Made by a program: the position numbers and the translations under genes
Source: Helicobacteraceae bacterium
Lineage (GTDB): Bacteria > Campylobacterota > Campylobacteria > Campylobacterales > SZUA-545
DNA: 37,149 nt
NCBI GenBank assembly: GCA_031273735.1
Contig: JAISRI010000213.1
Coordinates: forward strand, 1 to 37,149
Direction: 5' to 3'
The notes under the pieces: model-generated
What the model saw: the letters and a program-made list of their open reading frames with translations, nothing else
Database searches by the model: none
Told to the model about the DNA's origin: nothing
In this document: positions 1 through 37,149 of the stretch, in pieces
Layout: each line of letters begins with the position of its first letter
Numbering within the stretch: position 1 is the stretch's first letter

Positions 1-108
1 TTTCGACCTATCGCGCAGTCGATCGAGGATTTTGAGGCGTTTGGTTTCAAAGAGGAGATTTTAGAAAAGATTTTTTATAAAAACGCCGCTAGAATCTTCG
101 GGCTTTAA
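1..108 (+). CDS. 3' end of a CDS entering from upstream; amidohydrolase-superfamily-like C-terminus
   Basis: Frame 1 is open from base 1 to TAA at 106-108. The tail ...FGFKEEILEKIFYKNAARIFGL resembles C-termini of metal-dependent amidohydrolases. Only 35 aa are visible. Confidence 0.35.
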   Translation, partial: FRPIAQSIEDFEAFGFKEEILEKIFYKNAARIFGL

Positions 109-149
109 ATACGCGCCGCATTTTCATTTTGATCTCCGCGCCGCCATTT

Positions 150-590
150 TTGCCGAAAACGGCGCTGAACTCGCGCTTTCTCGTCGTTTCGCGCAGAGCG
201 GTAGTTTGCGTAGGAAGGCGGGAATCCAAACCAAAACCTCACGAAATGCCAAAAACTTGTGTATTTTCAGCAAATCCTACAAACGCCGTCATTCCCGCGT
301 AGGCGGGAATCCAAATACGGCGTAGCGCCCGCTCCAATGCCTCGCGAAAGTAGCGAGGCGCTAAGGAACGGAGGAGCGCAAGGCGCGGAGGAAGCCGTGC
401 GTATTAAGGCTTACAAACGATTTAAGGGATCAACGCTCCGCGCTGTTTGGATTCGCGCCTTCCTTCGCGATTTACGCCCTCAAAAGCAGGGCTATCGCTC
501 CGTCGCGGGAATGACGGAGGTTGCGGAGGTTTGTCGCTCTAAAGACGGGTTAATAATCCGTCAATCGTTTTTCGCTATCCTCTGAAACGG
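150..590. repeat. Intergenic repeat block 1: units Z1 (261-319), X1 (324-399), Y1 (446-515)
   Basis: It contains GTCATTCCCGCGTAGGCGGGAATCCAAATA at 288-317, an ATTCCC-N8-GGGAAT palindrome. It also contains CTCGCGAAAGTAGCGAGGCGCTAAGGA, and a Y unit bounded by GGATTC..GCGGGAATGAC. Each unit recurs elsewhere in the window. Confidence 0.8.
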
Positions 591-617
591 TCTTAAAATT
601 AAGAGTGATCGGCGTAT

Positions 618-1181
618 TCATGGGCGCTCTTGTCGGCTGTCGATTTTTGCTAATCGCGTTTGCATTTGATCGCGTTTTGTATGCCATTGACTAGAGAATA
701 TCGCCATACGAACGACGTCTATAAAAACGCCGTCATAGAGATGATTTTCTCTAAATATCCCCTCAATAGAAAAGCCAAACTTTTTATGAAGAGAAATTAC
801 GCTCTTGTTGAATGCGAAAACCTCGCAAGATAACTTATGCAGTTCTAACGTTTGAAAAGCGAAGTCTATCGCGGCAAACTCCATCTTAACGCCCTCTCCC
901 GTTTGTCCTCTTATTTCTGAGGATAAATAAAACGCCCATATAGCGTTTTTGTTAACGCGATCAATCTGCGTGAACGCTACTACTCCGATAGCTTTGTTAT
1001 TTAATTCAAATATTCTATAAATATCGCTTTTACTATTTTTTATGCGTTGCCACCACGCGCTATGTTCTTCCGCGCCGATCTCGTGGCGCGTATACATATT
1101 TTTGCGAACTTCTGGACAGTTACGCCATACTCTTAAACATTCAACCTCGTCGTCTTTTATCTCTCTTAATCGGCTTGTCAT
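618..1181 (-). CDS. GNAT-family N-acetyltransferase, PseH-like (pseudaminic acid pathway type)
   Basis: 187-aa ORF. The pattern L..WRN.P.VRK.MY....I....H..WW, then IGVV.F..ID..NK.A....Y, then KL..EVF..N...I.L.KKFGF..EG matches my recollection of PseH-type GNATs. Confidence 0.65.
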   Translation of the reverse strand: MTSRLREIKDDEVECLRVWRNCPEVRKNMYTRHEIGAEEHSAWWQRIKNSKSDIYRIFELNNKAIGVVAFTQIDRVNKNAIWAFYLSSEIRGQTGEGVKMEFAAIDFAFQTLELHKLSCEVFAFNKSVISLHKKFGFSIEGIFRENHLYDGVFIDVVRMAIFSSQWHTKRDQMQTRLAKIDSRQERP

Positions 1182-1254
1182 TTTGCCCTCGTAACATAAG
1201 CTCCGAGAATCATATCTTTTTCTCTTTTAATTCTTGCCCAACCCGCCGATCGCG

Positions 1255-1510
1255 ACCGCCGTATTTAGTCGTTCCCATGAAAGCGGGACGAAGCGACCGC
1301 TCCAAAGCGCTAACTCGCGAAAGTAGCGAGGCGCTAAGGAGGAGCGTAAGTCGCAGAGGAAGCGCTGATCCGCCAATCGTTCGCAGATTTTGAAATACTC
1401 GCGACGCAAAAGCCCTCGTTTTGGATTCCCGCTTTCCTCTGCGATTTCCGCTTCCTGCAGAAGCTATCGCTTCGCGGGAATAATGAGAAGGGACGCGGGA
1501 ATGTATGGAA
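1255..1510. repeat. Intergenic repeat block 2: units X2 (1292-1367), Y2 (1419-1484) plus an extra GCGGGAATG core at about 1495
   Basis: X2 and Y2 lie in the same order and orientation as X1 and Y1 on the other side of the GNAT gene. Alignment was by eye; similarity is high, with a few indels. Confidence 0.8.
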
Positions 1511-1531
1511 TGCGGCGGGTTTAGCGCCGTT

Positions 1532-2527
1532 TCAAAATCTGCTAACGCTAATTGCGATCGCGCTCCATACGCCGCCGTTTTCTAACAGCGCGATCAACTC
1601 TTCAAGGCTCTCGCCGCGCCCCGCTTGCAACGCATACGCGCCTGTTTGCTCAAAACGAGAAAGCGTAAGCGGTTTTTGCGAATAGATCGCGATATAAAAA
1701 TCTTTCGCAAACTCTCCGCCGTTCGTAGAGGCTACTAAATCTAGCGTTGGATCGATACTTTGCGGAATTGTTACGCGCTTAAACGCTTTTATCGGCAAAT
1801 TGCCCGCCATTAACGCCGTTTGACCGCTATCGTATAGATTAAAAAGCGATATAAACCCGTCCGATTCCGCCGTTAAATATAATGAAAATGATTCGCCCTC
1901 TTTTAAGCGCTCTTTACTCGCGCTAATCGTTATTCGCGCATCGATTCTTTCGGGATATAACCGCTCTAAACTTTCGTCGTTCCACGCCAAAACCGCATCG
2001 TTTGTTCCTACCAACCAAACGCCGTTTTGAATATATACTTTTAGCGCTATATCGCACCCTAAAATCTCTTTTAATCTCTGCCCCGTAAAAGAGCCGTTTA
2101 GAAAGCCGCTTTTTTGCGCGCATTTTGGCTTGCCGATCTTTGCGGTTAAACGCTCTTCAAACGGACGAATATCATAACTAAGAGCCGCGAAAAAACGTTC
2201 GCCGATCGACGTTTCATAAATCGTTTCTACGCCGCTTAACTTTGCTTCGCTATAAACGCTTAGATTTCTTGTCGCGCTCCGTTCGTAACTATTGCGATCG
2301 AGCGTCGTTTGTTCTAAAAACTCCGATTTTACCTGCGTTTTTAGCGTATTGGATATTTGCGCTAGCGCCGCGTTTCGCGCCGATTGGGTATCAGCGCCCT
2401 CCCCGTAGCCTATGATAATATATTGACTAGTCGAAGGCTTGCCAAACCACGCGGGTTTGATCTGTTTTTGTTTCTCGCCGCAACCAAAAAGCAAAGCTAA
2501 ACATATAATCGGTAAAAAGATTTTCAT
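1532..2527 (-). CDS. Putative lipoprotein: LPP20-like N-terminal region plus DUF4384-like C-terminal region
   Basis: Signal peptide with LFGC lipobox-like site. GYGEGADTQSARNAALAQISNTLKTQVKSEF resembles LPP20-family lipoproteins. The C-terminal SKERLKEGESFSLYLTAESDGFISLFNLYDSGQ resembles DUF4384, a domain often found with caspase-domain proteins. Its start overlaps the upstream stop (ATGA at 2524-2527). Confidence 0.6.
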   Translation of the reverse strand: MKIFLPIICLALLFGCGEKQKQIKPAWFGKPSTSQYIIIGYGEGADTQSARNAALAQISNTLKTQVKSEFLEQTTLDRNSYERSATRNLSVYSEAKLSGVETIYETSIGERFFAALSYDIRPFEERLTAKIGKPKCAQKSGFLNGSFTGQRLKEILGCDIALKVYIQNGVWLVGTNDAVLAWNDESLERLYPERIDARITISASKERLKEGESFSLYLTAESDGFISLFNLYDSGQTALMAGNLPIKAFKRVTIPQSIDPTLDLVASTNGGEFAKDFYIAIYSQKPLTLSRFEQTGAYALQAGRGESLEELIALLENGGVWSAIAISVSRF

Positions 2528-4962
2528 AGCTCTAACTTATTATTGCCTTCGATCGTAGGCTCTTGGAGATATATGTCGCCTTTTTGCCACGATACCTTTT
2601 TCACCTCCGAAGCGGTCTTTTTATAGAGCAGATCGAGATCGATTTTATCGTTTTCCAATAGCGATCGCGTCAGATAGTAGGTAAATAATCTATGCGGTTT
2701 TTCGGGGTGCGCGGAGCTAAATTGCGCGCTTGTTCCCGCCGTAATCACCACCATTTTGCTACGATCGAATTCGGGGCGTTTGGTTTTGAATAATCCCGCC
2801 GCTACGCCCTTGAAATTTGATATATTATCGGTGCGTCCGCTAAAGCAGCTATCCACAAAGGCTATTACCTGTTTTGCCCCGCTGTTAGACAGACGGTTAT
2901 ATACCTCCGTAGCCATCAGATTTCGCTCTTTTGTTACGTAATCGACGACCTTATCTTTGGGCAAAAAATACGCCTCGCCGCCGCTTGGATTTGGTATTCC
3001 GTGTCCCGAATAGTAAAAGTAGATCGAATCGCCTTTTTGCACGTTCGCTAAAAAGCGTTTTAGGTGATCGTCAAATACGGAAGCGGTGGCGCGATCGTCG
3101 ATAAACGAATAGGTATGGCGATCGTCTATGCCGAGCCTTTTTTGCGCCGCTTTTACAAACGCTTCGGCGCTGTTTTTTGCGTAGATCACGTCGTCCGTTT
3201 CGTCGTAATGTTCCACCGCTACGACAAAGAGCCATTTTTTGGAATCGATCGGCGCTTGTTTTGCCTTTGCTATTAGCGGCGCTAGATCGTCCTGCTCGTT
3301 TCCTTGAAAACGCAGCGCTTTTACCGCAAAGCGATCGATTAGATTGGGGTTTTGCAAAACGGGAGCGTCAAAGTTTATCTTTTCGTCTTTTAACGCGACT
3401 TTAATCGGCTCGTTTTTGAAATCGCCTTTGCTTACGGAAGCGACGGCTTCGCTAAAAAACCCGTAGGGCAAACGTATATCCGAAAGCTCCATTACGTCGT
3501 TTTTGATCGCAAAGGTTACCCGCGCTTCGACTTGGTTTAATCGGTTAAACATATCTTGCGCGTCTTTTGGCGCGATCGCAAACTCTATTCTTTGTTCAAA
3601 GCCGCCGCGAACGGCGTAAATCGTAGCGTAGGCGATCTGTCTTTCCGCGTCATAGACAAAATCGCGCAGAGCGGGAGCGCCAAACTCTTTTGCCATCTCC
3701 TCGCTTAATAGCGCTTCGCGCCGTTGCGGCAGCGTCTGTATATATGTTTGGCGTTCAAGATTGCGCGCTTCGACCGCTTTGCGATAGCGCTCTTGAACAT
3801 GCTCGATCTGTTTTTCGCGCTCCGCCGCCGCCTTGTCGATACGCGCTTGAAACTCGGCTTTGGTTTCAAATTGGCTTTTTGTAAGAACGGGCGCTTCGGG
3901 GAGGCTAGGCGGAGGAATATCCGTGAAAACGGCGTATCCCGCCTTTAGCCGATCTTGGACATTTCTAGCGATTAGCGCCATTTTATCGCCCGTTTGTATA
4001 TCCCACAACCTAACGGTTTGATCGTCGCTTCCAGAAAGAGCGTATTTGCTATCAGAGCTAAAGGCGACGGAATTAACCAAAGAGCTATGCCCCGTAAATC
4101 GGCGAATCTCTCTACCTGTCTGTATATCCCATAACCTAACGGTTTTATCGCCGCTTCCCGAAAGAGCGTATTTGCCGTCAAAGCTAAAGGCGACGGAATA
4201 AATCCTGCCATCGCCTTGTCCCGCAAAGCGGCGAATCTCTTTGCCCGTCTGCGTATCCCATAGCCTAACGGTTTCATCGTAGCTTCCAGAAAGGGCGTAT
4301 TTGCCGTCGGCGCTAAAGGCGACGGAACTAACCCAGTCGCTATGTCCCGTAAATCGGCGAATCTCTTTGCCAGTTTTTATATCCCATAACCTAACGGTTT
4401 TATCGGCGCTTCCAGAAAGAGCGTATCTGCTATCAAAGCTAAAGGCGACGGAATAAACGCTAGAGCTATGTCCCGTAAAGCGGCGAATCTCCTTACCCGT
4501 TTTTATATCCCATAATCTAACAGTTTTATCGCCGCTTCCCGAAAGAGCGTATTTGCCGTCGGCGCTAAAGGCGACGGAATAAACGCTAGAGCTATGCCCC
4601 GTAAATCGGCGAATCTCCTTACCCGTTTTTATATCCCATAACCTAACGGTGTTATCGTCGCTTCCAGAAAGGACGTATCTATTATCGGCGCTAAAGGCGA
4701 CGGAATTAACCAAAGAGCTATGCCCCGTAAAGGTTTGCGAAGCGGACGTGGTAATAGCGATAGCGCTAGGACTATATACGCCGTATCTCTGGCTCTCCCA
4801 AACAACCTTATTTTGCGCGGGTTTATTCGGATCGATCCGCTTAACGGCGGGGCTAGCGTTTTGATTAGTCTGCCCGGCGATACCCAAAGGTCTTACCCCA
4901 ACGCAACCCAAAAGCAAAACCGCGCAACCGATCCATAAAAACGTTTTTATAACCCTAGCCAT
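2524..4962 (-). CDS. Secreted/lipoprotein WD40-repeat protein with C-terminal caspase-like (peptidase C14) domain
   Basis: 812 aa with an N-terminal signal and LLGC site. Six tandem 42-43-aa WD40 units span aa 78-330. A coiled-coil/unknown region spans aa 331-575. The C14 domain carries a His-Cys dyad: YSGHG (H654, nt 3001-3003) and DSCFSG (C706, nt 2845-2847). Confidence 0.85.
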   Translation of the reverse strand: MARVIKTFLWIGCAVLLLGCVGVRPLGIAGQTNQNASPAVKRIDPNKPAQNKVVWESQRYGVYSPSAIAITTSASQTFTGHSSLVNSVAFSADNRYVLSGSDDNTVRLWDIKTGKEIRRFTGHSSSVYSVAFSADGKYALSGSGDKTVRLWDIKTGKEIRRFTGHSSSVYSVAFSFDSRYALSGSADKTVRLWDIKTGKEIRRFTGHSDWVSSVAFSADGKYALSGSYDETVRLWDTQTGKEIRRFAGQGDGRIYSVAFSFDGKYALSGSGDKTVRLWDIQTGREIRRFTGHSSLVNSVAFSSDSKYALSGSDDQTVRLWDIQTGDKMALIARNVQDRLKAGYAVFTDIPPPSLPEAPVLTKSQFETKAEFQARIDKAAAEREKQIEHVQERYRKAVEARNLERQTYIQTLPQRREALLSEEMAKEFGAPALRDFVYDAERQIAYATIYAVRGGFEQRIEFAIAPKDAQDMFNRLNQVEARVTFAIKNDVMELSDIRLPYGFFSEAVASVSKGDFKNEPIKVALKDEKINFDAPVLQNPNLIDRFAVKALRFQGNEQDDLAPLIAKAKQAPIDSKKWLFVVAVEHYDETDDVIYAKNSAEAFVKAAQKRLGIDDRHTYSFIDDRATASVFDDHLKRFLANVQKGDSIYFYYSGHGIPNPSGGEAYFLPKDKVVDYVTKERNLMATEVYNRLSNSGAKQVIAFVDSCFSGRTDNISNFKGVAAGLFKTKRPEFDRSKMVVITAGTSAQFSSAHPEKPHRLFTYYLTRSLLENDKIDLDLLYKKTASEVKKVSWQKGDIYLQEPTIEGNNKLEL
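3973..4731 (-). repeat. In-frame tandem repeat, 126/129-bp period, 6 units (WD40 blades)
   Basis: Units such as TATATCCCATAACCTAACGGTTTTATCGCCGCTTCCCGAAAGAGCGTATTTGCCGTC recur almost verbatim (for example at 4123 and 4504). Protein units are nearly identical: KTVRLWDIKTGKEIRRFTGHSSSVYSVAFS.D.KYALSGS.D. Confidence 0.85.
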
Positions 4963-4989
4963 AGCCGCTCCTTAACAAAGGCTTATTTC

Positions 4990-5400
4990 TAAACGCAAAT
5001 CATACTACGACAACCTTTGATCGCGATCCGCTCTAAAATTGGATCGTCGCATTCCGAAAACTACCTTAAACAAAGTAAATTCTACAAACGCGGTCATTTC
5101 CGCAAATTTAAGCGTAAGCGCGTCCCTTCTTGTCATTCCCGCGACGGAGCGATAGTTTTCATAGGAAGCGTCCATCGCGAAGGAAAGCGGAAACCCAAGC
5201 CAAGACCAACGCATTCAGAAATCTTACGTATTTTCAGCAAATCCCACAAATGCAGTCATTCCCGCGTAGGCGGGAATCCAAATACGCGAAGCGTGCGTAT
5301 TCATATTTACGAATGATCGAAAGCGATCGCAATTCGTAGGTTTTTTAATTTGGATTCCCGCCTACGCGGGAATGGCGGCATTTGTGGGTTTTAGGCGAAT
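4990..5400. repeat. Intergenic repeat block 3: partial Z (about 5080-5105), Y3 inverted (5132-5196), Z2 (5228-5286), Z3 inverted (5349-5400)
   Basis: Z2 is near-identical to Z1 (TATTTTCAGCAAATCC.ACAAA....GTCATTCCCGCGTAGGCGGGAATCCAAATACG). Z3 is its reverse complement, about 62 bp away. Y3 is the reverse complement of the Y1/Y2 type. Confidence 0.8.
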
Positions 5401-5432
5401 AAGGAGCGTTGGCTTTGCGGAGTAACTTTAAT

Positions 5433-5459
5433 CCCGCCCCTTTTTTGCGAAGGAGCGGG
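5433..5459 (-). terminator. Hairpin downstream of the Hsp20 gene (possible terminator)
   Basis: CCCGCCCCTT / AAGGAGCGGG form a 10-bp stem with one mismatch and a 7-nt loop. It lies 22-48 nt past the stop. There is no clear U-tract on the transcribed strand. Confidence 0.4.
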
Positions 5460-5480
5460 CGATAAAAGTAAAACGATCGG

Positions 5481-5897
5481 TTATTTAACGTCGATCTGTT
5501 TTGCGTTTTTAGATTGAGCTTTTGGAAGCGTCAAGGTTAAAACGCCGTTTTTGAAAACCGCCTCGATCGCATCTGGATCGGCGTTGTCGGGTAGGCTGAA
5601 ACGGCGTTCAAAACGTCCGTAACGGCTCTCTAAGCGGTAGTAGTCGTCCTCTTTGACTTCGTTTTCAAACTTTCGCTCGCCGCTAATGCTTAACGCGTTG
5701 TCTTTGAGATCGACCGTAATCCCGTCTTTTTCTACGCCGGGCAGATCGAGCGCGATCAGATACGCCGAATCGGTTTCGCGGGTATTAACCGCAGGACTAA
5801 AACTAGACAGATTGGGCGCGCCGTCGCCCTTTTCGCCAAACGCGTCAAGTAAATGACGGCGAAGCTCTTGAAATGGATCAAATCGTTGTAACGCCAT
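5481..5897 (-). CDS. Small heat-shock protein, Hsp20/alpha-crystallin family
   Basis: 138 aa. Alpha-crystallin domain pattern: AVNTRETDSAYLIALDLPGVEKDGITV...LSISGERK...ERRFSLP...I.A.F.NGVLTLTLPK. Confidence 0.9.
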   Translation of the reverse strand: MALQRFDPFQELRRHLLDAFGEKGDGAPNLSSFSPAVNTRETDSAYLIALDLPGVEKDGITVDLKDNALSISGERKFENEVKEDDYYRLESRYGRFERRFSLPDNADPDAIEAVFKNGVLTLTLPKAQSKNAKQIDVK

Positions 5898-5915
5898 AGG
5901 AACTCCTTAAATAAA

Positions 5916-5942
5916 TTAGCGCTCTATTGCTCTAAGCGCTAA
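5916..5942. promoter_or_regulatory. CIRCE-like inverted repeat (candidate HrcA operator) in the Hsp20 leader
   Basis: TTAGCGCTC-N9-AAGCGCTAA compared with the CIRCE consensus TTAGCACTC-N9-GAGTGCTAA. The A>G and T>C changes are symmetric, so the palindrome is kept. It sits between the predicted -10 and the start codon. Confidence 0.5.
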
Positions 5943-5946
5943 TGAG

Positions 5947-5976
5947 ATTATACAACATTGATACAACCATTGTCAA
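5947..5976 (-). promoter_or_regulatory. Sigma70-type promoter for the Hsp20 gene
   Basis: On the minus strand: TTGACA (5976-5971), an 18-nt spacer, then TATAAT (5952-5947). Both hexamers are perfect consensus. Confidence 0.6.
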
Positions 5977-6097
5977 GTCTTTTTACTAAAATTATGCAAC
6001 TTTTGCGCGAACGGAGGCTTTTCCAGCGCTCAAGCGGCGCGGCGCTAAGATTATCGTAATCACACAAAAACGCGAGCGCGGGAAAGTTGGGAGTTTT

Positions 6098-7228
6098 ATG
6101 GCGTCCGCATTTGTCAGCTACGCGCATGAAAACGCGAGAATCGTCGCGTCGGTCGTCGATCGGCTTGCGGAAGCCGGCTATAGCGTTTGGTATGACCGCG
6201 AAATCCGCGCCAGCTCTACTTGGACGGACGAAATCGCAAGAGCGATTGACGAGTGCGAGATTTTTATCGTCTTTTTGTCGATCGAGGCGGTCGCTTCGCT
6301 ATTTGTTCAAAGCGAGATCGAATACGCTTTTCGCAGGCAAAAGAAGATTATCCCCGTCTATCTCGATCCGATCGAAAATCTACCGCCCGGACTCGCGCTT
6401 GGACTAAACAAGGTGCAAGGCGTGGTCGGAAACGGCTCCGCGTCGATCGCTAAAAAGCTATACGTCTGCCTAGAGCAAAACAATATCCCAAAATCCTCGA
6501 AGGCGAGTTTGAAAGGTTTTTTGGCGAGCGCTTTCGTTTTTGTCGCGATCGTTTCGGCGCTAAGTTTCGCGGCGTATAGATACGAAAACGAGATCGAAAG
6601 GTTTCTACAAGTCGGGCAAAAAGAGGGAAAGCCCATCGGCGCGATCGCGCTTGCAAAAACCAAATACGCTCCCGCCGAACCGATCGAAATCAGGCTAGAT
6701 AAAGCCGCGCAAAAGGGCGCGAAAGAAGGCTTCGTCTGCGAGATTATCGAAGTCGGCGCGGACAAACGCGAACCGATCGAACGCCGCGAAGGCAAATCGG
6801 CGGGCGAAAAGATCGTTTTGCGCGCGCCCGGAATAGCGGGCGAATTTGAAGCTAGAGCTTACGCCAAAAATGGCGGGACGCTACTTGCGGTTAAACGTTT
6901 CGCGGTCGCTGGAAGCGCCTCCTATTCATACAAGATCGCTACGGACAAAACGACCTATAACGCCAGCGAGAAAATCTCGATAAAACTTAGCGGGGTCAAA
7001 AGCGATTCGATCGACAAGCGCGTAACGATAGGCGTATGGCGTATATGGTCGTCTTCAAGCGAGCCGATCGAAACGAAAATCGTCGATAAGAAAAACCAAA
7101 GCGTTACGTTTTTAGCGCCTAAAGAGAGCGGACGTTATGAGATTCGAATCTATAATAACGCGGAGATTCTTACAAGCGCGACTTTGACGGCAAAAGCCCA
7201 AATAAACGTTCGTAATCTTAGAAGATAA
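6098..7228 (+). CDS. TIR-domain protein with one transmembrane helix and two C-terminal beta-rich repeat modules
   Basis: aa 3-125 fit the TIR_2 pattern (FVSYAHEN, GYSVWYD, IFIVFLS, SLFVQSEIEYA). The TM helix FLASAFVFVAIVSALSFAAY is aa 141-160. Two similar modules end in APGIAGEFEARAY and APKESGRYEIRIY. Confidence 0.8.
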   Translation: MASAFVSYAHENARIVASVVDRLAEAGYSVWYDREIRASSTWTDEIARAIDECEIFIVFLSIEAVASLFVQSEIEYAFRRQKKIIPVYLDPIENLPPGLALGLNKVQGVVGNGSASIAKKLYVCLEQNNIPKSSKASLKGFLASAFVFVAIVSALSFAAYRYENEIERFLQVGQKEGKPIGAIALAKTKYAPAEPIEIRLDKAAQKGAKEGFVCEIIEVGADKREPIERREGKSAGEKIVLRAPGIAGEFEARAYAKNGGTLLAVKRFAVAGSASYSYKIATDKTTYNASEKISIKLSGVKSDSIDKRVTIGVWRIWSSSSEPIETKIVDKKNQSVTFLAPKESGRYEIRIYNNAEILTSATLTAKAQINVRNLRR

Positions 7229-7327
7229 GGATCGAAAGCGCCCAATTCGTTTTGCGCGTTTATCAGTTACGCCCGCGCAAACTATTCATTTAGCGATAGA
7301 AAAATATTTTGCGCGTCTTTATTATTA

Positions 7328-7336
7328 TGATAGAAT
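7328..7336 (+). promoter_or_regulatory. Extended -10 element (TGATAGAAT) upstream of the DHH gene
   Basis: TGnTAGAAT lies about 100 nt upstream of the ATG at 7438, in an AT-rich tract. No good -35 is visible. Confidence 0.35.
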
Positions 7337-7437
7337 ACTTCAAATACGAGCGTTCTGAAGATAGCGAAAAACCTGAAAAATTATCGATAAAAGCTATCCG
7401 TTTGCTATCGCTAGATTAAAGAAAAGGTTGAGGGATA

Positions 7438-8913
7438 ATGACGCTTAAAGCGATCGCTCTATACGACGAAACAATCGTTCAGTGCCACGACGCTCCCGAT
7501 CCAGATACGATCGCTTGCGGATTCGCTTTATGGCGGTATTTGACCGAACGCGGCGTAAGAACGCGGCTCGTATATTCCGGCGCGAAAAAGATCGAAAAAC
7601 CAAACGTCGTTTTGATGGTCAAACTGCTGAATATTCCGCTCGAATACGTTAGCGAATTGGATCGCCCAAAACTGTTAATAACAGTAGATTGTCAATACGG
7701 CGCGGGCAACGTTACGCGCTTTGCGTGCGATCGTTTCGCGGTTTTCGACCACCATCGTTTAGAGAGCGCCGAATCCGACGATCTAGTTATTCAACCGCAA
7801 TTAGGCAGTTGTTCGACGCTTATTTGGGATCTGTTGCGAAAAGAAGGGTTTGATTTTGCCGCCAATCCGAACGTTACGACCGCGCTGGTTTATGGCTTGC
7901 TGACGGACACGCTAGAGGGCGCGGAGTCGCGCCACCCGCTCGATCGCGATTTAGCCGAGTTTGACGGCGCGGATCATACGATCATCAAGCAACTAAGAAA
8001 CTCCGCTTTGACGATCGACGAACTGCGAATCGTCGCAAACGCGCTCTCCTCGTCGCGGCAGATCGGCTCGATCGGTCTTATAAGCGCCGAAGAGTGCGAT
8101 CCCAATCTGTTGGGCTTTGCTAGCGACGTGGCTAAACAGGTCGAAAGTTTTGATTGTTGCGTCGTCTATGCGCCGCACAACGCGGGGATAAAGCTATCGA
8201 TCAGAAGTTGCGTGCGCGAAACGATGGCAAACGAGTTAGCCGTTTTTATTACCGACGAGGTTGGTAGCGGCGGCGGCAATCAGGAAAAAGCTGGCGGCTA
8301 CTTCTCTTTACGATCGATAAACGGCGGCGCGCCCGAAGATTTTATCGCCAAAAAGATCAAAGAGTATCAATCGCGCTACGATTTTATCTACGCAAACAAC
8401 CACAATATCGATCTAGCTTCGTTTCCGCGCTATCGCAAACTGCCGATACTGGTCGGTTTTGTTAAAACGACGGATATTTTTCCCGAAGGCGCGCCGATTT
8501 GCGTTCGCACTCTTGAAGGCGACGTAGATACAAAAACGCGCAAAGATATTTTTCTTATGATCGGCGTCGACGGCGAGATATATCCGATTGAAAGGTCTAA
8601 TTTTGAAAAGAGCTACGACGTTTTAAGCGATCAGTATATCTGCCGCAACGAATACGAACCGACAATCATAAACTTGCGAAGCGGCGAAAAGAGTTCTATT
8701 TTGCCGTTCGCGCAAAGTTGCTTGCCAAAAGCGCAAACAATTATCCGCGCCGCGCCGCTTAAAAAGGAAACGAAGGTTTTTACTCGTTGGGATACGGAAA
8801 AATACTTTATGGGCAGGATCGGCGACTATCTCGCCGCGCCTTGCGACGATCCAAGCGACATTTATATTATCAAACGCGATATAGCGCATAAAACATACGA
8901 GCCGCTAGACTAA
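7438..8913 (+). CDS. DHH/DHHA1-family phosphoesterase with an unassigned C-terminal domain of about 180 aa
   Basis: Motifs seen: HDAPDPDTIACG (motif I), LITVDC (II), FDHH (III, aa 103-106) and the DHHA1-like GSGGGNQEKAGG. The region aa 315-491 matches no domain I can name. Confidence 0.8.
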   Translation: MTLKAIALYDETIVQCHDAPDPDTIACGFALWRYLTERGVRTRLVYSGAKKIEKPNVVLMVKLLNIPLEYVSELDRPKLLITVDCQYGAGNVTRFACDRFAVFDHHRLESAESDDLVIQPQLGSCSTLIWDLLRKEGFDFAANPNVTTALVYGLLTDTLEGAESRHPLDRDLAEFDGADHTIIKQLRNSALTIDELRIVANALSSSRQIGSIGLISAEECDPNLLGFASDVAKQVESFDCCVVYAPHNAGIKLSIRSCVRETMANELAVFITDEVGSGGGNQEKAGGYFSLRSINGGAPEDFIAKKIKEYQSRYDFIYANNHNIDLASFPRYRKLPILVGFVKTTDIFPEGAPICVRTLEGDVDTKTRKDIFLMIGVDGEIYPIERSNFEKSYDVLSDQYICRNEYEPTIINLRSGEKSSILPFAQSCLPKAQTIIRAAPLKKETKVFTRWDTEKYFMGRIGDYLAAPCDDPSDIYIIKRDIAHKTYEPLD

Positions 8914-8917
8914 CGCT

Positions 8918-8949
8918 ATCGTTACGAAAGCGTTATCTTTCGCAACGAT
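8918..8949. terminator. Hairpin between convergent genes (possible bidirectional terminator)
   Basis: ATCGTTACGAAAG / CTTTCGCAACGAT form a 13-bp stem with one mismatch and a 6-nt loop. It lies in the 45-bp gap between stops at 8913 (+) and 8959 (-). Confidence 0.5.
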
Positions 8950-8958
8950 ACGAATTTA

Positions 8959-9546
8959 TTACTGCTTATTGATCGCCGAAACTTCGCCGGCGATTAACGC
9001 TTCTCCGTCAAACTCTACAATATGCTGATCGTTTTCGTCGAGCCTTGATTTTTTATTAAGCATATAGTCGCTACCCTCGAAAGATAGATCGTAATCGTAA
9101 AGGTGAAGCGCCACAAAACGAGATACGGGAATCGTCGTTAATCGGGCGTTGTTGTTGATCACCCTTAGCGCAGCGTGGCAGGCGACGATCTGCGACCACA
9201 CGAAACACTCCGCTTGGGCGCGAATGTAGGGGTATTCGCCGCTGACTACGCCGCTTATCGTTTCGTTGTTGATCACAATGCCGTGTTCCTTTAAGATTTT
9301 CGCCGCTTCAAAACGCGCCGCGTAGGAGTTTCTGGCGCATTCGACCGCTTTGGCGATCAGGTCTTTGTATATCTGTTGCGTGTCGTGATAGATCAGCGAC
9401 TCGATCGTTTTGTTGTCGATATAGACGCCAAACGCATCCTCTTTCAATCGAAATTTGCCGTCGTAGTCGCCCTTCGCCTGATCGGCGCGGGTCTTTAGCT
9501 TTTCTAAAAAAAGCCGCTCTGGAATATCTTCTTCTTCGTTGGACAT
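8959..9546 (-). CDS. Hypothetical protein, no recognisable domain
   Basis: 195-aa ORF with an acidic N-terminus and coding-like composition. It is convergent with the DHH gene. I recognise no motif. Confidence 0.5.
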   Translation of the reverse strand: MSNEEEDIPERLFLEKLKTRADQAKGDYDGKFRLKEDAFGVYIDNKTIESLIYHDTQQIYKDLIAKAVECARNSYAARFEAAKILKEHGIVINNETISGVVSGEYPYIRAQAECFVWSQIVACHAALRVINNNARLTTIPVSRFVALHLYDYDLSFEGSDYMLNKKSRLDENDQHIVEFDGEALIAGEVSAINKQ

Positions 9547-9590
9547 ACGCTACCTTGTAATAATTTTTAGTAATTATCGCAAAAACGCGA

Positions 9591-10436
9591 TTAAGGTCTT
9601 TCAATAGGCGTAAATTTAAAGCCGTCTTTTTCTTTAACGACCTTGCCAATACCGGGAAAAGGAATGTGCATTCCCGCGATCTGTAAGTTGGCGTTTGCCG
9701 CATAGTTGAGCAGTTTTTTGCGCGTGGAAGCCGCCAAAACGGGATCTACGTCATATACGACGCTTTGGGACGGATCGGCGGTTTGAACCTTGATCGAATG
9801 GATCAGATCGCTAACGATAAAGAGTTTTTGCCCTTTGGATTCGATCAAAAACGCGCTATGACCGGGCGTGTGTCCTTCCGCTTTGATCGTCTTGATCGCC
9901 CTCGCGATCTCTTTGTCCCACTCGAAGGTTGCGAGCCGATCGCCATAAACTTCCTGCAATGCCATAGCCGCCTTTCTGTTGTCGTCCCCGCTACCAAGCC
10001 AATAGCCAAGATCGTTTTTGGGCAAGAAAACGGCGGCGTTCTTGAACGTAGCCTTCCCGTTTTGGATCAAGCCGCCGATATGATCGCCGTGCATATGGGT
10101 AATTAGGATAATCTCGATCGAATCGAGCGCGATATTGGCTTCCTTGAGGTTGGCGAAAATATCGCCGCCCGTTCCCGTATCGATCAGTATGGTTGGAAAC
10201 CGCGTTTGCGGCGCGGACGAACGAATAACAAAAACGTTGATCGACGACGGATTTTGATTGTCCGCCAAAACCTCTTTCACAATGGGAGCGTCTGGATCTA
10301 AGAGAATCTCCTTACCCATATTTGTATCGCGATCTTTGATGGCGATCGCTTCCAAATCGCCAACTTGGTAGCGAAAAACTCCATCTGCCCCAAAGGCAAA
10401 ACCTATCGCCAACAGCCCCAATATCAACTTTTTCAT
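9591..10436 (-). CDS. Secreted MBL-fold metallo-hydrolase
   Basis: Signal peptide MKKLILGLLAIGFAFGA. The HxHxDH motif is present (ITHMHGDHIGG), with a later GHTPGH motif and downstream His/Asp ligands. Confidence 0.85.
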   Translation of the reverse strand: MKKLILGLLAIGFAFGADGVFRYQVGDLEAIAIKDRDTNMGKEILLDPDAPIVKEVLADNQNPSSINVFVIRSSAPQTRFPTILIDTGTGGDIFANLKEANIALDSIEIILITHMHGDHIGGLIQNGKATFKNAAVFLPKNDLGYWLGSGDDNRKAAMALQEVYGDRLATFEWDKEIARAIKTIKAEGHTPGHSAFLIESKGQKLFIVSDLIHSIKVQTADPSQSVVYDVDPVLAASTRKKLLNYAANANLQIAGMHIPFPGIGKVVKEKDGFKFTPIERP

Positions 10437-10749
10437 CCAAGCTCCTTTAAGTTTTGGTATTATAGAGCGTTTAAGATGAGCTTCGCGTTTGATTGGAGCT
10501 AAAACCGCGACGGATTTTAGAAAACAAACGTTGAAATAGCGCGTTTCATACTTACGATTTGTTTTAGTATAGCGTTCATAACTTTGCGCGGATCGTCGGA
10601 TCTATTTAAAACGATATACCCAGTCGCTCGAATAGTTTAATTTCATTGTTAGGCTTACTCGATCCTATGTTTGGCAAAAATCGTCCTTAAAAAAATATCT
10701 TTTTCGCCAAAACGATTTTTGCCGTAAATTGCGCCGCGATTCAAGTAAA

Positions 10750-13221
10750 TTATTCGGCGTTTTCTTCGTCTTCTTCGATCTCCTCTTTGGGGCAGTTAGC
10801 GATCGAAACGACCTTATCTTTGCCTTCGACGCGAACGATTATAACGCCGCTGGTGTTGCGTCCCGCTTTGCGGATCGTTTCCGTATCGACTCTGATCATT
10901 TTGCCTTCTCCCGTTAAAGCCATTAACTCTTTTTGCGGATCGGTTATTACGGCGCCGACAAGCGCGCCGGTTTTAGGCGTAAGTTTCATAGCGATTACGC
11001 CTTTTCCGCTACGAGATTGCAAACGATACTCGCTTGCCATCGACTGCTTTCCGATACCTTTTTCGCTTACCGTTAAAATGCTCGCGCTTTCGCTGTCTAA
11101 TAACAACGCGCCCACAACAAAATCGCCTCCGATCTTAAACTTCAGCGCCGTTACGCCCCGCGTAACTCGTCCTAACTCTCTCGCGTCGCTAATCGGAAAA
11201 CGGATACTCATCGCTTTTTCGGTGATGATAAATATCTCCTTTGTTTCCGACGTAGCGATCTGCGCCGTTACAATCTCGTCGTCCTCGTCAAGGTTGATAG
11301 CGCGAACGCCAACGTTTCGGATATTGCTGTATTCGCTTAACTTTGTGCGTTTTACAAGCCCGTTTCGCGTGAAAAACACTAACGATTTTGATTCGTCGAA
11401 ATCCGTCGTGGGAATGATCGCTTTGATCTTTTCGTCTTCGCGCAAGTTAATAAGATTTACGACGGCTTTGCCTTTCGCTCCGCGTCCCGCCTCTGGAATG
11501 CGATAAACCTTCAACCAATATAACTGCCCTTTGTTGGTAACAAACAGCAAAGTATTATGCGTGTCCGCCACAAAGAAACTTTCGATAAAGTCGTCTTCGT
11601 AGGTCGTTACGGCGAGCTTGCCTTTGCCGCCTCGATTTTGCTTTTCGTAACTCTTTAGATTAACGCGTTTGATATAGCCGCGATGGGTGATCGTAACCAC
11701 CATTGGCTCGTTGGGGATCAGATCCTCTACGTCTATATCGTCGTAATCGTCCTCGATCGTCGTTAAGCGCGGCATAGGATAACGCGCCTTGATCTCTAAA
11801 AACTCGTCTTTGATCGTTTTGTTTAGCAGTTCGTCGCTCTTTAGAATCGCGCTAAGTTTTTCGATTAACTTCAAAAGCTCTTGGTATTCGTTTTCGATCT
11901 TGTCTCGTTCGAGCCCCGTCAAACGTTGCAAACGCATTTCCAAAATCGCCTGCGCTTGTTTGTCGCTAAAACTAAAACGCTCGATCAGCGCCGCTCTAGC
12001 GCCTTCTACGTCTTTGCTTGCGCGAATCAACGCCACAATCTCGTCTATATGATCCAGCGCTATTCTAAGCCCCTCTAAAATATGCGCTCGCGCTCGCGCT
12101 TTTTCAAGATCAAAAATAGTGCGGCGAATCACGACCGTTTTGCGGTGCGCCAAAAAGATTGTAAGCGTTTGCGCTAGGTTCAAAATGCGAGGTTCTTTAT
12201 TATAGATGCCAAGCATAATGATCCCAAAAGTTACGGTCATTGTCGTCGATTTGAAGAGATTATTTAGCACGATCTCCGCCAAAGCGTCGCGTTTAAGCTC
12301 GATCGCCACGCGCATACCGTCGCGATCGGATTCGTCGCGCACCTCGCTAATGCCTTCGACCTGTTTTTCTTTAACCAATTCGTCGATCGACTTGATCAAC
12401 GCCGCTTTATTGACTTGATAGGGCAGTTCGTCGATAACGATCATTTCTTTTTTTGCGGTTTGCTCGACGTGAGTTTTAGCGCGCACTCTTATGCGCCCGC
12501 GCCCCGTTTGATACGCTTCGATTATCCCTTTTTTGCCGTAAATAATACCGCCTGTGGGAAAGTCTGGACCGGGGATAAAACTCATCAGATCGTCGCTAGT
12601 CGCGTCGGGATTATCTATAAGATAAACAAGCGCGTTGATCGTCTCTTCTAAGTTATGCGGCGGAATATTTGTCGCCATTCCCACCGCGATCCCGCCGCTA
12701 CCATTGACGAGAAGCGACGGAATACGGCTTGGCAACACGTCGGGTTCTTGAAGGCTGTCGTCGTAGTTGGGGATAAAATCCACCGTGTCTTTGTCGATGT
12801 CCGCTAACAGCTCTTCGGCGATCGCCGTCATTCGCGCTTCCGTGTAACGCATAGCCGCCGCGCTATCGCCGTCGACGCTACCAAAGTTGCCCTGCCCGTC
12901 TACCAACGGGGCGCGCATAGAGAAGCTCTGCGCCATTCGCACAAGCGCGTCATAAACCGCGGTATCGCCGTGCGGGTGATATTTACCGATCACGTCGCCC
13001 ACGATACGCGCCGATTTTTTATACGCCGTTCGCGGCGATAGGTTTAGCTCGTTCATAGCGTGGAGAATACGGCGGTGAACGGGTTTCAAGCCGTCGCGAA
13101 AGTCGGGTAGAGCGCGCCCGATAATGACGCTCATAGAGTAGTCAAGATAGCTGGTTTTTAGCGATTCTTCAATGTCGATTGGTTGTATCTCTTCAAAATT
13201 GGTGAGATCTTTGCTTGCCAC
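10750..13221 (-). CDS. gyrA: DNA gyrase subunit A
   Basis: Diagnostic sequence [29 protein letters not shown]...[20 protein letters not shown]...[10 protein letters not shown], plus a C-terminal beta-pinwheel region. I place the start at GTG 13221 ([20 protein letters not shown]), which gives 823 aa. The 907-aa ORF in the track has an unconserved 84-aa extension that overlaps a divergent gene. Confidence 0.93.
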
Positions 13222-13281
13222 GAAACGCCTTAGTTGGATTTTGAAACGTATTTTAACAGGAGGCTGGTTAAGATATAGATA

Positions 13282-13494
13282 ATGGAACGGATCGATTGCC
13301 GTAAATGCCGCCATTTTAAGATCACATGGGAGAACGCCCGCCCTTACGCCTGCGCGTTTTTCGGTTTCAAAGACGCCCAGATTCCTAGCGCGACGGTGCG
13401 CGAAAGTAGCGGGTTTCCCTGCCGCGAGTTCGCGCCAAAACCCACGAATGGCGGGCGAAAAGAGGAGAAACAAGAGAGAGGATTTAGAGCTTAA
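13282..13494 (+). CDS. Small Cys-containing protein (70 aa), function unknown
   Basis: [31 protein letters not shown]...SSGFPCREF. It has a CxxC pair plus two more Cys and ends 7 nt before truB. It looks like a small conserved protein of Campylobacterota, but that is recollection only. Confidence 0.5.
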
Positions 13495-13500
13495 ACGAAA

Positions 13501-14334
13501 ATGAATCGCCTATTTGTCGCAAAAAAACCGCTTTTTGTCGGTTCAAATAGTTATTTGTCGCGGCTAAAGAGGCGCTACGGCGTTAAAAGCGCGGGCTTTT
13601 CGGGCGTATTAGACCCCTGCGCCAAAGGCGCCCTGATCGTCGCGTTCGGGCGGTATTCGCGCCTTTTTTCATACCTCGCCAAAACGCCTAAACGATACAG
13701 AGCTACACTGTGGCTTGGCGCGCAAAGCCCCTCGCTCGATATAGAAAAAATCGCTCGAATAACCGCCGCGCCGCGTTTGGAAACCGCGTCGATCGCGGGC
13801 GTTTTTAGCGAGTTTTTAGGCGAGATCGAACAGCTTCCGCCCGCTTTTAGCGCGATCAAAATAGACGGGCAAAGAGCGTATAAATTAGCGCGAAAAGGCG
13901 AAGAGGTCGATATTAAGCCGCGAAAAGTTACGATTTACGATTTACGGCTAATCGCTTATAACAATCCGTTTTTATCTTTTGAGTGCACGGTAAGCGAGGG
14001 CGCTTATATACGATCGCTCGGACGCGATATTGCTACGAAACTCGGTTGCGAGGGATCGTTAAGCTATTTAGAGCGTCTTAGCGAAGGGCGTTTTACTTAC
14101 GATGGCGAAAAGCCTCTTGATCCGCTAAAATATATCGATCTGCCCCGCAATTTTTACGCAAAAGATCATAGCGAACTTTTCGTGGGTAAAAAGCTAGATA
14201 TATCCTCTTTTAGCGTTCAAATGGACGGCGATTATTTAATCGAAAGCAAAGAGTTTTTTACGATCGTTAATATCGAAAACGGCGCGATCTCATACAAGAT
14301 CGCCCGAATGGATCTAGCCGATCTTAGCGCGTAA
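13501..14334 (+). CDS. truB: tRNA pseudouridine(55) synthase
   Basis: 277 aa with the [19 protein letters not shown] catalytic-Asp motif. It also has ...[22 protein letters not shown]....R.V.IY and EGAYIRSL. Confidence 0.88.
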
Positions 14335-14426
14335 TACATCAACCCGTTTGCGATTTTTTGATCCTTTTGGATTTTCGTCTAATCCGAACGATCGGCGGCT
14401 TTATCGCATTTTCTCTAAAATACTTT

Positions 14427-14822
14427 ATGGCTTTAATTAAACGCGCCGGATTTTGGGCTAGATTTACCGCGTCAATCGTCGATATTTTTATGATCGTCGT
14501 TCCGCTTACTTTCGTTATCCACCAAACGATCGGCTTTGAAGAAAAGCCGCTGATCGCGTGGCTTGCGCTCGTTGCGGCTTACGGCGCGATCGTTCTTTGG
14601 TTCTGGACGCGCAAAGGCTACACGCCCGGCAAAAAATATATGCGCCTGATCGTTTTAAGCGAAAAAACGAATAAAACAATCTATTTTCCGCAAGCCTGCT
14701 GGCGTTTTATTTGCGAATGCGTTAGTTTTTTTAGCGTGATCGGCGTTTTGCTTCCCGCTTTTCGCAAGGATAAAAAAACGCTCCACGATCTACTTAGCGC
14801 CTCTTACGTCGCCCGTTTGTAG
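14427..14822 (+). CDS. RDD-family membrane protein
   Basis: AGFWARFTASIVDIFMIV, three hydrophobic helices and a C-terminal KKTLHDLLSASYV fit the RDD pattern. I prefer ATG 14427 over the TTG at 14358 given in the track. Confidence 0.6.
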   Translation: MALIKRAGFWARFTASIVDIFMIVVPLTFVIHQTIGFEEKPLIAWLALVAAYGAIVLWFWTRKGYTPGKKYMRLIVLSEKTNKTIYFPQACWRFICECVSFFSVIGVLLPAFRKDKKTLHDLLSASYVARL

Positions 14823-14824
14823 GT

Positions 14825-15205
14825 CTATATGCGAAACTCCTGCTGCGCCCTTTTGCAACGCAACAGCGATTCTTTGATATTGCGGATCATACTTGCCGAC
14901 GCATAGGGCAGAAGACTCATAATCTCGCGCCCTTCCTTACTAAGGGCGGTATCGACGCCAAAAGAGTTTTCCACCTCCTCGCTAAACAGCTCGTTCTCAT
15001 TGACTCCAAGAACCCGCGCTATGTATGGGATTAGCTCCACCCTAAGCTCTCTAGCGCCGTTAAGATAGTGGTAAATGCTGGATCTGGAAGGCGTTTCGCC
15101 GGTGCTGTTTAGACGCGGTTCTAGCTCCATAAGCGCCTGCGCAAACTGCGACTTGCTTATGCCCCGATCGGCTATCAGCGCGTTGATTTTATCGACGACG
15201 TTCAT
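14825..15205 (-). CDS. XRE-family helix-turn-helix transcriptional regulator
   Basis: 126 aa. INALIADRGISKSQFAQAL...SIYHYLNGARELRVELIPYIARVLGVNENELF fits an HTH_3-like pattern. Confidence 0.7.
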   Translation of the reverse strand: MNVVDKINALIADRGISKSQFAQALMELEPRLNSTGETPSRSSIYHYLNGARELRVELIPYIARVLGVNENELFSEEVENSFGVDTALSKEGREIMSLLPYASASMIRNIKESLLRCKRAQQEFRI

Positions 15206-15367
15206 AACAATGCGTATCCAAGATGTTAAAAATTATCCAAATTATCAGCAATGTTTAAGGTCAAGAAGTGTATACTTATACAAGAAGTATTCAAAGGGGG
15301 AGAGCAAAGTGGCGGAAAAACAAAGAGCGGACGCGATAGACGCGTCATTTGACGGAAAGTGGCGACG

Positions 15368-15550
15368 ATGAGCGTTATTGAAAAAGCGTCGGTCGTCGGT
15401 TTTTGGTTTGGTTTAGCCATGACGTTACTTGCGTTTATAAATTCACGCAACTTGATAGAGTCTCTTTTGGCAGGCTTTGTGTTTTTTATAGTCATAACGG
15501 TTATAGCCGCCATTATATTGGCGATCAAAAACGCGTTCGAGCAAACGTAA
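15368..15550 (+). CDS. Small two-TM membrane protein (60 aa from ATG 15368; 63 aa from GTG 15359)
   Basis: It has two hydrophobic helices (VVGFWFGLAMTLLAFI and LLAGFVFFIVITVIAAIILAI). It is divergent from the XRE gene. The ATG overlaps the TGA of a 20-codon upstream ORF. Confidence 0.4.
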   Translation: MSVIEKASVVGFWFGLAMTLLAFINSRNLIESLLAGFVFFIVITVIAAIILAIKNAFEQT

Positions 15551-15722
15551 CTAAACAAGGGGTGCGCGGTGGAATGGCTAGGAATAATATTTGTGATGGC
15601 GATCGCGGCGCTTTTGATGCGCAAGGGAATAAGCGCATTTCGAGATGAATGATATTAGCCATTGAGTTTTGGAGGTTGCAAAACTCAACTTGATATGCCA
15701 ATACAGAAAGGAAAATAAGGCA

Positions 15723-15950
15723 ATGGCAAAGCTATTTAAGATAGCGTTTATTGTGGGCTTGTTGGCGCTAAACGCTCTCATTCCGCAAGGCTTAAACGCG
15801 CAAACTCAAGCCGAGTTTAGCTACAACAAAGGTATGGCGCATTTAAGCGGAAACGGAGCGCCATTTAGCCACTATAAAGCGTTGGAATGTTTCAAAGAGG
15901 CGTGCAACTTAGGTTCGCAAAAAGGTTGCGGCGCCTATGGGGAAAGATGA
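15723..15950 (+). CDS. Secreted single Sel1-like-repeat, Cys-rich (Hcp-like) protein
   Basis: An SD (AGGAAAATAAGG) precedes ATG 15723. Signal peptide MAKLFKIAFIVGLLALNALIPQGLNA. GMAHLSGNGAPFSHYKALECFKEACNLGSQKGCGAY fits the SLR/Hcp A..yfekAC.lg...gC pattern. Confidence 0.6.
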   Translation: MAKLFKIAFIVGLLALNALIPQGLNAQTQAEFSYNKGMAHLSGNGAPFSHYKALECFKEACNLGSQKGCGAYGER

Positions 15951-16051
15951 AAATGATCGGTAAAGCGTTTATCGTTTTGGTTTTATCGGCGGCTTTCGCG
16001 CTTGATTGCGATAGCTTGATATGGGCAAACCTAATTTTGGAGGATAGGTAA
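15947..16051 (+). pseudogene. Signal-peptide-only remnant of a TPR-family paralog (34 codons)
   Basis: MKMIGKAFIVLVLSAAFAL... closely matches the N-termini of the proteins at 16453 and 17260, at both DNA and protein level. It then terminates. Confidence 0.4.
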
Positions 16052-16426
16052 GTGGAGGTAGAAGATTTTGTTAAAGCGTTTTTTGGGATTGCGGTTTTTA
16101 CTCTTTTGATATACCTTCCCATTCGTAACAACGACAACATACCCCAATCTTTTCCCAACGCTCTAAAAAGCGATCGACAGATAAAGAAAGAAGAGCAAAA
16201 ATGGAGAAACGATTTACAGCAAATGGGAAGAGCAAACGCTAAATACTACTTCGATCAAGGTATGGCGCACTATACGGGAAAAGGCGCTATATTGAGTCAC
16301 GAAAAAGCGTTGGATAGCTTTGAGAGTGCGTGCAATATAGGTTTGCAAGAGGGCTGCAACGCCTATAACAAATTGATTAGATGTAAAAATGATTATTCTG
16401 GTTGCGGACGCAATTGGATTTATTGA
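16052..16426 (+). CDS. Membrane-anchored Sel1-like-repeat, Cys-rich protein
   Basis: GGAGGA lies 7 nt upstream of GTG 16052. N-terminal TM helix FFGIAVFTLLIYLPI. YFDQGMAHYTGKGAILSHEKALDSFESACNIGLQEGCNAY is paralogous to the repeat at 15723-15950. Confidence 0.6.
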   Translation: MEVEDFVKAFFGIAVFTLLIYLPIRNNDNIPQSFPNALKSDRQIKKEEQKWRNDLQQMGRANAKYYFDQGMAHYTGKGAILSHEKALDSFESACNIGLQEGCNAYNKLIRCKNDYSGCGRNWIY

Positions 16427-16452
16427 ATGCCTAAATAGAAAAGGAGAAAAAG

Positions 16453-17076
16453 GTGAGGTTTATTGTTCGAGCGTTTATCGCTTTGGTTTTAACGGCGGTT
16501 TTTGCTTATGCGGATAGCGTCGATAAAGGAATTGCGGCTTTTGAAAACGGTAATTTGCAAGAGGCAGTTAAACAATTTTCGATCGCCATCAAAGAAAATC
16601 CAAAAAGGGACGCCGCTTATGTTTTGCGCGGATTGGCTTACGGTAGTTTAGGCGATTATTCCAAAGCGATTGCCGATTTCACCCAAGCGATTAAGCTCGA
16701 TCCGAACGATGCCGGCGCATATAGGATGCGCGGGTTTATTTATCTAAAATTCGAAGACAACGCTAAAGCGCTAAGCGATTTTTCTAGGGCGATAAGAATC
16801 AATCCAAACGATGCGGTGTCATACAGTATGCGCGCTGTCATATTTAATCTTTCCGGCGACTTTCAGTCTGCAATGCAGGACGCTCGTAAAGCGTGCGATC
16901 TTGGCGACTGCGAAGGACTGTTGCTTATTCAAAAGAATCAACCTAAAAGCCAGCAAGCTAAACGCGAGGAGTTTTGTTGGAATATGCTTACGCACGGACA
17001 AAACTTAAGCGGAGGAGCATACGAAGAATATATGAAAACAGTAGAAAAAATGGGTTGTTTGAATCCATATCGGTAA
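16453..17076 (+). CDS. Secreted TPR-repeat protein
   Basis: Signal peptide ending AYA/DS. It carries 34-aa TPR units (AYVLRGLAYGSLGDYSKAIADFTQAIKLDPNDA and others). The first 150 nt or so are near-identical to 17260-17410. Confidence 0.8.
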   Translation: MRFIVRAFIALVLTAVFAYADSVDKGIAAFENGNLQEAVKQFSIAIKENPKRDAAYVLRGLAYGSLGDYSKAIADFTQAIKLDPNDAGAYRMRGFIYLKFEDNAKALSDFSRAIRINPNDAVSYSMRAVIFNLSGDFQSAMQDARKACDLGDCEGLLLIQKNQPKSQQAKREEFCWNMLTHGQNLSGGAYEEYMKTVEKMGCLNPYR

Positions 17077-17122
17077 CGCCATTATTTATGCGTCGTTAAA
17101 ACTATAAAAGAGTAACGAAAAA

Positions 17123-17197
17123 CGCAAGAAAGCGTGCGAACTAGGCGATTGCCGTGTATTACAATTTCTAGGCGAAAATAAGTTGATTCGCGACTGA
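17123..17197 (+). pseudogene. Orphan 3' fragment of a TPR-family paralog
   Basis: 17123-17215 aligns by eye with 17688-17781, which covers the last 25 codons or so, the stop and about 20 nt of 3' flank of the gene at 17260-17763. No upstream ORF is attached to it. Confidence 0.5.
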
Positions 17198-17259
17198 AAT
17201 TGTAAGTAACGATCTATCTTTGCTATATGTAAAACAATGTAAATAAAGAAAGGATAAAA

Positions 17260-17763
17260 ATGAGAACGATCGGTAAAGCGTTTATCGCTTTGGCTTTAAC
17301 GGCGGCTTTTGCTTATGCGGATAGCGCTGATAAAGGAATTGCGGCTTTTGAAAGCGGTAATTTTCAAGAGGCGGTTAAACAATTTTCGATTGCCATCAAA
17401 GAAAATCCAAAAAGCGCGTTCGCTTATGGTTTGCGCGGACATACCTACAATGAATTAGGCGATTACTCCAAATCGATCGCTGATTATACGCAAGCGATTA
17501 AGATCGATCCGAACCACGCAATGGCTTACAATAATCGCGGGAACGCTTACAGTATGTTAGGCGATTACGGCAAAGCGATCGTCGATTGGACGCAAGCGAT
17601 TAAAATAAATCCAAACCACGTCAAAGCTTACTATAATCGCGGACGCGCTTATGGCAAATTAGGCGATCTGAAAAATGCGACAAAAGACGCGAGAAAAGCG
17701 TGCGAACTAGGCGAATGCGGTATGTTGCAAATTCTAGGCAAAAATAAACTAATTCGCGATTGA
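17260..17763 (+). CDS. Secreted TPR-repeat protein
   Basis: Signal peptide, then four TPR units (AYGLRGHTYNELGDYSKSIADYTQAIKIDPNHA, AYNNRGNAYSMLGDYGKAIVDWTQAIKINPNH, and others). Confidence 0.85.
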   Translation: MRTIGKAFIALALTAAFAYADSADKGIAAFESGNFQEAVKQFSIAIKENPKSAFAYGLRGHTYNELGDYSKSIADYTQAIKIDPNHAMAYNNRGNAYSMLGDYGKAIVDWTQAIKINPNHVKAYYNRGRAYGKLGDLKNATKDARKACELGECGMLQILGKNKLIRD

Positions 17764-17814
17764 AATTATAAGTTGCAATCTGTTGTTTTGTTATAGGTAA
17801 ATCTGTCGTATTCG

Positions 17815-17893
17815 GTCATTCCTGTCCAAGTCAATCATTTCGTTGACGCTTTCTCTTCGCTTCAACGAAATGATTGACTTGGACAGGAAGGAC
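17815..17893. repeat. Long perfect-stem hairpin between convergent genes
   Basis: A 26-bp perfect inverted repeat, CCTGTCCAAGTCAATCATTTCGTTGA (17821-17846) with its complement at 17862-17887. It extends to 32 bp with one mismatch and has a 15-nt loop. The left end starts with GTCATTCC, like the repeat family at 0.2-5.4 kb. Confidence 0.75.
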
Positions 17894-17990
17894 TAAGCGT
17901 GGCGGATTTGTTGAAAATGCGCGTATTTTGCGATCGATTCTTGCTTTTATCCTTTAGGCTGAAAACGAGCGAGTTTTCGGAATTTGTTAA

Positions 17991-19535
17991 TTATTTAGAT
18001 TTAATGCCAATTCTGATCGCTTCGTCCATACTTGTTACTCCTTCGGCTACGAGGGAGATAAGCTGATGTTGCAAAGTCCGCATGCCTTTTTTAATAGCTA
18101 GATCGCGAATCGCGTGTTCTTCGATCGTCTCTTTGAAAAGCGCAATCGCTTCGTCGTCGGGAATAAACAGCTCGCCAATCGCCCTTCTGCCTTTGTAGCC
18201 CGTATGGTTGCATTCGGGGCAGCCGCCCGCTTTGTAGATTTTGGTTCCGCGTTTTATGCCAAACTCCGTTTCGTAACTTTCGGCTAACTCGTCTTCGATC
18301 TTGCATTTTTCGCATAACTTCCGCGCTAATCGCTGCGCCAAAACTCCCAAAAGCGACGAACTGACCAAAAACCGTTCTACGCCCATATCGACAAGCCGCG
18401 TGATCGCGCCCGTAGAGGTATTGGTGTGCAAAGTGGAAAAGACAAGGTGTCCCGTCAAAGCGGCTTGAATGGCAATCGACGCCGTTTCGCCGTCGCGTAT
18501 TTCGCCGATCATCACCACGTCGGGATCTTGACGCAAGATTGATCTTAAGCCCGCCGCGAAAGTAAGCCCCACTTTGGCGTTTGCTTGAACCTGATTGATA
18601 TTGTCCGCTTTGTATTCTACGGGGTCTTCCACGGTGATCACATTCTTTTGCGGCGTGGCGATCTGTTGCAAAAAACTATGAAGCGTGGTAGATTTGCCGC
18701 TTCCCGTAGGTCCTGTAACGAGAATGATCCCGTGCGAGTGTTCCAGTAGCGCCGCTAAACGCGCGATCAAGCTCGGCTCGAAGCCAAGCTGTTGCAGATG
18801 GGGAATCTCCGCGCTCTCCATCAATATCCGCATAACGACGCGTTCGCCGTAGTATGTCGGCAACACGGAAACGCGAATATCCAAAGCGCGTTTGGCGATA
18901 TTAACCTGCGTGCGCCCGTCTTGAGCCAGGCGCTTTTCGGATATATCGAGGTTGCTTATGACCTTTATGCGGCTGATCACAAGATTGATAATGCGTAGAT
19001 CCAGATCGACGTATTTAACCAAAGCGCCGTCGATCCTAAAGCGCACTTCGCCTTTGCGTTCGTGCGCTTCGATGTGAATGTCGCTTGCGCCCTTTTTGAT
19101 AGCCTGATAAAAGAGCGCGTTGACAAAACGAATAATTGGGGCGGCTTCCTCGCTGTTAAGCAGATCGGCTTTGTTGCGCAAAAACTCGGCTAGGCTAAAG
19201 CCCTCTTCCTCTTCGGCGACCTCGTTTATGCGATTGTCCGCGCCGCCGATCGCGCTTAACTCCTTATCCGTGCGTTGTTCTAAAAAGCGATTATAGAGGC
19301 GATCGAAGCTCTCTTGATCAAGCAGGTAAATCGGCGCTTCGGGCGCGTATTTACTAAGAAAGCCTAGCGATTCCGCCAAATATGGTTCGCCAAGACAGAT
19401 CGCGACTTCGCCGCCGACCTTCGCAAAAAGCGCGTAGTATTTTAGCGCCAGCGCGGAGTCGATCCCCTCGAAAGAGGAGGGCTCTAAATCGTGGCGGCTA
19501 AGTCTTTGAAACTCAACGTTTGCGGCTATCGACAT
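17991..19535 (-). CDS. gspE: Type II secretion ATPase GspE (PulE family)
   Basis: Walker A GPTGSGKST. It also has Asp/His boxes, DPDVVMIGEIRD, and a C-terminal tetracysteine motif (CEKC...CPEC). Confidence 0.88.
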   Translation of the reverse strand: MSIAANVEFQRLSRHDLEPSSFEGIDSALALKYYALFAKVGGEVAICLGEPYLAESLGFLSKYAPEAPIYLLDQESFDRLYNRFLEQRTDKELSAIGGADNRINEVAEEEEGFSLAEFLRNKADLLNSEEAAPIIRFVNALFYQAIKKGASDIHIEAHERKGEVRFRIDGALVKYVDLDLRIINLVISRIKVISNLDISEKRLAQDGRTQVNIAKRALDIRVSVLPTYYGERVVMRILMESAEIPHLQQLGFEPSLIARLAALLEHSHGIILVTGPTGSGKSTTLHSFLQQIATPQKNVITVEDPVEYKADNINQVQANAKVGLTFAAGLRSILRQDPDVVMIGEIRDGETASIAIQAALTGHLVFSTLHTNTSTGAITRLVDMGVERFLVSSSLLGVLAQRLARKLCEKCKIEDELAESYETEFGIKRGTKIYKAGGCPECNHTGYKGRRAIGELFIPDDEAIALFKETIEEHAIRDLAIKKGMRTLQHQLISLVAEGVTSMDEAIRIGIKSK

Positions 19536-21348
19536 GTTTGATAATCTCTTTGGCGTATTGCAAACGAATCGCTTCCAGTTGGCTTAAACGCGCTCTTAAA
19601 GACGATAGATCCTCGCTTTTTTCCACAATATAGGGCGTTACGATCACGACCAGACTCGTTTTATTGATACCCTCTTGCGTGTTACGAAAGAGATTGCCCA
19701 CAAAGGGGATCGCCGAAACGAACGGCACTTTTGTTTCCGTTTTGATCTCTTCGTTTTTGATCAGCCCGCCCAAAATCACGGGTTCGCCGTCGCTAACGAT
19801 TGCGCTTGTTAAAACGCGCCGTTTGGTCGTCGTGGGTTGCGCGCTTCCATCTACGCCTACGATCCCTTCTAGTTGGGCTTCGATCGTGAGCGCGACTTTT
19901 TTATTGGTCGAAAGGCGCGGTTTGACTTTTAGCGTTAAACCGATGTCCTGACGAGCGTAGTTTCTTGTGGGAATACCCGCGCTTGTCGTCGTTTCCGACG
20001 TTAGAATCGATCGCGTTTCGCCCACGTAAATCGTGGATTCTTTGTTATTGACGCAGAGAATCGACGGTTCGGATAGCACTTCCGCGGCTTGGTTGCTGGT
20101 AAGCAGGTTTAATCCCACGCCCACCGCCAGCGCGGTCGCGCTTTCAACTTTGACGTTGCCGTTTGCGTCGGTTTTTTGCAGTTGGCTTAAAATAGCCCCG
20201 CTCACCGCCGCAGGAACGCTTCCCGTAAGCGAAGCGCCTAAGGTGTATATGCCGTTGCCGCCTACAGCCGCGCCGTCTACGCCGTAGGTTATGCCAATCT
20301 GATCGGCTAGGCTGTCGCTGATTTCGACGATCGTCGCTTGAACATAGACCTGTTGGCGCGGCAGATCGAGAGATTTAATCAGCGCCTTGATCGACGCTAC
20401 GTCTTCGGGCATTCCTACCGCGATTATCACGTTCATCTCTTCGTCGGCGCTAAGGGTGGGTTTTATCTTTTGTTCGGCGGGATTGGCGACGGTTTTATCT
20501 AAAACGCCGGTAAGGATTTTGACAAGCGCGGTCGCTTCGGAGTTTTGCAGAAATATAACCTCCGCCGAAGGCGTGGCTTTGTTGTTTTCCACGTCGAGGC
20601 GATTGATAATCGATTTAATCATAGCGATATGCTTCGGTCTGCCCGTAACGAGGATCGCGTTGGAAGCGTCGTCTTTTAGGATTTGAACTTCGTTATCGAC
20701 CACTCGCGGGTTTAACACGCCCTTGACGATCTGTTGCAAAGAGGTTACGATCGACGCGGCTTTGACGTTTTTAAGCGCGATAAACTCGACGGTTAAAGCG
20801 CGTTTATCTACAAGATCGCCGATTACCTGCCGAATCGTGTTGATATTGGACGGATAGTCGCTCACCACCATCGAATTGGACTCTCTCATCGTTACGAGTT
20901 TGGCGGCGGGCGAAAGCAGATGACGGATTTTTTGGACGATAATATCTACGTTCTCCTCTTCGATACGAATCGTCTGCGTTACCATAAGAGAGCCGCTCGC
21001 CGTTCCGCTGACGACGGGGATATTCTCCTGCGCGGCTTCGGCTAAACGCACCACTTTATAGTAGCTTCCTTCCTCGACGAGCGTCAAACCACGCGTGGCT
21101 AAAACGCTCAAGGCAAGCTGCAAAATATCGTCTTTATAAACCTCGCTGGCGCTGATAAAATCGACGTTTCCAGCGACTCGCTGCGCAAGAAGCAGATTTT
21201 TGCCCATAATCCTAGAAGTCATCTTCAAAAACTCTTCGATCGGCAGATCGGTAAAATTTATCTCGACGGTCTGCCGAGCGCTCTGCGGGGGCGCGGCAAA
21301 ACATAGGCAAAATAACGTCAAAACGACGCTAACGAATCTCATAGGCAA
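19513..21348 (-). CDS. gspD: Secretin, GspD-type
   Basis: Signal peptide, N0/N1-like repeats and a C-terminal secretin core (VLSEPSILCVNNKESTIYVGE...VPFVSAIPFVGNLFR...LVVIVTPYIV). Confidence 0.88.
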   Translation of the reverse strand: MPMRFVSVVLTLFCLCFAAPPQSARQTVEINFTDLPIEEFLKMTSRIMGKNLLLAQRVAGNVDFISASEVYKDDILQLALSVLATRGLTLVEEGSYYKVVRLAEAAQENIPVVSGTASGSLMVTQTIRIEEENVDIIVQKIRHLLSPAAKLVTMRESNSMVVSDYPSNINTIRQVIGDLVDKRALTVEFIALKNVKAASIVTSLQQIVKGVLNPRVVDNEVQILKDDASNAILVTGRPKHIAMIKSIINRLDVENNKATPSAEVIFLQNSEATALVKILTGVLDKTVANPAEQKIKPTLSADEEMNVIIAVGMPEDVASIKALIKSLDLPRQQVYVQATIVEISDSLADQIGITYGVDGAAVGGNGIYTLGASLTGSVPAAVSGAILSQLQKTDANGNVKVESATALAVGVGLNLLTSNQAAEVLSEPSILCVNNKESTIYVGETRSILTSETTTSAGIPTRNYARQDIGLTLKVKPRLSTNKKVALTIEAQLEGIVGVDGSAQPTTTKRRVLTSAIVSDGEPVILGGLIKNEEIKTETKVPFVSAIPFVGNLFRNTQEGINKTSLVVIVTPYIVEKSEDLSSLRARLSQLEAIRLQYAKEIIKHVDSRKR

Positions 21349-22165
21349 GCTCTTTTATTTGGTTATTTCTGATAATCGTCATACGAAAGCTATCCATTTT
21401 ATCGATCTCCGCATAAAGGCGCAGAGCGGCGGCGTATCCGTCCAACTCGATGCCGTTCGCGCTTTTAAGCGCGTCTCCCGCTTGCAAGCCCAATTCGCTA
21501 AAAACCGAGTTTTTCGCCACGAAAGTTACGCGAAACTCTTTAAACTTCCCGTTTTCCGAAATCGGCGCGATTCCAATATTATCCCAAATCAAGCGAGGGT
21601 TTTGGCGGTATTTCGCAAGCTCGTCGCGTCCGACGACGCTTTTTGTTTGCGGCGCGTTGATCGCGCTTTGCGCGGCGCTTCTCGCGCCCGATCCTATCCG
21701 CGCTTCGCGGGTTTTATCCTCGAGGTTTAGCGCGTAGCTTGCCCCGTCTTTTAAAAAGATCGCCTTTTTCGACTCGACCGCGTTAAGCGTGTAGCCCCGC
21801 AGATTTTCGCCTACGCCGACAAAGGTTAGCGTTTTGCCGTCGTCGATAACTACGAAGCCGTTTTTGTCGCCTTCGGCGTAGATCGCCTTTAGCTTTAACC
21901 CGTCGAGCGATAGGGCGATTGGAGTCGAGGCGGTAGCGGAGCCGTTTTGCGCGATTGCCGCGTCGCCGATTCCCAAAGCGCGTTCTAGCGGATAGGAGCG
22001 CGCAAAGTTAAAGGGCGCGGAAAAGGTCTTTTCGATCGAGCTATCGGGCAGAAAAAGTCTTGCGATCGCCGCGGCTAAAGCGAACGAAGCGCAGAGAAAA
22101 CCAAAGGCGGCAAACCTAGTCTGCCACTCTGGAGAAAGCCTGTCAATAATCATACGCATAGACAA
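21329..22165 (-). CDS. gspC: GspC-like protein (N-terminal TM plus C-terminal PDZ)
   Basis: TM helix FAAFGFLCASFALAAAIARLF. PDZ-like FRVTFVAKNSVFSELGLQAGDALKSANGIELDG sits immediately upstream of gspD. Confidence 0.6.
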   Translation of the reverse strand: MSMRMIIDRLSPEWQTRFAAFGFLCASFALAAAIARLFLPDSSIEKTFSAPFNFARSYPLERALGIGDAAIAQNGSATASTPIALSLDGLKLKAIYAEGDKNGFVVIDDGKTLTFVGVGENLRGYTLNAVESKKAIFLKDGASYALNLEDKTREARIGSGARSAAQSAINAPQTKSVVGRDELAKYRQNPRLIWDNIGIAPISENGKFKEFRVTFVAKNSVFSELGLQAGDALKSANGIELDGYAAALRLYAEIDKMDSFRMTIIRNNQIKELAYEIR

Positions 22166-22673
22166 ATCCTTCTGGCGTTTTCTCTAACCTAGCAAAAATC
22201 TGTCCATATTTTTGTTGAATTTGCGACGGCGCGTTAATTGCGAGGATTATTTTGCGAGAAAATAGGTCGATCGAGCCTGAAAACGCGCCAAATTCGCCTT
22301 CGCCGCTTAAAAAAATCTTATGCGGAACAAAAATCGTATGCCGCGCTTCTAAAAAATCTACCCTCGCGGGAACCGCCGCCGCAAGCTCGTTTGAAAGATT
22401 AAACGAAGCGATCGAAAGGCGGTTGTAAAAGATTGTCGTTAAAAAAGAGATATTTTCGTTCTTGGCGGCGTTCATCTTGTCGTATACGATCGAGCCGCCT
22501 TTAAGCGAAAAGAGCCAGCCAAAATCCGACGCCTCTTCGCCGTTAATGACGATATTCAGCGGTTCTAAATAGCGCTCGGCTAAAAAATATAGCTCTCTTT
22601 TAGGCGTGAAAAATACGAGCGCCTCCAAAACGACAATCGCCCAAATCAGACCCGCTACGATCTTTTTTACCAT
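22143..22673 (-). CDS. Bitopic T2SS accessory protein, GspN-like by position
   Basis: 176 aa with a single N-terminal TM helix. It is translationally coupled within the gsp cluster. The assignment rests on position and size only. Confidence 0.3.
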   Translation of the reverse strand: MVKKIVAGLIWAIVVLEALVFFTPKRELYFLAERYLEPLNIVINGEEASDFGWLFSLKGGSIVYDKMNAAKNENISFLTTIFYNRLSIASFNLSNELAAAVPARVDFLEARHTIFVPHKIFLSGEGEFGAFSGSIDLFSRKIILAINAPSQIQQKYGQIFARLEKTPEGFVYAYDY

Positions 22674-23086
22674 ACGATTTCCAAGCTAACGTCGGCGGAT
22701 TGATCCCCTTTGCGCTCCGCCGAAAAGCTCTTTAAAGGAATTGGCGATTCTAACAGCGTCCGCGTCAAACGGCTTAGCGCCGTCGCGTCGAGGTTTCTAT
22801 ACTCCGCTTTGATCCCCTGCGCGTTCTGTTGAGCGTTTCCGCGCTGTTTTAACGCTTCGTCGTTAAATAGCGTTTGCGCCTTTGACTTTACCGCTTGAGA
22901 GCTCTCCCACTCCGATCGGAGTCTGACGATTCGTTCCGCCGTTTGCGCGATTTTTTGGTTTTCCAGCCTCGCTTCGATCAGCGCGTTTTTCGCGGCGACG
23001 CGCCAAAGCAATAAAATAAATAGCGCCGCGCAAAGCGCCGTCAAAATGTGCCAGAGCTTAACTCTTACCATTTGATCGCCGCCCAA
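22667..23086 (-). CDS. Bitopic T2SS accessory protein, GspM-like by position
   Basis: 139 aa with an N-terminal TM helix (ILTALCAALFILLLW) and a coiled periplasmic part. It overlaps both neighbours. Confidence 0.35.
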   Translation of the reverse strand: MGGDQMVRVKLWHILTALCAALFILLLWRVAAKNALIEARLENQKIAQTAERIVRLRSEWESSQAVKSKAQTLFNDEALKQRGNAQQNAQGIKAEYRNLDATALSRLTRTLLESPIPLKSFSAERKGDQSADVSLEIVW

Positions 23087-24813
23087 ACGATATTATCTTG
23101 AATCCGCGCCTCCGCGTCTGGCAACGCGCTTTTTAGGCGATCGATAATCGCTTGAGCGCCGTTTTCTTCCAATGGAGCGAAACGCGCCGCAATAGTCCGC
23201 CCTTCAAAATCCAGCTTTTCCAGCCTTGCGCTTTGCGAAAGCGAAAACAGTTTAGCCAGGGTTTCTCTAAGCCCTCGTTGCGCGGCGGCGATCTGATTTA
23301 ATCTGCGCTCTATGCTCTCTAACTGCATCTGCGTCGCGGGCAGTTTAGAGCGTTCCAAGATCGCTACGCGTTCGCTATTAAGGGCGTTCGCGGCGCTTGT
23401 CATTCTGAAAATATCGATCGCGATCGAACCTATCAAAAGCAGTAGAAACGAAGCCGCCGCCCAAAAACGTTTTTGCGGTATATCGCCCGTTTCTTCCGAT
23501 CGCGAAAGAGCGAAACTCGGCGCGCTCAAAGCGCGGGGCGTTTCGTCGAATCGCTTCGCGTTCGCGGCGAATTTTATCGGCAACGTTACCCAAGCGCCCT
23601 CGATAAAACTAAGCGCAAAATTATTTGAAAGCTCGATTGGCGAGTCGATCGCATCGAGTGCGCTTTGGGCGAAATAGACCCGCGAAATCTGCAAGAGATC
23701 AAGCCCCTGTTCATTTAACCTCCGCGCTATGTCGCTTGGATCGCAGGCGATAAATCCCCAGCCGTTTTCCTCGCGAAAAGCAAAATAGCGATAGTCGCCT
23801 TCGGGAATCCAACCAAAAAAGATCGACGCGGCGAAACGCTTGGCGGCGCGACGGCTCTTAAAGGGCGCGTCGGAGCGTTTATACCAGTAGTAGGCGGGCG
23901 AAAGCACGACGCTAATTTTGCTCTGCGCGCTGAAAAATCGCAGATCGGGATGCGCCAAAATAAGCGGGGTTTTGGCGCGATCAAATAGCGATTTCGCGCC
24001 TTTCAAAAGCGTCTCTTTTGAAAACGTTACGCGCTCTCGCGGCGCGGTTAGCGGCATAGATCGCTTTTTGGGCGTTTTTTCTTTTTCTAGCGGCGGCGTT
24101 TTTTCTTTCGCCGCTTGTTTAACGAAGGTAAAAGGCAGCGATCCAACAATCAAGATCGCGGCGCCCGCGCCGAAAAATATAGCGCACAGAGCGCGATCGG
24201 AGATAAAAACAAGCCCCGCGAAAAACGCGCCGCAAGCCGCGCCAAGAGCGATCGGGATAAGTTTGCGCTCCTGCGAAAACGCCTTAGCCAAAAATAGAAT
24301 CCACGAAAGCGCGTAGATCGCCGCCGCGCCTTTTGGAACGCCCAAAACGGCGTCGCCAAAGCCGTATTCAAGCGTAGCCGCCGCGCCGATCGCGTAGGGG
24401 CTGACGCTTAATAAGACGATCAAAAACAGCGCGATCGCCGCGCACAAAAGCCGCAAAATCCCCTCGGCAGACCAGATCGGACGTTCGCTAAAAAACGCCA
24501 TTCCAAGATTTACGATCGGAAGCAGGTGCCAGCCGAGCGCTTTAACGCACTCTAAAGAGGCGTTTTCCATTCGCCCGCCGACGATCAGCCAAAAGAGCGC
24601 GATCGCGAAAAACGCGGCGCAGGCGATCGACGATTTCTGCAAAACCGCCCCAAAAATGATCGCAATCGCAAGGGCGATCGCCGCGCAGAAGACCGCCAAA
24701 TCGGGCGCGATTGGAGTTACGCCGATTGTGTGAGAGTAGGCGAGCGTCGCGCTTAAAACGACGATCAAAAGCGGAGGTATAAACGATATAAAGATATGCT
24801 TTAGCGCGCTCAA
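23065..24813 (-). CDS. Polytopic membrane domain fused to a GspL-like module
   Basis: 582 aa. aa 1-235 contain about 7 hydrophobic helices, followed by a Lys/Pro linker. Then come a soluble domain of about 180 aa, one TM helix (FWAAASFLLLLIGSIAIDIF) and a coiled C-terminal domain of about 110 aa. That second half has GspL-like topology. Confidence 0.35.
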   Translation of the reverse strand: MSALKHIFISFIPPLLIVVLSATLAYSHTIGVTPIAPDLAVFCAAIALAIAIIFGAVLQKSSIACAAFFAIALFWLIVGGRMENASLECVKALGWHLLPIVNLGMAFFSERPIWSAEGILRLLCAAIALFLIVLLSVSPYAIGAAATLEYGFGDAVLGVPKGAAAIYALSWILFLAKAFSQERKLIPIALGAACGAFFAGLVFISDRALCAIFFGAGAAILIVGSLPFTFVKQAAKEKTPPLEKEKTPKKRSMPLTAPRERVTFSKETLLKGAKSLFDRAKTPLILAHPDLRFFSAQSKISVVLSPAYYWYKRSDAPFKSRRAAKRFAASIFFGWIPEGDYRYFAFREENGWGFIACDPSDIARRLNEQGLDLLQISRVYFAQSALDAIDSPIELSNNFALSFIEGAWVTLPIKFAANAKRFDETPRALSAPSFALSRSEETGDIPQKRFWAAASFLLLLIGSIAIDIFRMTSAANALNSERVAILERSKLPATQMQLESIERRLNQIAAAQRGLRETLAKLFSLSQSARLEKLDFEGRTIAARFAPLEENGAQAIIDRLKSALPDAEARIQDNIVWAAIKW

Positions 24814-24931
24814 CGCAATCCTTGCGAAACGATATAATTAGCTTAGATTTTAGCCAAATGCGCCTCAACGCGTAAGCGCGACGACGCTATAATGAGGCTA
24901 TTAAGCCGCTTGCGGCAAGAAGGGGGACGTT

Positions 24932-25339
24932 ATGAAGCTTCTACGATTGGCGCTAACGTTTGTATTGGCGCTATTTTCGCTCTCTTGCTCAAAAACGTTT
25001 ATCGTTTTTGACGAGAAAAGCGCCGAAAGCGATCGGGCGCATCTTGTTTTCGAGACGACGATGGGGGGCGGGACGCTCGAGGCGAAAAGTTACAACGGAC
25101 AGAAGGTTTCGTGGGAATCGTCGTTCGCGGGAACCGACGTAGCGATCAAAGCGGGCGAAACGCGATTGATTTTCGACGGTACCGTTTGGCAGGGAGGCAG
25201 AGGGTATTTCGCCAAAGATTTAAGCATTGATTATAACTTTGAGAAAGGCAAAACCTACTACATATTCTTCGATCTCGTAGGTTTCAAATTTGAATATTAC
25301 ATAACGGACGAAAACAAAAACAGGCTCCGCTCTTGGTAA
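24932..25339 (+). CDS. Small secreted/lipoprotein-like protein, paralog A
   Basis: Signal sequence ending LSCSKTFIVFDE. It shares YNG.KVSWES...G...IKAG.T.L and KGK.Y.I.F with the next gene. Confidence 0.6.
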   Translation: MKLLRLALTFVLALFSLSCSKTFIVFDEKSAESDRAHLVFETTMGGGTLEAKSYNGQKVSWESSFAGTDVAIKAGETRLIFDGTVWQGGRGYFAKDLSIDYNFEKGKTYYIFFDLVGFKFEYYITDENKNRLRSW

Positions 25340-25470
25340 GCGCCGCTTAGATGACGCTTAGCAAAATGCGAAGGCAAGACATAAATCCTGTTGCGGCGGT
25401 TTTGTTCATTTTTAAGGCGAAATTTGATAGGATTGCAAGTTTAACGCCTAAATCGCAAAGGTAGAACGCT

Positions 25471-25923
25471 ATGAAAAAAACGCTTTGGTTTTTTATCCCT
25501 ATCGTTACTTTTTTTATGCTCTCATGCTCAAAAACTTATATCGTTTTTGACCAAGACGTATCGGAAGAGCAGACGGCAAAAGTTATTCTTGTAGATACGC
25601 TATCGGGCGGTTGGCTCACAGTTACCGATTACAATGGTAAAGAGGTTTCGTGGAGTTCGACGCTCGAAGGAAGCGGCGCGTCTATCAAAGCGGGAAAGAC
25701 TATGCTCGTATTAAAAATCGGAGATCCGAGCAATCCCGATTTGTATTCTCCAGATTCGTATTCCATAGAGAATCTAGGGCTTAATTACGAGTATGAGAAA
25801 GGCAAATTATATTTCATTGTTTTCAGCGTAACCGATAAGGTGGCAAGAATCTCGGTTCAGAATGAAAAAAGAGAAGAGCTCGAAAGTTTTTCGTGGGGAG
25901 CCGGTTCATTCCGTCGAAAATAA
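25471..25923 (+). CDS. Small secreted/lipoprotein-like protein, paralog B
   Basis: Signal sequence ending LSCSKTYIVFDQ. It is paralogous to 24932-25339 and visibly AT-richer. Confidence 0.6.
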   Translation: MKKTLWFFIPIVTFFMLSCSKTYIVFDQDVSEEQTAKVILVDTLSGGWLTVTDYNGKEVSWSSTLEGSGASIKAGKTMLVLKIGDPSNPDLYSPDSYSIENLGLNYEYEKGKLYFIVFSVTDKVARISVQNEKREELESFSWGAGSFRRK

Positions 25924-25938
25924 GATCGCAAACCTCTT

Positions 25939-25975
25939 GTTAAAAACGGATCGAACAAAACGAGAACAAATAATC
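25939..25975 (+). repeat. Direct repeat copy 1 (duplicate of the 3' end of the AI-2E gene)
   Basis: GTTAAAAACGGATCGAACAAAACGAGAACAAATAATC compared with GTTAAAAACGATCGAGCAAAACGAGAACAAATAATC at 27235-27270. Confidence 0.8.
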
Positions 25976-26218
25976 TATCGCATTTACGCGCCGCCGACGG
26001 CAATCATATTTTCTGCGAGGCGGCGCGAAGAATAAGGTTTCTGGAGCGCTAAGAGCGATACTTTTGGATCAGCGGATTTTGAAAACCGTCTTTGACAATG
26101 CAAGACCGCCGTATTGCGGCATAGAGCGTATAATCGCGCTTTTTTGCCTTATAAAGAATCGGGCTGGAATAATACCGATAGCGCGCGAGGAGCCGCAAGC
26201 TAAGTTTGGGAAATTTTG

Positions 26219-27268
26219 ATGAATAGTAATCGATTTTTTTTGTTATGCGTATTGTTGATAACGTTATATTTAATGTTCCGACTATATCTGCCGTTTTTAG
26301 TAGATATTACGATCGCTTCGTTGCTTGCTATCGCTATGTCTAGCGTGAATCTTTATATCAAAAAAATCGTTAAGTATTCGTTTTTTTCCTCTATACTGAC
26401 TACAACGATTTTGCTCTTGTTGTTTTTCGCTCCAATTAGCTATGTCGTAACGACGGCGACAAACCTAATTCACTTTGACGCGAATCCAATAGAAAAAATC
26501 GTTCAATATATCTCCGCGATCGATCTGTCGCTACCAGAATCGATGGACTTCATAAAACCGAATATTGAAGAGTATTTAGACGAAGCGAAAATCTCATCGG
26601 CTTTTGTGTCTTTTGCGAGAGCTATGGGAGAAAAAAGCGCGGGATTTATAAAAGATATGGCGTTAATAGTTATATTCTTCTTTTTCGCCACCTATTACGG
26701 TAAAAATCTCGCGGTTTATTTTCAGGGCGTTTTGCCTATGAATAAAAAAGAGGCGAGCGATATATTTTTTGAAGTGGCAAACGTTATGAGCGTCGTATTT
26801 TATTCGATCATATTAACGGCTGTATTGGAAGGCATACTCTTTTCTTTTATCGGCGCGGCTTATGGATACGATCCGCTTTTGTTGGGGATTTTATACGGGT
26901 TTGCCTCTTTAGTTCCCGTCGTCGGAGGCGCGCTTATATGGGCGCCTATAGCTTTAATAGAGCTTTCTAACGGCAATACGGTTTCCGCCGTAATTATAGC
27001 GGTTTATTCGTTTATCGGCATTGGATTGGTAGATAACTTTGTTAAACCGATCATTATTAAATACGTTAATCAGCTTTTAGTCAAAACCCCCGTTTATTTT
27101 AACGAGCTTTTGATCTTTTTTTCGATTATTGCTGGGCTTGCCTCGTTCGGTTTTTGGGGTATGATATTAGGTCCAGCGATCACGACGTTTTTCATCTCTT
27201 TATTAAAACTTTATCGATCGATAAAAGAAAGCTCGTTAAAAACGATCGAGCAAAACGAGAACAAATAA
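26219..27268 (+). CDS. AI-2E family transporter (PerM/YhhT-like permease)
   Basis: About 349 aa and polytopic. A conserved C-terminal half (VPVVGGALIWAPIAL...FVKPIIIK...FFSIIAGLASFGFWGMILGPAI) is typical of PF01594. ATG 26219 lies one codon inside the TTG start used in the track. Confidence 0.8.
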   Translation: MNSNRFFLLCVLLITLYLMFRLYLPFLVDITIASLLAIAMSSVNLYIKKIVKYSFFSSILTTTILLLLFFAPISYVVTTATNLIHFDANPIEKIVQYISAIDLSLPESMDFIKPNIEEYLDEAKISSAFVSFARAMGEKSAGFIKDMALIVIFFFFATYYGKNLAVYFQGVLPMNKKEASDIFFEVANVMSVVFYSIILTAVLEGILFSFIGAAYGYDPLLLGILYGFASLVPVVGGALIWAPIALIELSNGNTVSAVIIAVYSFIGIGLVDNFVKPIIIKYVNQLLVKTPVYFNELLIFFSIIAGLASFGFWGMILGPAITTFFISLLKLYRSIKESSLKTIEQNENK

Positions 27269-27270
27269 TC
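27235..27270 (+). repeat. Direct repeat copy 2 (authentic 3' end of the AI-2E gene)
   Basis: See copy 1. It covers the last 11 codons or so plus the stop. Confidence 0.8.
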
Positions 27271-27275
27271 CGCCG

Positions 27276-28444
27276 CTAGGCTATCTTAAACGTTTTTGAC
27301 GTTGTTCTTATTTCGTCGCTATTATGGTTTTTTACCTCTTCTAAATAGGAGTATTTATGTTCGCAAAACAATGTTTTATCAAGGCTTGCCAATCTGTCTA
27401 TCGTCGTTTGAATCGCCTTTTTTGATTTATCTACGCCGATCCAATTTCTGCTTAGCTCTTGCGCGGCGGCTAACGTAACGCCCGAACCGCAGAAAAAATC
27501 AAGAACGATACTGTTTTCATTTGAAGAGGCTTTGATAATTGTCTTTAATAGCTCTATATTTTTTTCCGTAGGATAAGTCGGATATTGATAATCTTTAAAC
27601 TCCCATATATCCTGCATTTTCTTTCCTTCTCTTTCGTCCGCGTAAATAATTTTTCTTGGATTGCCGTTTCTCGACCACTCGATAAGCCCGTTTTTGTCTA
27701 GCTCCTCAAGCTCTTTTGGATTGCAACGCCAATGCCTGCCTTTAGGCGGATTAAGCCCTTTGAACTGCGTTGAGGTTGCGCCGTTTTGCGTTTCTCCGGG
27801 CGCGTGTAGCGGTATGGTAGTATATGCCCTTTGTTTTTATCGATCTTCTTAAATAATTTTGTTTTATCGCTATCGCTAAAAGATATTTTCGGATCGTTCC
27901 ATATCGGATTTTTTGATTTGGAATAAAAAAGTATCATATCTTTAATGTTTCCATACGCTTTTCTATCAAAGTTTTTAGGATTGCATTTGATCCTTGTTAT
28001 GTCGTTGCGAAAATTATCGATTCCAAACGCTTCGTCCATAATTATTTTTACGTAATGACCTATTTTATAATCAATATGCAAATAGATAGAGCCTTGTTCG
28101 GATAATAACTCTCTAGCGATAATTAAGCGCTCGCGCAGATACTCTATAAACCGAAAACCTTTTTTATCGTCGATATAAGCAATATCGTCGTTTGCGCTTT
28201 TGCTGATCGTGCTTACCCGATCGCCGCCGATAGTATATTTATTATTTGTGGAAAACGGCGGATCGATATAAATTAAGTCTATTTTATTTTCAAACTGATA
28301 TGTTTTTCGTAACGCCTGTAAAACATACAAATTATCGCCTTCAATAAGCAAATTTTTGGCGTTTATATTACGATTAAATTCGCATTCTGGGGTATTCTCT
28401 AATATCTCAGTTTTAGATTTCTTGCCGCTGTAATACAGTTCCAT
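27276..28444 (-). pseudogene. Beta-class N6A/N4C DNA methyltransferase, split by a single -1 frameshift
   Basis: The N-terminal ORF carries motif IV (IYIDPPF). The C-terminal ORF carries motif I (LDFFCGSGVT). Reading frame +2 from about 27830 gives YTTIPLHAPGETQNG...PPKGRHWRCNPKELEELDKNGLIEWSRNGNPRKIIY...MQDIWEF, continuous with the second ORF. The total span is 1169 nt, one short of a multiple of 3. The shift is in AAAAACAAAGGG (plus-strand 27827-27838). Confidence 0.75.
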
Positions 28445-28491
28445 AATTATACTTCAGATCGAGTATAAAAACTCTCTCAATAATAACGCGC

Positions 28492-29235
28492 TCAATATAT
28501 TATGATCGGAGTATTTATTCGCAATATCTTTATACATTTTAGTATTGCCTTGATATACAAAACTCCGTCTAATATCGCAACCGTAATCGCTTTAACCGAT
28601 TTGTCGGTTATTGTGCTTATAGCGTCGGCAAATTGCGCGTTTTGATGCCCTCCGAAATCCGTAAAAAACTTTGCCTCGCCAATAACGTATCTCTTATTAA
28701 ATCTTGCGACAAAATCCAATCCTTTATCGCGGGAATAGTTTAAATTGATCGCGCACCAGCGCTTCATATCCGCGTCGGAAGCGTCTAAAACGGCGTTTCT
28801 ATCGGTTTGCTGAAACTCTTCAAGCCCGATCGGTCGTATGCCTAACGCTCCGCTTGAAAGCCAACGCTTAAATAAAGGACCTATTTGCCTATTTGTTTCT
28901 TTCGCTTCCGAACATTTTTCAAATATCTTATCCAAACCCATTTCGTATAATCTGCCGCATAGACGAGAGATTGTATTCGGATTCCGCTCTAGCGCGCCGC
29001 GATCGCGCTTTAGATACGCGACGTAAGAATCTTTGATCGGAAATAGCTTTAATTTGAGAAGCTGCGTTATTAGGTTGATATTATCGCGCCCGTTAAAACA
29101 TTTTTCTATATTTGCCCATCTCTCTTCGTCAATATCGCGTATCCCCTCCGGTATTGTCGGATATATCTTAAAAAGTTCGTCTAAATAATTTCGCTGATTT
29201 GCAAACTCTACGCTTAAGCGCGTCCAATGGTTCAT
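28492..29235 (-). CDS. Candidate type II restriction endonuclease (PD-(D/E)xK-like), possibly frameshifted near its 3' end
   Basis: It sits directly upstream of the methyltransferase. GLDFVARFNKRYVIGEAKFFTDFGGHQN fits a D...E-x-K nuclease core. The last 24 aa (YIKAILKCIKILRINTPIIIY) look out of frame. An alternative frame from about 28560 reads VYQGNTKMYKDIANKYSDHNILSALLLREFLYSI and stops at 28454, 9 nt before the MTase ATG. Confidence 0.45.
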   Translation of the reverse strand: MNHWTRLSVEFANQRNYLDELFKIYPTIPEGIRDIDEERWANIEKCFNGRDNINLITQLLKLKLFPIKDSYVAYLKRDRGALERNPNTISRLCGRLYEMGLDKIFEKCSEAKETNRQIGPLFKRWLSSGALGIRPIGLEEFQQTDRNAVLDASDADMKRWCAINLNYSRDKGLDFVARFNKRYVIGEAKFFTDFGGHQNAQFADAISTITDKSVKAITVAILDGVLYIKAILKCIKILRINTPIIIY

Positions 29236-29311
29236 AGTTTTTTCTTTTTATTGGCGTTGCGTTTCATTACGCCATTCTAATCAGAAGTTTATAAAAGCGA
29301 AAGCGTCAAAG

Positions 29312-30307
29312 CTATCTAATTCCGCCAAAACGCGCTAGAGCGCTACCCCAAGTCAGTCCGCCGCCAAAAGCGTCGAGTAGCATTAGATCGCCCGTTTTTA
29401 GGCGACCTTCCTCATAAACGTCGTTGATCGCCATAGGAATCGACGCGGCGCTTGTGTTGCCGTAGCGATCGATTGTCAAAACGACCTGATCGTCGCTTAA
29501 ACCGAGAGCTTCGCCGACCGCTTTTATAATACGCAGATTGGCTTGGTGGGGGATAAAATGGACAATTTGCGAGGCTTTAAGATTGTTGCGCGCCAAAATC
29601 TCGATTACGTCGTTCGTCAGAGCGCGAACGGCGAGCTTAAAGGTTTCGTTGCCTTTCATCTGCATATACGGCTTGTGCGGCTTGCCTTCGCGGATCGGAT
29701 TTTTACTGCCGCCCTCTATAAAAAGGTTATCCCAACCCGTCCCGTCGCTAGAGATTTTAACGTCGACAATCGCCCTAGCGGGATCGTCCGTCGCGCCTAT
29801 AACCGCCGCGCCCGCGCCGTCGCCAAAAAGCACGCATACGGAGCGATCGGAGTAGTCCATAAAGCGGCTGGAGGCTTCCGCGCCGACGATTAAAACGTTG
29901 CTTGCCATACCCGATTCAACGTAGGCTTTAGCGGACGAGAGCGCGTAGATAAAACCGCTACAAGCCGCCAAAACGTCGAAAGCGGGGATATTTTTCATAC
30001 CCAATTTGCCCGCTAAAACCGCCGCCGTAGATGGCATAAAGAGAAAATCGCCGGAGAGCGTCGCTACGATAAGCATATCTATATCGCTCGCGTTCAGTCC
30101 CGCGCGTTCGATCGCCTTTTTTGCAGCGACGAAGCCCAAATCGCTTGCCGCTTCGTCCTCCGCCGCTATACGCCGCTCTTTTATTCCCGTTCGTTTGACG
30201 ATCCACTCTTCGCTAGTATCGACAATCTTTTCAAGATCGGCGTTGGTCAGTCGCTTTTGCGGCGAATACGCGCCGATCGATAGCATCGAGGCGTATATTT
30301 TGCTCAA
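29312..30307 (-). CDS. fabH: 3-oxoacyl-ACP synthase III
   Basis: 331 aa. It has the active-site Cys context ([14 protein letters not shown]) plus HQAN and GNTSAASIP motifs. Confidence 0.93.
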
Positions 30308-31326
30308 TCGCCGCCTTTTGGAGAGAAGCGATCAAGATTTTGCAAGATCAGCGAATTAACGTCCGATTCGATATAACGAATCGCGTTCAAGCAGGCGTTT
30401 TTAATCGCTTTTGGCGTGCTTTTTCCATGACTGATAAACGCCGATCCATTCACGCCGACTAAAGGCGCGCCGCCGTATTCGTCGTAATCCATACTTTTTT
30501 TAAGCGTTTTGAAGGCGGGTTTTAAAAGCAAGCCGCCGAACTTGCGCAAAAGCGTCTTTTTCGCGTTTTCTTTGATCACGTCGACAATCGCTTTGGCTAA
30601 ACCTTCGCTGGTTTTCAAAAGCGCGTTGCCTACGAAACCGTCGCACACGATCACGTCGAAATTTCCGCTAAAAATATCGCCGCCCTCCGCGTTACCCGCG
30701 AAGTTAAAGCCCTTTTCGCGGGCGGCTTTGAGTAGCGCGAAGCTACCTTTGACGAGTTTATCGCCTTTGCTATCCTCTTCGCCGTTTGATAAAAGCGCGA
30801 CCCTTGGATTGTCGATTTTAAGTAGGTTTTTGGCGTACGCGTGTCCCATAATCGCCGATTGAAATAGATGCTTTGGTTCAGAATCCACATTTGCGCCCAC
30901 GTCCAGCACAAGCGTATGCTTGCCTTCGATCGAGGTGGGCATAAGCGTGGCGATCGCGGGACGCGAAACGCCTTTAAGCCGTCCGATCTTCAGCGTGGCA
31001 AGGCTCATCGTCGCGCCGCTATGCCCTGCGGAGACGACCGCGTCGGCTTCTTTTTTTGCGACGAGATCCACGGCTTTATAGATCGAGCTTTCTTTGCGTT
31101 TGAGCGCGTCGGTAGCGTGATCGCCCATTGCGATCGCCTCGCTTGTTTCGACGATCTTGACCCTGTTATGTAGCCTAGTCGGCAATTCGGCTAGTATCGC
31201 GGCGCGATCGCCAACCAAAATCGCTTCAAAATCGGCGACTCCTAAAGCCTGCGCCGCGCCCGCCACAATCGGCGGAGCGCCAAAATCGCCGCCGATGGCG
31301 TCGATTGCGACCCTGACCTTGCCCAC
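30304..31326 (-). CDS. plsX: Phosphate acyltransferase PlsX
   Basis: 340 aa. Sequence includes [12 protein letters not shown]...SAGHSGA...[16 protein letters not shown]...[12 protein letters not shown] start lies 4 nt after the rpmF stop. Confidence 0.92.
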
Positions 31327-31330
31327 AGAC

Positions 31331-31486
31331 TTACGACTTTTTAAGTTCGCAAGATGGGCAGAGATGGTGCGGGAGCTTATACGCGCCGCACTTTTTACAT
31401 TTAACGGGCGCGCTAAGCGCGATTTTATAGTGCGTCCGCCGTTTCGCGGCGCGAGTATGGGAAACTCTTCTCTTTGGAACTGCCAT
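31331..31486 (-). CDS. rpmF: 50S ribosomal protein L32
   Basis: It is not in the ORF track because it is under 60 aa. Hand translation gives [51 protein letters not shown]. An SD (AAAGGAGAT) lies upstream. Confidence 0.88.
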
Positions 31487-31499
31487 TTTAATCTCCTTT

Positions 31500-31859
31500 T
31501 TAGTTGTTCGCCTTACAGCGTTCGCAACGGTGATAATCGCATTTGATCGACGCGATTTCGCCGCGCAAAATCTCTTTGCAATCGATTACGTCCTCGCATT
31601 CTATTATCGCCTCTTCTATCTTTTCGCTCTCGCCGTCAAAAACGCCTTCGCATAGAGCCAACTTAATCTCTTCATTTAAATTGCAATCATACTCTTCCGC
31701 GCATAGATCGCAGTTTAATCTAACTTTTCCCGTAAGTCTGCCCGAAAAAAAGGCAAGATCTTTCGACCCTCTTTTTAGCTCGCCCTCTAAAAGCGCTTCG
31801 CCGATCGCTACTTTAACGGCGATCGGCGCGAAGCCGAGCCTTGAAAAAGGAACGCGCAT
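31500..31859 (-). CDS. DUF177 (YceD-like) protein
   Basis: 119 aa. It has a Cys-rich pattern (CDLCAEEY...C.RCK) and occupies the conserved position upstream of rpmF-plsX. Confidence 0.7.
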
Positions 31860-32272
31860 TATAAAATTTCAAACGCCCCAAAAAGTTGCGCGATTTCAAT
31901 TCGCGCGTTTTCTGCGCTGTCGCTACCATGAACGGCGTTAGCGTCGATCGATTCGGCGAAATCGGCGCGAATCGTGCCGCTTTTAGCCTCTTTCGGATTG
32001 GTCGCGCCCATCAGTTCGCGGTTTTTGGCGACGGCGTTTTCGCCCTCCAAAACTATCGCGACGATTGGCGCGCTCGTCATAAACTCGACCAAATCTTTAA
32101 AAAACGGACGGCTTTTATGAATCGCGTAAAACGCTTCGGCGTTTTGGCGCGAAAGCCAAACCTTTTTTAGCGCCGCGATCCTTAGCCCGTTTGATTCAAA
32201 ACGATCAATAATCTTGCCTATAACGCCTTTTTTTACCGCGTCTGGTTTTATGATCGATAGGGTTTTTTCCAT
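31859..32272 (-). CDS. ndk: Nucleoside diphosphate kinase
   Basis: [29 protein letters not shown]...NAVHGSDS. 137 aa. Confidence 0.93.
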
Positions 32273-32581
32273 TTCTATTGCAAGCTCGCTTCCGATTGAA
32301 AATAGGGGCGCGACTTTACCAAAAAGACGCTTAACAAGCGCGATCGGTTTATAAAATCGCGTTTATAAAGGGGCTAACAGAGGTTCAAATCGCCCCGCGT
32401 TTTTTTGAATTGAACGCGGGTTAAACCGCGCGAGAGACTTTTGGCGTTTCTCGCGCATATATGGGCTTTTGCAAAATAAGCGCCCGCGCGTCGATAGCTT
32501 TATCGCCTCCTTCGCGCGGCGCTTACTCGTCAAAACGCGATCGTTCAAACGCCCGCCGCGTTCTGTTATACGCAAAACGGA

Positions 32582-32833
32582 TTAAACTACGGGAGTTCCC
32601 GCCGGCTTACCCTTTTTGTTGCCTTCAGCCCACACGATACAGGCTTCCGTAGGACAAGCGTTCGCGCACGCGGGAGATTTATGATGCCCGTCGCACTCCA
32701 CGCATTTATCCTCGAAAACGTAGTAGATGCCGTTACCCTCTGGGTTGTCGCCGTCGTCTACGATCGCCCCCACCGGGCATTCGTCTATGCAACCGCCGCA
32801 AGCGATGCAACTATCCGTAATTTTAACCGCCAT
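32582..32833 (-). CDS. 4Fe-4S ferredoxin
   Basis: It has the motif CIACGGCIDECP and a second cluster motif C.EC......C...CP. I prefer the ATG at 32833 (MAVKITDS), which follows AAAGGTGA, over the ORF-track start at 32863. Confidence 0.8.
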   Translation of the reverse strand: MAVKITDSCIACGGCIDECPVGAIVDDGDNPEGNGIYYVFEDKCVECDGHHKSPACANACPTEACIVWAEGNKKGKPAGTPVV

Positions 32834-33040
32834 TTTCACCTTTCCGTTATAAATTGCCAGCAAACTCTACCCTACATACTCTTAACCTAAACTTAAACAA
32901 TTGATCCCAAAAACGTTTTTAGGGTTTTTATAACGCGCCGCCGCCGCTCCAAATCGCGTCAAGAACAAAGCAAAAGCGCGGTTTTACGGCGCGTCAAACG
33001 CTCCGCCCGCCTACAAAAACGATCTTTTAGACTTGGCGCT

Positions 33041-34018
33041 TTAACGTATAGACCAGCGGATTGTCTCTTTTGCGCACATAGGAATAAAGCCGTTAATATC
33101 CTCTTGCACGACAAAAGGTTTTTTAATTAACGAAATTGTTTTACGCGGAAGTTTTATACCGTATATCTTTTGCGCGTTGTCGCTTACGAAACTTTGCAAA
33201 TAATTCAACGCCGAGTTCTCCTCGAATAGCTCCGCAAGTTTAGGCAGTAAAACGGGGGCGGAAAAGATTCCTGCCGCGCCGTAGCTCTCTTTAGCCAATC
33301 GCGTATGCGGAGCGCTATCCGATCCAAACGAGACCTTTGAATGCGCGCCAAAGGCAAGGCGGCGCAGAGCGGTGCGATCGGCGGGGGTTTTTACGATCGG
33401 TTTGCAAAAAAGATGAGGATTTAATTGAGATCCTAATAGATCGTCTAGCGTGTAAAGTAGATGATGAAGCGTGATCGTCGCAAAAAGATTTTCATATCTA
33501 TCTAGCAGTTTGGCAAGAGTCGCGGAACTGATATGTTCCATAATGATTTTTAGTCTAGGAAAACGTTTAGCCAGAGATTCGTAGATCGTCGCGAACTGCG
33601 CTTCTCGATCCAGAACAAAACCGTTTGTTTCGCCGTGTACGCTTAAGATCGTCCCCGCCTCTTGCATAGCCGCAAAAAGGCGATCGTATCGTTCGATATT
33701 TTTAACGCCGTTTTCCGATCCCGTCGTAACGCCGCTTGGATAGAGTTTTACGATCTTAACCCGATCCAAAACCTCCTCTCTTAGCGTATCCGAGAGGTAG
33801 ATCGCAACGATCGGTTCAAAAGGCTTTTGGCAAAAACTCAAAATCCGCGCTTTGTAATCTTGGGCGGCTTCGATCGAATCGATTGGCGGCGTTAGATTTG
33901 GCATAACGATCGCGCCCGCAAAGGTTTCGCGCGCAAGCGACGCGGTCGTTTTAAGCGCGTCGTTGTCTCTTAAATGCAGGTGCGAATCAAAGGGCGAAAC
34001 AAGCTCGATCGCGTCCAT
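33041..34018 (-). CDS. pyrC: Dihydroorotase, homodimeric (E. coli PyrC) type
   Basis: FDSHLHLRDNDALK....ARETFAGAIVMPNLTPPI closely parallels E. coli PyrC (DWHLHLRDGDMLK...IVMPNLAPPV). I prefer the start at ATG 34018, which follows GGAG. Confidence 0.88.
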   Translation of the reverse strand: MDAIELVSPFDSHLHLRDNDALKTTASLARETFAGAIVMPNLTPPIDSIEAAQDYKARILSFCQKPFEPIVAIYLSDTLREEVLDRVKIVKLYPSGVTTGSENGVKNIERYDRLFAAMQEAGTILSVHGETNGFVLDREAQFATIYESLAKRFPRLKIIMEHISSATLAKLLDRYENLFATITLHHLLYTLDDLLGSQLNPHLFCKPIVKTPADRTALRRLAFGAHSKVSFGSDSAPHTRLAKESYGAAGIFSAPVLLPKLAELFEENSALNYLQSFVSDNAQKIYGIKLPRKTISLIKKPFVVQEDINGFIPMCAKETIRWSIR

Positions 34019-34131
34019 ATTTTTCTCCAAAATAACCGCAAGTTTAACAAAAAACGCATACGGCAAACCAAAACATTTCGCGTTTAATCTTTTGGCGCTA
34101 TACTACGATCTTTTACAAAGAGGTAGTCAAT

Positions 34132-34422
34132 TTGAACGAGTTGGAGCGATTAAAAGAGTTTTTGGCGCTTATTAGCGTGGCGCATCATATACCCGGTCGC
34201 GCAAGGCTAAAACTAAGCGGCGAGCTTCCGTCGTGGCTCTTAGCAAGTCCGATTGGCGAAAGATTTAAGGCTATCAAAGGGGTTACAAACGTCAGCGTTA
34301 ATCCTTTTAGTATGTCGGCGGTTGTCAATTACGATCAAAACGAGTTGCCGCCGTCGCTATTCGAGGCGCTTGGTCGCGGCGATTGCGAACCGATTTTAGA
34401 GCGAGTAAGGAGCGCGTTATGA
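34132..34422 (+). CDS. HMA2-like (heavy-metal-associated-fold, no CxxC) small protein
   Basis: VAHHIPGRARLKL...IKGVTNVSVNPFSMSAVVNYD matches the HxxPGRxRL...V.N..TgS..v.yd pattern. I associate that pattern with HMA_2 domains found next to or fused with unusual P1B ATPases. Confidence 0.55.
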   Translation: MNELERLKEFLALISVAHHIPGRARLKLSGELPSWLLASPIGERFKAIKGVTNVSVNPFSMSAVVNYDQNELPPSLFEALGRGDCEPILERVRSAL

Positions 34423-34631
34423 TTCGTTTTTTTATAGGCGCGGCGATTGGCGCCGTAGTGATAGGCGCGGCAAATAGCCGTAGATTTAAACGCTTTATCG
34501 GCGAGAGCGGACGCGAAGCTAAAAAGAAATTTGATTACGCGAAAGATTACGTCGCGGCGATCGACGAGTGCGCAAAAGAGAAAATTGGCAAGAAAACTAG
34601 AGCGCGAAAAGGCGCGGGAAATGACAAGTAG
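34419..34631 (+). CDS. Small membrane protein (N-terminal Gly/Ala-rich helix plus charged tail; YtxH/DUF5132-like)
   Basis: The ATG at 34419 overlaps the upstream TGA (ATGA). Sequence begins MIRFFIGAAIGAVVIGAANS and continues with a Lys/Glu-rich tail. Confidence 0.5.
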   Translation: MIRFFIGAAIGAVVIGAANSRRFKRFIGESGREAKKKFDYAKDYVAAIDECAKEKIGKKTRARKGAGNDK

Positions 34632-34866
34632 CCTTTTTACAAGCGCTCTTTGCGCCCAGTCGCTCTTGTCGATCAGAGCGCGCAAAAAAACCGTCGCGTC
34701 AAAGGCGATCTACGCTACGCAGGGCGCGATCGCTCTTGTTTGCGCGGCGGGAGTCGCCAAAGAGATTGGCGCGAGCAAAACGCTAAAGGCGATTGCTTAC
34801 GCGGCGTTGGGCGCGATTACAATCGCGGCGTTAAATAAATTGGAGGATAACAATGGCGGAAAATAA
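34621..34866 (+). CDS. Small membrane protein (two hydrophobic segments)
   Basis: The ATG at 34621 overlaps the upstream gene by 11 nt. Sequence includes ...AIALVCAAGVAKEIG....AIAYAALGAITIAAL. Confidence 0.45.
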   Translation: MTSSLFTSALCAQSLLSIRARKKTVASKAIYATQGAIALVCAAGVAKEIGASKTLKAIAYAALGAITIAALNKLEDNNGGK

Positions 34867-35125
34867 CGAAACAAAAACGACGGGGACGATTCTATCGGAT
34901 ATAGCCAAAGCGGTTTTTGGCGGCGAACCAAAAGAGCAATTTATAAAAGGCGCTTTATTAGGCGGCGCGGTCGCGTTTCTTTTGACCAATAAAACGGCGC
35001 AAGAGGCTATTTTCAAAACGATTGTCCGTTTAGGAACGGCGGGCGCGGAAGCCTTCGAGGAGATGAAAGATCGTTTCGAAGAGGCAAAAGCGCAAGTCGA
35101 AGCCGAACAGACCAAAGAGGGCTGA
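34853..35125 (+). CDS. Small protein with a central hydrophobic helix and a charged amphipathic C-terminus
   Basis: It overlaps the upstream gene by 14 nt, and its stop overlaps the ATPase ATG (TGATG). Central helix GALLGGAVAFLL. Confidence 0.5.
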   Translation: MAENNETKTTGTILSDIAKAVFGGEPKEQFIKGALLGGAVAFLLTNKTAQEAIFKTIVRLGTAGAEAFEEMKDRFEEAKAQVEAEQTKEG

Positions 35126-36954
35126 TGGGATTTTTCGACGGCAAAGGGGCGATCAAACGCGCCGCCGTAGCGCTCGCTATTACGCCGTTTTTGCCGCCGC
35201 CGCTTAAACTCGCGCTTACTTTAGCCGCCTCTTTTGGCGCGTTAAAGCGCGGGGTTAAAGCGATCAAAAAAGAGGGCGTAACGGGCGAAACAATGGAGGC
35301 GGCGGCGATAGCTATTTCGATTGCGCGCGGCAACTTCGCGTCGGCAAACGCGACAAATCTGTTGATCGCGATCTCTCAAAACGTCGAAAACGCGATCGTA
35401 CGGCGAAGCGACGATCTACTGCTTTCGCTAAATCGCCCTTCCAGCGGGCTTGTGTGGGCCAAACGCGGCGATCAAGAGACGCGTATCGAAGCGGACGAAG
35501 CGAGAATCGGCGATGTAATCGTCGCCTACGCTGGCGATACGATCGAGGTCGACGGGATCGTTTTAAGCGGGACGGCGGCCGTAAATGAAGCGGCAATGAC
35601 GGGCGAATCGCTGTCCGTTAGAAAAGAGCGCGGCGCAAAGGCTATGAGCGGAACGATCGTCGAGGAAGGGCGTATCGAGATATACGCCGAAGCGGTCGGC
35701 GCAGATCGCGCTACGGCTAGGATCGCCAAAGTCGTCGCCGAGTCGCTTAGCTCCCGATCGCAATCGCAATATCGCGCAAATCGGTTAGCCGATCGGCTGA
35801 TCCCTTTTTCGCTTGGGTTAACCGCCGCGACCTTTCTTTTGAGCCGCGATTTGACGAAGGTCGAAGCGCTTTTGCAGACCGACTACTCTTGCGCGCTTAG
35901 GCTGACCGTCCCCGTCGCCTTCAAAGCGGCGATGTATCGAGCGGGCAAAACTGGCTTGCTCGTAAAGTCCGCCGAATCGCTTGAGAAGCTGGCGAAGGCA
36001 AGCGTTTTTATCTTTGACAAAACGGGGACAATCACAAGCGGCGAGTTAGAAGTGGTCGAAATCATATCGCTAAACGACGCTTGGAGCAAAGATCAGATTC
36101 TCGCGTTAGCCGCGTCGATCGAGGAGCACTATTTTCATCCCATTGCGCAGGCAATCGTCGAAGCCGCGCGAAAAGAGGGCGATATGCGCCATTTTCAGCA
36201 CTCCTCCGTCGAGTTTATCGTGGCGCACGGCGTTTTTGCGTTTGTGGAAGGCAAAAAGGTCGTTATCGGTTCGCGCCACTTTTTAGAGGAAGACGAAGGG
36301 GTTGATTTTTCATCGTATAAAACGATCGCCGCGCAGTTTAACGACGCGAATCTAACGCCGCTTTATATCGGCTTCGACGGCGCGTTGCTTGGCGTGGTGT
36401 GGCTTAAAGACGAGCCGCGCAAAGAGAGCAAAGCGGCGCTTTTGGCTTTGCGAAAACTAGGCGTAAAAAAGTGCGTTATGCTAACGGGCGACTCCAAAGA
36501 AAAGGCGATCGCGCTCTCGAACGAGCTTGGCTTTGACGAGCGCTATTACGAGTTAAAGCCCGACGAAAAGGCGAAAATCGCCAAAAGGCTTGGCAAAAAC
36601 GGAATGGTATGCGCCTTTGTCGGCGACGGCATAAACGACGCGCCCGCGTTGCTCTCCGCCGACGTTGGAATCGCTATGCAAAAGGGCGCGGATATCGCTA
36701 AGATCAGCGCCGATATTACGCTTCTTAAAGACGATATCTTTCTGCTTGCCGACGCAAAATCGATCGCCGAGCAAACGCTTTCGCGCGTTAATAGCGGATC
36801 GAAAACGATGATCGCCGTTAATACCGCCATTTTATGTTTTGCGGCGATCGGCATTCTTTCGCCGATTAGCACGGCGTTTTTGCACAACGGATCGACAATA
36901 GCCACTCTCGCGATCTCCGCTTTAAGAGGTTTTAAGAATATCGAAAGACCCTAG
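35125..36954 (+). CDS. P1B-type (heavy-metal-like) P-type ATPase, 6-TM, with an SCA motif in TM4
   Basis: Motifs: TGES (MTGESLSV), DKTGT (nt 36016-36030), GDGINDAPAL. The TM4 sequence DYSCALRLTVP (S255-C256 at nt 35887-35892) aligns with CPCALGLATP. It has no N-terminal metal-binding domain. Confidence 0.85.
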   Translation: MGFFDGKGAIKRAAVALAITPFLPPPLKLALTLAASFGALKRGVKAIKKEGVTGETMEAAAIAISIARGNFASANATNLLIAISQNVENAIVRRSDDLLLSLNRPSSGLVWAKRGDQETRIEADEARIGDVIVAYAGDTIEVDGIVLSGTAAVNEAAMTGESLSVRKERGAKAMSGTIVEEGRIEIYAEAVGADRATARIAKVVAESLSSRSQSQYRANRLADRLIPFSLGLTAATFLLSRDLTKVEALLQTDYSCALRLTVPVAFKAAMYRAGKTGLLVKSAESLEKLAKASVFIFDKTGTITSGELEVVEIISLNDAWSKDQILALAASIEEHYFHPIAQAIVEAARKEGDMRHFQHSSVEFIVAHGVFAFVEGKKVVIGSRHFLEEDEGVDFSSYKTIAAQFNDANLTPLYIGFDGALLGVVWLKDEPRKESKAALLALRKLGVKKCVMLTGDSKEKAIALSNELGFDERYYELKPDEKAKIAKRLGKNGMVCAFVGDGINDAPALLSADVGIAMQKGADIAKISADITLLKDDIFLLADAKSIAEQTLSRVNSGSKTMIAVNTAILCFAAIGILSPISTAFLHNGSTIATLAISALRGFKNIERP

Positions 36955-37149
36955 CGGCTTCCCTCCATCGCCTCCTTCCCGCCCCATTTAATACCTTCCC
37001 GTTTCAACGCCGCGACAATTAAAAGAAACAAACGGCGCTTACAACCCGTTTTTGAAAGCGCCATTGCCCGATCGTCGCTATTTTGCCGAGTTGAGGAGGG
37101 AGCGCAAAAGAAATTTTATGCAACGTCGTTCAACGATCTTCTATTAAAC

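Follow-up and report, generated by a model that had tools for sequence, protein, structure and literature searches.

The 37,149-nucleotide stretch of Helicobacteraceae DNA analysed here (the window) carries a real and tightly coupled two-gene unit that encodes an exported caspase-type protease and a conserved partner lipoprotein. We propose, at a probability of about 0.5, that the two products form an extracytoplasmic protease module in which the caspase is anchored or regulated by its partner. Gene 1 (2524..4962) encodes an 812-aa exported protein with WD40 repeats, a middle module and a Peptidase_C14 domain, as read from the list of open reading frames and Pfam. Gene 2 (1532..2527) encodes a 331-aa partner lipoprotein composed of an LPP20-like domain, a linker with a Cys pair and a DUF4384-like domain. 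Both genes and all of their features described below are on the minus strand, and the coordinates, strand and lengths in the list were exactly those given by the first-pass annotation. The overlap of stop and start codons that had been claimed for the two genes was read directly in the junction sequence (gagctATGAaaa), where the gene 1 stop and the gene 2 start share ATGA (2524..2527). The ATG of the caspase gene, at 4962, is the earliest start codon past an in-frame stop, and a Shine-Dalgarno sequence, AAGGAG (4968..4973), lies 5 nt upstream of it. No earlier study of this caspase/partner pair is known.

The C-terminal part of the 812-aa protein (aa 576-812; 2527..3237) was assigned to the caspase fold by Pfam, AF2 and Foldseek. 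Peptidase_C14 (PF00656; MEROPS clan CD, family C14) matched aa 577-806 well above its threshold (49.4 bits, gathering score 21.4; E 6.2e-13), and the AF2 model of the domain had a pLDDT mostly above 90. The best Foldseek match of this model was MALT1 (E 3.6e-11, target-normalised TM 0.75, sequence identity about 17%), and with metacaspase-9, GSU0716 and CED-3 included, the matches had E values from 1e-11 to 1e-8. The His-Cys dyad, which had been described as intact, was located by motif alignment at His654 in YSGHG (codon 3001..3003) and Cys706 in DSCFSG (codon 2845..2847). The two residues fall on the SGHG and DSCHSG motifs of GSU0716, a Geobacter C14 protein of known structure (PDB 3bij), and are invariant among 15 diverse relatives, as is the Asp of the D-x-C motif in the alignment of these relatives. 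The C14 domain is predicted on these grounds to be catalytically intact, and, judging from the conserved Asp of D-x-C alone, it probably cleaves after Arg or Lys, the basic P1 specificity of the meta-, ortho- and paracaspase branch. The protein scored 67.3 bits with the NCBIfam model of EACC1-associated caspases (NF047832), under the cut-off of 140.

Pfam WD40 (PF00400) matched the protein in six stretches (aa 78-329; 3976..4731; E 4.2e-78). The six blades announced by the first-pass annotation were thus recovered, and calling them near-identical slightly overstated their similarity, because the pairwise identity of the repeats is 57-90% in amino acids (mean 74%) and 67-88% in nucleotides. In a 92%-identical relative (P0002) only four WD40 repeats were found, which indicates that the copy number varies among near relatives. 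The repeats are followed by a middle module of 245 aa (aa 331-575; 3238..3972) that is conserved in two alignments of homologues (A1 and A4). This module was modelled by AF2 as a long helical hairpin, a small alpha/beta subdomain and a disordered linker, with only moderate confidence (pLDDT about 60-80), and it gave zero matches to Pfam and PDB and belongs to no known family. Among 208 homologues of the C-terminal 482 aa, the same conserved middle and caspase unit was observed behind N-terminal WD40, DUF1566/Lcl_C, ankyrin and TPR/Sel1 modules. Judged from these homologues, the conserved core of the system is the middle module together with the caspase domain, and the N-terminal position is taken in turn by WD40, DUF1566, ankyrin or TPR/Sel1. 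The WD40 propeller is accordingly best viewed as one of at least four exchangeable N-terminal modules, not as a fixed part.

The partner was claimed to consist of an LPP20 part and a DUF4384 part, and this holds at the level of the family, with the window protein itself below the Pfam thresholds. Its score was 25.5 bits for LPP20 (PF02169), just under the gathering score of 25.9, and 20.1 bits for DUF4384 (PF14326), under the gathering score of 27. Of 30 partner-family members, 28 matched LPP20 (best E 1.4e-9) and 23 matched DUF4384 (best E 3.2e-8) at E<=0.01, and the whole family comprises 309 representatives at E<=1e-3. The LPP20-like N-terminal domain (aa 25-125; 2153..2455) starts with conserved PxW[FY] and GYG motifs, and one homologue is labelled in RefSeq as an 'LPP20 family lipoprotein'. 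The DUF4384-like C-terminal domain (aa 199-331; 1535..1933), assigned from the sub-threshold Pfam match and the AF2 model of the partner (pLDDT 83, pTM 0.72), is an all-beta sandwich in that model. The nearest PDB folds to the sandwich were Ig-like and macroglobulin-like domains, and none of these matches was significant. Between the two domains lies a linker subdomain (1943..2152) that carries Cys136 (codon 2120-2122) and Cys158 (codon 2054-2056). The two cysteines covary, being both present in 71, both absent in 54 and single in 5 of 130 homologues, and a disulfide between them is probable from this pattern.

A profile of the partner family matched PDB 4kzs, deposited as 'LPP20 lipofamily protein' and which we take to be H. 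pylori HP1454, with an E value of 1.5e-12, and the homology lies between the partner N-terminal domain and the first of the domains in this structure. Interactions of the secreted HP1454 with FlgP and FapH, which are associated with the outer membrane, have been described (PMC11756786). HP1454, Lpp20 (HP1456) and FlgP are all exported, outer-membrane-associated proteins of Campylobacterota, some of which self-associate (PMC11756786). However, the H. pylori proteins leave the Cys-pair linker and the DUF4384-like sandwich of the partner unmatched, and their genes, unlike that of the partner, are not linked to a caspase gene.

Signal peptides with lipoboxes had been reported for both products, and both were found by pattern and hydropathy, with a pattern modelled on that of PROSITE that takes a Cys at positions 15-35, a hydrophobic region before it and an N-terminal Lys or Arg. 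The gene 1 product begins with MARVIKTFLWIGCAVLLLG followed by the lipobox Cys20 (4903..4962), and the gene 2 product with MKIFLPIICLALLFG followed by Cys16 (2480..2527). The classical pattern occurs in 4 of the 56 open reading frames of at least 100 aa in the window, including both proteins of the pair. The N-terminus of gene 1 is kept in P0002 and in Aliarcobacter orthologues, and a crude scan of Met-starting members found a lipobox or a hydrophobic N-terminal signal in 88 of 112 proteins of the caspase family and 124 of 144 of the partner family. Most relatives carry ordinary signal peptides, and lipidation is predicted for a subgroup only. In addition, the lipobox Cys20 and the catalytic Cys706 are the only cysteines of the mature 812-aa protein, and the catalytic Cys is the sole one in 14 of 15 middle and caspase modules. 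The number of Cys is odd in 85 of 106 caspase-family members, consistent with a single catalytic Cys that stays free and others that pair in disulfides. The signal peptides, the Cys depletion and the covarying Cys pair together point to an extracytoplasmic location, which we predict for both proteins. The first-pass annotation had contrasted such a location with the usual cytoplasmic view of these enzymes; the export signals bear out the location, which is unusual but not unprecedented, as exported WD40-metacaspases have been mentioned in passing before (PMC3914696).

We found that the co-occurrence suggested for the two genes is wide and reciprocal. With this, all four conditions that the first-pass annotation had named as refuting its reading (on the export signals, the dyad, the LPP20/DUF4384 similarity and co-occurrence) were checked, and none spoke against it. 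A strong partner match on the same strand, within 5 kb of the caspase gene, was present at 51 of 77 species-representative loci (44 downstream and 7 upstream). Eleven loci with full flanks had no partner, and eight of them were from assemblies with a complete pair elsewhere; in the other three (L063, L066 and L077) neither an intact partner in the flanks nor a complete pair elsewhere in the assembly was found. When loci were found via the partner, a caspase gene was adjacent in 14 of 20, and the remaining six were partners too near a contig end (four) or weak or partial partner matches (two). Of 60 junctions, 45 are overlapping or spaced by no more than 30 nt, with 21 overlaps (14 of them by 4 nt) and 24 spacings of 0-30 nt. 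Nearly every partner gene with sufficient flanks has a caspase gene beside it, and the two are usually coupled in translation. Many sulfur-oxidising Campylobacterota and Vibrio-like bacteria of marine origin have the pair, and the taxa that carry it or its relatives (Campylobacterota, Vibrionaceae, Shewanella, Spirochaetia, Deferribacteraceae and Cloacimonadota) are patchily spread across phyla.

This distribution also bears on a different reading, which we consider possible though unlikely, that the pair is a conflict or defence module of the envelope. The swapped N-terminal domain would sense a foreign periplasmic protein from a phage, toxin or competitor, and the activated caspase would cut the partner or an envelope target, so that entry is blocked or the cell is killed. 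The exchange of sensor-type domains on a constant effector and the patchy, phylum-crossing occurrence are consistent with such a role, as is the tandem expansion of caspase paralogues, which share one common partner at L010, L011, L013, L015 and L055. Genomic context adds to this. The inverted repeats said to bracket the operon were confirmed as one unit on the downstream side (1421..1497), inverted relative to another on the upstream side (5119..5198) that lies within a REP-like repeat cluster (5074-5392); the units were seen in the repeat pairs I1 and I8, and a pattern search gave two matches against zero expected. Homology to related MAGs stops at 1512 on the downstream side and at 5098 on the upstream side, and relatives with 90% DNA identity carry the cassette in unrelated surroundings. 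One copy of the cassette is plasmid-borne, and several loci have toxin-antitoxin genes and a TIR gene nearby. On the other hand, many loci lie amid housekeeping genes (hemA and proS in L002, coaX and hisG in L003), a search for a phage-borne copy found none, and clustering of 674 flanking ORFs revealed no recurrent defence neighbour. PADLOC-DB 2.0 returned only its generic 'caspase' model (E 3.8e-9) and nothing for the partner, so that no described defence system was matched, and no Lys or Arg is invariant in the partner, as would be expected of a fixed cleavage site.

The same absence of an invariant basic residue from the partner alignment speaks against a rather doubtful proposal, in which the partner would be a dedicated substrate or pro-protein that the caspase matures, for example by separating its domains, to give the functional product, for instance a layer of oligomers beneath the outer membrane. 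The tight and nearly obligate coupling of the genes would suit this proposal, as would the basic-rich inter-domain linker of the partner and its low-confidence loops in the AF2 model (residues 66-94), which are possibly accessible. LPP20-family relatives such as FlgP moreover self-associate into large assemblies (PMC11756786). Yet if the partner were the sole substrate, it would be hard to explain why the N-terminal binding domains vary so much and why one partner can go with several caspase paralogues.

Exported cysteine peptidases of clan CD occur in other families. Gingipains and PorU (C25) and fragipain and clostripain-like enzymes (C11) have a caspase-hemoglobinase fold, some are lipoproteins, and several require Arg or Lys as the P1 residue. 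They differ from the window protein in belonging to MEROPS families C25 and C11 and not C14, in their accessory domains and in their secretion routes, and none has an LPP20/DUF4384 partner. Clan CD also includes enzymes with transpeptidase or ligase action, namely PorU, GPI8 and legumain-type ligases, and by analogy the C14 domain might join a target protein to an acceptor in the envelope. The intact dyad, the predicted extracytoplasmic site and the presence of a peptidoglycan-cleaving enzyme alongside the pair in gammaproteobacteria are compatible with this role; we nevertheless hold it to be very improbable, as none of the observations points to it in particular, neither a sorting-signal-like motif nor an acceptor was identified, and we know of no C14 member that acts as a transpeptidase or ligase. 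Finally, a conventional cytoplasmic cell-death effector, whose signal peptides would be start-codon artefacts, might be expected from the WD40-orthocaspase fusions that are common in cyanobacteria and discussed as cytoplasmic (PMC5756287, PMC7475262), but it is already disfavoured, to the point of being scarcely credible, by the position of the ATG behind an in-frame stop and a strong Shine-Dalgarno sequence, by signal peptides conserved among divergent homologues of both proteins, by the Cys depletion and the covarying partner Cys pair, and by the homology of the partner N-terminal domain to a secreted H. pylori protein.

In the extracytoplasmic protease module that we favour, the gene 1 product would be exported by Sec and, in this organism, anchored by a lipid, and the two proteins would assemble into a complex on the outer membrane or beneath it. 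The partner may bind the conserved middle and caspase part and thereby anchor, oligomerise or gate the protease. The variable N-terminal domain would pick the target protein or ligand, and the C14 domain would then cut envelope proteins. Both the sensor function of the WD40 propeller and the formation of a complex are proposed here from sequence. A possible model for the partner is MALT1, whose Ig3 domain regulates its caspase domain. The MALT1 paracaspase has the D-x-C motif in common with the window caspase domain, and an Ig-like beta-sandwich partners its caspase domain, comparable with the DUF4384-like sandwich; it differs in being eukaryotic, cytoplasmic and only about 17% identical, with Ig3 fused in cis. 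The partner could play in trans a part similar to that of Ig3, or to the possible one of the DUF4384 fused to orthocaspases in cyanobacteria (PMC7475262), and we infer a regulatory role for the DUF4384-like domain purely by this analogy.

The window protein shares the SGHG and DSCxSG dyad motifs and the caspase fold with bacterial orthocaspases and metacaspase-like C14 proteins, such as the cyanobacterial ones and GSU0716. Orthocaspases are also fused to WD40, TPR or Sel1-type domains, and the association with DUF4384 is common to both. Unlike in orthocaspases, the WD40 repeats of the window protein are N-terminal, behind a signal peptide and lipobox, the caspase domain comes after a conserved 245-aa module that belongs to no known family, DUF4384 is in trans on a separate LPP20-like protein, and all parts of the system are predicted to lie outside the cytoplasm. 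The exported pair is a variation on bacterial orthocaspases. In gammaproteobacteria, the pair was found at two loci (L031 and L070) in same-strand clusters that also encode a lytic transglycosylase (SLT or MltC-like) and additional LPP20-like proteins. At another locus (L018), about 2 kb separate the partner from genes of the LPP20 family. The gammaproteobacterial context of a transglycosylase and extra LPP20-like lipoproteins suggests that the module may have its targets, or its setting, between the outer membrane and the peptidoglycan.

The two genes lie on the minus strand where the first-pass annotation had placed them, as open reading frames of 812 aa (2524..4962) and 331 aa (1532..2527), and the overlap of stop and start that it had described was also found: the junction reads gagctATGAaaa, with the ATGA at 2524-2527 common to the stop of the first gene and the start of the second. 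The start of the 812-aa gene is the first start codon past an in-frame stop and is preceded 5 nt upstream by AAGGAG, and no promoter-like site or convincing terminator was found between the two genes. The window is chromosomal and carries gyrA, truB, plsX, fabH, and the genes of a secretin and its ATPase.

The 812-aa product contains six WD40 repeats (Pfam, E 4.2e-78), and its C-terminal 482 aa match Peptidase_C14 with 49.4 bits, against the Pfam gathering score of 21.4. The His-Cys dyad proposed for it, H654 in YSGHG and C706 in DSCFSG, held up on alignment with the motifs of the solved C14 protein GSU0716, and both residues were invariant in 15 homologues, each 35-51% identical to the module formed by the middle region (aa 331-575) and the caspase domain. 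The AF2 model of aa 331-812 consists of a long helical hairpin, a small alpha/beta subdomain, a disordered linker and the caspase domain, the last with pLDDT mostly above 90. Its best PDB neighbour was MALT1 (E 3.6e-11, TM 0.75 normalised to target), with metacaspase-9, GSU0716 and CED-3 also among the top neighbours. The protein is a Peptidase_C14 member by sequence, dyad and fold, and identity as an EACC1-type caspase was rejected (score 67, cut-off 140). The middle region is kept across the family and has no credible relative in Pfam or the PDB, where the best match had E 0.77.

The 331-aa partner matched LPP20 with 25.5 bits, just under the Pfam threshold of 25.9, and DUF4384 with 20.1 bits, under the threshold of 27. 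An exhaustive HMMER search (E<=1e-3) gave a family with 309 cluster representatives, almost all of which are 310-350 aa long and matched from end to end; this family was recovered only by the exhaustive search, as a word-indexed search returned one match with the single sequence and two with a profile. Among 30 aligned family members, LPP20 was matched in 28 and DUF4384 in 23. The family profile matched PDB 4kzs ('LPP20 lipofamily protein') over the N-terminal domain (E 1.5e-12), an entry that we take to be Helicobacter pylori HP1454. This identity would fit the published account of HP1454, a secreted protein of three domains, the first of which is Lpp20-like (PMC11756786). The AF2 model of the partner (pLDDT 83, pTM 0.72) has an N-terminal domain rich in beta-alpha-beta units, a small linker subdomain and a C-terminal beta-sandwich. 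A whole-chain Foldseek search returned nothing at E <1e-3, only generic Ig-like sandwiches, and the C-terminal sandwich had no significant PDB neighbour. Profile-profile comparison found no shared homology between the caspase module and the partner (probability 7%).

The two genes were found to be strongly linked across genomes. A strong same-strand match to the partner-family HMM was present within 5 kb of the caspase gene in 51 of 77 distinct genome loci, downstream of it in 44 and upstream in 7; another 15 loci were truncated by contig ends, and the remaining 11 had full flanks and no partner. For 8 of these 11, evidence that includes a Sulfuricurvum sp. PC08-66 locus (L085) places a complete pair elsewhere in the same assembly. 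At that locus a complete 624-aa DUF1566-caspase ORF (L085, 4108-5982) lies directly upstream of the partner, but no gene is called for it in the public record index, so that co-occurrence counts based on gene calls would miss the pair. At several loci a single partner follows two or three caspase paralogues in tandem. Reciprocally, 14 of 20 metagenome loci retrieved through the partner (with a seven-sequence alignment as query) had an adjacent caspase gene, and in the other six the partner was either too near a contig end (four) or only weakly or partially matched (two). At 21 of 60 junctions from caspase to partner the genes overlap, in 14 cases by the 4 nt seen in the window; the gap is 0-30 nt at 24 junctions, 31-200 nt at 2 and more than 200 nt at 13, the last mostly about 700 nt, which leaves room for an intervening gene. 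The LPP20-like/DUF4384-like partner, itself predicted to be exported, is nearly obligate and genetically bound to the C14 caspase.

The module was found in 208 homologues by word-index search and in 249 confirmed matches in a species-representative genome collection. Most of these belong to Campylobacterota, including Sulfurimonas, Sulfuricurvum, Arcobacteraceae and Helicobacteraceae MAGs, and the remainder to Vibrio, Photobacterium, Aliivibrio, Shewanella, Alteromonadaceae, Spirochaetia, Deferribacteraceae and Cloacimonadota. On the same module the N-termini carry WD40, DUF1566/Lcl_C, ankyrin or TPR/Sel1 domains, or none that is recognised, which indicates that WD40 is an interchangeable binding module rather than the defining feature of the system. 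The WD40 repeats of the window protein (3976-4731) are 57-90% identical to each other. Six are present there, three in the homologue P0015, and four in two independent MAG orthologues (P0002 is one) that are elsewhere 92% identical to the window protein. Three or four WD40 repeats are insufficient to close a propeller alone, implying oligomerisation, recent gain or loss of repeats, or assembly collapse. Cultured Sulfurimonas aquatica H1576 also carries the pair, on its 82-kb plasmid pSULFM1 (NZ_CP046073.1, 23316-26122; L107, 6767-9573), with a 4-nt overlap and the annotations 'caspase family protein' and 'LPP20 family lipoprotein'; genes for a Fic protein and 'mobile mystery protein B' lie nearby. 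The pair was absent from the phage collection searched, and a phage origin was rejected.

Several features of the two proteins bear on their location. A lipobox pattern fits both N-termini, at Cys20 of the caspase and Cys16 of the partner, and is matched by just 4 of the 56 window ORFs of at least 100 aa. An N-terminal signal is present in most homologues of either protein and a lipobox in only a minority, suggesting that the family as a whole is exported and that just a subgroup is lipidated. The mature 812-aa protein contains only the lipidated and the catalytic Cys, the catalytic residue is the sole Cys in 14 of 15 middle-plus-caspase modules, and the Cys count is odd in 85 of 106 full-length caspase relatives. 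In the partner, C136 and C158 are both present in 71 homologues and both missing in 54, with only one present in 5. These three independent signals of composition, namely Cys scarcity, odd counts and paired Cys in the partner, point to an oxidising compartment. We concluded that the caspase and its partner are likely to act outside the cytoplasm, in the periplasm or at the cell surface. What these comparisons establish, at the level of sequence, is a predicted exported, dyad-intact C14 domain fused to a conserved module and a swappable binding domain.

Comparison with the two nearest MAGs showed about 90% DNA homology over 1512-5098, a segment with the two genes only, and unrelated flanks. The breakpoints at 1512 and 5098 coincide with clusters of REP-like repeats (1220-1500 and 5074-5392), within which lies an inverted repeat pair (1472-1497 and 5119-5144). 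This confirms the earlier suggestion that inverted repeats bracket the pair, which behaves as a relocatable cassette. REP/MITE-like clusters (200-530, 1220-1500 and 5074-5392) flank a GNAT gene (618-1181) as well as the cassette. The palindrome ATTCCCGCGTAGGCGGGAAT occurs in them at 291, 5258 and 5354, and within the window these motifs were found only in the first 5.4 kb. About 1.1 kb from the cassette, with an Hsp20 gene between, a plus-strand gene (6098-7228) encodes a protein of 376 aa whose N-terminal domain is TIR_2 (E 7e-25). It also contains a hydrophobic segment, its C-terminal region belongs to no known family, and PADLOC matched it weakly to defence models of the ThsB-like and TIR kinds. 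Farther along, overlapping minus-strand genes for a T2SSE (type II/IV secretion ATPase) and a secretin (17991-21348) are followed by several ORFs of unknown family (21329-24813), and these genes may be a pilus or T2SS cluster. Two plus-strand genes for paralogous small predicted lipoproteins (24932-25339 and 25471-25923; N-termini ...LSCSKT[FY]IVFD) open a low-GC stretch (0.38-0.44 at 25-29 kb, against about 0.48 overall).

No third conserved gene was found among 674 flanking ORFs in Campylobacterota, and additional cluster genes occurred only in gammaproteobacteria and at a few loci of Sulfuricurvum. In Vibrionaceae and Shewanella, 7-10 genes on one strand form a cluster that includes the pair (L031, 4614-11415; L070, 2469-10849; L004, 1-8444). 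It also holds an SLT lytic transglycosylase (with an additional MltC N-domain in L031), two or three more LPP20-like proteins, and several other exported proteins that belong to no known family. In one Sulfuricurvum locus (L018), the partner is about 2 kb away from two genes of the LPP20 family. A cluster with a transglycosylase and LPP20-like proteins fits a role in the outer membrane-peptidoglycan layer. DHH-family proteins are encoded near the pair in the window (7438-8913, plus strand) and in five gammaproteobacterial loci (e.g. L031, 3332-4333, minus strand), and their N-terminal motifs look similar, which may be coincidence. In the nearest relatives a CHASE2-guanylate cyclase gene adjoins the pair (L001, 9425-11614); in Psychroflexus torquis, CHASE2 proteins are likewise found together with WD40 metacaspases that bear signal peptides (PMC3914696), and CHASE2 is one of the accessory domains reported for orthocaspases of cyanobacteria (PMC5756287). 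Toxin-antitoxin genes were also seen beside or within the pair: a zeta toxin gene upstream of the pair (L001, 1635-2556), a BrnT toxin gene after the partner (L085, 7031-7306), and, read from sequence, a nucleotidyltransferase and HEPN-like pair between caspase and partner (L018, 6448-7117).

Taken together, we favour, with a probability of roughly 0.5, a reading in which the caspase and the partner would associate in a complex at the outer membrane. There the partner would dock on the constant part of the protease and anchor, oligomerise or gate it, the variable N-terminal domain would bring in the target, and the protease would cleave envelope proteins, probably after basic residues. That the pair is instead an envelope conflict or defence module is doubtful: the swapping of N-terminal domains, the expansion of caspase paralogues, the mobility of the cassette and its toxin-antitoxin and TIR neighbours would suit such a role, but many loci have housekeeping contexts, the partner has no conserved cleavage residue, and PADLOC gave no support, so that the pair was rejected as a catalogued defence system. 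It is unlikely that the pair forms the core of an envelope apparatus in which an LPP20/FlgP-like assembly beneath the outer membrane carries a ligand-gated caspase, and in which a specific periplasmic or surface ligand bound to WD40, DUF1566, Ank or TPR domains would trigger proteolysis of envelope components. If true, it would be the equivalent of sensor-caspase signalling outside the cytoplasm, with a possible role in immunity or surveillance at the envelope or in the regulated remodelling of the outer membrane-peptidoglycan layer, and would give DUF4384 a first function as a caspase-docking or caspase-gating domain. We consider it quite unlikely that the partner is a dedicated substrate of the caspase, and very improbable that the C14 domain performs transpeptidase chemistry like other clan CD enzymes. 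A cytoplasmic death effector is contradicted by the export evidence and hardly credible.

Caspase homologues of bacteria are nearly always treated as effectors of death or defence in the cytoplasm, and to our knowledge very few have a known substrate or partner; LPP20-like and DUF4384 are, as far as we know, both poorly understood domains. Fusions of orthocaspases with WD40 and with DUF4384 are known in cyanobacteria (PMC5756287, PMC7475262), and signal-peptide-bearing WD40 metacaspases were mentioned in passing in Psychroflexus (PMC3914696). Whereas DUF4384 is fused to the cyanobacterial orthocaspases, in the window system it is provided in trans on an LPP20-like scaffold. The literature searched (DUF4384, Peptidase_C14 with LPP20, periplasmic orthocaspases, LPP20 with Vibrio) contained no description of the pair, the middle module, a near-obligate in-trans DUF4384 partner, systematic export or the gammaproteobacterial cluster with a lytic transglycosylase. 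As the system is present in cultured organisms, including Aliarcobacter skirrowii, Sulfurimonas aquatica (on the plasmid), Aliivibrio wodanis, Vibrio chagasii and Shewanella species, genetics and biochemistry could be attempted. The analysis defines a coherent subfamily of predicted exported caspases in which a middle module of no known family and a dyad-intact C14 domain are constant, the binding domains can be exchanged, and a partner is present almost without exception. The genetic linkage provides a concrete, testable hypothesis for the role of DUF4384 beside caspase domains, and the pair points to caspase-type proteolysis in the Gram-negative envelope.

Follow-up and report, generated by a model that had tools for sequence, protein, structure and literature searches.

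How a TIR domain predicted to lie on the cytoplasmic side of the membrane and to be continued outside by repeat modules might be triggered, and which enzyme might act on its product, is the question raised by the gene at 6098–7228 in the stretch of DNA analyzed here (37,149 nt of a Helicobacteraceae bacterium, contig JAISRI010000213.1; termed the window in the following). A previous reading, made from the sequence alone, had treated this gene as standing on its own and overlooked that it belongs to a two-gene cassette with the DHH phosphoesterase gene located downstream (7438–8913).

Layout and predicted topology of the TIR protein

The ORF had been delimited exactly; it starts with ATG and encodes 376 aa with the following parts.

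6098–7228, + strand: whole gene, TIR, transmembrane helix and two Ig-like modules, 376 aa (ORF listing, sequence)
6104–6478, + strand: cytoplasmic TIR domain, aa 3–127 (Pfam TIR_2; sequence matches to solved TIRs; AF2 model)
6314–6316, + strand: Glu73, predicted catalytic glutamate (alignment to solved NADase-type TIRs; conservation)
6380–6421, + strand: family-specific motif LPPGLALGLNxxQG, aa 95–108, at the C-terminal end of the TIR (alignment A1)
6518–6580, + strand: single transmembrane helix of signal-anchor type, aa 141–161 (hydropathy, AF2, homologues)
6638–6907, + strand: Ig/FN3-like module 1, predicted extracytoplasmic, aa 181–270 (AF2 beta-sandwich, Foldseek, unit profile)
6932–7213, + strand: Ig/FN3-like module 2, predicted extracytoplasmic, aa 279–372 (as module 1, plus module-module BLASTP)

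The TIR_2 pattern proposed for aa 3–125 was recovered by an HMM search, in which Pfam TIR_2 (PF13676) matches aa 5–99 at E = 7.1e-25 (88.3 bits, cut-off 28), and the ThsB_TIR and TIR models of Pfam likewise score above their cut-offs. In the AF2 model, strands at aa 4–7, 30–32, 55–60 and 83–88 alternate with helices at pLDDT values around 90, and the TIR profile matches chains of solved structures of Cat1, TIR-STING, a bacterial TIR, RPP1 and SARM1. In the Foldseek search with the receptor model, the top list was filled by Ig-domain matches, and thus the TIR fold was left unranked. The assignment of Glu73 to the catalytic position of NAD-cleaving TIRs withstood alignment to solved NADase-type domains, where this residue lines up with the S-x-W-C-x-x-E glutamate of Cat1, of plant TIRs and of an AbTIR-like protein, and with that of the motif S-x-[WYF]-x-x-x-E in Cat1, plant TIRs and 7uxr. 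Moreover, Glu73 is invariant in 28/28 full-length homologues, and a Glu is kept at the catalytic position in all 57 TIRs encoded next to a DHH gene, with an aromatic residue at −4 in 56 and Ser at −6 in 52 of them. Homologues over the full length were found in five phyla; a search of public assemblies for an exact copy of the window protein gave no match. Judged from these sequence features, the TIR domain is likely of the enzyme type, with predicted NAD+ cleavage or production of ADPR or cADPR isomers. Within the family-specific motif, alignment A1 shows no variation at L95, P96, P97, G98, A100, L103, Q107 and G108, and this segment may represent a partner or oligomer interface.

The single hydrophobic helix, previously placed at aa 141–160, is corroborated by a Kyte-Doolittle 19-residue mean of 2.33 over aa 141–159 and by a helix at aa 141–161 in the AlphaFold2 model. 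Of the 56 homologues listed, 55 contain one hydrophobic segment shortly behind the TIR domain, and a single post-TIR helix is present in most DHH-partner TIRs as well. The N-in orientation, which the sequence-only reading had derived from a Lys-rich flank, is sustained at the level of the family, as most homologues carry a K/R-rich flank before the helix (usually 5–9 K/R per 15 residues versus 0–4 downstream), but the flanks of the window protein itself show only a weak bias (3 K/R upstream versus 2 downstream). In agreement with the previous reading, a signal peptide is absent, the N-terminus being MASAFVSYAHEN. Since a signal peptide is lacking, the positive-inside bias holds family-wide and relatives of the repeat modules occur in surface proteins, the product is best described as a putative type II single-pass membrane protein with N-in/C-out topology, a call based on hydropathy and the positive-inside rule.

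The two modules are indeed mutually similar, with E = 7e-9 in pairwise BLASTP, and every motif formerly quoted for them is present: YAPAEPIEIRL and YNASEKISIKL near their starts, EPIE twice, and APGIAGEFEARAY and APKESGRYEIRIY near their ends, respectively. Both are predicted as beta-sandwiches with pLDDT values mostly between 80 and 94. The structure prediction and Foldseek search that had been suggested reveal resemblance to FN3, Ig and macroglobulin (MG) domains, with tandem matches of the full receptor model in the PDB at E-values down to 2e-9. These matches are generic and the search named no ligand; the Ig-like fold as such points to none. A profile of the repeat unit matched 2325 representative proteins, and relatives of the modules include surface proteins bearing SLH, BspA-LRR or Cu_amine_oxidN1 domains. 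Ig repeats are just one of the ectodomain types within a TIR-TM-X family that is much larger, a point missed by the previous reading.

The downstream DHH gene and its pairing with membrane TIR proteins

In the window, the neighbors of the receptor gene encode an Hsp20, the DHH protein, an unknown 195-aa protein and an MBL-fold protein. The intergenic region and the DHH gene comprise the following features.

7229–7437, no strand: TIR-DHH intergenic spacer, 209 nt, with a weak promoter-like site at 7297–7325 (consensus scan)
7438–8913, + strand: gene of the soluble partner, a 491-aa phosphoesterase of DHH/DHHA1 type that carries an extra C-terminal domain (Pfam, PDB matches)
7747–7755, + strand: DHH catalytic motif D104-H105-H106 (invariant in alignment A3)
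8263–8295, + strand: DHHA1-like glycine motif GSGGGNQEKAGG, aa 276–286 (alignment A3)
8344–8910, + strand: beta-rich C-terminal domain, aa 303–491, its end weakly PGDYG-like (AF2, Foldseek, Pfam)

The 491-aa protein matches Pfam DHH at E = 2.8e-10 (41 bits versus a cut-off of 28.1), a search for a transmembrane segment in it gave none, and its sequence matches in the PDB are NrnA, CnpB, TmPDE and family II PPase, two chains aligning through to about aa 300. The residues of DHH motifs I–IV are in place, with D21, D23, D84, D104-H105-H106 and D157 invariant in alignment A3. Likewise invariant are G276, G278–G280, K284, A285 and G286 of the glycine motif, which reads GSGGGN/H/G/S-x-EKAGG in the family, the canonical His position being variable (N, H, G, S) and occupied by Asn in the window protein; the Pfam DHHA1 model was recorded for one homologue only (P0148). 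The C-terminal domain is modeled with a pLDDT of 94 and a pTM of 0.86 and contains numerous aromatic and charged positions that are invariant. A Foldseek search of the PDB with this domain gave no match at E ≤ 1e-3, and matches in BFVD are uncharacterized proteins of phages and giant viruses (TMq 0.5–0.6). A weak match to Pfam PGDYG is found in 10/25 DHH family members.

When the neighbors of homologues were surveyed, as the sequence-only reading had proposed, the DHH gene emerged as the recurrent one. A TIR gene adjoins the DHH gene at 51 of 80 DHH loci (64%) in species-representative genomes; these 80 are the most similar to the query DHH among at least 572, and the proportion may therefore not hold across all of them. 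The order TIR then DHH, often with a 4-nt overlap, is found in Campylobacterota, Desulfobacterota, Betaproteobacteria, Synergistota and others, and this order also occurs in Acidobacteriota, Fibrobacterota, Bacillota and one spirochaete. Nearly all DHH-partner TIR proteins consist of the TIR domain, a K/R-rich flank, one helix and a variable C-terminal domain. Across many gut anaerobes, such membrane TIR proteins adjoin a conserved phosphoesterase gene. Among the DHH neighbors, TIR_2 is the sole recurrent Pfam family (29 of 81 scanned, the runner-up family reaching 6), and all-versus-all clustering of the neighbors gave no third conserved gene. The distance matrices of TIR and DHH proteins correlate with a Mantel r of 0.75 (0/999 permutations), part of which is explained by shared ancestry, and DHH clades follow the class of the TIR partner. 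At three loci (L001, L010, and L012), tandem TIR paralogues are accompanied by a single DHH gene.

The pairing is not strict. At 29/80 DHH loci, for example in Methylomusa, an adjacent TIR gene is not detectable, TIR-TM proteins without adjacent DHH gene are encoded at L002 and L090, a TIR-TM variant ending in TPR repeats has no DHH gene next to it, and for a MORN-ended variant the contig stops directly after the gene. Such cases, in which either gene is found without the other, would fit a coincidental adjacency where the TIR protein acts alone, for instance surface-anchored and in an unrelated metabolic role, and the DHH gene is just a syntenic neighbor. The 209-nt gap in the window with a possible separate DHH promoter would fit as well; the promoter-like site at 7297–7325 scores 9/12 in the consensus scan, which is not above shuffle expectation, and promoter and terminator counts are no higher than in shuffled sequence. 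Against this explanation, which we consider highly improbable, stand the adjacency itself, which is kept in either gene order and alongside three unrelated ectodomain classes, the overlaps of 4 nt seen in several phyla, and the lack of conservation of any other neighboring gene. In most other taxa there is no spacer, as the TIR and DHH genes overlap by 4 nt. In the closest relative, L009, the spacer carries an insertion of about 225 nt; a search for a decayed second TIR paralogue in 7229–7437 and in the longer L009 spacer found none.

Comparison with described systems

The previous reading had not recognized a described system, and PADLOC, NCBIfam and the literature provide no name either. In PADLOC, the DHH protein matches no model and the receptor is matched by nothing but generic TIR models, and weakly so (Aga_TIR, SAVED_TIR, ThsB); in NCBIfam, neither protein reaches the cut-off of any family, and no defense family passes; and in our literature search, we found neither a TIR-DHH pair described nor a bacterial receptor built from TIR, TM helix and ectodomain. 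Membership in Thoeris, CBASS or Pycsar can be rejected because the partner genes are absent: SIR2, SLOG or Macro domains are not found among the neighbors and the ThsB models of PADLOC match weakly (best E 2.3e-5), nor is there a CD-NTase, pyrimidine cyclase, SAVED or cNMP-binding sensor in the window neighborhood or at related loci. The enzyme-type TIR with conserved Glu is shared with Thoeris, TIR-SAVED CBASS, PycTIR, SPARTA and Cat1 and, as in Thoeris, it adjoins another protein, by which a nucleotide made by the TIR could be read. In contrast to Thoeris, CBASS, Pycsar, SPARTA and Cat1, however, there is no ThsA with SIR2/SLOG or Macro domain, no CD-NTase, cyclase, Argonaute or CRISPR gene nearby, and the TIR is membrane-anchored with a large ectodomain and partnered by a DHH phosphoesterase. 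To our knowledge, the described TIR proteins of the Thoeris, CBASS, Pycsar, SPARTA and Cat1 systems are soluble, and we know of no described bacterial TIR system whose trigger is sensed outside the cell.

An anti-phage role by abortive infection might nevertheless be considered, with the ectodomain detecting phage adsorption or injection or damage to the envelope, the TIR depleting NAD+ so that the cell is killed or arrested, and the DHH protein acting as accessory, either as a safety valve or as a second effector that degrades nucleotides or oligonucleotides. The NADase hallmarks of the TIR, the weak PADLOC matches, highly variable ectodomains and receptor genes occurring as tandem paralogues would agree with this, as would the recurrence of the DHH C-terminal fold in phage proteins. 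In addition, the cassette is common to unrelated phyla from, judged by record names, termite-gut communities, which implies horizontal transfer. On the other hand, no PADLOC model covers the DHH protein and no NCBIfam defense family is above cut-off; inspected loci are surrounded by housekeeping genes (Hsp20, gyrA, purE, purH, nadABC, YebC), and restriction, CRISPR or other defense genes were not seen around them; among 72,556 plasmids, no full-length DHH homologue was found; and an identity of 40–58% between DHH proteins across phyla is unusually high for a defense gene. The phage collections searched contain only two DHH copies, on unverified “Bacteriophage sp.” fecal contigs, one of which again has a TIR-TM-X gene ahead of the DHH gene and resembles bacterial DNA. 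On balance, we judge an anti-phage system of this type to be rather unlikely.

DHH/DHHA1 enzymes hydrolyze nucleotide second messengers and short oligonucleotides, and a membrane-associated DHH-DHHA1 nuclease of Sulfolobus degrades cA4 as the signal-terminating enzyme of a defense pathway. With NrnA, CnpB (Rv2837c), GdpP/Pde2 and TmPDE, the partner shares the invariant DHH motifs, and it contains a glycine-rich DHHA1-like motif; unlike these, it possesses an additional C-terminal domain of about 190 aa lacking a solved relative, its GGGH His is variable (Asn here), and it is linked by gene context to a membrane TIR protein. The resemblance of the DHH domain to NrnA, CnpB, TmPDE and GdpP-type enzymes would also suit a noncatalytic TIR that serves as membrane scaffold for recruiting or regulating a DHH protein engaged in housekeeping turnover of nanoRNA, pAp or cyclic and linear dinucleotides, similar to NrnA, GdpP and CnpB. 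TIR domains are classical protein-interaction modules, and the DHH family is broader than its TIR partnership and resides in conserved housekeeping synteny. A pure scaffold would, however, not be expected to keep catalytic Glu and motif invariant in 57/57 partner TIRs, and the family-specific C-terminal domain suggests that the DHH protein has a specialized ligand or partner and not just the generic task of NrnA; we therefore regard a scaffold as improbable.

The likeness to Toll receptors noted by the sequence-only reading holds with regard to the layout of parts, i.e., ectodomain, single transmembrane helix and, according to the predicted topology, cytoplasmic TIR. Due to the Ig-like ectodomains, the formal analogy is nearer to the IL-1 receptor than to Toll, and the protein runs the other way round, being of type II with the TIR at its N-terminus and the helix as signal anchor, whereas IL-1R/TLR proteins are of type I with signal peptide. 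TIR domains of IL-1R/TLR are scaffolds recruiting MyD88-type adaptors; the window TIR, in contrast, keeps the NADase-type catalytic Glu, and adaptor genes are missing. The Ig likeness of the modules to IL-1R is at the level of the fold and is most simply read as convergent. Accordingly, with N-terminal TIR, no signal peptide and DHH as only recurrent partner, the protein is an analogue and not a member of the IL-1R/TLR family. By this analogy, a similar logic might be expected, in which ligand-clustered ectodomains draw the TIRs together.

A possible transmembrane nucleotide-signaling pathway

We somewhat favor the interpretation that the TIR-TM-Ig protein is the sensor half and the DHH phosphoesterase the other half of a two-gene cassette for NAD-derived nucleotide signaling. 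More generally, a likely function is transmembrane signaling or defense via a NAD-derived nucleotide made by the TIR and sensed or hydrolyzed by the DHH protein. This would accommodate the previous proposal that an envelope cue is coupled to NAD+ depletion or nucleotide signaling. In such a pathway, the variable ectodomain would bind an extracytoplasmic ligand, which would cluster the receptors and draw their TIR domains together. The clustering step is postulated because TIRs act as NADases only when self-associated, which is established for SARM1, ThsB, AbTir, plant TIRs and Cat1 filaments. Assembled TIRs would then cleave NAD+ to nicotinamide and either ADP-ribose or a derivative of ADPR that is cyclic or conjugated. 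Finally, the DHH protein would either be activated by this nucleotide via its C-terminal domain or hydrolyze it for shaping or ending the signal. The functional coupling of both proteins is deduced from their pairing in gene context, which allows for either direction of action; as the DHH protein is better conserved and occurs more widely than its TIR partner, we lean toward a nucleotide-responsive output enzyme.

A further interpretation, which we put forward tentatively, is a bacterial transmembrane TIR receptor pathway, where swappable ectodomains (Ig-like repeats, beta-propellers or short domains) cluster an enzymatic TIR and the NAD-derived nucleotide controls the DHH protein via a novel C-terminal ligand-binding domain. 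If true, prokaryotes would have a counterpart of IL-1R/TLR signaling, which would at the same time be a new second-messenger pathway, widespread in anaerobes of the termite and probably mammalian gut, including termite-gut Helicobacteraceae, Synergistaceae and Fibrobacterota and, among Lachnospiraceae, Roseburia and Acetatifactor. It would provide a new bacterial route linking envelope or extracellular events to NAD-derived signaling, and the ectodomain-TM-TIR layout of animal innate receptors would have arisen in bacteria, too. The DHH partner represents a concrete candidate for the output enzyme and, with its C-terminal domain, for a new nucleotide-binding fold. Since cultivable or well-studied gut taxa are among those showing the pairing (Roseburia, Acetatifactor muris, and Treponema primitia), experiments on this cassette are feasible.

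TIR domain, membrane helix and repeat modules

Exactly at the position and with the extent (376 aa) claimed in the sequence-only reading, the ORF listing contains the TIR-TM-Ig gene, encoding a TIR domain, a transmembrane (TM) helix and two Ig/FN3-like modules, followed by a phosphoesterase gene:

6098..7228, +, TIR-TM-Ig gene (ATG start, 376 aa)
7438..8913, +, DHH-family phosphoesterase gene (491 aa; Pfam DHH E=2.8e-10)

The N-terminal TIR_2 domain expected from that reading was recovered by Pfam search at aa 5-99 (E=7.1e-25, 88 bits versus a cut-off of 28), with the ThsB_TIR and TIR models likewise scoring above their cut-offs. Searching the PDB with the single query sequence retrieved Cat1, and a profile of 28 homologues added TIR-STING, the bacterial TIR 7uxr, plant TIRs, SARM1/TIR-1 and AbTIR. 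Glu73, also correctly assigned to the catalytic position, aligns in these matches with the glutamate of the S-x-W-C-x-x-E motif and is kept in 28 of 28 full-length homologues. By sequence, the TIR domain is clearly of the enzyme type, and its serving as a non-catalytic scaffold appears improbable.

The single hydrophobic helix predicted earlier corresponds to the only strongly hydrophobic stretch, located after the TIR domain (aa 141-159, Kyte-Doolittle mean 2.33), and to an AlphaFold2 helix at aa 141-161. One hydrophobic segment soon after the TIR domain is present in 55 of the 56 homologues listed, and one such predicted helix is clearly conserved in the family. A signal peptide is absent, and a charged TIR domain of 135 residues precedes the helix. 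The proposed derivation of an N-in orientation from a Lys-rich flank holds for most homologues, which carry several K/R (up to 9) in the 15 residues before the helix versus 0-4 after it, in agreement with the positive-inside rule, whereas the bias of the query itself is weak (3 versus 2). Considering the missing signal peptide, the flank bias and the surface-type relatives of the repeats, three indirect lines, an N-in/C-out orientation is most likely.

Two beta-sandwiches, one at aa 181-270 and one at aa 279-372, make up the model of the remaining protein (pLDDT mostly 80-94); they align with each other at E=7e-9 and bear every motif previously quoted for two mutually similar modules. When one repeat unit was used as a profile, 2325 representative proteins were matched, 988 of them at E<=1e-10, with the copy number reaching 14; S-layer-homology, BspA-type LRR or Cu_amine_oxidN1 domains in a sample of these mark the repeat carriers as cell-surface proteins. 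By Foldseek, the tandem modules group with receptor and adhesin domains of the FN3, Ig and macroglobulin types, a generic fold. From these relationships, the modules are evidently of the surface type. The layout of an Ig-like ectodomain, one TM helix and a cytoplasmic TIR resembles the IL-1 receptor, but membership in that family was rejected, as polarity is reversed, the TIR is catalytic-type and adaptors are absent.

Genetic coupling of TIR and DHH genes

Relatives over the full length share 30-55% identity, measure 376-652 aa and carry two to four repeat modules; annotated solely as 'TIR domain-containing protein', they derive from MAGs of Helicobacteraceae, Synergistaceae, Desulfovibrio and other Deltaproteobacteria, Candidatus Adiutrix, Zoogloeaceae, Azoarcus and other Betaproteobacteria, and Acidobacteriota. 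The nearest genome is the Helicobacteraceae MAG Iy174_bin57, with a 98% identical DHH gene. Names of taxa and isolates, such as Treponema primitia, Adiutrix and Fibrimonadaceae, presumably indicate termite-gut communities. Other relatives with TIR and TM helix end in MORN, TPR, ankyrin or unassigned C-termini.

Start and stop of the paired genes overlap in L003 (a deltaproteobacterium), L004 (a betaproteobacterium) and further Helicobacteraceae, the last as TIR-TIR-DHH in L001. With an iterated TIR profile, a TIR gene directly adjoins DHH in 50 of the best 80 genome loci, and a CAP12/PycTIR-type TIR of Treponema primitia, recognized by Pfam, brings the count to 51/80. Either gene order is found, in many cases with a 4-nt overlap. 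TIR_2 is the sole recurrent Pfam family flanking DHH (29 of 81 scanned; next family 6), and when all ORFs within 4 kb were clustered all-versus-all, only DHH and three TIR classes recurred across lineages, leaving no third component:

Ig-repeat TIR proteins: five phyla
Short TIR proteins, 278-353 aa: Fibrobacterota
TIR proteins of ~830-1100 aa, some with beta-propeller: Lachnospiraceae, Oscillospiraceae, other Bacillota

Nearly all partner TIRs show a single hydrophobic helix 20-40 residues past the TIR domain with 5-9 K/R in the preceding flank; even a human-faecal contig deposited as unverified phage encodes a TIR-KKRKK-TM-X protein (variable C-terminal domain X) whose gene overlaps that of a DHH protein. 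All 57 of 57 partner TIR domains retain the catalytic Glu, and position -4 is aromatic in 56/57. Over 47 pairs, TIR-domain and DHH distances correlate (Mantel r=0.75, 0/999 permutations), to which shared ancestry contributes, and DHH clades track the class of the partner, in agreement with a cassette that may be inherited and transferred as a unit. A conserved genetic coupling that crosses lineages is thus established between the TIR gene and the gene of a soluble DHH phosphoesterase with an extra domain unique to it, and merely coincidental adjacency is very improbable.

In related MAGs with tandem TIR pairs, the query's orthologue is the upstream gene (54% versus 37% identity); the DHH-proximal paralogue is missing from the window, where no remnant of it was found. 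Such tandem TIR-TM-Ig paralogues, about 37% identical, precede a single DHH gene at L001:8001-10297, L010:2362-4667 and L012:1323-3637, which fits several sensors feeding one output. At L091:779-4105, a TIR-TM-MORN relative, its gene directly followed by the contig end, lies beside the divergently transcribed gene of a 447-aa calcineurin-like (Metallophos) phosphoesterase, perhaps a comparable pair built with another kind of phosphoesterase.

The DHH protein and a possible signaling module

With 1784 matches in one search and at least 572 loci among species-representative genomes, the DHH family far exceeds the Ig-type TIR family in size. No hydrophobic segment was found in the DHH protein, which shows 40-58% identity across phyla (mean column identity 61%); invariant are the DHH motifs, the motif GSGGG-x-x-EKAGG and a ~190-residue C-terminal domain. 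Its N-terminal two-thirds resemble NrnA, CnpB (Rv2837c) and TmPDE, as well as cyclic-dinucleotide phosphodiesterases and family II pyrophosphatases. Modeled with high confidence (pLDDT 94, pTM 0.86), the C-terminal domain at aa 303-491 had no PDB match at E<=1e-3; in BFVD it resembles uncharacterized phage and giant-virus proteins (TMq 0.5-0.6, E down to 2e-9). It partially matches 'PGDYG' proteins, a Pfam family weakly matched in 10 of 25 DHH family members and not mentioned in the literature searched.

With modest confidence, the pair is read as a transmembrane signaling or defense module. TIR NADases need self-association, so ligand-driven clustering would activate the TIR-TM proteins; the TIR domain would then generate a NAD-derived nucleotide, to which the DHH protein would respond or which it would hydrolyze. 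We lean toward the DHH protein as nucleotide-responsive output, since of the two it is better conserved and found more widely. Classical abortive infection is a doubtful alternative; an obvious defense island does not surround the cassette, its window neighbors being Hsp20, a 195-aa protein, an MBL-fold protein and gyrA, and elsewhere purE, purH, YebC and MTHFR.

In Methylomusa anaerophila (L006:7874-13494), the DHH gene has no adjoining TIR gene; the genes after it encode an uncharacterized protein of 452 aa, a Tricorn/Calx-beta/integrin-beta-like protein of 700 aa and an NTPase of the nSTAND1-CHASE2 type, which may be an alternative sensor set.

Known systems and genomic neighborhood

The cassette would fall among TIR-based nucleotide signaling/defense systems; Thoeris, CBASS, Pycsar and SPARTA were rejected because their defining partner genes are absent. 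The DHH protein has no PADLOC model, NCBIfam holds no specific family for either protein, and 72,556 plasmids contained no full-length DHH homologue. In line with the initial impression of an undescribed system, neither the TIR-DHH pair nor bacterial TIR-TM-ectodomain receptors were found in the full-text literature searched, among it a survey of TIR architectures and a study of gut-microbial TIRs. If outside-in signaling were demonstrated, this could be a new type of pathway.

At one locus only, in a deltaproteobacterial MAG (L003:4987-16400), the pair has nadC and nadB on its upstream side and nadA after it, all genes of de novo NAD biosynthesis, which is suggestive of a NAD-consuming TIR.

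In the window, 209 nt with a weak promoter-like site separate the TIR and DHH genes; the spacer of the closest relative, L009 (DHH 98% identical), has an extra ~225 nt (L009:4568-5000 versus window 7229-7437). Divergent from the TIR gene is the Hsp20 gene (5481-5897, -), with a 12/12 sigma-70-type promoter match at 5947-5976 (TTGACA-18-TATAAT). The order Hsp20, TIR(-TIR), DHH, 195-aa gene is kept in the related Helicobacteraceae MAGs L001, L009, L010 and L012. Encoded at 8959-9546 (-), the 195-aa protein has no family match, only NagA_N below threshold; its gene lies directly downstream of DHH in Helicobacteraceae MAGs, not so in other phyla. A secreted-looking metallo-beta-lactamase-fold protein (9591-10436, -) matches anti-Pycsar Apyc1 below threshold (E=0.0025, 17.7 bits versus a cut-off of 50), probably just reflecting the shared MBL fold. 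The 812-aa product of 2524-4962 (-) bears the lipobox LLLGC of a lipoprotein signal and six or more WD40 repeats; its C-terminal domain is caspase-like, matching the PADLOC caspase model at aa 621-769 (E=1e-8), and its gene overlaps that of a downstream LPP20/DUF4384 lipoprotein (1532-2527, -) by 4 nt; this unusual exported WD40-caspase fusion may belong to a separate envelope-associated conflict or proteolysis system.
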